Notes under the pieces: model-generated
The model's database searches: none
What the model saw: only the letters and a program-made list of their open reading frames with translations
What the model was told of the DNA's origin: nothing
Made by a program: the position numbers and the translations under genes
Source of the DNA: a virus
Taxonomy: Duplodnaviria > Caudoviricetes
Direction: 5' to 3' (one strand)
IMG/VR virus record: IMGVR_UViG_3300035394_000014
Location: 1 to 34,352 of that record
DNA: 34,352 nt
In this document: one piece after another, positions 1 through 34,352 of the stretch
Position numbering within the stretch: position 1 is the stretch's first letter
Layout: the number at the start of each line of letters is the position of its first letter

Positions 1-125
1 ACATAACATAAGATACACAACAACAGTACAAGTAGTACAACATAACATACCAAGTACAACATAACATAGATAGAGTACAAACAACAGTAAGATAACATAC
101 ATGATGTAACATAAACTAACATACA
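1..125. repeat. Degenerate AC-rich direct repeats
   Basis: AGTACAACATAACATA at 34-49 and 53-68; TAACATA at 4, 43, 62, 93, 107 and 117; ACAACAGTA at 20 and 81. Confidence 0.8.
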
Positions 126-310
126 TTATAATACAATAATATATATCCAGCCAAAAAAAGTAAATGTCATATATAAAAATGGGGAGGGGGATTTCGACAT
201 TTCAAAAATAGAGGGGGGCAGTCAGCCAGAGAAGAAAAGAAATGCACATTTTATGTTATAAAAAAAATTTTTTTTTAAAAAAAAGTATACCCCCCTATGT
301 AATTATTTCG

Positions 311-318
311 TATATTTG
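311..318 (+). promoter_or_regulatory. Bacteroidota sigma -7 promoter element
   Basis: TATATTTG matches TAnnTTTG, ~20 nt upstream of ATG 338. No clear -33 TTTG. Confidence 0.6.
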
Positions 319-337
319 CATAATAAAATAAACAATT

Positions 338-1177
338 ATGAGAAGTGGAATTTACATGATAATTAATTTATCAAATAATAAATCTTATGTAGGTAGTTCT
401 AAAAATTTAAATAGACGAAAAAGAGATCATTTTAATGAGTTAAAATCTAATACTCATGAGAATGCTTATTTACAAAATAGTTATAATAAATATGGTAAAG
501 AGATGTTTGTATTTATTACATTAGAAAAATGCAGTGAAGATATATTAATAAATAGGGAATTATATTGGATAGATATTAAACAAAGTACTAATAGAAAATT
601 TGGCTACAACTTATGTTTACCTAATGAAGATGGAGGTTATGTATTTACAGATGAAATAAGATTAAAAATGAGTCGAGCTGGATATGAGCGAATACATGGT
701 AAATTAACAGATGAAGAATTTGAAATAAAACGTAAAGAAAATGAACTTTACAAAAATAGAGAGAGAATAATTGTAAAAAAGAAAGTATTTGGATTTGATA
801 AGTACACTGGTGAATTAATTAAAACCTACGAAAGTGTAGGTTCTATTGGTAAATCTGATAGAATTAGATTAGTATTAGATAATCCTAAGTACTCCTATAA
901 AGGATTAATATTGATAAAAGAAGAGAATTATGACTCTAATAAAGTGTATAAGCAATTACCAAGAGAAAAAAAAGAAACGTATTATAATTATGAAAAAAAA
1001 GGAAGATTTAAAGGTCATCCTGTAGAGACATTTGATCTAACAACTGGTGATACTGTAATACAATTTAAAAACAAACATGAAATGGCAATTTATTATAATA
1101 AATCCTTAAAATACATTGATAAAGTATTCAGTAAAGATAGACCTAGTTTAAATTCATTTGGAGTTAGATTTACTTAA
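338..1177 (+). CDS. GIY-YIG homing endonuclease (Seg-like) with NUMOD-type C-terminal domains
   Basis: N-terminal SGIYMI...YVGSS...R..H, later E.YWI and GYNL. Two NUMOD1-like segments (KKVFGFDKYTGELIKTYES, HPVETFDLTTGDTVIQFKN). Confidence 0.92.
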   Translation: MRSGIYMIINLSNNKSYVGSSKNLNRRKRDHFNELKSNTHENAYLQNSYNKYGKEMFVFITLEKCSEDILINRELYWIDIKQSTNRKFGYNLCLPNEDGGYVFTDEIRLKMSRAGYERIHGKLTDEEFEIKRKENELYKNRERIIVKKKVFGFDKYTGELIKTYESVGSIGKSDRIRLVLDNPKYSYKGLILIKEENYDSNKVYKQLPREKKETYYNYEKKGRFKGHPVETFDLTTGDTVIQFKNKHEMAIYYNKSLKYIDKVFSKDRPSLNSFGVRFT

Positions 1178-1216
1178 CTCTATATTTTATCCCCACTAAA
1201 TTTTTTTTATAAAAAT

Positions 1217-1247
1217 TTTGTATTCAATCTATTTTTTACTATATTTG
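1217..1247 (+). promoter_or_regulatory. Bacteroidota sigma promoter (-33/-7)
   Basis: TTTG 1217-1220, 19-nt spacer, TATATTTG 1240-1247. Confidence 0.8.
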
Positions 1248-1249
1248 CA

Positions 1250-1743
1250 GTCTAATCCTCACCAAACAAATGTGAGCGTCCACTCAAACGAATCTAACAA
1301 ATTACTATGAGTGTAGAAGTCGGGTTGGCTTAGTAATACTTGATATGAACAGTGTTGTCCCCGATAGATTAGAAAATTGCTATAGTATAAAGACTAAGGT
1401 CACTAGGAATTATAACACGCACAACAGATCGGTTAAAAATGGCAACCAGAGTAGTTTATCTGGCAATGTTGCACATGGGGTGGGCTGATGCGTTGACAAA
1501 CCAGGGCGTAGGTGGAAAAGTTAATTTCATACCTTTAATAGGTATAAAGAGTCTAGCTGCTTAGATTGAAATTAAGTAATGCGTACGGTTAGTTCGGAAG
1601 TCTATAGTTAAAATCGGTAGTTGGTGACAACATACTCAACCATTATATATCACAATTATGTCTAATTTTTTATGTCAAAAAATAACAAACTAGTCGTCTT
1701 AGCGACCACCCCTCCTTGGGGTGGAGTATGTAAATACTCTTTT
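1250..1743 (+). ncRNA. Candidate large structured non-coding RNA, family not recognised
   Basis: ORF-free and more GC-rich than flanks. Starts right after a consensus promoter, has many nested stems and GNRA tetraloops, and ends in hairpins plus a T-run. Confidence 0.6.
1706..1743 (+). terminator. Terminal hairpins and T-run
   Basis: CCACCCC-tcctt-GGGGTGG (1706-1724), then GAGTAT-gtaa-ATACTC (1724-1739), then TTTT. Confidence 0.5.
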
Positions 1744-1950
1744 AAAAGTTTACTTTTAATAGATAGTTACATAGTTCAATCGTTAAATTTTATTTAACAT
1801 TGATAACGTACTCCCATACAAGTAATTTTTAAAATTACTTAGTCGGAATGAAGCGAAGCGAGAATGGAGATTATGTAATGGTTAAAATAAATGTCACGGT
1901 GAACTATGTCAATTTAATTTAACAAACAATCAAAAACAAATAAACAAATT

Positions 1951-2424
1951 ATGGCTGTACATCATTATTTTCAACATGAAGACACTCTTGAAGAAGCATA
2001 CGAGAAATTTAAATTATTGTGCGATGTATTAAATCAAGATTTACTTAAATACAATCAAATCAACTGTTATCTATTAAGACAATCAATTTTACTTACTCAA
2101 CCAAGTAAAGGATTAGAATATATGATAACTGGATGTGATCCAACTAAACAATTTCAACCATTAGATTACTTCATATCAGATTTAATTATAAACAAAGAAA
2201 CATTAGATATATTAATAAAGAGTGTAAATAAAAATTGTATTTCAATTGATACTATTTATTTAGGTGATAATATATTTGAAATTGACATCAATGGTATTCA
2301 TTCTAGTACTAATGTTAAAATGAATAATAATATTAAAAGTGTAATAGACGATAAAAATGATTTATTTAGATTAATACTAAGTATAAACACAATCATAAAA
2401 GAAATTAAACCACTAAGAAATTAG
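1951..2424 (+). CDS. Hypothetical protein
   Basis: 157-aa ORF with A-rich leader and aattATG start, followed by a terminator. No motif recognised. Confidence 0.75.
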   Translation: MAVHHYFQHEDTLEEAYEKFKLLCDVLNQDLLKYNQINCYLLRQSILLTQPSKGLEYMITGCDPTKQFQPLDYFISDLIINKETLDILIKSVNKNCISIDTIYLGDNIFEIDINGIHSSTNVKMNNNIKSVIDDKNDLFRLILSINTIIKEIKPLRN

Positions 2425-2433
2425 TGGTTTTTT
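2407..2433 (+). terminator. Intrinsic terminator
   Basis: AAACCACTAA-gaaa-TTAGTGGTTT followed by TTT. Confidence 0.75.
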
Positions 2434-2449
2434 ATTTAATAAAATTTAC

Positions 2450-2457
2450 TATCTTTG
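2450..2457 (+). promoter_or_regulatory. Bacteroidota -7 promoter element
   Basis: TATCTTTG directly after the terminator, ~20 nt before ATG 2478. Confidence 0.65.
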
Positions 2458-2477
2458 TAAACTCAATTAAAACTATT

Positions 2478-2849
2478 ATGGCAACTAAAATTAATTTAAA
2501 AGTAACAAAAGAACGATTAGATGTAATAGTATTACATTTAAAGATCTACAACTTATTTGTATTAAACGATAAGTTAACAACAAAAGAATTAGATATAGCT
2601 TCATTTATTTATGACAAACAATATGAAGTTATAGATACAAACGAAAGAAAAGAAATTAAAGAGTATTTTAAGATTTCAAATGCAGGTGTATCTATTTACA
2701 TTAAAACATTATTAGAACATAATATATTAGTTAATAAAGATGATAGTATAATTATCAATAGTAAATTAAATAGTAAATTTGAAGATATGATTTATAATTT
2801 AAATGTAGTAATTAATGAAAGATCCGAGGATACTAGTAGAGAAGTTTAA
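2478..2849 (+). CDS. Putative winged-helix DNA-binding protein
   Basis: LTTKELDIASFI...RKEIKEYFKISNAGVSIYIKTLLEHNILV resembles a wHTH. Start moved from GTG 2424 to ATG 2478 because a promoter lies between them. Confidence 0.6.
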   Translation: MATKINLKVTKERLDVIVLHLKIYNLFVLNDKLTTKELDIASFIYDKQYEVIDTNERKEIKEYFKISNAGVSIYIKTLLEHNILVNKDDSIIINSKLNSKFEDMIYNLNVVINERSEDTSREV

Positions 2850-3111
2850 ATTAACTCATGACGTTAAGTTATGTACTACTGATTTATATAATTTATTTAG
2901 ATTAGTAGTTACTAAGATGATGAAGAAAATGGGTGATGGATCTGATATAAGATTTAAATACTTTGGATCATTTCAATTAGATAAGAAATTACTCAACAAA
3001 CGAAACTACGCATTAACTAAGCATGATGCTCATTTAGGTAAATTTAAAGTTCAATATGAAGAATTAACAAAATTAATTAAATTATATGAAAGCAGAAATA
3101 ACATTGAGTAA
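2815..3111 (+). CDS. IHF/HU-like protein
   Basis: Basic 98-aa ORF. DIRFKYFGSFQL resembles the HU/IHF V.L.GFG.F motif. Confidence 0.5.
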   Translation: MKDPRILVEKFKLTHDVKLCTTDLYNLFRLVVTKMMKKMGDGSDIRFKYFGSFQLDKKLLNKRNYALTKHDAHLGKFKVQYEELTKLIKLYESRNNIE

Positions 3112-3442
3112 TATTAAAAACTATATAGAAGGTAATATTAGATATAGTTTATATTATAGTAAATATTTCAAATGGTTACTAAGAGATCATATTGTAGAAC
3201 AAATTGAATATAGGATTAATTCTATGAGACAAAATTGTTATATAATGGGTCAGTGTGAAATGTGTGGTTGCTCAACAACAGCATTGCAAATGTGTAGTAA
3301 ACCATGTGAAGGTCATTGTTATCCAAGTATGTTATTTTTTAAAATAGATTGGGAATATGCTAAAGAAATAGGATACTTTGAAGATTTTGAAATTGATATT
3401 AATACTAAAAAATTTAATTTAATATGTGGGAGCAAACTGTAA
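3086..3442 (+). CDS. Cys-rich putative metal-binding protein
   Basis: C....GQCEMCGC......MCSKPCEGHC cluster. Confidence 0.65.
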   Translation: MKAEITLSNIKNYIEGNIRYSLYYSKYFKWLLRDHIVEQIEYRINSMRQNCYIMGQCEMCGCSTTALQMCSKPCEGHCYPSMLFFKIDWEYAKEIGYFEDFEIDINTKKFNLICGSKL

Positions 3443-3702
3443 TAGATTTAGGTAATGTAAAAAAGAACACTAAACATTCGTTTAAATTTAAAGGTAATGT
3501 TAGTAATATAAAATCTATAAAAGCTGGCTGTGGTTGTACTAGTGTTAAAAAAGATGCGGATGGAATAATCGGATCAATAGCTATAGGACAGATACCAGCT
3601 CATATAAAAGAAACTACATTGAGACAAACTAAATCAATAACTATTAGTTATACTGATAAAGATGAAGTTGAAAAATTATTTATAACTTATACTATTGTTT
3701 AA
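3424..3702 (+). CDS. DUF1573-like small Ig-fold protein
   Basis: IDLGNV...FKF...IKSIKAGCGCT resembles the DUF1573 xCGCT signature. Confidence 0.65.
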   Translation: MWEQTVIDLGNVKKNTKHSFKFKGNVSNIKSIKAGCGCTSVKKDADGIIGSIAIGQIPAHIKETTLRQTKSITISYTDKDEVEKLFITYTIV

Positions 3703-3704
3703 TT

Positions 3705-4253
3705 ATGGATATATTTAGAAAAGTAGAAAATACTATTATACCAACTGAATCTATATTACTAGTAGAACCATTTAAGACAATGTGGTCTGAAGACAAGTCT
3801 AAAGATAAGTCTAGTGCACTAAAAGATTTTGCGTTTATAGAACTATATTGTTCACTTAAAAAGTCTAATCCATTTTCTGGATATGAAGAAGAAAAGAGAT
3901 TAGATAAAGTTAAATTAGAAGTTTATAAAGATATAAATTATAAACTATCAGGTTTGACTCTAAAGGCAATTGAAGTATACAAAGAGTTTATGTTAAATGC
4001 ATCATCTAGTTATGATGATTATTTAAAAGCAGATAGATTATTAACTAAGATTAAACAATTTTTAGATGAGGTAGATCCTAATGAAAGAGATAAGTCTAAT
4101 AAACCAGTTCATAAAGCATCTGAGTTAATTAGTGCTGCTAAGAATCTATTAAGCCTATCTTCTGATTTAAGTTTATTTAAGGAAAAAGTAATGTCTGATA
4201 CACTACATTCAACAAATAAAACAAGTAAACAAATTAGTGATTTTGAAAGATGA
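3705..4253 (+). CDS. Conserved protein before TerL, possible terminase small subunit
   Basis: Helical 182-aa ORF with an ATGA overlap into TerL. Function inferred from position only. Confidence 0.55.
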   Translation: MDIFRKVENTIIPTESILLVEPFKTMWSEDKSKDKSSALKDFAFIELYCSLKKSNPFSGYEEEKRLDKVKLEVYKDINYKLSGLTLKAIEVYKEFMLNASSSYDDYLKADRLLTKIKQFLDEVDPNERDKSNKPVHKASELISAAKNLLSLSSDLSLFKEKVMSDTLHSTNKTSKQISDFER

Positions 4254-6298
4254 TACGTAATGAACAAGGTGAATGGTTGAATACAGATGTCTTTAGGCAA
4301 GAAGCTATTCAATTTTTAAAACATGGATATTATACCGATGCACCTGAAGGAAGTCATGAGTTTAAAGAGTATTGGCAAACTCAATTAGAACGATGTAGAA
4401 ATGGATATGAAGTTGATGGAGTAAGAATAACTGGTCACCATTATCATTATTTAAACTTTTGTCAAATTAAACTTACAGATGAAAGCGATTCTAAAAATGT
4501 AAGAACTTCTAAGAAGATTAAAACATTCCCTAATTTCTATGATGGAGATTATGATTTCTTTTGGTCATATGAGATAGCAGAAAAAGGAATTGACAAAGAT
4601 GAATATCATAGATTACAATTAAAAGTAAGTGTAAAAGAAGACAATTTAGATGGTGGTAGATATTTAATTTGTGTAAAGGCAAGACGTAAAGGATATTCTT
4701 ATAAATCAGCATCTATATGTGCTAATATATATAATACAGTTAGAAACTCATTAGTACTAATTGGAGCAGGTATAGAAATGTATGCAATGGGGAACTTTAA
4801 GATGGTAAAGGATTACCTTAACTTTCATAATAAGTATTGCCCTGGATTTAGAAAGAATAGATTAATTGATACAAAAGATCATATTAAATCTGGATTTTAT
4901 GAAGAGATAAATGGTGTTAAAACTGAAGGTGGTTATGGATCTGAAATAATGATTATATCATTTAAAGATAATGCCGATGCCGCAAGGGGTAAAGATGCTA
5001 ATCTAGTCATATTTGAGGAAGGTGGTAAATTTAATAATTTAAAAGATTCGTTTTATGCAACAGATGATACCTTAAGGGATGGTAAATATATTTCTGGTAT
5101 GGCATTGATATTTGGTACATCTGGGGATATGGAGAGAGGTGGTACACTAGATTTATCAACTATGTTCTATGATCCAGAACAATTTAACTGTTTAGCTTTT
5201 GACAATATATGGGATACTAATGCCAAAGGATCTTATGCAGGATTGTTTCATCCAGCTCATTTAAATATGGTTGGGTTCATGTCTAAACAAGGTAATTCTA
5301 AATATAAAGAAGCATTAAGTCATATTAATGATGAGATTGAAAAAAGACGTAAATCAGGTAAAGGTAGTATTACTGTTAAGAAATATCTTACTGAAAACCC
5401 ACGTACACCAGCCGAAGCATTTAGTATTAGCTCTACTAATGATTTTCCAACAGTAGAATTAGATGCTCAATTAAATTATATAATGGCTAATAATTTACAT
5501 ATAAAGTTATCTACTCCAGTAAGACTATCAAGAGGATTGGATGGTAAAGTAAAAGCAGAACCAGACTATGTTAGTAAGTTAATACCTATATGGACAGATA
5601 GACCCGATCCTTCATCATTGGAAGGTGCAGTTGTTATATATGAATTTCCAGTTGTTAATGCACCTAAAGGATTATATAAGATAGGCTACGATCCATATAG
5701 ACAAGATCAAGGTACTTCTCTAGCTTGCATTATAGTTTACAAATCTAATAATAAGTTTGAAGGTTGTAGAGATGAAATAGTAGCTAAATATTTAGGTAGA
5801 ACTAAAACAGCAGATGAATGTAATAGAATAGCTGAAATGCTTACTGAATTTTACAATACAGAATTAATGTATGAAAATGAAGTCGTAGAAGTAAAGAACT
5901 ACTTTGAAAGAAGAAAGAAGTTGCATTTACTAGCATTACAACCAGACTCTGTAATTAGTACTAATATTAAAAACTCAAAAGTAAGACGAGTGTATGGTTG
6001 TCATATGAATGAAAAAATGAAAGATGCTGGAGAAAAATATATTAAAAAATGGTTATTAGAAGAAAGAGATGTAGATGAAGATGGCAATGTAATTTTAAAT
6101 TTACATAAAATGTATGACCCAGTATTAATTAAAGAATTAATTAATTATAATCGTAAAGGCAATTTCGACAGCGTTATGTCGTTTATGCAAGTAATGTTTC
6201 AATTAGAAGAAGAAGTTCTTGATAAAGTTTATGAAAAGAATGAAGTTAATAATGTAGCTAATGATATTTCAAATTTTTTTAATATATATAGAAGATGA
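4250..6298 (+). CDS. terL: Terminase large subunit
   Basis: Walker A-type KARRKGYSY, Walker B VIFEEGG, coupling motif FGT, nuclease motifs IGYDPY and NFDSVMS. crAss-like N-terminus ITGHHYHYLNF. Confidence 0.93.
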   Translation: MIRNEQGEWLNTDVFRQEAIQFLKHGYYTDAPEGSHEFKEYWQTQLERCRNGYEVDGVRITGHHYHYLNFCQIKLTDESDSKNVRTSKKIKTFPNFYDGDYDFFWSYEIAEKGIDKDEYHRLQLKVSVKEDNLDGGRYLICVKARRKGYSYKSASICANIYNTVRNSLVLIGAGIEMYAMGNFKMVKDYLNFHNKYCPGFRKNRLIDTKDHIKSGFYEEINGVKTEGGYGSEIMIISFKDNADAARGKDANLVIFEEGGKFNNLKDSFYATDDTLRDGKYISGMALIFGTSGDMERGGTLDLSTMFYDPEQFNCLAFDNIWDTNAKGSYAGLFHPAHLNMVGFMSKQGNSKYKEALSHINDEIEKRRKSGKGSITVKKYLTENPRTPAEAFSISSTNDFPTVELDAQLNYIMANNLHIKLSTPVRLSRGLDGKVKAEPDYVSKLIPIWTDRPDPSSLEGAVVIYEFPVVNAPKGLYKIGYDPYRQDQGTSLACIIVYKSNNKFEGCRDEIVAKYLGRTKTADECNRIAEMLTEFYNTELMYENEVVEVKNYFERRKKLHLLALQPDSVISTNIKNSKVRRVYGCHMNEKMKDAGEKYIKKWLLEERDVDEDGNVILNLHKMYDPVLIKELINYNRKGNFDSVMSFMQVMFQLEEEVLDKVYEKNEVNNVANDISNFFNIYRR

Positions 6299-8970
6299 TA
6301 AACGATAAAGTTTTAAACTTTGGCGAAGTAGCAATTGATCGTAGAGACGACATTACTCAAGCTCAGAAAGAGGCAAAAGATTTTGCTTGGTATAAATCTA
6401 GAATGAATAGTATTGGTGTATTAAATGGTACTAATATAGTTATTCCGTCAGAACATGGTTTCATTGATAATAATTTTCCATATAATATGCAAATCAATTA
6501 TGATTTATATAATGGTAAATTACATAGAGAAGATATGTCATCTACCTATAAAATAGGTGGTATAGATTTAGAAGTTCCAAAAGATATTTCTCATAGAGAT
6601 ATAATCTCACCAATAATTAAATTCCTAGAAGGAATGGAAGTTAAACGTCCTTTTCGATGGAAAGTAGTCGCTACTAATCCAGAAGCAACTACAAGAAAAG
6701 AAGAGGAGAAGTTTAAAAAAATTGCTGAGTTTGTAGTTCAAGAAATAAATAAAGGAATTTCTATAGAAGTAGAACGACAAAGAAAAGAAATGGAAATTCA
6801 AATGTTAGAGCAAAATAAAGCTCAAGCACAGCAACCAAATCAATCTCAGCAACAAGGTATGGAAGGAGAAAATGCTTCTCAACCACAACAAATGCAACAA
6901 CCTCAAACAAGTTTAACTCCTGATCAACAGAAACAAATTGAACAGTTTGTAGAGGAACAAACTAAAGCTATGACTCCTCCAGAAGTAGAGACATATATGA
7001 AAAGAAAGCATCAAGACCCTGCTGAGATTTTAGCCAATCAGCTACTGAATTATTTAAGGAGAAAAGAGAATCTTGAATATAAGTTTCAAAAAGGTTGGAA
7101 ACATGCTCTAATAACGGGTATGGAAATATTTAGAATTAGAGAAGGTCATGATTCATTAGTAATTGATGTTGTCAATCCTATAAATTTTAGATTTGCTAGA
7201 AATTTAAAATCAGAATATATTGAAGATGCAGATTGGGTTAGTTACACAAGATATTTAACTCCATCAGAAATTATATCAGAATATCCAGAATTAACAGATC
7301 AAGAACGAAAAGATATATACCAATATAATATTAATGCAGCAGTAGGTCAGAATGGAGATTTCTTTTCTCATGGTACAGTTAATTATGGAGCTGGTCACCC
7401 TGCTGTAGGTAATTTTGGTCAAGTTAATGAATCTCACAATTACTTAAGAGAAACTGGTATTGCTGTATTAAATGTACAGTTTAGATCTTTAAAGAAAATA
7501 GGTTTTTTAAAGTATTTGGATATGGAAACAGGAATGGAATTAGAAACTATTGTTGATGAAAATTATAAAATAAATAGAGAATCTGGAGATATAGGTATAG
7601 AATGGAAATGGATTGAAGAACTACATGAAGGAACTAGAATTGGTAAAAACATATATGTTAAATGTAGACCAGTACCAAATCAATTTAAATCAATAGCTGA
7701 TTATGGAATGCATCATAAATTAGAGTATATTGGAGTTACTTATGATAGTTTAAATTCAGAAATGACAAGTGTTGTAGATAGACTTAAGCAAATGCAATAC
7801 TATTATAATGTTATTATGTATAGATTAGAAGAACTTTTATCTTCTGATATGGGTAAAAAGGTATTCTTTAATATGAATATGATCCCAACATTTCCCGGTG
7901 GAGATGGTAATAATGGATCAAATAAAATTACAACATGGTTAAAATACTTGAAAGAATTAGGTATTGGATTTTATAATCCAAATGAAGAAGGTAATAAAAG
8001 TCAGGATGGTAATGCGGGTTCAATTGCTAAGGAAGTTGATATGTCATTGGTATCTGATATTACTAGATACATGGAATATGCAGAATATGTAGTTAGAAAA
8101 GCAAGGGATCTTGTTGGTGTAAATGATCAAATGCTCGGTCAAATAGCACCTAATGAAGCTGTAAGAAATACTCAACAAGCAATATCTCAATCTAGTTATG
8201 TATTAGAGCCAATGTTTATAATTCATAATACAGTTAAACAAAGAGTAATTACTGAACTATTGCATAAATCTAAAACATACTATCAAGAAAGACAACCAGA
8301 GGTATTACATTATGTTTTAGATGACAATACTCTTGAAATAATTAAAACTGACCCAGATCTACTAGCTGAATCTAGTTATGGTTTATTTGTTAGTGATAAT
8401 AGTAAAGCATTTGAATTAAAAGAAACAATTAATCAATTAGCTCATGCCGCAATGCAAAATCAAATGATTGATATGTCACAAGTAATCGATATATTAAATA
8501 CAGAGGATTTGTTAGTTGCTAAGGAAAAATTAGAAGAATCAGAAAGAATTAAATCTAATCAAAAACAACAAGAACAAAAATCACAACAAGAGCACGAAGC
8601 TAGATTATTAGAAGAACAAAAGAAATTAGAGAAAGAAAGACAAGATTTTGAATTAGTGAAAATAAGAACAACTGGAGAAGAGGAAAGAAAGAATATAACA
8701 TTAAAAGGTCAATTTGATTTACAAAAACAAGCAATGTTATCAATTGGATTTGATCCAAACAAAGATGTAGATAATGATGGTACACCAGATGTATTAGAAG
8801 TATATAAAGCAGGAGTAGATGCAAAAGTACAAGCAGCAAAACTAGCATTAGATAAAGAAAAGTTAGATCATCAAAAAGAAGTTGATAATAAGAACTTAGA
8901 ATTAAGTAAACAAAAAAATGACAATGATTTAGCTAAAATTAACGTAATGAAGAATAAATCAAGTTCGTAA
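6295..8970 (+). CDS. Portal protein
   Basis: 891 aa coupled to TerL. INYDLYNG, IISPIIKFLEGME, coiled-coil C-terminus with DVDNDG, as in crAss-like portals. Confidence 0.88.
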   Translation: MINDKVLNFGEVAIDRRDDITQAQKEAKDFAWYKSRMNSIGVLNGTNIVIPSEHGFIDNNFPYNMQINYDLYNGKLHREDMSSTYKIGGIDLEVPKDISHRDIISPIIKFLEGMEVKRPFRWKVVATNPEATTRKEEEKFKKIAEFVVQEINKGISIEVERQRKEMEIQMLEQNKAQAQQPNQSQQQGMEGENASQPQQMQQPQTSLTPDQQKQIEQFVEEQTKAMTPPEVETYMKRKHQDPAEILANQLLNYLRRKENLEYKFQKGWKHALITGMEIFRIREGHDSLVIDVVNPINFRFARNLKSEYIEDADWVSYTRYLTPSEIISEYPELTDQERKDIYQYNINAAVGQNGDFFSHGTVNYGAGHPAVGNFGQVNESHNYLRETGIAVLNVQFRSLKKIGFLKYLDMETGMELETIVDENYKINRESGDIGIEWKWIEELHEGTRIGKNIYVKCRPVPNQFKSIADYGMHHKLEYIGVTYDSLNSEMTSVVDRLKQMQYYYNVIMYRLEELLSSDMGKKVFFNMNMIPTFPGGDGNNGSNKITTWLKYLKELGIGFYNPNEEGNKSQDGNAGSIAKEVDMSLVSDITRYMEYAEYVVRKARDLVGVNDQMLGQIAPNEAVRNTQQAISQSSYVLEPMFIIHNTVKQRVITELLHKSKTYYQERQPEVLHYVLDDNTLEIIKTDPDLLAESSYGLFVSDNSKAFELKETINQLAHAAMQNQMIDMSQVIDILNTEDLLVAKEKLEESERIKSNQKQQEQKSQQEHEARLLEEQKKLEKERQDFELVKIRTTGEEERKNITLKGQFDLQKQAMLSIGFDPNKDVDNDGTPDVLEVYKAGVDAKVQAAKLALDKEKLDHQKEVDNKNLELSKQKNDNDLAKINVMKNKSSS

Positions 8971-9092
8971 ACGCTAAAAAGTGACAAGTAAGTAAGTTAA
9001 GTAAATTAAAAATATTTAAATTAAAAATCAGTAACTTAAATTAAAACTTAAAGTTAATTAACAAATACTAAAAAGTTTACATTATATTTTTA

Positions 9093-9100
9093 TAATTTTG
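9093..9100 (+). promoter_or_regulatory. Bacteroidota -7 promoter element for capsid genes
   Basis: TAATTTTG(CA) in the 160-nt intergenic gap, upstream of an A-rich leader. Confidence 0.55.
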
Positions 9101-9133
9101 CATTAATCAAACAAAAACAAATTTCAATTATTT

Positions 9134-10162
9134 ATGAATACTAATCAACCTAATGATTGGAATCAAGAAGATGATTCTAATTATGAAGTATATACTCCAG
9201 GAGTAGATAACTTTAATGAAGAAGTAGCTTCTAAAACTAAAGAAGAGCCTCAAGTAGAAGACGAATCTACTGAACCAGACTATGAAGTTTTCATACCTGG
9301 TGAAGATAATACTGAAACTACCTCTACTTCAACTGAAATAAAAGATATACCATCAACTATCAATAGTGCTCATGTTAAGTTAGCTAAAGATTTAGCTCAA
9401 CTAGGAGTATTAGATATTAATGATGATGTTGAAATCAACAATGAAGAAGATGTTTTATTTCATGTTGAAAATACTATAATGAGTAAAGCAAAAGGATTAT
9501 TAAATGAGTTTACTGAAAACTTAGATCCATTAGCAAAACAATTTATAGAATACAAACGACAAGGTGGAGATACTAAAACATTCTTAGAAAAGTTTTCTTC
9601 CTATGATCAAGATATAAAAGCAGATACTGTAGAAGATAAAATTAGATTTTTAACTAATGCATATCGTGAGAAAGGTCTAAGAGATTCAATCATTAATGCT
9701 ACTATTCAAAAATTAGATGATGATGGAGATTTAGAATCTGAATTTGAGGCTGAATATACTGATTATTCAGAACGTAAATCTAGATTACTAGAAGACGAAG
9801 TTAGACAACAAGAACACTTGGTAGTACAAAGACAAAAAGAATTTCAAGAAGAAGTTAATAATATACAAACATTATTAAGTTCTAAAAAAGAAATTTCTGG
9901 ATTACCAATTACTAAAAAAGATAGAGAAGAATTAATTCCATTTTTATATCAACAAATAGAAACTGAATCTGGCGGCACTACCACTTCCTTTAAAACTACA
10001 CTAAGTAATATTATTAAAAATCCGGAACAACTTATTGTGTTAGCAAAGTTAGTTCGTGAAAATATGGATTTAAGTTCTTTAAAAAAAGTAGTGAAATCAG
10101 AGCAAGTAAGTAGTGCACGAACAGGTACTCCCAGTTTATTTGGTAACTATTCTAAAAAATAA
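9134..10162 (+). CDS. Putative scaffolding/head assembly protein
   Basis: Very acidic low-complexity N-terminus and helical remainder, located between portal and MCP. Confidence 0.6.
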   Translation: MNTNQPNDWNQEDDSNYEVYTPGVDNFNEEVASKTKEEPQVEDESTEPDYEVFIPGEDNTETTSTSTEIKDIPSTINSAHVKLAKDLAQLGVLDINDDVEINNEEDVLFHVENTIMSKAKGLLNEFTENLDPLAKQFIEYKRQGGDTKTFLEKFSSYDQDIKADTVEDKIRFLTNAYREKGLRDSIINATIQKLDDDGDLESEFEAEYTDYSERKSRLLEDEVRQQEHLVVQRQKEFQEEVNNIQTLLSSKKEISGLPITKKDREELIPFLYQQIETESGGTTTSFKTTLSNIIKNPEQLIVLAKLVRENMDLSSLKKVVKSEQVSSARTGTPSLFGNYSKK

Positions 10163-10176
10163 ACAAACAATAACAA

Positions 10177-11718
10177 ATGAAAATTAGTACAGTTTTAGAA
10201 CAAGGGAATTTTTTTCCCGATAAGATTCAAAGTCGATGGAAAACATTCAGTCATAGTACTCATACTGAAATGGCTCACTTGGCAATCGTAGGAGCAAATA
10301 GACCTTATTTACTCACGACTGTAATGCAAGAGCTATTTGTAAATAGACAACAAAACTTTAACGTATTAACATCTTTATTATCTAAAAATAAAGTAATGTT
10401 ACCAGAGAACCACACTACTTACGAGTGGTCAGTAATGGGAGGAAAACGTAAACCTGCTGTAGTATTAGAAAATGTTCATCCAGAATCAGATTTAACACCT
10501 GGTAAATATTCTCGCAAAGTGAGAATTAAATTAGATAGACGTTGGTATCAAACAGGTGATGTAATTGCCCCTCGTTTATCAGATGATAAAAAATATCAAT
10601 TAAGAGTAGTAGGTTATCCTGTTGATCATGGTACTGGATTTGTATATGAATGTGATCTTAATGGTGACATTAGTCATATCCCAGTTAAATTTTTAACACC
10701 AGGATCAGAATGGGTTAAATTATTCTCTCAATATGAAGAAGGTCGTGAACAAGCAGGTTCTACTCAATATGGAGCTGTACCATTTAGATTATCTGGTCGA
10801 TTAAGTCGTATGGCAAAAGAATATTCTATGACAGGTGATGCTGCTCAAAGTGTATTTGAAATGGACATTCCGTTTTTCCATGAAGGCAAGCAAATGATGG
10901 TACGTACTTGGATTCGTTATCAAGAATATGTATTTATGCAAGAGTGGGCTGCTGAGATTGAAAACAATGCTTGGTTCTCAAGAGAGAATACAGGTAGTTT
11001 AATTGGTAGTACAAATAGACAAATTCATGCTGGAGCTGGTATTTTCCAACAATTAGAAAATGCAGAAAAAGTACCTTTCGTAGATTTATCAGTTGATTTA
11101 ATTAATCAAATTGTAACTGATATGTACTATGGTAAAGTAGTAGGTCCAGATAGAAATTTAATTTTACAAACTGGTGAGTACGGTATGTTAGCATTCCACA
11201 AGGCAGTTACTCAATTTGTAAATGGAAGTGGACAACCTTGGACATTAGTTTCATCTAGTGAATCTAGTCCTATTTATAAAACAAGTTCTGATTGGGCTAA
11301 GCATAATGCATTTGGATTTGGATATAGATTTAATGAATATCAAATGCCGACTGGTGGTACTATTAAAGTAATTCATAACTCAGTATTTGATAATCCAAAT
11401 CACTTTGGTGCTAAACATAATGGTACTCCAATTCAATCAATGTCATTTGTAGCATTTGATTTAACAGATCAAGGTACATCTACAGGATTAGGTAACAATG
11501 TAAAAATGGTAGAACGTACTAACTCATTTAAATCAGATTACATTTGTGGATTACAGTCTCCAATGGGACCAATTAATCATCAAAAATCAGGTGGATTTAG
11601 AGCTAGTCATTCTGGTGATTACTACAAATTAGTATGTCAAGTTGATACTGGTATATTCATGGAAGATCCTACTAAAGTGTTACACATTTACTGGGATGTA
11701 GAACCAACAAACTATTAA
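10177..11718 (+). CDS. Major capsid protein
   Basis: 513 aa. YEWSVMG, GAGIFQQLE and LQTGEYGM..F resemble crAss-like MCPs; synteny agrees. Confidence 0.88.
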   Translation: MKISTVLEQGNFFPDKIQSRWKTFSHSTHTEMAHLAIVGANRPYLLTTVMQELFVNRQQNFNVLTSLLSKNKVMLPENHTTYEWSVMGGKRKPAVVLENVHPESDLTPGKYSRKVRIKLDRRWYQTGDVIAPRLSDDKKYQLRVVGYPVDHGTGFVYECDLNGDISHIPVKFLTPGSEWVKLFSQYEEGREQAGSTQYGAVPFRLSGRLSRMAKEYSMTGDAAQSVFEMDIPFFHEGKQMMVRTWIRYQEYVFMQEWAAEIENNAWFSRENTGSLIGSTNRQIHAGAGIFQQLENAEKVPFVDLSVDLINQIVTDMYYGKVVGPDRNLILQTGEYGMLAFHKAVTQFVNGSGQPWTLVSSSESSPIYKTSSDWAKHNAFGFGYRFNEYQMPTGGTIKVIHNSVFDNPNHFGAKHNGTPIQSMSFVAFDLTDQGTSTGLGNNVKMVERTNSFKSDYICGLQSPMGPINHQKSGGFRASHSGDYYKLVCQVDTGIFMEDPTKVLHIYWDVEPTNY

Positions 11719-11751
11719 AAATAAAATCAATCAAAAACACATTTTTAATTT

Positions 11752-12564
11752 ATGAAATACGAAATACAACCGATTAATAAAAAAGGAAATTGGTTAGCAG
11801 GTAATAATATTCCAGAGGATATTGAAATTCAAGGATCAATTACTTTTGCTGTAGGTTTAAAAAATAATAAATATAGAATCGCATTAAGTGAGGAGGATAT
11901 TCCAGTTATTGCTAAACATTACAATAGATCAGAAGATGACTTTTCATTAATCAGAACTCCTAATAAATATAGTGTATGGCAAGACTCAACTCTTCCATAC
12001 ACTAGAATTAAACTATCAGGTAAGACAGCTATTTTAGATGACGAAGTTACTGAACAACGTATTCAATTAGCTATATTAAGATCTCATCCAGAAGTAGCTA
12101 ATTCAGAAGAAGAATTACAGATTAATCCTGATGCTTATAAATATATTATAAGAAGTGAGATGGCTGAAATTCAAATTAAGAATAATAAAATTGCTAGAAA
12201 AGATGATGTTAGAAAGAAACTTGAAAAATTAAAATTAGATCAATTAAAAGCTATTTATACAGTAGTAACAGAAAGAAGTTTAAGTAACAAATCTTCTGAA
12301 TACATGAATGTAGCTAGAGAAGAACTTCTTGAAAGTTATTTAGATAAAACAGAAATTGAACTTGGTAAAGATCCAGATTTAATTCATATTTTACACGTAA
12401 TTTATAGAGCTATTGAAACTAATATAATTATTAGAGATAAAGGTGTCTTGTATTGGAATGGAGAAGTTGTTGCAGCAGGTATTGATGAATTAGCTAAGTT
12501 CTTAAAAGATCCGCAAAACCAATCCATAAAAGCTGATATATTAACTAAATTACAAAATAGATAA
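11752..12564 (+). CDS. Conserved crAss-like protein downstream of MCP
   Basis: HPEVANS and C-terminal LAKFLKDPQNQ pattern; position matches the crAss capsid block. Confidence 0.65.
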   Translation: MKYEIQPINKKGNWLAGNNIPEDIEIQGSITFAVGLKNNKYRIALSEEDIPVIAKHYNRSEDDFSLIRTPNKYSVWQDSTLPYTRIKLSGKTAILDDEVTEQRIQLAILRSHPEVANSEEELQINPDAYKYIIRSEMAEIQIKNNKIARKDDVRKKLEKLKLDQLKAIYTVVTERSLSNKSSEYMNVAREELLESYLDKTEIELGKDPDLIHILHVIYRAIETNIIIRDKGVLYWNGEVVAAGIDELAKFLKDPQNQSIKADILTKLQNR

Positions 12565-13277
12565 TGATAACAACTATCGAAAATATGCACTATGACTTCA
12601 AAATGAAGTTAAATAAGATCGATAGTCAAAAGTACAGAAATCTTCAAGTCCAAGAAATTGATTGGAAATTAAATGAAGCTCAATGGTTACTTATAAAAAC
12701 TATAACAGAACCTAGAATACAAAATAAGTATGGATTTGAAACAAACAGACGCACTATAGACGACATAAGAACATTAGTCAGAAACGATTCCCCCCTCGTT
12801 TTAAATCAAACTACAAATGATTCTTACACTGCTTCGCTACCAAATGACTACATGTTCTATGCGTCTGCGTATGTTATAGCTGACAAAGGTAATTGTAAAG
12901 ATAAAAGATTACGATTTATAACTAGACAGCACAATGACAAGTTTCAAGAAAGTCCTTTTGACGAATCATCATTCGAGTGGAGGGAAATAAATGGTAGGTT
13001 CTATGATTCAGGTATTAAAGTTTTTGCTGTAGATTTTACACCAAAAACAATTGTACTAGACTATATAAGAAAACCATTATACATGCATTATGCAAATGGT
13101 ACTATTAATGGAACTTATAATTTACCTGACGGAACTATTCTTACAGGCAAACAAGATTCTGAATTACCAGAACATATGATTTCTGAAATAGTAGACTTAG
13201 CTGTACTTATAACAACTGGTGATTTACAAATACCAGATTATAATATAAAATTAAATAAATTCAATAGTAATAATTAA
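12564..13277 (+). CDS. Putative tail ring/head-tail adaptor protein
   Basis: MHYDFK.KLNKIDS, EIDW.LNEAQ, LPNDYMFY, YIRKP and ELPEH...EIVDLAV, typical of crAss ring proteins. Confidence 0.7.
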   Translation: MITTIENMHYDFKMKLNKIDSQKYRNLQVQEIDWKLNEAQWLLIKTITEPRIQNKYGFETNRRTIDDIRTLVRNDSPLVLNQTTNDSYTASLPNDYMFYASAYVIADKGNCKDKRLRFITRQHNDKFQESPFDESSFEWREINGRFYDSGIKVFAVDFTPKTIVLDYIRKPLYMHYANGTINGTYNLPDGTILTGKQDSELPEHMISEIVDLAVLITTGDLQIPDYNIKLNKFNSNN

Positions 13278-13289
13278 AATTAAATAATA

Positions 13290-14489
13290 ATGTTTAATCC
13301 TTTAAGTCCTGTGACTAGTGTTCTAGTTACAAAAGGTGATCAAGCAGTTGTTCCAGTAGGTACAAATATATCTCAAATTTTACCAGGTCAAATCGGGTTT
13401 TTTGATGAATATGGTATTGCTGTAGATGCTACTACTGTTTTAGACATCTCAAAATTTATGTTAGCAGTAGGTACTTATAAAGGTACGCTTACTGGTGCTC
13501 AAGCTGATGGTTATATTACTAGTGCTGCTAGGAATATTGATTTAGAAGATAAATATATTGCTAATGCAAAATGTTATTCTCCAGCTCAAGATGAAAAATG
13601 GATTATATCAGGTTTTGATATTTGTTGTGATAAAACATATACTCTTAGAGTTAATGTTCAATCAGGAATGATTTATAACTTTAGAGGATTTCTTGGTTTA
13701 GAAAGATCTCATACTGTTAAAGCTAAATGTTGCAAAACATCTTGTGCTACATGTGATCCTGTAGAAGTTACACCTGATTGTAAACAATTGGTAATTGATT
13801 TGCTCAATAATATCAATAGATCTACTAATGTATTTTATAAAGCAGAATATGTAGATATTACTAACCCAGCTACTCCTGTGGTATTAACTGAAGCAGCTGT
13901 ATTAGCTCTTGCTGATTGTGATAATTTAGGATTACAATTAACTACTATTCCTGAAAAAGTTGCTGAATATTGCTGTATTGATTTAAATGACTATTACAGA
14001 AAAGCAGTTACATTATCTATTCGTTTTACAGATGAATTAGAATGTGTTGCTAAAGCTGAGAAAATCCAAAATATTGCTTTGGAACAAAATGCAGGTACGC
14101 AAGTATGGCAAGTGTTTGAAGAGTATGCTTTGATTCAACAAGGTGCTCCTTTGACTTGGTATCAATTTAGTAACTTAACTCCATTGCCAATTAGTCATCC
14201 AAAAGGTATTGTTGATAAAAATGAAAAATATACGTTGATTAATCTTCAACATGACTCAACTTTCTATTCTTCTCATAGAAGTTACACTAATAGATCAAAT
14301 ACTGTCATTGCGATCCCTTGTACCGATAGTACTACTACAGCGGCTGTAGCAGCTTTATTAGATGCAACTATTGCTAAAAGAGGTCAAGAGAAATTAGCTA
14401 CTGTATTGGGTACATGTGGTTGCACAACTGCTCCTATTGAAGTATCAGATATTGATGATACAAAAGTCGATGGAATCGGCGATAATTAA
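13290..14489 (+). CDS. Putative auxiliary capsid protein, Cys-rich
   Basis: 399 aa, LPGQIGFF N-terminal motif, 15 Cys, followed by a terminator; synteny with the crAss capsid block. Confidence 0.6.
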   Translation: MFNPLSPVTSVLVTKGDQAVVPVGTNISQILPGQIGFFDEYGIAVDATTVLDISKFMLAVGTYKGTLTGAQADGYITSAARNIDLEDKYIANAKCYSPAQDEKWIISGFDICCDKTYTLRVNVQSGMIYNFRGFLGLERSHTVKAKCCKTSCATCDPVEVTPDCKQLVIDLLNNINRSTNVFYKAEYVDITNPATPVVLTEAAVLALADCDNLGLQLTTIPEKVAEYCCIDLNDYYRKAVTLSIRFTDELECVAKAEKIQNIALEQNAGTQVWQVFEEYALIQQGAPLTWYQFSNLTPLPISHPKGIVDKNEKYTLINLQHDSTFYSSHRSYTNRSNTVIAIPCTDSTTTAAVAALLDATIAKRGQEKLATVLGTCGCTTAPIEVSDIDDTKVDGIGDN

Positions 14490-14510
14490 GGTTGTTTTTG
14501 ATTGAGGTTA

Positions 14511-14552
14511 GTTGGTGGGAGATTTTATTTATTATTATCGACCACCAATTTT
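14511..14552 (+). terminator. Intrinsic terminator
   Basis: TTGGTGG (14512-14518) pairs with CCACCAA (14542-14548), then TTTT. Confidence 0.6.
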
Positions 14553-14582
14553 CTTATACACTAATTTTAAAAATACAACTAA

Positions 14583-15641
14583 ATGTCTGGAATAAGCAAG
14601 CAAGAATTTAACCAATTCAAAGCTCAATTAATGGCTCAACTATGTGAGCTGAAAACATGTGGTTCATGTTGTGATAATAAAGAAGAAAAATTAGTTAGAG
14701 AAGTAACTGTATCTGGAAATACTTTTTTTGTAACATATAATGATGGTACTGTAAAAACATTTACTATTGGATCTACTGGTGGTCCTAATCCTGTTTTTGT
14801 AACTAATATAGATGTTACTCCAGCAGGTTATTTAGTTTTCTATAGTGACGGAACTACAGAGATATTGGCAAGTAATTCTAGTGACGAACTTGTTAAAATT
14901 TCAAGTTCAGATACTAACTCTAAATTTCTTGAAGATGCCTTAAATATTAAAGGTACCGCAGGATTAACAGATCCAATGTTGGTCAGATTAAATTCTGGTG
15001 CTAATGAAGAGTTAGAAATTAATATTCCAAAAGTAATTGTTGAAAATACTACCATAACTTATTCTCAAGCAGATATAAATTCAATATTAAAATTATACAG
15101 TAAATCAGATATAATTATTGATTTTCCAGGTGCATTAGATCCTTTGAAAGTTAATGGATCTAGTTTAACTACTAATAAAATAACTGATAAATTTAATAAA
15201 ATTACTACTTTACAAGGTACATTTAGATTTAACACTAGTGCTAATTTATTTGGGTCATTTGGATTGTTGAATACTCTTATTTTATTTTCCAATAATAAAA
15301 TTGCATCTTATTTTAAAATAGATGATTCTATAAAAACTAAATCTCAAAAATATTTCGGACAAGCAAATTTAAATATATTTGATACAGGTAGAACTATTCA
15401 AACTCAAAGTGGTCCTAAAGTACTTTTAAATTTTAATAAGAACTCGGTCTCTACATGTGAATTATCTACTAATTTGAATAATGATGGAGATTTAAAATTA
15501 ATAGCCGATTTTAATCATAATGCATTTGCTGAATATGATAATAATTCTGTACAAACTACATTGCCAGAAATAGTACCATATGATCCTAGACCTTATTTAG
15601 TTACATTTACTTTTACTATTACTTACGAAAATAAATATTAA
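14583..15641 (+). CDS. Putative fibre/structural protein
   Basis: Short N-terminal helix plus CGSCC, two V..V.V....F.V.Y.DG repeats, beta-rich C-terminus. Confidence 0.55.
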   Translation: MSGISKQEFNQFKAQLMAQLCELKTCGSCCDNKEEKLVREVTVSGNTFFVTYNDGTVKTFTIGSTGGPNPVFVTNIDVTPAGYLVFYSDGTTEILASNSSDELVKISSSDTNSKFLEDALNIKGTAGLTDPMLVRLNSGANEELEINIPKVIVENTTITYSQADINSILKLYSKSDIIIDFPGALDPLKVNGSSLTTNKITDKFNKITTLQGTFRFNTSANLFGSFGLLNTLILFSNNKIASYFKIDDSIKTKSQKYFGQANLNIFDTGRTIQTQSGPKVLLNFNKNSVSTCELSTNLNNDGDLKLIADFNHNAFAEYDNNSVQTTLPEIVPYDPRPYLVTFTFTITYENKY

Positions 15642-15642
15642 T

Positions 15643-16644
15643 ATGTGTAACAAATGTAAATCATGCAATGAGTGTGAAAATAAATGTACATGTAATTCAT
15701 GTGCGGATTGTGAAAAAGAATTGGTAGTTCAAAGTGTAACTTTAGCTGGTAATACTTTGCTTGTAGTTTATAACGATGGTTCGCAAACACAAACTAATTT
15801 ACAAACTCAAGTATTACCTTTACATGTTAGTAATGTTGTTTTATCTAATAATACTTTAACTACTACTTTTTCAGATGGTACTACAACTACTTCAAGTGTT
15901 AGTATTCCTAATTCAGTAGTTAATGTTGGATATAATAATAATATTCTTACAATGACATTTGTAGATGGTACGACTAGTAATGTTGGAATACCATTTAATC
16001 CAAATGCATTTGTAAATTCTACTGTTACTAATAATGTAATAACATTTGTTAAACAAAATGGTAGTACTACGAATTTAACAATTTCTTTACCGAGTCAAGA
16101 ATCTTTAACTTTGAATATAGATTCTATGACTAGTACTTCTGCTTCTAATGTAGATGTTAATGAAGATTATATTATAACAGATTTTATCAGTGAATATAGT
16201 ACATTTAAAAAAATAGAAGCTAAAGGTTATAAAGATTCATTCAGAAGAGTTGTTGATTTAACTTTTAAAATAAAATGTCAAGGTAGTGATAGTGGTACTA
16301 TCTTTAATAGTATTTTAGCACTTGGCGATTTGTCTAATTCTACTATAGTTTTAAAAGCAACATTACCTACAGTACCTTTATACGAAGTTAATGTTAGTGG
16401 TGTCATCACGCTGACTTTTGCAAAAGAAGATGCTGTTAGAAATGATATTGAATTTGAACCTGAATTTTCAGTGATTAATTTACCAGCTAATGTTAAATTA
16501 AAAACAGATGGTAGTTTAGAAATAGTATTTTCAATTTTTAAATCTACAGTAGAAGATTTAGGATCATTAAATGGGATAGGTACTCATGAGATGATTTCTA
16601 ATCCAGTTATAAATGGATCTTTTAATTTAAATTATTTATATTAA
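15643..16644 (+). CDS. Putative fibre protein with Cys-rich N-terminus
   Basis: Eight Cys in the first 23 aa, then four ~27-aa repeats (V.NV...NN.LT.TF.DGTT..V.IP). Confidence 0.6.
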   Translation: MCNKCKSCNECENKCTCNSCADCEKELVVQSVTLAGNTLLVVYNDGSQTQTNLQTQVLPLHVSNVVLSNNTLTTTFSDGTTTTSSVSIPNSVVNVGYNNNILTMTFVDGTTSNVGIPFNPNAFVNSTVTNNVITFVKQNGSTTNLTISLPSQESLTLNIDSMTSTSASNVDVNEDYIITDFISEYSTFKKIEAKGYKDSFRRVVDLTFKIKCQGSDSGTIFNSILALGDLSNSTIVLKATLPTVPLYEVNVSGVITLTFAKEDAVRNDIEFEPEFSVINLPANVKLKTDGSLEIVFSIFKSTVEDLGSLNGIGTHEMISNPVINGSFNLNYLY

Positions 16645-16646
16645 TT

Positions 16647-17492
16647 ATGAATTTATCAAACTTAGATTGTAAGAATATTTTAATACAATCAGATACAATC
16701 TCTGATTTGATATTAAATCCAAATAAATATTCTGATATAAAAATAAATGTTACAATCAACGATTGTAATACAGTTTATACAAATCAATGTACTCCATTTA
16801 ATTTATCTTGTAGAAGTTCTTCAAGTATAGTATTACCTAATTGTTGTGGATTAAAAATTAAAAGTGTTTTTGCTAAAATGCTTTTAACTCAACATGAATT
16901 TGAAATACCTATTCAAAATGGTAGTGTTCAAAATTGTCAAAATGTAGTTTCTATAAGAAATGAAGTTAATAGTTTTTTGTTAGGTAATTATGGTAGAAAT
17001 AATGTTTTAGTTTCTTCTTGTAATTTTAATAACCAAGATCAAACTTTTACTCTTAATCTATTATCCAATTCTCAGGAGGTTGTTTTTACAAAAATAGTAT
17101 ATGAATTAGATGGATTTGAAATAGAAGGTTACTTAGAGATACAAAATCAAATTAACTTTGCAATAACGCATCAAGGTATTATTTTATATCCAGACTTCTT
17201 TTTAACAGAAGAATTAAACAATGGGATATATAGTGTAGAAGTAATATTAACTACAGTGAATGGAGTTGAAATAACAGAAACTAATTGTTTATTTGTTGAT
17301 TGTGGATTAGATTGTTTACTAACTGAAAAAGCGTCTTCATTGAAAGATGATAATGAAAAAAAAGATCTATTATTATTACATTATGCATTATTAGCAGGTA
17401 GTAACTGTGGTTGTAATTGCGATGAATTAGTAGAATTGTATAAACAATTAATAAAACAAATAGGAGATGAAAATAGATGTGGAACTTGTTAA
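16647..17492 (+). CDS. Cys-rich putative structural protein
   Basis: 281 aa with 16 Cys including CGCNC and terminal CGTC. Confidence 0.55.
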   Translation: MNLSNLDCKNILIQSDTISDLILNPNKYSDIKINVTINDCNTVYTNQCTPFNLSCRSSSSIVLPNCCGLKIKSVFAKMLLTQHEFEIPIQNGSVQNCQNVVSIRNEVNSFLLGNYGRNNVLVSSCNFNNQDQTFTLNLLSNSQEVVFTKIVYELDGFEIEGYLEIQNQINFAITHQGIILYPDFFLTEELNNGIYSVEVILTTVNGVEITETNCLFVDCGLDCLLTEKASSLKDDNEKKDLLLLHYALLAGSNCGCNCDELVELYKQLIKQIGDENRCGTC

Positions 17493-17670
17493 TTGTAATA
17501 TAACGAAAGAAATTTTAAATTATAATCTGAATAAAAGATTTATGATAAATTGTTTTGATAATAATATATCATCTTTTAATTCTACATATATAAATAATTT
17601 AAATTGCTCACAAATAAAAGAATGTGATTTAAAATCACCTTGTAATACAAAAATAATTAAAAAACTATAA
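17467..17670 (+). CDS. Small hypothetical Cys-containing protein
   Basis: 67-aa ORF filling the gap between neighbours, with five Cys. Confidence 0.5.
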   Translation: MKIDVELVNCNITKEILNYNLNKRFMINCFDNNISSFNSTYINNLNCSQIKECDLKSPCNTKIIKKL

Positions 17671-17671
17671 T

Positions 17672-18847
17672 ATGAAATTTATTGAAAAAATAGAATATTT
17701 ACAAAAGCAAATCTGTTGTTTAAAAAATTCTTCTGGTAATCCTGATATTGATTTAGTTAATAATGGAAATGGTACATTTACATTTACCAACGGTGTTGAT
17801 GCACCTGTAACATTTGATACTGAAAAGACAATTGTTATAGATAATGGCGATGGCACATTTACATTAACTGATGATTTTGGAACTAATGTGACTATAAATA
17901 CAAATGATATATTAACTACTTATGTAGATGATGTTATTGCTGGCAATAAAATTGGAACATATACAGATGAAGCTGGAACACCTATTGACATTACAGAAAC
18001 CATTACACTTATGGAGCAACAAGCCAATGGAGATATTGAGTATCTTTCAGAAGACGGAGTTGTTGATACTGCTGTAATTTTATCTACAGATATTAATCAA
18101 TTATTAAAATCTGGAACAGATAATGGTAATTTATTAGTAGTTACTGATTTAATATCTACAGATGCTAACAATACAGTTACACCTGGAACAGATGGTAAAT
18201 TGTTTGCTCCTATAGTATCCGTATTTCCAGATGACCAAGTATTTAGTGGTGTAGCTACAGATACAACAAATGTAACTTTAACGCCATTGACCCCAACTCC
18301 AGAGGGTCAAATTGATTACAATTTAGAGGTTAATGTTAAAACTCAATGTGAAATTGATTCAGATGCATTAGGTATTAAATTAGCAGATTCTTTTTATGAG
18401 AATATTGGGACAGGTCACCTACCTACATTGGCTACATTAACTCCATTTGACTCATTAAAAGAAGTTGTCCAGGTTAATATTGTGAAAGATGGATGCTCAT
18501 TAAAAGGATTCGTTAATAAAGATACAGTTGTATTTAGTAAGTTTCATGGTATATCAGACGTTGATTTAAGTGTATTAACAAACATAGCAGTTGGTTCAGA
18601 AGCTCCAGATGTAGTTTCTATTATTGTAACTTCATTAGCTGCTAATTTTGATTTCTCTAATTGGTACATTAATACTTTAAGTACTGGTAAAAAAGTAGGT
18701 CAAAAGTTTATTGTAGCATTAGATATTAATACTCCATTGTTCTCAATGACTTATGATCACGCTAATGCTGGATTGATAAATTCAATATTTGATAAAGAGA
18801 TATTAACAGTAAAATCTCTTGAAGCTAATACATTGTATGAAGATTAG
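17672..18847 (+). CDS. Putative fibre protein
   Basis: Repeats NNGNGTFTFT/DNGDGTFTLT and LSTDINQLLKSGTD/ISTDANNTVTPGTDG; Thr/Asp-rich. Confidence 0.6.
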   Translation: MKFIEKIEYLQKQICCLKNSSGNPDIDLVNNGNGTFTFTNGVDAPVTFDTEKTIVIDNGDGTFTLTDDFGTNVTINTNDILTTYVDDVIAGNKIGTYTDEAGTPIDITETITLMEQQANGDIEYLSEDGVVDTAVILSTDINQLLKSGTDNGNLLVVTDLISTDANNTVTPGTDGKLFAPIVSVFPDDQVFSGVATDTTNVTLTPLTPTPEGQIDYNLEVNVKTQCEIDSDALGIKLADSFYENIGTGHLPTLATLTPFDSLKEVVQVNIVKDGCSLKGFVNKDTVVFSKFHGISDVDLSVLTNIAVGSEAPDVVSIIVTSLAANFDFSNWYINTLSTGKKVGQKFIVALDINTPLFSMTYDHANAGLINSIFDKEILTVKSLEANTLYED

Positions 18848-18848
18848 T

Positions 18849-19061
18849 ATGATAATAAAATATTTTAAAACTACAACTGGTAAAGTATTTTATAAATACT
18901 CATTAGAAAGCGAAGAGAGTATTAAAAAAGAAAAACGAAACCTAGACGAGGTTAAGTTGTCTTTGTCTAATCCTGAACTTGAAAATGAATCTTCTGAAGA
19001 AATATCTAGGGAAGACTATGATTCAATAATAAATAAAATATTTCCACAATATGTCATTTAA
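18849..19061 (+). CDS. Small hypothetical protein, possible fibre chaperone
   Basis: ATG 18849 follows the upstream stop by 1 nt. Charged 70-aa protein with EEISREDY near the C-terminus. Function is a guess from position. Confidence 0.5.
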   Translation: MIIKYFKTTTGKVFYKYSLESEESIKKEKRNLDEVKLSLSNPELENESSEEISREDYDSIINKIFPQYVI

Positions 19062-19656
19062 TAAAAAACTAAAAATAACCAGACAGCCTTTACCTTCTAA
19101 TACTATATACTCTAACTATAGAAATAGAAGACCTGTTGTTAATCCATCTGGTAGTAAAGAATACATTAATGGACTTGGAGCTGTTGTTATTGAACCTGAT
19201 ACTGATTATTCTTTTATAAATACACTAGGTAGAGAAGTTGATATTGATGTTGATTTTATTATTCGAGCAGTGTGTTATTCTGGTACTGCTGGAGGGTCTA
19301 CTCCAAATGTTTTTGCAACAACAGATAGGGTTTTAGTTGAATATAATAATGCTCCATCTTTGAATGCATCTTTAAGCTCTCCAAATGTTGTTAGTAATGT
19401 AATTTTAAGTTATAGGAATATTGATACTACATTATCTAAAACTGAATTTACTCCAGATACAGCTATACAGGGTACACATTACTGTGTAGTTATTTCAGGA
19501 ACGTATAAAGCACATTTACTTCCAAATGAAATTATTGTTGTATCATTTAATTTCAATATGACAAAATTTGAATTAAATGGCAGTACAGCATCAGGAATTG
19601 AAAAAACATTTTACCAAGAAGTTAGAGTTCAACCTACCATTTTATACCTAGAATAA
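19051..19656 (+). CDS. Hypothetical beta-rich protein
   Basis: 201-aa ORF within the fibre block. Confidence 0.6.
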   Translation: MSFNKKLKITRQPLPSNTIYSNYRNRRPVVNPSGSKEYINGLGAVVIEPDTDYSFINTLGREVDIDVDFIIRAVCYSGTAGGSTPNVFATTDRVLVEYNNAPSLNASLSSPNVVSNVILSYRNIDTTLSKTEFTPDTAIQGTHYCVVISGTYKAHLLPNEIIVVSFNFNMTKFELNGSTASGIEKTFYQEVRVQPTILYLE

Positions 19657-19659
19657 ATT

Positions 19660-22332
19660 ATGTCATTTTTAAATAGAATAAGAAAAGTAATTGGAAATTT
19701 AGTGGACAATACAGATCCACTAAATCCAATTGTAAGTTTAGATATATTACCTGAATCTGTAAGTTCAACTACTTGTGAGGATTCTGTATTAGTTAAATCA
19801 GACATACCAACTCTTTTAAATGGAGAGTACTTTGGATGGGCTCAACCTGAGAATACTCAATGGTCTAACGTTCCTGCTTGGGACAATAGATCATGGAAAG
19901 TTTGGTTTGAAGCTTTATTAACTGATGGTCTTGCTACTGTTAATACTACTCCGGTTACTGATTCTTTTGCAACATTCCAGTTATTAATTGATGAAATTAA
20001 TAATCAATTAATAGCTTATGGAAGTTCTTTTAGAGTAATAGGTCATGCAGATGGTAATAGGGTCTTAGTATGTGATATTGACTTTAATCCTTTATTGAGT
20101 ACTGATGCTTACATCACCGATAATCAATTCAATAATATGAGATTGTTTATTGAGGATAGTGTCACCAATAATGATTGGTTAGTTAAAGCCGAAGAGCCTA
20201 AACCAGTGATTCTTAGTAACGTTGAATTTGGTAGTACTCCTGATTATGAATTTAAAAAATTACAATGTGTTTGTGACGAATTAAAAAGTGTACCTGATGG
20301 GGTTTTTGATCCTAGTGATTCGTTCATTGTTATTGGGACTGGTCCTATAGTGGAAGTACAAGGTTGGTTATATAATGGAGTTAATGCTGGAGATGGTTTT
20401 ATGGCTACTCCATTTGTATCAGGAAATCAGATTTCTATTAACACACTAAGTGTAGATAGCGTTGATTATATTCCAGGAGGAATAATTGTAAATACATATA
20501 CAACATTTCAAGATTTCATAGACACCGTAAATGTATTAATATTAGCAAGTGGTGTTCAATTAGCTACCAATAGCAATAATGATTTTTATGTTTCTGGTAG
20601 TGATGGAAATCCAATAGCACAAGCATTAGTATTTAATTTTTTTGACGATACTGCTTCAGCATGGTTGATAAAAACATGGTTGCCAGCAACAATAGAATTA
20701 ACTTTAGATGGTGACTGCAAAAGAATACAATTACCAGTTAGTTCTCAAGATTGGGCTTTGCAAGGTAATAGTGGAACAGATCCAGGTTCAAATTTCGTTG
20801 GAACAACGGATGCCACAGCTTTATCTTTTAGAACAAACGATGTAGAAGCTTTATTGATTGATGCAGATGGTAATGTAGGTATAGGAACGGGTATCCCAGC
20901 TCACAAGTTAGATGTAGATGGAAATATACAATTCACAGGTGCTTTAATGCCAGCAGGTCTGCCTGGAACTACAGGACAGGTCCTTAAAAGTAATGATTTA
21001 GGGCTAGCTCCAACATGGGAGGATAATTCATTAAAAATATCTGACCTTGAAGGTGCTGATAAAATAAATAGTATTGATAATTTAGATTTTCAACAAACTT
21101 GGACCTGGAGTACAATTGTTACTCAACCAGCTTTAACTTTAAGTGCTCCTAGCCTAGGTCCTCTAAACGGCTCTCTTTTAAGATTAAATGCAGGGGCAGG
21201 GAAGGCTATCACCAGTCCAGATACAATTGCTATTAGAGTAATCACAGGGACTACAGGGGGTTTAGTGTTAGATACAGGAACGACTGGAACAGTAAGTATT
21301 GGGACAAATTCTAATCCTAAAGCTGTTATTGTAGGAAATACAGTATCAGGTTCTAGTGTGACTTTAAGAGGTGCTACAGCATCATTGGCTATGTCTAATA
21401 CAGCTGTAAACTTCTTAACATCTTCGAATTTGGCAAATGGGTTTACGTTTGGTTTTAGTGGAACTAATACAGGTAACGGAATCGTTGTAAATGCAAATGC
21501 TATGACAACTGGGTCAGCTCTCAAGGTAGCTACAACAAATGCTAATTTAAATTCAACGGATGGATTTTTAAATGTAGCAAATTCAGCAACCCCAGCTAAT
21601 CCTTTAGGTTTATTTGCAAGGATACAACCAAATGCAACAATAGGGTCAGGCTTACGAATTTTAAATAATGGGAACGTAGGGATAGGTACAAACAATCCTA
21701 CAGACTATGTTCATATTGTTAAAAATGTAGATGAAGGGGTATCGATACTTTTGGAAAATCAAAATAACAATCCATCTGCGTACTGTAGTATTGGGGTTTT
21801 AAATGGAGATATTTTAACAGGGTATGGCTCTTATAAATCTGGTGGATATGCTTACAGTGGAACATCGTCGAATCATGACTTCAGGATTACAAGCAATAAT
21901 CTTACAAGAATGAACTTCGATAAGAATGGGAATATCGCAGCAGGAGCTTTTACTCCAACAGCAAAATTTCATACATCAGGTACATTACGCTTCGAAGGAC
22001 TTGGCATAACATCTGCGAACACTAGATTCTTAACAGTAGATAGTACAGGTGTTGTTACCATAAAAAATCAGAATCAGTTTAAATACGATATTAGAACTGT
22101 AACAGCAAGTACAACTTTGACTAATACAGACTATACTGTTATTTTTAATGGTTTGAATTTAACAGCTACTTTACCAGTAGCTAGCACAGGAACAGTATAC
22201 AATATTAAAAATATTAATGCAACAAACCTTTCTGTAACAGGTAACATAGATGGAACAGTTCAGACAATTACGTTAACGCAATTTCAGTCAAAAACATTCC
22301 ATTCAGACGCAGCGACTTGGTACTCAATTTAA
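19660..22332 (+). CDS. Tail fibre/spike-like receptor-binding protein
   Basis: WALQGNSGT...FVGTTD...FRTN motif, GNVGIGT repeats, G/T/N-rich region, C-terminal IRTVT...DYTV...LP...YNIKN...W domain. Confidence 0.72.
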   Translation: MSFLNRIRKVIGNLVDNTDPLNPIVSLDILPESVSSTTCEDSVLVKSDIPTLLNGEYFGWAQPENTQWSNVPAWDNRSWKVWFEALLTDGLATVNTTPVTDSFATFQLLIDEINNQLIAYGSSFRVIGHADGNRVLVCDIDFNPLLSTDAYITDNQFNNMRLFIEDSVTNNDWLVKAEEPKPVILSNVEFGSTPDYEFKKLQCVCDELKSVPDGVFDPSDSFIVIGTGPIVEVQGWLYNGVNAGDGFMATPFVSGNQISINTLSVDSVDYIPGGIIVNTYTTFQDFIDTVNVLILASGVQLATNSNNDFYVSGSDGNPIAQALVFNFFDDTASAWLIKTWLPATIELTLDGDCKRIQLPVSSQDWALQGNSGTDPGSNFVGTTDATALSFRTNDVEALLIDADGNVGIGTGIPAHKLDVDGNIQFTGALMPAGLPGTTGQVLKSNDLGLAPTWEDNSLKISDLEGADKINSIDNLDFQQTWTWSTIVTQPALTLSAPSLGPLNGSLLRLNAGAGKAITSPDTIAIRVITGTTGGLVLDTGTTGTVSIGTNSNPKAVIVGNTVSGSSVTLRGATASLAMSNTAVNFLTSSNLANGFTFGFSGTNTGNGIVVNANAMTTGSALKVATTNANLNSTDGFLNVANSATPANPLGLFARIQPNATIGSGLRILNNGNVGIGTNNPTDYVHIVKNVDEGVSILLENQNNNPSAYCSIGVLNGDILTGYGSYKSGGYAYSGTSSNHDFRITSNNLTRMNFDKNGNIAAGAFTPTAKFHTSGTLRFEGLGITSANTRFLTVDSTGVVTIKNQNQFKYDIRTVTASTTLTNTDYTVIFNGLNLTATLPVASTGTVYNIKNINATNLSVTGNIDGTVQTITLTQFQSKTFHSDAATWYSI

Positions 22333-22390
22333 TTATCAATATAAAAACATTACTTCCAACAAAAGGTAAAAAACCTAGTAAATCTAAGAA

Positions 22391-22717
22391 ATGAGAATAG
22401 TATTAACTACATTGAGTATGTTTATAAATTTAACTTCATATCATATATGCAGTTATTTCTATAAGAATGACATTGACAAATGGTATGATTTTAAATTTAT
22501 ACTTACTTCATTTAGTTTTATATTACTATATCAATCGTTGTTCTACAGTTCAACTAAGTTGAGTAGATTTTTAGCTACAATTTACTATGGTATCTTTATA
22601 GAAGATTTTACTGATAGAGTCTTTTTCAATACAACCTGTTATGAATGGAATGACATACTAACATTATTACTAATCATTGCAATAGCAATACATAATTATA
22701 AAAATGAAAAATGGTAG
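22391..22717 (+). CDS. Membrane protein
   Basis: 108 aa with 3-4 hydrophobic segments. Confidence 0.7.
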   Translation: MRIVLTTLSMFINLTSYHICSYFYKNDIDKWYDFKFILTSFSFILLYQSLFYSSTKLSRFLATIYYGIFIEDFTDRVFFNTTCYEWNDILTLLLIIAIAIHNYKNEKW

Positions 22718-22998
22718 GAGTTAAACTATTGATACTTTCACTATTGGCATTATTCTCCTTAGTCCCATTTTTAAAAGATATTAAAGATCACTTTGGAGAA
22801 TATTCAGTTTCTAATATTTTAGGAGTAGGTACATATCTAAGTTTACCAATATTAGATCCAAACGATTACTTTATTGATTTAGCAATAAAAACTGGATTTG
22901 GTATATTAACAAGTGTTATAGCAGCACACATTATTTTCTTTTCAAAATTTCTAATTAAAAAATACTTTAAAACTTTCAAAGATGAAAACACCGACTAA
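22711..22998 (+). CDS. Membrane protein, holin-like
   Basis: Hydrophobic segments followed by a basic C-terminal tail. Confidence 0.55.
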   Translation: MVGVKLLILSLLALFSLVPFLKDIKDHFGEYSVSNILGVGTYLSLPILDPNDYFIDLAIKTGFGILTSVIAAHIIFFSKFLIKKYFKTFKDENTD

Positions 22999-23185
22999 AT
23001 CAACAATTAAAAAAAGCCTTATCGCAGTAGCAATTACTTTATTTGGAATTGGTATTGTTAAGTACAATAAAGTGAATACTGAAATTGTAATTGAAACAAA
23101 TGATTTAAGAGATACCTTACTTGCAGATTCTTTTAAATTAGATTCTTTATCAACTGATACTGTATTGATCGATACAGTAAAATAA
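22982..23185 (+). CDS. Small signal-anchored protein
   Basis: Basic N-terminus, one hydrophobic helix, and a tail with repeated D(S/T) dipeptides. Confidence 0.55.
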   Translation: MKTPTKSTIKKSLIAVAITLFGIGIVKYNKVNTEIVIETNDLRDTLLADSFKLDSLSTDTVLIDTVK

Positions 23186-23193
23186 ATAACATC

Positions 23194-23430
23194 ATGAAAT
23201 CATTTTTAGATTTTAATTCTTTATCTAAGCTATTTAGTCTTAATGGTAAGGATTTCCTAAAAGGAGCACTAATTGCAATATTCTCTGGAATTATTGATGC
23301 ATTAGTGCTTCAAATTTCAGAAGGAGAAATAAACTACAATCACTTAATTATAGTAGCTCTTACATCATTTTTAGGCTACTTAAATGTTAGATTCTTTTCT
23401 AATGAGAATGGTGATTTTTTAAAAAAATAA
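23194..23430 (+). CDS. Putative holin
   Basis: 78 aa with two predicted TM segments (DFLKGALIAIFSG...; LIIVALTSFLGYL), close to the putative endolysin. Confidence 0.6.
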   Translation: MKSFLDFNSLSKLFSLNGKDFLKGALIAIFSGIIDALVLQISEGEINYNHLIIVALTSFLGYLNVRFFSNENGDFLKK

Positions 23431-23433
23431 ACT

Positions 23434-24183
23434 ATGGCGTTTAAACAATTTAATCCAGAAGTATTAACACGTGCAGATTATGTAGCTCTTGCTAATTTAA
23501 TTTCAAGTATAGATGGTCCATTTATTGATTATTATACGGACCAATCTTTTGGTAGTAGCAATCTAGTACTTGATATTAATCAATCTAATACTACGCAATT
23601 TACATACTCAAATACATCTAATCAAATTAAGAAATATTATGCCGAAGAAAATACATTAATGAATGTAATTCTTCAGCAAGATAACTCTATACCATTAACT
23701 GGTACCGAATACTACTATCTTCAATGGCAAAAAACTCCTTATTATTCAGCACAAATATTATTTGGTAATACATTAGGTCCATTACCTACAGGATTTAATT
23801 TTGGGAGTACAAATGGTAGAATGTATATTTATATTAGTAAACAAAATATAGGATCCACAATTACTGTTCAGCCTATAAATGTTACCTATGTTAATAATAC
23901 ATCTGATACATGTGCTTATAGATTAGAATATTCATATTCATCTCAAGATTATCAATATGCAGATTCTGTATATACCCAGTATTCAAACTTTGGTAGCTGT
24001 TTCGATGTATACGCATCCGCTGATTTAACAAGTCAAACGCAACCTATTTATGTAACCGTATATGATAATGTAAGTAATTCTTTGCTTTATACTACAACCT
24101 TGAATCCATTAAATAATAATATTAATTCTTGGACTGGTCAGCATTGCGGTTACACAGATATAAGAGTTGAATTTAATTATTAA
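23434..24183 (+). CDS. Hypothetical Y/S/N/T-rich protein
   Basis: 249-aa ORF, beta-rich composition, no motif recognised. Confidence 0.65.
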   Translation: MAFKQFNPEVLTRADYVALANLISSIDGPFIDYYTDQSFGSSNLVLDINQSNTTQFTYSNTSNQIKKYYAEENTLMNVILQQDNSIPLTGTEYYYLQWQKTPYYSAQILFGNTLGPLPTGFNFGSTNGRMYIYISKQNIGSTITVQPINVTYVNNTSDTCAYRLEYSYSSQDYQYADSVYTQYSNFGSCFDVYASADLTSQTQPIYVTVYDNVSNSLLYTTTLNPLNNNINSWTGQHCGYTDIRVEFNY

Positions 24184-24187
24184 TATT

Positions 24188-24769
24188 ATGGAAATAACAA
24201 TTGGGAAATTAAAGTCTATTTTTAAAGAAAAAGGATATGTATTCTTTGAGAATGGTGAAATGAATTTAAATATCATTCATATTAGAATGAAGGAAGTGTT
24301 TGATAATACTTATTCTGATATTAGTTTATTAGTATACTTGATTAATAATAAATGGGTAATTAAACAATTTCCTTCTTCTACAATGGCAGGATGGCATTAT
24401 GAGTCTGGAAAGGATATGAATCCTAAAGGGGTTGGAGTTGTTGTAGAAGGACAGTATCGTGCTTCATGGCAGTTTGTTAATTCAAATGTACTTGCTCATA
24501 AATCGCCTCATCTATCACAGCGTAAACCAATAGCTGTTTACAGAGATAGAGATAAAGATCATAAATTAGATAGAGTAAATATCGAATGGTCTTTAGGTGG
24601 ATTTAATACACACAAAGGTGGTCGTAAGAAAGTAGACAATTGGTCTGCTGGTTGTACAGTCATTAGAGGTGATGTTCAAAAAGAGTTCTTTATTGATATT
24701 GCTAAAGCTGCTGTTAAATATGGAAATACATTTTCACAAACATGGTTAAACATTAAAGATTTTGAATGA
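24188..24769 (+). CDS. Putative endolysin with L,D-transpeptidase-like His/Cys motif
   Basis: GFNTHKG...VDNWSAGC resembles the YkuD H...SxGC site, with an RDRDKD loop, and lies next to holin-like genes. Start set at ATG 24188. Confidence 0.6.
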   Translation: MEITIGKLKSIFKEKGYVFFENGEMNLNIIHIRMKEVFDNTYSDISLLVYLINNKWVIKQFPSSTMAGWHYESGKDMNPKGVGVVVEGQYRASWQFVNSNVLAHKSPHLSQRKPIAVYRDRDKDHKLDRVNIEWSLGGFNTHKGGRKKVDNWSAGCTVIRGDVQKEFFIDIAKAAVKYGNTFSQTWLNIKDFE

Positions 24770-24791
24770 TATGATTTTTTTATTACCTTTG
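24761..24791 (+). promoter_or_regulatory. Bacteroidota sigma promoter (-33/-7)
   Basis: TTTG 24761-24764, 19-nt spacer, TACCTTTG 24784-24791. Confidence 0.7.
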
Positions 24792-24813
24792 TAATATAAT
24801 CAATCGAAACAGC

Positions 24814-24841
24814 AAGGAGTTGATTAGTCAACTCCTTTTTT
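24814..24841 (+). terminator. Intrinsic terminator
   Basis: AAGGAGTTGA-ttag-TCAACTCCTT followed by TTTT. Confidence 0.8.
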
Positions 24842-24853
24842 AATTATAGTACA

Positions 24854-25558
24854 ATGAATATAAAATCTTATTTTAAAGAACTATCTTTTGTAGAAGAAAC
24901 TCATACTTATACTGTAGGTAATGATAAATTAAAATCAGTAAGTGGTTTACTTTATTATTTTCAAGAACAAGTAGATTTCGATAGTATAGCTGGATTTATT
25001 GCTAAAAGAGATGGTAAGACAAAGAAACAAGTATTACGTGAATGGGACGAAAAGAAAACTGATGCTTGTAAACTAGGTACAGAAACTCACTTGTTCGCTG
25101 AGTTGGAGCATAGAGAACCTATGAATAATAAAGAACGAGCAGCTCAATTGTTTTTAGATAATTTAAAAATTAGTAAATATGAAGTTGTAGAAAAAGAACT
25201 TCAAATGTATCATAAGGAAAAGTTGTTTGCTGGTACTGCTGATATAATTGTTAGAAATAAAGAAACTGGTAAATATCTAGTATTAGATTTTAAAACTAAT
25301 AAAGATTTATTTAAAAGATATAAATCTAAATGTTTAATAAATGAATTTAGTTATAAACCAGATACTCCATTTTCTAAATATGAGTTACAATTAAGTTTTT
25401 ATCAAATTCTATTGGAACAAATAGAAGGTATAGAAGTAGAAGCTAGAATTATAATATGGCTGAAAGATGATGGTTCATTTGTTACATATCATGGTATAGA
25501 TCATACTAAAGAATTAAAAGAATGGTTAAATAAACAAACTAAATTTACAATATGTTAA
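24854..25558 (+). CDS. PD-(D/E)XK RecB/Cas4-like exonuclease
   Basis: GTETH, E, AGTADII, LDFKT and YELQLSFY motifs. Confidence 0.88.
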   Translation: MNIKSYFKELSFVEETHTYTVGNDKLKSVSGLLYYFQEQVDFDSIAGFIAKRDGKTKKQVLREWDEKKTDACKLGTETHLFAELEHREPMNNKERAAQLFLDNLKISKYEVVEKELQMYHKEKLFAGTADIIVRNKETGKYLVLDFKTNKDLFKRYKSKCLINEFSYKPDTPFSKYELQLSFYQILLEQIEGIEVEARIIIWLKDDGSFVTYHGIDHTKELKEWLNKQTKFTIC

Positions 25559-26250
25559 TTAAAGAATTAATACAGCGTGTACAATCATTATACTCTAAAG
25601 GTGTGCATTCTGAAGATACTAGATTATCAAATAGGCATATCTATAATAAACTTGTATCATCAAGAATACTTTTAATACAAAGAAAGTTTACTAATGGTCA
25701 AAATGTAAGTCAATGGATTTATCAAGATCTACCATGTGTAGAAATGATTAAAGCACCATTAATAGAATGTCCTTGTGTTCCTAAAAATGGATGTTATATT
25801 CTAAAATCAAAATTAAAATTACCAAAACCAATTGTGGGATTAGAACGAGTAGTTATTGATTCAGTAACTACATTAGATGGAACTATTAGATTAGATCAAA
25901 CTACCTTTGGTACTGTAAAGAATGAATTAGAAAGCAAGTATTCTGGTAAAAGATTAAAATGGTATATTAGAAATGAACATTTATATATTACGTCTAATAA
26001 CTATCCAGAACTAATTACAGTTAGAGGTATATTTCAAGATCCTTTAGCTTATTCTAAATTTACTGCTTGTGGTTGTGATACACCAGAATCTGATGACTGT
26101 GAATCTTTTTTAGATAAAGAATTTATGATAGATGGAGATTTAATAGATGTTTTAATTGAATTAGCTAGTAAAGAACTATTAGAGGAGTTTGGTAAAAATA
26201 GAGAAGATTACACTAATAATGCAAGAGATAAAAATGAAGAAAAGTTATAG
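25552..26250 (+). CDS. Putative tail ring protein
   Basis: LPKPI, WYIRNEHLYI and VRGIFQDP patterns; synteny with IHF/Ttub/Tstab in crAss-like phages. Confidence 0.62.
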   Translation: MLIKELIQRVQSLYSKGVHSEDTRLSNRHIYNKLVSSRILLIQRKFTNGQNVSQWIYQDLPCVEMIKAPLIECPCVPKNGCYILKSKLKLPKPIVGLERVVIDSVTTLDGTIRLDQTTFGTVKNELESKYSGKRLKWYIRNEHLYITSNNYPELITVRGIFQDPLAYSKFTACGCDTPESDDCESFLDKEFMIDGDLIDVLIELASKELLEEFGKNREDYTNNARDKNEEKL

Positions 26251-26698
26251 TATATCGGATTTCTACAAAGAGTTTAAATCTGAAGTTGATAAATATGATT
26301 TATCTAAAAATGAATTTTTAGACTTAATGTATAGTTATTTTAAATATTTATCAGATGAATTACTAGATAAAGGTACAATTACATTACCAGGGGCTAATGG
26401 CTACTTTGAAGTAGTAGAAAGATTAGGTACAATAAGATTGAATGATAAAGGTGAGATAATAAATAAAATGGTTGATTGGCATACAACTAATCAATTATGG
26501 AAAAAAGATGAAAAACATAAATTAAATAAAACTTTGATTTATCATTTAAATGATCATACAAATGGTCGCTGGTATAGAATTAAATGGTTTAAAAATAATA
26601 TAACTCATAAGAATATAGGATTATATAAATACAAACCATGTCGAACCTTAGCTAGGCAATTAGCACAAAATATAAAACTAAACTTAAAAGAATATTAA
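26234..26698 (+). CDS. IHF-like protein of the crAss tail block
   Basis: ITLPGANGYFEV, VDW..T..LW, N.HT.G..YRI.W and YKPCR..AR.LA. Start set at ATG 26234. Confidence 0.7.
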   Translation: MKKSYSISDFYKEFKSEVDKYDLSKNEFLDLMYSYFKYLSDELLDKGTITLPGANGYFEVVERLGTIRLNDKGEIINKMVDWHTTNQLWKKDEKHKLNKTLIYHLNDHTNGRWYRIKWFKNNITHKNIGLYKYKPCRTLARQLAQNIKLNLKEY

Positions 26699-26699
26699 T

Positions 26700-27722
26700 A
26701 TGAGTACATTACAATTTACATCTTTATCAAGAATTATTGCTAAAGTAAGAAAAGAATGTTCTGTAGATAATTTAACTGAAGGAGATATAATTGAATTAAT
26801 AGGTGATGCTTTATCCGCATTAGATTTAGATTCATCAATTGAAGAACGAGTAGTTTTTGCAGAAGTTAAAAATTACAAAGTTCAATTACCTAGTGACATT
26901 ATTAAAATACAGCAAATAGCTAAAAATTTAAATTTTAATTACAAATCAAAATGTGATGATAATGGAAATTTAATTTGTCCAAAATATATTCAAGAAGAAA
27001 TACTTGAATGCAAAAAAGAAGATAAATGTAATAAGTGTAATGATGAGTGTGATTCTATACATAGTCAAAAACCACAAGTTATATTTATGAATCCAAGAAC
27101 TTGTGAAGAAGTAGATGAGGATGTTAGAAAATATGGACCATATTTAATTTTTAAATGGAATATGGGATTGAGAAGTGGTAATGATTTTAATCTGATAACA
27201 AGAGATTATTTTGTATCAGTAAGAGCTACTTCTAATACTATGTTTAAATCTTTATTATGTACAGATACATATTCAAATTTAGATAGTACTAATTTAGAAT
27301 ATACTATAAATCAAAATAAAGAATTATTATTTAATTTTCAAGAAGGTCAAATTGTAATGTCTTATCTAGCTACATTAACTGATGAGAATAACTTACCAAT
27401 GATTCCAGATAATATTTCTGTAATAGAAGCTATATTAGCTTACGTAACTTTTAAGGCAACTAAAAAAAGATTCTATGACCATAGAGAAGGATCAGATTCA
27501 AGATTTGTTAAAGCAGAAAAAGATTGGCATTGGTATTGTAGACAAGCTAAAAATTCTGGTTTATTATCTATTGACACTATGGAGTACTTAAAAAATATAA
27601 AGAGACGCTTTTTACCAAATACGAACGCATATGAGCAATTCTTCAAAAATACGAACGCTAAAGAAGATAGAGGTTATATGAGTGGAAATAATTTTAATAT
27701 TAATTATGGCAGAAGATACTAA
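26700..27722 (+). CDS. Tail tubular/ring protein (Ttub-like)
   Basis: V.NYKVQLP.D, NF.EGQI..SY, LPMIPD and W.WYC.QA, with a Cys-rich insertion. Confidence 0.72.
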   Translation: MSTLQFTSLSRIIAKVRKECSVDNLTEGDIIELIGDALSALDLDSSIEERVVFAEVKNYKVQLPSDIIKIQQIAKNLNFNYKSKCDDNGNLICPKYIQEEILECKKEDKCNKCNDECDSIHSQKPQVIFMNPRTCEEVDEDVRKYGPYLIFKWNMGLRSGNDFNLITRDYFVSVRATSNTMFKSLLCTDTYSNLDSTNLEYTINQNKELLFNFQEGQIVMSYLATLTDENNLPMIPDNISVIEAILAYVTFKATKKRFYDHREGSDSRFVKAEKDWHWYCRQAKNSGLLSIDTMEYLKNIKRRFLPNTNAYEQFFKNTNAKEDRGYMSGNNFNINYGRRY

Positions 27723-30700
27723 TAACAATCAATCCCAATTAAAAGACATTGGGATTATTTCTTTTAATAAGGGTTTACATACTGATAACTCTCCAGTAAA
27801 TCAACCAGAAGGTACATGGAGATATGCTTTAAACTTAGTAGATGAAACATCCGAAGGTGATGACACGTTTGTCACTAACGAAAGATCAAACTATCAATGT
27901 TCACAACTTAAGGAAGGTTATGTACCTATTGGTTGGGTTTATATTAATAATAATCGAATGGTTATTTTTAGTGTAAATACTCAAACTGGATTATCTGAAA
28001 TAGGTGTTTTATATAATCATTGTGAATATACTGAATTGGTAAATTCACCTTGTTTAGAGTTTAATGAGCATTATCAAATTGACGCTGTATATAGACTTAG
28101 AGCTTCATGTGAAGATACTATTTATTGGGTAGATGGATTAAATAATGATAGATATTTCAATATTAATAAACCAGAATTATTCTACAGTGAAGAATACAAA
28201 GATTGGTTATCTAATCCAGTTGGACCAGAACCAACTAAATTTGATTGTTCTAAATTTGATTCTACAAGAGCATACGATATTCCATGCTTTAAAGATGTAG
28301 AAGTTAATCCAGGAGGTAGTATACCGTCTGGTACGTATAACTTTTCAATTAGACTTTTAGATGCTGATAGAAATCCTACTGCTTGGTTATATTCATCTCA
28401 ATTAGTACCTATATATGGCGATAATTTTAATAGTTCTTATAATTCTATATACGGTTCTTCTTACGTTCAATCTGATCCTATAATGGGGATTAATCCAGTT
28501 AATAAATCTATTAAATTAATATTGGATAATTTAGATTCTAGATTTGAATTTTATCAAATTGCAGTTATAAAAGCTCATTCATTTAATGGTGAAGTAAGTT
28601 CTGTAGTTATATCAGATGTCAGACCTATTAATGATAATACATTTATATATGATGGAAATGAATCTAATTATACTATAGGAACAAAAGAAGAGTTAGAATA
28701 TAAAACATTTGATTTAAAAATATCTCAACATATAGAGCAATTAGAAAATAGATTAATTAAAGCTAATGTTAAAGGTAGTAAATATCCTTGGTGTGATTTC
28801 CAATCAGCAGCATCTCAAATTGCATCTACATATATTATAAATGAGTTTGATTTAGATAATCAATCTTCATTTGGAAATGCTAAAAATCCAGACACATATT
28901 TTCAAGAAAGAGGATATTTAGGTGATGAAGTTTATGCTATGGGAATTGTATATGTATTTAAAGATGGAATTGAATCTCCAGCATATCATATACCTGGTAG
29001 ACCATTTAATACTATATGGGATAATGGTAGTATAAGTGTTACAGATGATTCTGAATGGATGAATGATAATTGTGATACTTCAGTTAAATCAACTACAGAA
29101 ATGCAATTTTGGCAATCTAAAGAATCTAAATATGAAGATCTTTTGCAATCTCAATGTTCTTCTATAGATTATTGGGGAAATGATTTTGCAGGTAATCCAT
29201 TAAAAGATCAATTTATAAGACATCATAGATTTCCATCAAGAACTAGAGAACATCACATAGGTCAAGCTACAATTATAGATAGTCCTAAAAAAGTGTTTGT
29301 TACAATTACTGATACTTGGACAGATGAATCCAATTGTCCAGAATATGTATACCCATTATCAGTTGAATTAACTTACGAGATAGGTGGTGTAATTCAACCA
29401 GTGGTAGTTATATTAAGTAATTTACCACAACCTAGTGGTACTAATATAGTATTTAATGGTGATACAGGATTTGAATTACCAATCGGAGCAAATTTAATTT
29501 CAATAGTATTGTTGAATGGTAACGGAGCTGACGCTACTGGAGAGTGTTTTAGATTAGATTATAGATTAGAAGGTGCTACACCATCTTTAACAGGATTAGT
29601 TGGTAGGTCATTGGGCATTAAATTTCATAACATTGTCTATCCTAACTCAGATATAATAGGTCATTACTTTGTCAGAATGGATAGAGATGCATTTAACAGA
29701 ACAATTATCGATAAAGGTATATCAGGAATAAATAGAAATAGAACTACAACTGGAGGTGACATTTCAAAATCATATGTAGCATTTACATATTTCGATGATT
29801 TTTTAGGTAGACCTACTATGTTTCCAAATTGTCAATGGATAATGACTCCTAACTTTCAATTTTACAAAGAAGCTGTTAAACCAGAATATTTAAAAGTTGA
29901 AAACTTATTTACTGAAGCGACAAGAAATATAAGTGTAACTGAATATGATGATCCAGAAGGATCTGCTTTCTGGGGTAATGAAGTAGATAATTTTATTAAA
30001 ACTAGAATTAAATATTATTCAGGTATTATATCACTTGATGATTGTAGTGTACAAAAAACAAATGAAGTAAATAAATATTTAGTATTAGATAAACTTACAT
30101 CAGATGATAATTTAAACCCTGGATTTACTACTGTAAATATGTCTTGGGATAATGACATTCAGTTTACAACTACAACTGACGGATTTACTAATATTCCTTT
30201 TGCTATTAATTATACAAGTTTAAAAGTAAATAGAGATGTACATTCTAATCTTTGGAATGCTAAATATCAAAGAATCCATAATTGCCTTTACACTTTAGAT
30301 AGTGATCAAGAGTGTTTTGGTGGAGATATATTTATAGTTAATTATGATAGATCAAATAGTCTTTATCAGTTTAAAGATTCAGGGGTTGGTAATGAAGTAC
30401 TAACTTTTCTAGCTGCAGCGGCATTAGCTGCTATAACAGTTTTATTTCCTCCACTAGGTGTAGCTGGAGTTATTGCTGGAGGAACGTTGACTACAACTGC
30501 TATAGTTTCTATAGCTATTGTTGGATTAGCAGTTATAACTTCTTTTGTTGCTTCTATAGGTGAAATACTAACTGCTTATAAAAAATATGGTTTAGAAGAA
30601 TTAGCAGAAGATATTCAATTTGGAAATAAATCTACAGCTAATTGGACTGATGATAATCATATGACAGGTGAAGCATTAGTTGGTATCTATATTGAATCTG

Positions 30701-32472
30701 AAATTAATTTAGATTTACAATTTAATCTAAAAGATAATAGTGAATATGAATGTACTACTTATTTAAAAAAAGAAGATTTAGCAACTACTGATACTATTAG
30801 AAATTACTATGCTAAAAAATGGTTGTTTAGAAAGAATCCTAATACTACAGATTTAGCATTAAGATATACTCCAGATTACCCTGTACCTTGTGCTGAGTTA
30901 TACTATTACAATAAAGATTATTCAAGAGAGAATTTACAATCGGTCTACTATTCTCTTCAATCTAATTATAACTGTTGCTCTGATTGTAGAGAAACTTTTC
31001 CAACAAGAGTAATCTATTCAGAACAATCATTTCAAGAAGAGTTAAGTGATAATTATAGAACATTTCTTTTAAATAATTATAGAGATATAGAAGGTGAAAC
31101 GGGAGAAATTACAGATATAACTAGATTTAATAATAATCTTTATATTCATACTGAAGAATCTATATGGCAATTACCAGCTCAATATCAAGAAAGAGTTACT
31201 GACGAAATAGTATCTTATATTGGTACAGGAGCATTCTTTTCAATACCACCTAGAAAAATATTAGATGATGATATTGGTTCTGCTGGTACACAACATAAGT
31301 GGGCTACTATAAAAAATAAATATGGAATATTCTTTGCTTCAGAAAGAGAGCATTCAGTTTATATGTTTGACGGTAAAATGTCGGATATATCAAAATCTGG
31401 TAATAAAAATTGGTTTAAAAACAATTTAAGACCATTTTTAAAAGATCAATTTATAGATAAAGGAATAGAGTTTCCATTTATAAATAACAATGCTTCAGAT
31501 AAAGGAATAGGTATTCATTCTGCCTTTGACCCAAGACATGATAGAATTATATTAACTAAACGAGATTATAAGATTATTAACGATAATTGGAACATAGTTA
31601 GAGTTGATGGTGATATTATAAACAATCCTAATTCTATTTCACCTTTGCAATTTGATACTCGTACTAATGACTTCTTTATTTACGAATATGGAATTTTAAA
31701 ACCAATTTCATTTGATAATTTTGATTATTTCGAGAATAAATCATTTACTATATCATATAGTCTGGTCAAAAAGATGTGGTTATCATATCATTCTTATATT
31801 CCTAATTTCTATACTTGGAATAATGATACATTCTTTTCTTATATTAATAAAAGTAATTTCATATGGAAACATGATGTTTATAATTACAACTCTTATCAAA
31901 CTTATTATGGTAAATATTATCCTCATATAATTGAAGTAATACATAATGATAAACCATATTTAAATAAGATAACAGATGATTTTACATTTCAAACAGAAGT
32001 TAAGTCATATGACAATTTAAATGAAGAATGGAATAATCATAGATATGTAACATTTAATAAAATATCAATGTATAACAATAGACAATGTTCTGGAGAATTA
32101 GAAATGATAGTTAAAGATACTGAGTCTAATGTTAATGATTACATGTCACATCAAGTTAATAATAGAATATCATCTAATGAAATAATAATAACTAGAGAAG
32201 AACGTAATTGGAATATAAATGACTTAAGAGATATTAGAATAGATTATGATAAACCAATTCATAGTAAGAAATGGAATAATATTAAGAATGAATTTCCAAT
32301 TGATAAAGTAATTAATTTAACAACTATTGATTTTAATAAAAATTGGTATGAATTAGAATCATTTAGAGATAAGTTTATTACAGTACGATTAACGTTTTAT
32401 AAACAAGAACATTCAGATAAAAAACTAATTTTTAATTATAATTTAACAACAAACGGTACTAGTTATCGATAA
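27706..32472 (+). CDS. Tail stabilisation/muzzle protein (Tstab-like)
   Basis: FNKGLHTD.SP..QP.GT.R.ALN, IYWVDG.N, GY..DEVYA.GIV, FPTRV.YS, GEIT and SFTISYS..W.S.HSY.P. Start set at ATG 27706. Confidence 0.8.
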   Translation: MAEDTNNNQSQLKDIGIISFNKGLHTDNSPVNQPEGTWRYALNLVDETSEGDDTFVTNERSNYQCSQLKEGYVPIGWVYINNNRMVIFSVNTQTGLSEIGVLYNHCEYTELVNSPCLEFNEHYQIDAVYRLRASCEDTIYWVDGLNNDRYFNINKPELFYSEEYKDWLSNPVGPEPTKFDCSKFDSTRAYDIPCFKDVEVNPGGSIPSGTYNFSIRLLDADRNPTAWLYSSQLVPIYGDNFNSSYNSIYGSSYVQSDPIMGINPVNKSIKLILDNLDSRFEFYQIAVIKAHSFNGEVSSVVISDVRPINDNTFIYDGNESNYTIGTKEELEYKTFDLKISQHIEQLENRLIKANVKGSKYPWCDFQSAASQIASTYIINEFDLDNQSSFGNAKNPDTYFQERGYLGDEVYAMGIVYVFKDGIESPAYHIPGRPFNTIWDNGSISVTDDSEWMNDNCDTSVKSTTEMQFWQSKESKYEDLLQSQCSSIDYWGNDFAGNPLKDQFIRHHRFPSRTREHHIGQATIIDSPKKVFVTITDTWTDESNCPEYVYPLSVELTYEIGGVIQPVVVILSNLPQPSGTNIVFNGDTGFELPIGANLISIVLLNGNGADATGECFRLDYRLEGATPSLTGLVGRSLGIKFHNIVYPNSDIIGHYFVRMDRDAFNRTIIDKGISGINRNRTTTGGDISKSYVAFTYFDDFLGRPTMFPNCQWIMTPNFQFYKEAVKPEYLKVENLFTEATRNISVTEYDDPEGSAFWGNEVDNFIKTRIKYYSGIISLDDCSVQKTNEVNKYLVLDKLTSDDNLNPGFTTVNMSWDNDIQFTTTTDGFTNIPFAINYTSLKVNRDVHSNLWNAKYQRIHNCLYTLDSDQECFGGDIFIVNYDRSNSLYQFKDSGVGNEVLTFLAAAALAAITVLFPPLGVAGVIAGGTLTTTAIVSIAIVGLAVITSFVASIGEILTAYKKYGLEELAEDIQFGNKSTANWTDDNHMTGEALVGIYIESEINLDLQFNLKDNSEYECTTYLKKEDLATTDTIRNYYAKKWLFRKNPNTTDLALRYTPDYPVPCAELYYYNKDYSRENLQSVYYSLQSNYNCCSDCRETFPTRVIYSEQSFQEELSDNYRTFLLNNYRDIEGETGEITDITRFNNNLYIHTEESIWQLPAQYQERVTDEIVSYIGTGAFFSIPPRKILDDDIGSAGTQHKWATIKNKYGIFFASEREHSVYMFDGKMSDISKSGNKNWFKNNLRPFLKDQFIDKGIEFPFINNNASDKGIGIHSAFDPRHDRIILTKRDYKIINDNWNIVRVDGDIINNPNSISPLQFDTRTNDFFIYEYGILKPISFDNFDYFENKSFTISYSLVKKMWLSYHSYIPNFYTWNNDTFFSYINKSNFIWKHDVYNYNSYQTYYGKYYPHIIEVIHNDKPYLNKITDDFTFQTEVKSYDNLNEEWNNHRYVTFNKISMYNNRQCSGELEMIVKDTESNVNDYMSHQVNNRISSNEIIITREERNWNINDLRDIRIDYDKPIHSKKWNNIKNEFPIDKVINLTTIDFNKNWYELESFRDKFITVRLTFYKQEHSDKKLIFNYNLTTNGTSYR

Positions 32473-32478
32473 TTTATA

Positions 32479-32486
32479 TATCTTTG
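32479..32486 (+). promoter_or_regulatory. Bacteroidota -7 promoter element
   Basis: TATCTTTG in the gap, 17 nt before ATG 32503. Confidence 0.6.
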
Positions 32487-32502
32487 TAAAAAATAATTTA
32501 AT

Positions 32503-34352
32503 ATGAAAAAGAAAGTTAATAATAAAATTAAACTTAAGAAGTTTGGTGATGGAACGAGTTCATTAGGAATAAATCTAGATGATGTATTACCTCAGGGTAA
32601 ATCTATATTTGATCAGTTAAAACAAATTAATAATCTAACTAACCCATTTAAAGATCCAAACTCACAAGTACCAGTTCAACCAACTTATCCTACTCAGCAA
32701 AATACAAATTACCAAAGTGTAGTGGGTGAAATATCACCTGTATCAAAAGAAGTGAAATCTATAACAACTCCACAAAGTTTAACTGACCCATTATCTGGGT
32801 TAGTTACTGGTGGAGCAATGAGTTTATTAGGTGAATCAATTAACAATTTAAATGCACTTAATAATAAAGGTCAAAATTCACCTTATAGATTTGTTACTAC
32901 TAATACTAATAAAATAATGGCATATGGAGGTAATGTAGGTGGTGGTCCAAAACTACCTCATAGTATAAATGAAATAGGTTTAACTGGACTTCAAAAACTA
33001 GCTGAAGTTGGAAAAAAATCAATGTTACGAAGGATGCCATTAGTAGGAGGAGTATATGGAACATATGCTGATTTAATGGAAGGAAATTATACTGATATAC
33101 CAGGCGATATAGTATCTATGATTCCTAATCCAGTTACATTTATAGCAGGTACTGCTGATGGATTAGCTAGTGATTTTATACCAGGTTATAGAGAAAAAAG
33201 AGATAACATTGTTAAACATATGATGGATATGCAAAGAGCTACTTCGTCACCTAGATTCGCATACGGAGGTCAAGTACCAAATATTCCAGTTGAGGTAGAA
33301 GGTAATGAAGTAGTACAAACTCCAGATGGTCAAGTTGCACAAGTTAGTGGTCCTAATCACGAGTCAGGTGGTGTACAAGCCAATTTACCAGAAGGTACTC
33401 AAGTATTCTCTAAACGACTAGAAAAAGAAGGTAAGAATTTAGCTAATAGAAAACTTGAAAGAGAAGCTAAGTTGAATAAATTAGAATCAATGTTAGCTAA
33501 GAATCCAAATGATAAGTCATTACAGAATACTTATAATAGAATGAAATCTGTATTGGAACAAGAAGAGAAATCAGATTTAATGATGCAAGAACAGATTAAT
33601 CAAGTCACCGAAAGTATGCAACAAATGGCGTATGGTGGCAAAGTTAAACAATATAGAACAGGAGGAGTTGTAGATGATGAAGAACGTATTCCATATGCAG
33701 AGAAACCAATTGATCCAAATGAATATTTTAGAAATCAAGTTGTAGAGGATAGAACTCTTCGTAAAATGGAAGCGTTAGACGATGTTCAATCACTAGGTTA
33801 TGTTCATCCAAAAACTGATTTAAAAAATCAAATTAATGCCGTAATTAAATTAACTGAGCCTACTATTATAGACTTCCCAAAGCAAACTTTACCAGAAGTT
33901 AATTTTACACCAGAAGCTCAATCAATGTATACAGTAGGAGATCAATTAGGATTTATGGGATTAGGAATGGGAGCTGTAACACCAGGATTAATGACTGGGC
34001 TAAATAGAATTGGTGATAAAAAGAATATTAATCCTTACACTAATTTTGGTAGAGAAGCATTAGGATCTAATGCAGCTTCTATGAGTCAAACTCAAGGTTA
34101 TAGAGATCAAAATATAGCTATTAATAATTTAGGTTATCAAACAGCTTTAAAACAGAATCAAAATAGTAGTAGAAGTGTTAATACTACTAGAGGATTAAAT
34201 ATAGCATCTGATCAAGTTTTAAATAATGCTAATTTAAAAGTGAACGAAGCCTATGCTCAAAATATGCAAAAGTTATATGGAGATAGAGCTCAATTACAAA
34301 ATGCAAGAGATGCTCAAGTTATGCAAGGAGAAGGTACTAGAGATATGAATGA
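32503..34352 (+). CDS. Cargo/ejection protein, truncated at window end and absent from the ORF track
   Basis: Open frame MKKKVNNKIK... to the end of the window (>=616 codons). Contains VEVEGNE, GPNHESGG, repeated [MF]AYGG and an A/Q/N-rich tail, and follows the muzzle gene as in crAss-like phages. Confidence 0.78.
   Translation, partial: MKKKVNNKIKLKKFGDGTSSLGINLDDVLPQGKSIFDQLKQINNLTNPFKDPNSQVPVQPTYPTQQNTNYQSVVGEISPVSKEVKSITTPQSLTDPLSGLVTGGAMSLLGESINNLNALNNKGQNSPYRFVTTNTNKIMAYGGNVGGGPKLPHSINEIGLTGLQKLAEVGKKSMLRRMPLVGGVYGTYADLMEGNYTDIPGDIVSMIPNPVTFIAGTADGLASDFIPGYREKRDNIVKHMMDMQRATSSPRFAYGGQVPNIPVEVEGNEVVQTPDGQVAQVSGPNHESGGVQANLPEGTQVFSKRLEKEGKNLANRKLEREAKLNKLESMLAKNPNDKSLQNTYNRMKSVLEQEEKSDLMMQEQINQVTESMQQMAYGGKVKQYRTGGVVDDEERIPYAEKPIDPNEYFRNQVVEDRTLRKMEALDDVQSLGYVHPKTDLKNQINAVIKLTEPTIIDFPKQTLPEVNFTPEAQSMYTVGDQLGFMGLGMGAVTPGLMTGLNRIGDKKNINPYTNFGREALGSNAASMSQTQGYRDQNIAINNLGYQTALKQNQNSSRSVNTTRGLNIASDQVLNNANLKVNEAYAQNMQKLYGDRAQLQNARDAQVMQGEGTRDMN

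Follow-up and report, generated by a model that had tools for sequence, protein, structure and literature searches.

What a phage keeps in several hundred gene-free bases behind a promoter, within an otherwise densely coded genome, is the question raised by this locus. The window, meaning the whole stretch of 34,352 nucleotides analysed, is, judging by its genes, a fragment of an uncultured Crassvirales-like phage: a PHROG search places its genes for large terminase, portal, and major capsid protein in phrog_6681, phrog_6547, and phrog_11589, and among cultured phages the closest terminases come from the Fpv phages of Flavobacterium, at 46% identity. The stretch in question lies between a GIY-YIG endonuclease gene (338–1177; PF01541, phrog_314) and the packaging operon, and an earlier note had read positions 1250–1743 as a candidate multi-domain structured RNA with its own promoter and terminator. 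Its statement that the region is free of genes proved sound, with no open reading frame of at least 50 aa between 1178 and 1950, and with 47 and 41 codons as the longest ATG frames inside the stretch. The stems that it named are all present at, or one to two bases off, the places it gave: the closing stem TCTAATC/GATTAGA (1251–1257/1367–1373), the arms CTCAC/GTGAG and CACTCA/TGAGTG, a GCAAC/GTTGC stem with CCAGA at 1446 and TCTGG at 1459, the TTAATTTCA/TGAAATTAA and TACCT/AGGTA stems, a 7-bp stem at 1706–1724, and two GNRA hairpins. The stem described as TCGGG/CCCGA also exists, but its true extent is GTCGGG (1319–1324) with CCCGAT (1360–1365). The promoter was found as claimed: TATATTTG at 1240–1247 lies three bases ahead of the first helix and fits TAnnTTTG, which we take to be the Bacteroidota-type −7 consensus, a promoter type that the sigma-70 scan does not cover. 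The terminator is doubtful, as the terminator scan lists none on the plus strand at about 1743, and the T-run after the last hairpin (1724–1739) is lost in the closest relative, L002, which keeps the hairpin itself. The elements of the locus, as predicted here, are as follows.

311–1177, plus strand: inserted cassette outside the RNA, consisting of a TAnnTTTG element (311–318) and the GIY-YIG homing endonuclease gene (338–1177).
1240–1247, plus strand: −7 promoter element TAnnTTTG, three bases before P1.
1251–1373, plus strand: domain I, a four-way junction closed by P1 (1251–1257/1367–1373).
1258–1276, 1280, and 1281–1286/1308–1313, plus strand: the domain I arms P1a (optional) and P2, with an invariant C at 1280 between them; P3 is the further arm.
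1314–1326, plus strand: near-invariant 5′ strand of the core, formed by the junction YAGAA and the 5′ strand of P3 (1319–1324).
1328–1353, plus strand: P3b arm with a loop-E-like AGUA/GAA internal loop.
1354–1366, plus strand: near-invariant 3′ strand of the core, with a UC bulge (1358–1359), the 3′ strand of P3 (1360–1365), and a lone A before P1.
1374–1377, plus strand: single-stranded A-rich linker between the domains.
1379–1608, plus strand: domain II, with P4 (1379–1385/1602–1608), an AUAA/GAA internal loop, and P4b (1392–1397/1589–1594).
1613–1639, plus strand: a weak module of one sub-group, AUCG, GUGA tetraloop hairpin, UCAA (4/113 versus 1 antisense; the stems differ among members).
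1647–1663, plus strand: degenerate copy of the 3′ motif AGGGG-N7-URYYY, its G-run lost in the window; predicted 3′ end.
1693–1739, plus strand: three stable hairpins.
2450–2457, plus strand: second TAnnTTTG element, preceding the packaging operon.
4250–6298, plus strand: terminase large subunit gene; the portal and major capsid genes after it are, by their phrog matches, of Crassvirales type.

Several features of the surroundings were also recorded. The open reading frame at 1951–2424 (157 aa) has no match in PHROG or Pfam and is absent from the contigs of two sequencing runs that contain the stretch (X1 and X2), and a bidirectional terminator-like hairpin lies at 2407–2430, just before the promoter motif at 2450. 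Positions 1–300 hold a low-complexity A/C-rich repeat and G-run patches (181–220) at a divergent junction, and similar patches occur at the same place in L006–L013 and L085. Stop-codon recoding at the end of the window is an unneeded assumption, as the contig ends before the reading frame does. In L157, L253, L304, and L362 too, the RNA has HNH or GIY-YIG-like genes at its side.

Folding energy does not set the stretch apart. Compared with shuffles, 1245–1750 gives a z of −0.41, which is not above chance, and the values by part (−0.99 for domain I, −0.73 for domain II, and +0.88 for 1251–1665) are not significant either; only the hairpin cluster at 1690–1742 stands out (z −4.4). The stretch rises above chance because of comparative evidence instead. 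L002 keeps the RNA stretch but lacks ORF 1951–2424 and the endonuclease cassette, which is an insertion (window 296–1180) relative to L002 and lies about 60 bases ahead of the RNA promoter. Over 1315–1665, only 5 of 351 sites differ between the two (1.4%), against 16.4% of terL third codon positions and 11.6% of the next intergenic stretch in the same comparison. All seven substitutions in the stems of 1251–1665 preserve the pair, and the first arm carries a double compensation. On this sequence comparison, the RNA stretch is under strong purifying selection.

The first distant relative was L085, a phage contig found among 97 loci gathered by terminase similarity; its terminase is 33% identical, and it matches 1309–1376 with E 1e-8. 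A search with the core pattern gave 19 viral contigs, a looser pattern gave 120 among the matches listed, and the core pattern applied to metagenomes gave 119 contigs; 53 of the 183 distinct matches, all from the loose pattern, were discarded by eye as chance and 130 were retained (102 strict, 28 loose). A variant pattern with an A-U pair, which had come to light in the second copies that two genomes carry, added 89 further viral contigs, 3 of the 61 distinct A-U matches (L394, L411, and L415) being dropped by eye. The family comprises 201 distinct sequences (118 at 80% identity), with a length from P1 to the 3′ motif of 211–451 nt (median 302, n = 45). Window positions 1251–1663 are the expanded 413-nt member of this structured RNA family, large only because of a multi-branched insert of about 190 nt in domain II, which contains the stems at 1442–1472 and 1521–1575 that the earlier note had listed.

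Covariation, which the earlier note had proposed to check, is strong in the collected homologues across domain I, the A-rich linker, and domain II. The two strands of P1 fit each other in 50/70 representatives versus 34% with swapped strands, and P2 in 52/70 versus 24%; P4, defined by anchors, forms seven perfect base pairs in 35/55 versus 1.2% of swaps, and pairs 7/7 at the right register in the window. RNAalifold recovered P2 and P3 from a plain MAFFT alignment of 40 members. In the MAFFT alignment with P3b extended by hand, 86.8% of cells are paired versus 73.2% when shuffled, and 109 cells are changed on both sides versus 40, with none of 500 shuffles reaching these values; the alignment scores 0.347, and slid registers at most 0.151. 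Two of the five whole-structure measures, both counts of pairs, fail to beat the shuffles (392 and 132 of 500). The internal-loop pattern AGUA..GAA occurs in 64/113 members in sense and 12/113 in antisense, and a P6 motif, which in the window lies inside the domain II insert (1506–1588), is common to 16/113 members versus 0 in antisense.

Because the search patterns had fixed P3, this helix was retested with 4+4 free positions. Among 120 matches, 27 carry CGGG/CCCG (14), UGGG/CCCA (12), or UGGG/CCCG (1), the other 93 being chance-like and not counted as members. The P3 variants recur across lineages, since the nearest neighbour is of another type in 17/38 A-U and 9/10 U-A representatives. The two-nucleotide bulge, found without any constraint at that place, has C in 28/28 and U in 26/28 members, and a three-position covariation beside it (an A-U pair with U in 58/58, a G-C pair with G in 21/28) suggests that the base beyond the bulge forms a base triple with the P3 pair. 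In the column analysis, about 20 near-invariant positions fall on one junction and helix. A long-range switch, in which the 3′ G-run would pair with the P3 C-run, was rejected, as no covariation was found (34/20 versus 13/13, p 0.33).

The structure bears on whether the RNA is catalytic. Group II intron domain 5, the U6 internal stem-loop, and RNase P helix P4 are bulged helices that bind metal ions, and a new ribozyme, in which the invariant helix started by G-U and its 2-nt bulge would bind metal ions likewise, could account for the concentration of near-invariant positions on one junction and helix, the bulge, and the probable triple. The likeness to P4 and domain 5 extends to the A-rich junction before the helix, and the spacing YAGAA-N8 resembles, as we see it, conserved region V of RNase P. 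The topology, however, is that of a local hairpin arm whose strands lie 30–50 nt apart, whereas in RNase P the P4 helix joins regions I and V over a long distance as a pseudoknot, so that identity as RNase P RNA was rejected. No exons, substrate, or pseudoknot were found, and no Rfam ribozyme, intron, or RNase P model matches even at E up to 1–5; a new ribozyme is thus decidedly unlikely. As a separate observation, pistol and twister-like ribozyme matches lie within 2 kb of members (L395:3986–4049, L395:4770–4821, and L386:3844–3895), the twister matches falling below the gathering score.

The database and literature searches bear on whether the family was already catalogued. The earlier note could not match the stretch to a tRNA, tmRNA, RNase P, or intron, and this stands, as ARAGORN calls no tRNA or tmRNA in the window and Rfam adds no match. 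The covariance models of Rfam 15, including those of ROOL, GOLLD, OLE, raiA, HEARO, tmRNA, RNase P, SRP, 6S, introns, and ribozymes, gave nothing credible on the RNA in window 1–6000 at E up to 5, no match in eight sources at the gathering score, and, with E allowed up to 1, nothing credible in 20 member loci and 11 more, the single match (E 0.76) lying inside L438; this check, also proposed by the earlier note, fits an uncatalogued status. Comparison of the window and three members with 50,697 phage records by blastn returned promoter-level or chance matches only, and the family model R1 found nothing in the stretches of crAss001, phi14:2, ProJPt-Bp1, cr52_1, cr55_1, and Fpv3 searched. The literature search found no description of the family, and exact core motifs matched unrelated papers only. 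PMC10690425 describes anonymous candidate structured RNAs from IMG/VR, 14 of them upstream of a putative large terminase, which differ in being fragments of 29–151 nt; the core motifs are absent from six of its supplementary files, a search that excluded files 1, 2, and 4, the alignments among them, so an anonymous fragment of the family may already be listed there.

The nearest likeness among large phage RNAs is to ROOL and GOLLD, which are also multi-domain structured RNAs of phages and prophages with no function assigned. The comparable size proposed by the earlier note was not borne out: according to PMC12286853, a ROOL example has 659 nt and GOLLD often exceeds 800 nt, a range of about 600 to more than 800 nt that lies well above the 211–451 nt of the family. 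The family also differs in matching no Rfam model, in its tie to the terminase region, tRNA islands being no regular neighbour, and in showing no detectable pseudoknot or oligomer contact. tRNA genes adjoin the RNA in 1/20 loci and lie 2–3 kb away in 2/11, with short flanks examined; the L183 member comes after six tRNA genes. The membership tests run led to the rejection of ROOL, GOLLD, pRNA, RNase P, tmRNA, intron, and riboswitch identities, the last because the downstream genes show no consistent functional class. On the sequence evidence, the family is real and uncatalogued, and its members are large structured RNAs of phages.

The strand of the motifs and the position of the promoter indicate how the element would act. 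TAnnTTYG occurs within 20 nt upstream of P1 in 33/87 representatives versus 1/87 in a control window, and is absent there in the other 54/87. GNRA tetraloops are found in 51/225 cases on the sense strand, 4/187 on the antisense strand, and 10/117 in the flanks, and this observed strand bias predicts that the element acts as RNA from one strand rather than as DNA; together with the promoter motif pattern, the strand-specific motifs lead us to predict that 1251–1663 is transcribed as an RNA gene. A relic without transcription, or a signal made of folded single-stranded DNA, would agree with a folding energy no better than that of shuffles, but such a reading is scarcely credible given the strand specificity of the GNRA, T-loop-like, and loop-E-like motifs, the promoter motif at the first base pair, and the purifying selection. 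Four sequencing runs, guessed to be RNA and chosen for containing the stretch, give contigs that show neither ends nor strand, with no silent stretch as control, and so weigh neither way: those of X1 and X2 cover 9 kb evenly and look DNA-like, X3, marked as probably DNA, gives pieces at 1248–1397 and 1394–1604, and X4 at 1198–1387 and 1448–1631. The pattern AGGGG-N7-URYYY occurs in 33/67 members versus 1 and 1 in two controls, having been derived from the same set, and its alignment at 1647–1663 puts the 3′ end of the RNA probably near 1663 instead of at 1743, where the earlier note had placed it. The hairpin cluster at 1693–1739 is probably a separate element, either a weak terminator, a processing site, or a DNA hairpin; CCCC..GGGG hairpins follow the RNA in 9/81 members versus 0 in controls.

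The genomic setting was compared across the family, whose members occur widely among uncultured crAss-like phages and further phages that are likely to be of Bacteroidota. A crAss-type terL was found in 69/96 viral records searched, the other 27 being without a terL match, and the RNA lies 0–15 kb 5′ of the terL start, on either strand, in 65/69 (three of the distances assume a circular record). The two share a strand in 45/65 and lie on opposite strands in 20/65. In contigs of at least 60 kb, the RNA is within 12 kb of terL in 34/37 versus 4.9 expected, the genomes being related and not independent. The next gene is co-directional in 46/59 representatives and antisense in 13/59, across several lineages. 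In L102, L142, L155, L427, L455, and L460, the RNA is followed by conserved late genes on its own strand, and the same late genes lie upstream of it on the other strand in L103, L383, L387, L409, L412, L425, and L442, which form one inverted clade. Where the next gene is co-directional, it carries its own TAnnTTYG in 16/36 cases versus 1/36 in a control, and a terminator-like hairpin separates it from the RNA in 6/36 versus 1.

The Bacillus EAR element and the lambda PR′ leader are structured RNAs that begin at the promoter of a long operon, at its head, and act only in cis on downstream genes. HK022 put (PMC9378689) is a further RNA of this kind. A cis-acting leader of the late operon, whether an antiterminator like put or EAR or a short leader of the PR′ type, would account for an RNA that begins at a promoter and, in most genomes, is followed by a long block of co-directional genes. 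Unlike those systems, the family often runs antisense to the late genes beside it or lies inverted against them, and downstream genes carry their own promoter motif, as at 2450 in the window; genes are also gained and lost between RNA and operon, as with 1951–2424. As the RNA lies opposite to terL in 20/65 records and a whole clade is inverted, it is not a universal late-operon leader; a cis antiterminator or late leader that is always upstream of, and co-transcribed with, the operon was rejected, and the cis reading as a whole is rather unlikely.

A role in packaging fits the position better. The RNA would bind the terminase or prohead, or its transcription would mark the region where packaging starts, as when packaging initiation is coupled to transcription, which could explain why it lies so close to the terL start irrespective of strand and stays at the same place when inverted; in other phages, it sits directly before terS/terL or beside a portal gene of unrelated types (phrog_51, 38, 2, 83, and 11226). 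The terminase linkage is better accounted for in this way than by a host factor. Phi29 pRNA offers a parallel, being a two-domain phage RNA with a single-stranded linker, a junction near the 5′ end, and a conserved bulge. According to PMC5066667, however, pRNA is indispensable, occurs solely in phi29-like phages, which have terminal proteins, self-associates by loop-loop pairs, and is conserved in only about 12% of its sequence, which is the reverse of a patchy family in terminase phages with a near-invariant core. The RNA is present in 3/91 sources selected by terminase and absent from 12/12 whole relatives so selected, a patchiness that a packaging role explains worse. A single invariant core would need to serve unrelated terminases, four of the 69 RNAs lie elsewhere, the second copies in G020 and G026 are distant from the first, and the column analysis, in which the variable loops are unaligned, gave no complementary loop pair. 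A packaging or genome-end RNA is unlikely on this balance, if far from negligible. Doubtful, yet a serious candidate, is the bolder proposal of an RNA machine that travels with terminase genes in unrelated Bacteroidota phages and serves packaging or end formation, which would be either the first pRNA counterpart for terminase motors or a new ribozyme with a bulged, triple-stabilised helix.

The junction at which the RNA often lies raises a further alternative, a replication primer or origin RNA between two replichores, for which ColE1 RNA II and R-loop origins are models. A strand switch with GC-skew inversion coincides with the RNA in L361, L368, L369, and L372, the 3′ motif is G-rich, and hairpin clusters follow the RNA in some members. 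GC-skew inversion has been reported for Crassvirales (PMC10136315). The skew is unchanged, however, in L363, where the RNA runs antisense within genes that all share one strand, and in L366 and L371, where it is embedded in a block of its own strand; the G-run is lost in the window, and the RNA is patchy among relatives, so that a primer would be very improbable.

Other neighbours were recorded without a common theme. Downstream genes vary between terS, terL, helicase, methyltransferases, endonucleases, virion proteins, and antisense genes, and no dedicated partner gene was found, the largest cluster of neighbouring proteins covering 12/85 representatives. The RNA is single-copy in 29/31 carriers; the divergent A-U second copies (G020:C1:8290–8411 and G026:C1:32379–32483, or L356 and L357) lie near a glucosaminidase-domain gene. 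Among 151 bacterial genomes of the phylum sampled, with 23 candidates scored per genome, one carries the RNA: this member (L382:1501–1622, minus strand) directly follows an integrase and an excisionase-like gene, and integrase genes also lie near the RNA in L254 and L371. A JAB-domain gene and a ThiF (E1-like) gene are neighbours in one carrier phage of 59 kb (L361:16942–18469). Gut crAss-like phages (L010:4010–4700; L006–L013) have, at the corresponding place before the packaging operon, a different and highly conserved non-coding stretch of about 650 bases preceded by this promoter motif, which gave no Rfam match, no R1 match, and no homology to the window RNA, and whose middle part is replaced in L012.

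The best explanation, tentatively held at a little under an even chance, is a free-standing late non-coding RNA that likely binds or decoys a conserved host (Bacteroidota) protein or complex in trans. The view of the RNA as free-standing follows from the antisense next genes, the opposite terL strand, the inverted clade, and the next genes' own promoters, and the family is accessory and not tied to one phage protein. As the arms vary and about 20 core positions stay near-fixed, the partner would change more slowly than the phages, which points to a host factor. Host RNA polymerase would start at about 1251; the transcript would fold into domain I, with the junction and P3 arm, and domain II, with the P4 arm and its expandable tip, and would end near 1663; and the near-invariant bulged helix would serve as a binding surface or decoy for the host partner, with host takeover or counter-defence as the possible benefit to the phage. 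In Crassvirales, the host polymerase is presumed to transcribe the late genes (PMC10136315), and the position of the RNA may mirror a late zone driven by that polymerase, where carrier phages also keep tRNA genes. Several points count against the trans-acting host-factor reading: the terminase link is very tight and spans unrelated packaging modules, which a generic accessory gene would hardly require; most representatives have a co-directional next gene, with a terminator-like hairpin in so few; the promoter motif is lacking in 54/87; two of the five whole-structure measures fail against the shuffles; and the invariant core fits a catalytic site equally well as a protein site.

What was supported, then, is a multi-domain structured RNA behind a host-type promoter, upstream of Crassvirales-like packaging genes. 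Few large structured RNAs combine an invariant core with a freely expanding periphery, and most of those known are central machines. The family comes in nature both in a minimal form of about 210 nt and in an expanded one of 413 nt, with three compensatory variants of the core, which make it open to probing, cryo-EM, pull-down, and cleavage assays, and its tight tie to the terminase in both orientations poses the question of whether these phages carry an RNA for host takeover or, beyond the phi29 group, one for packaging.
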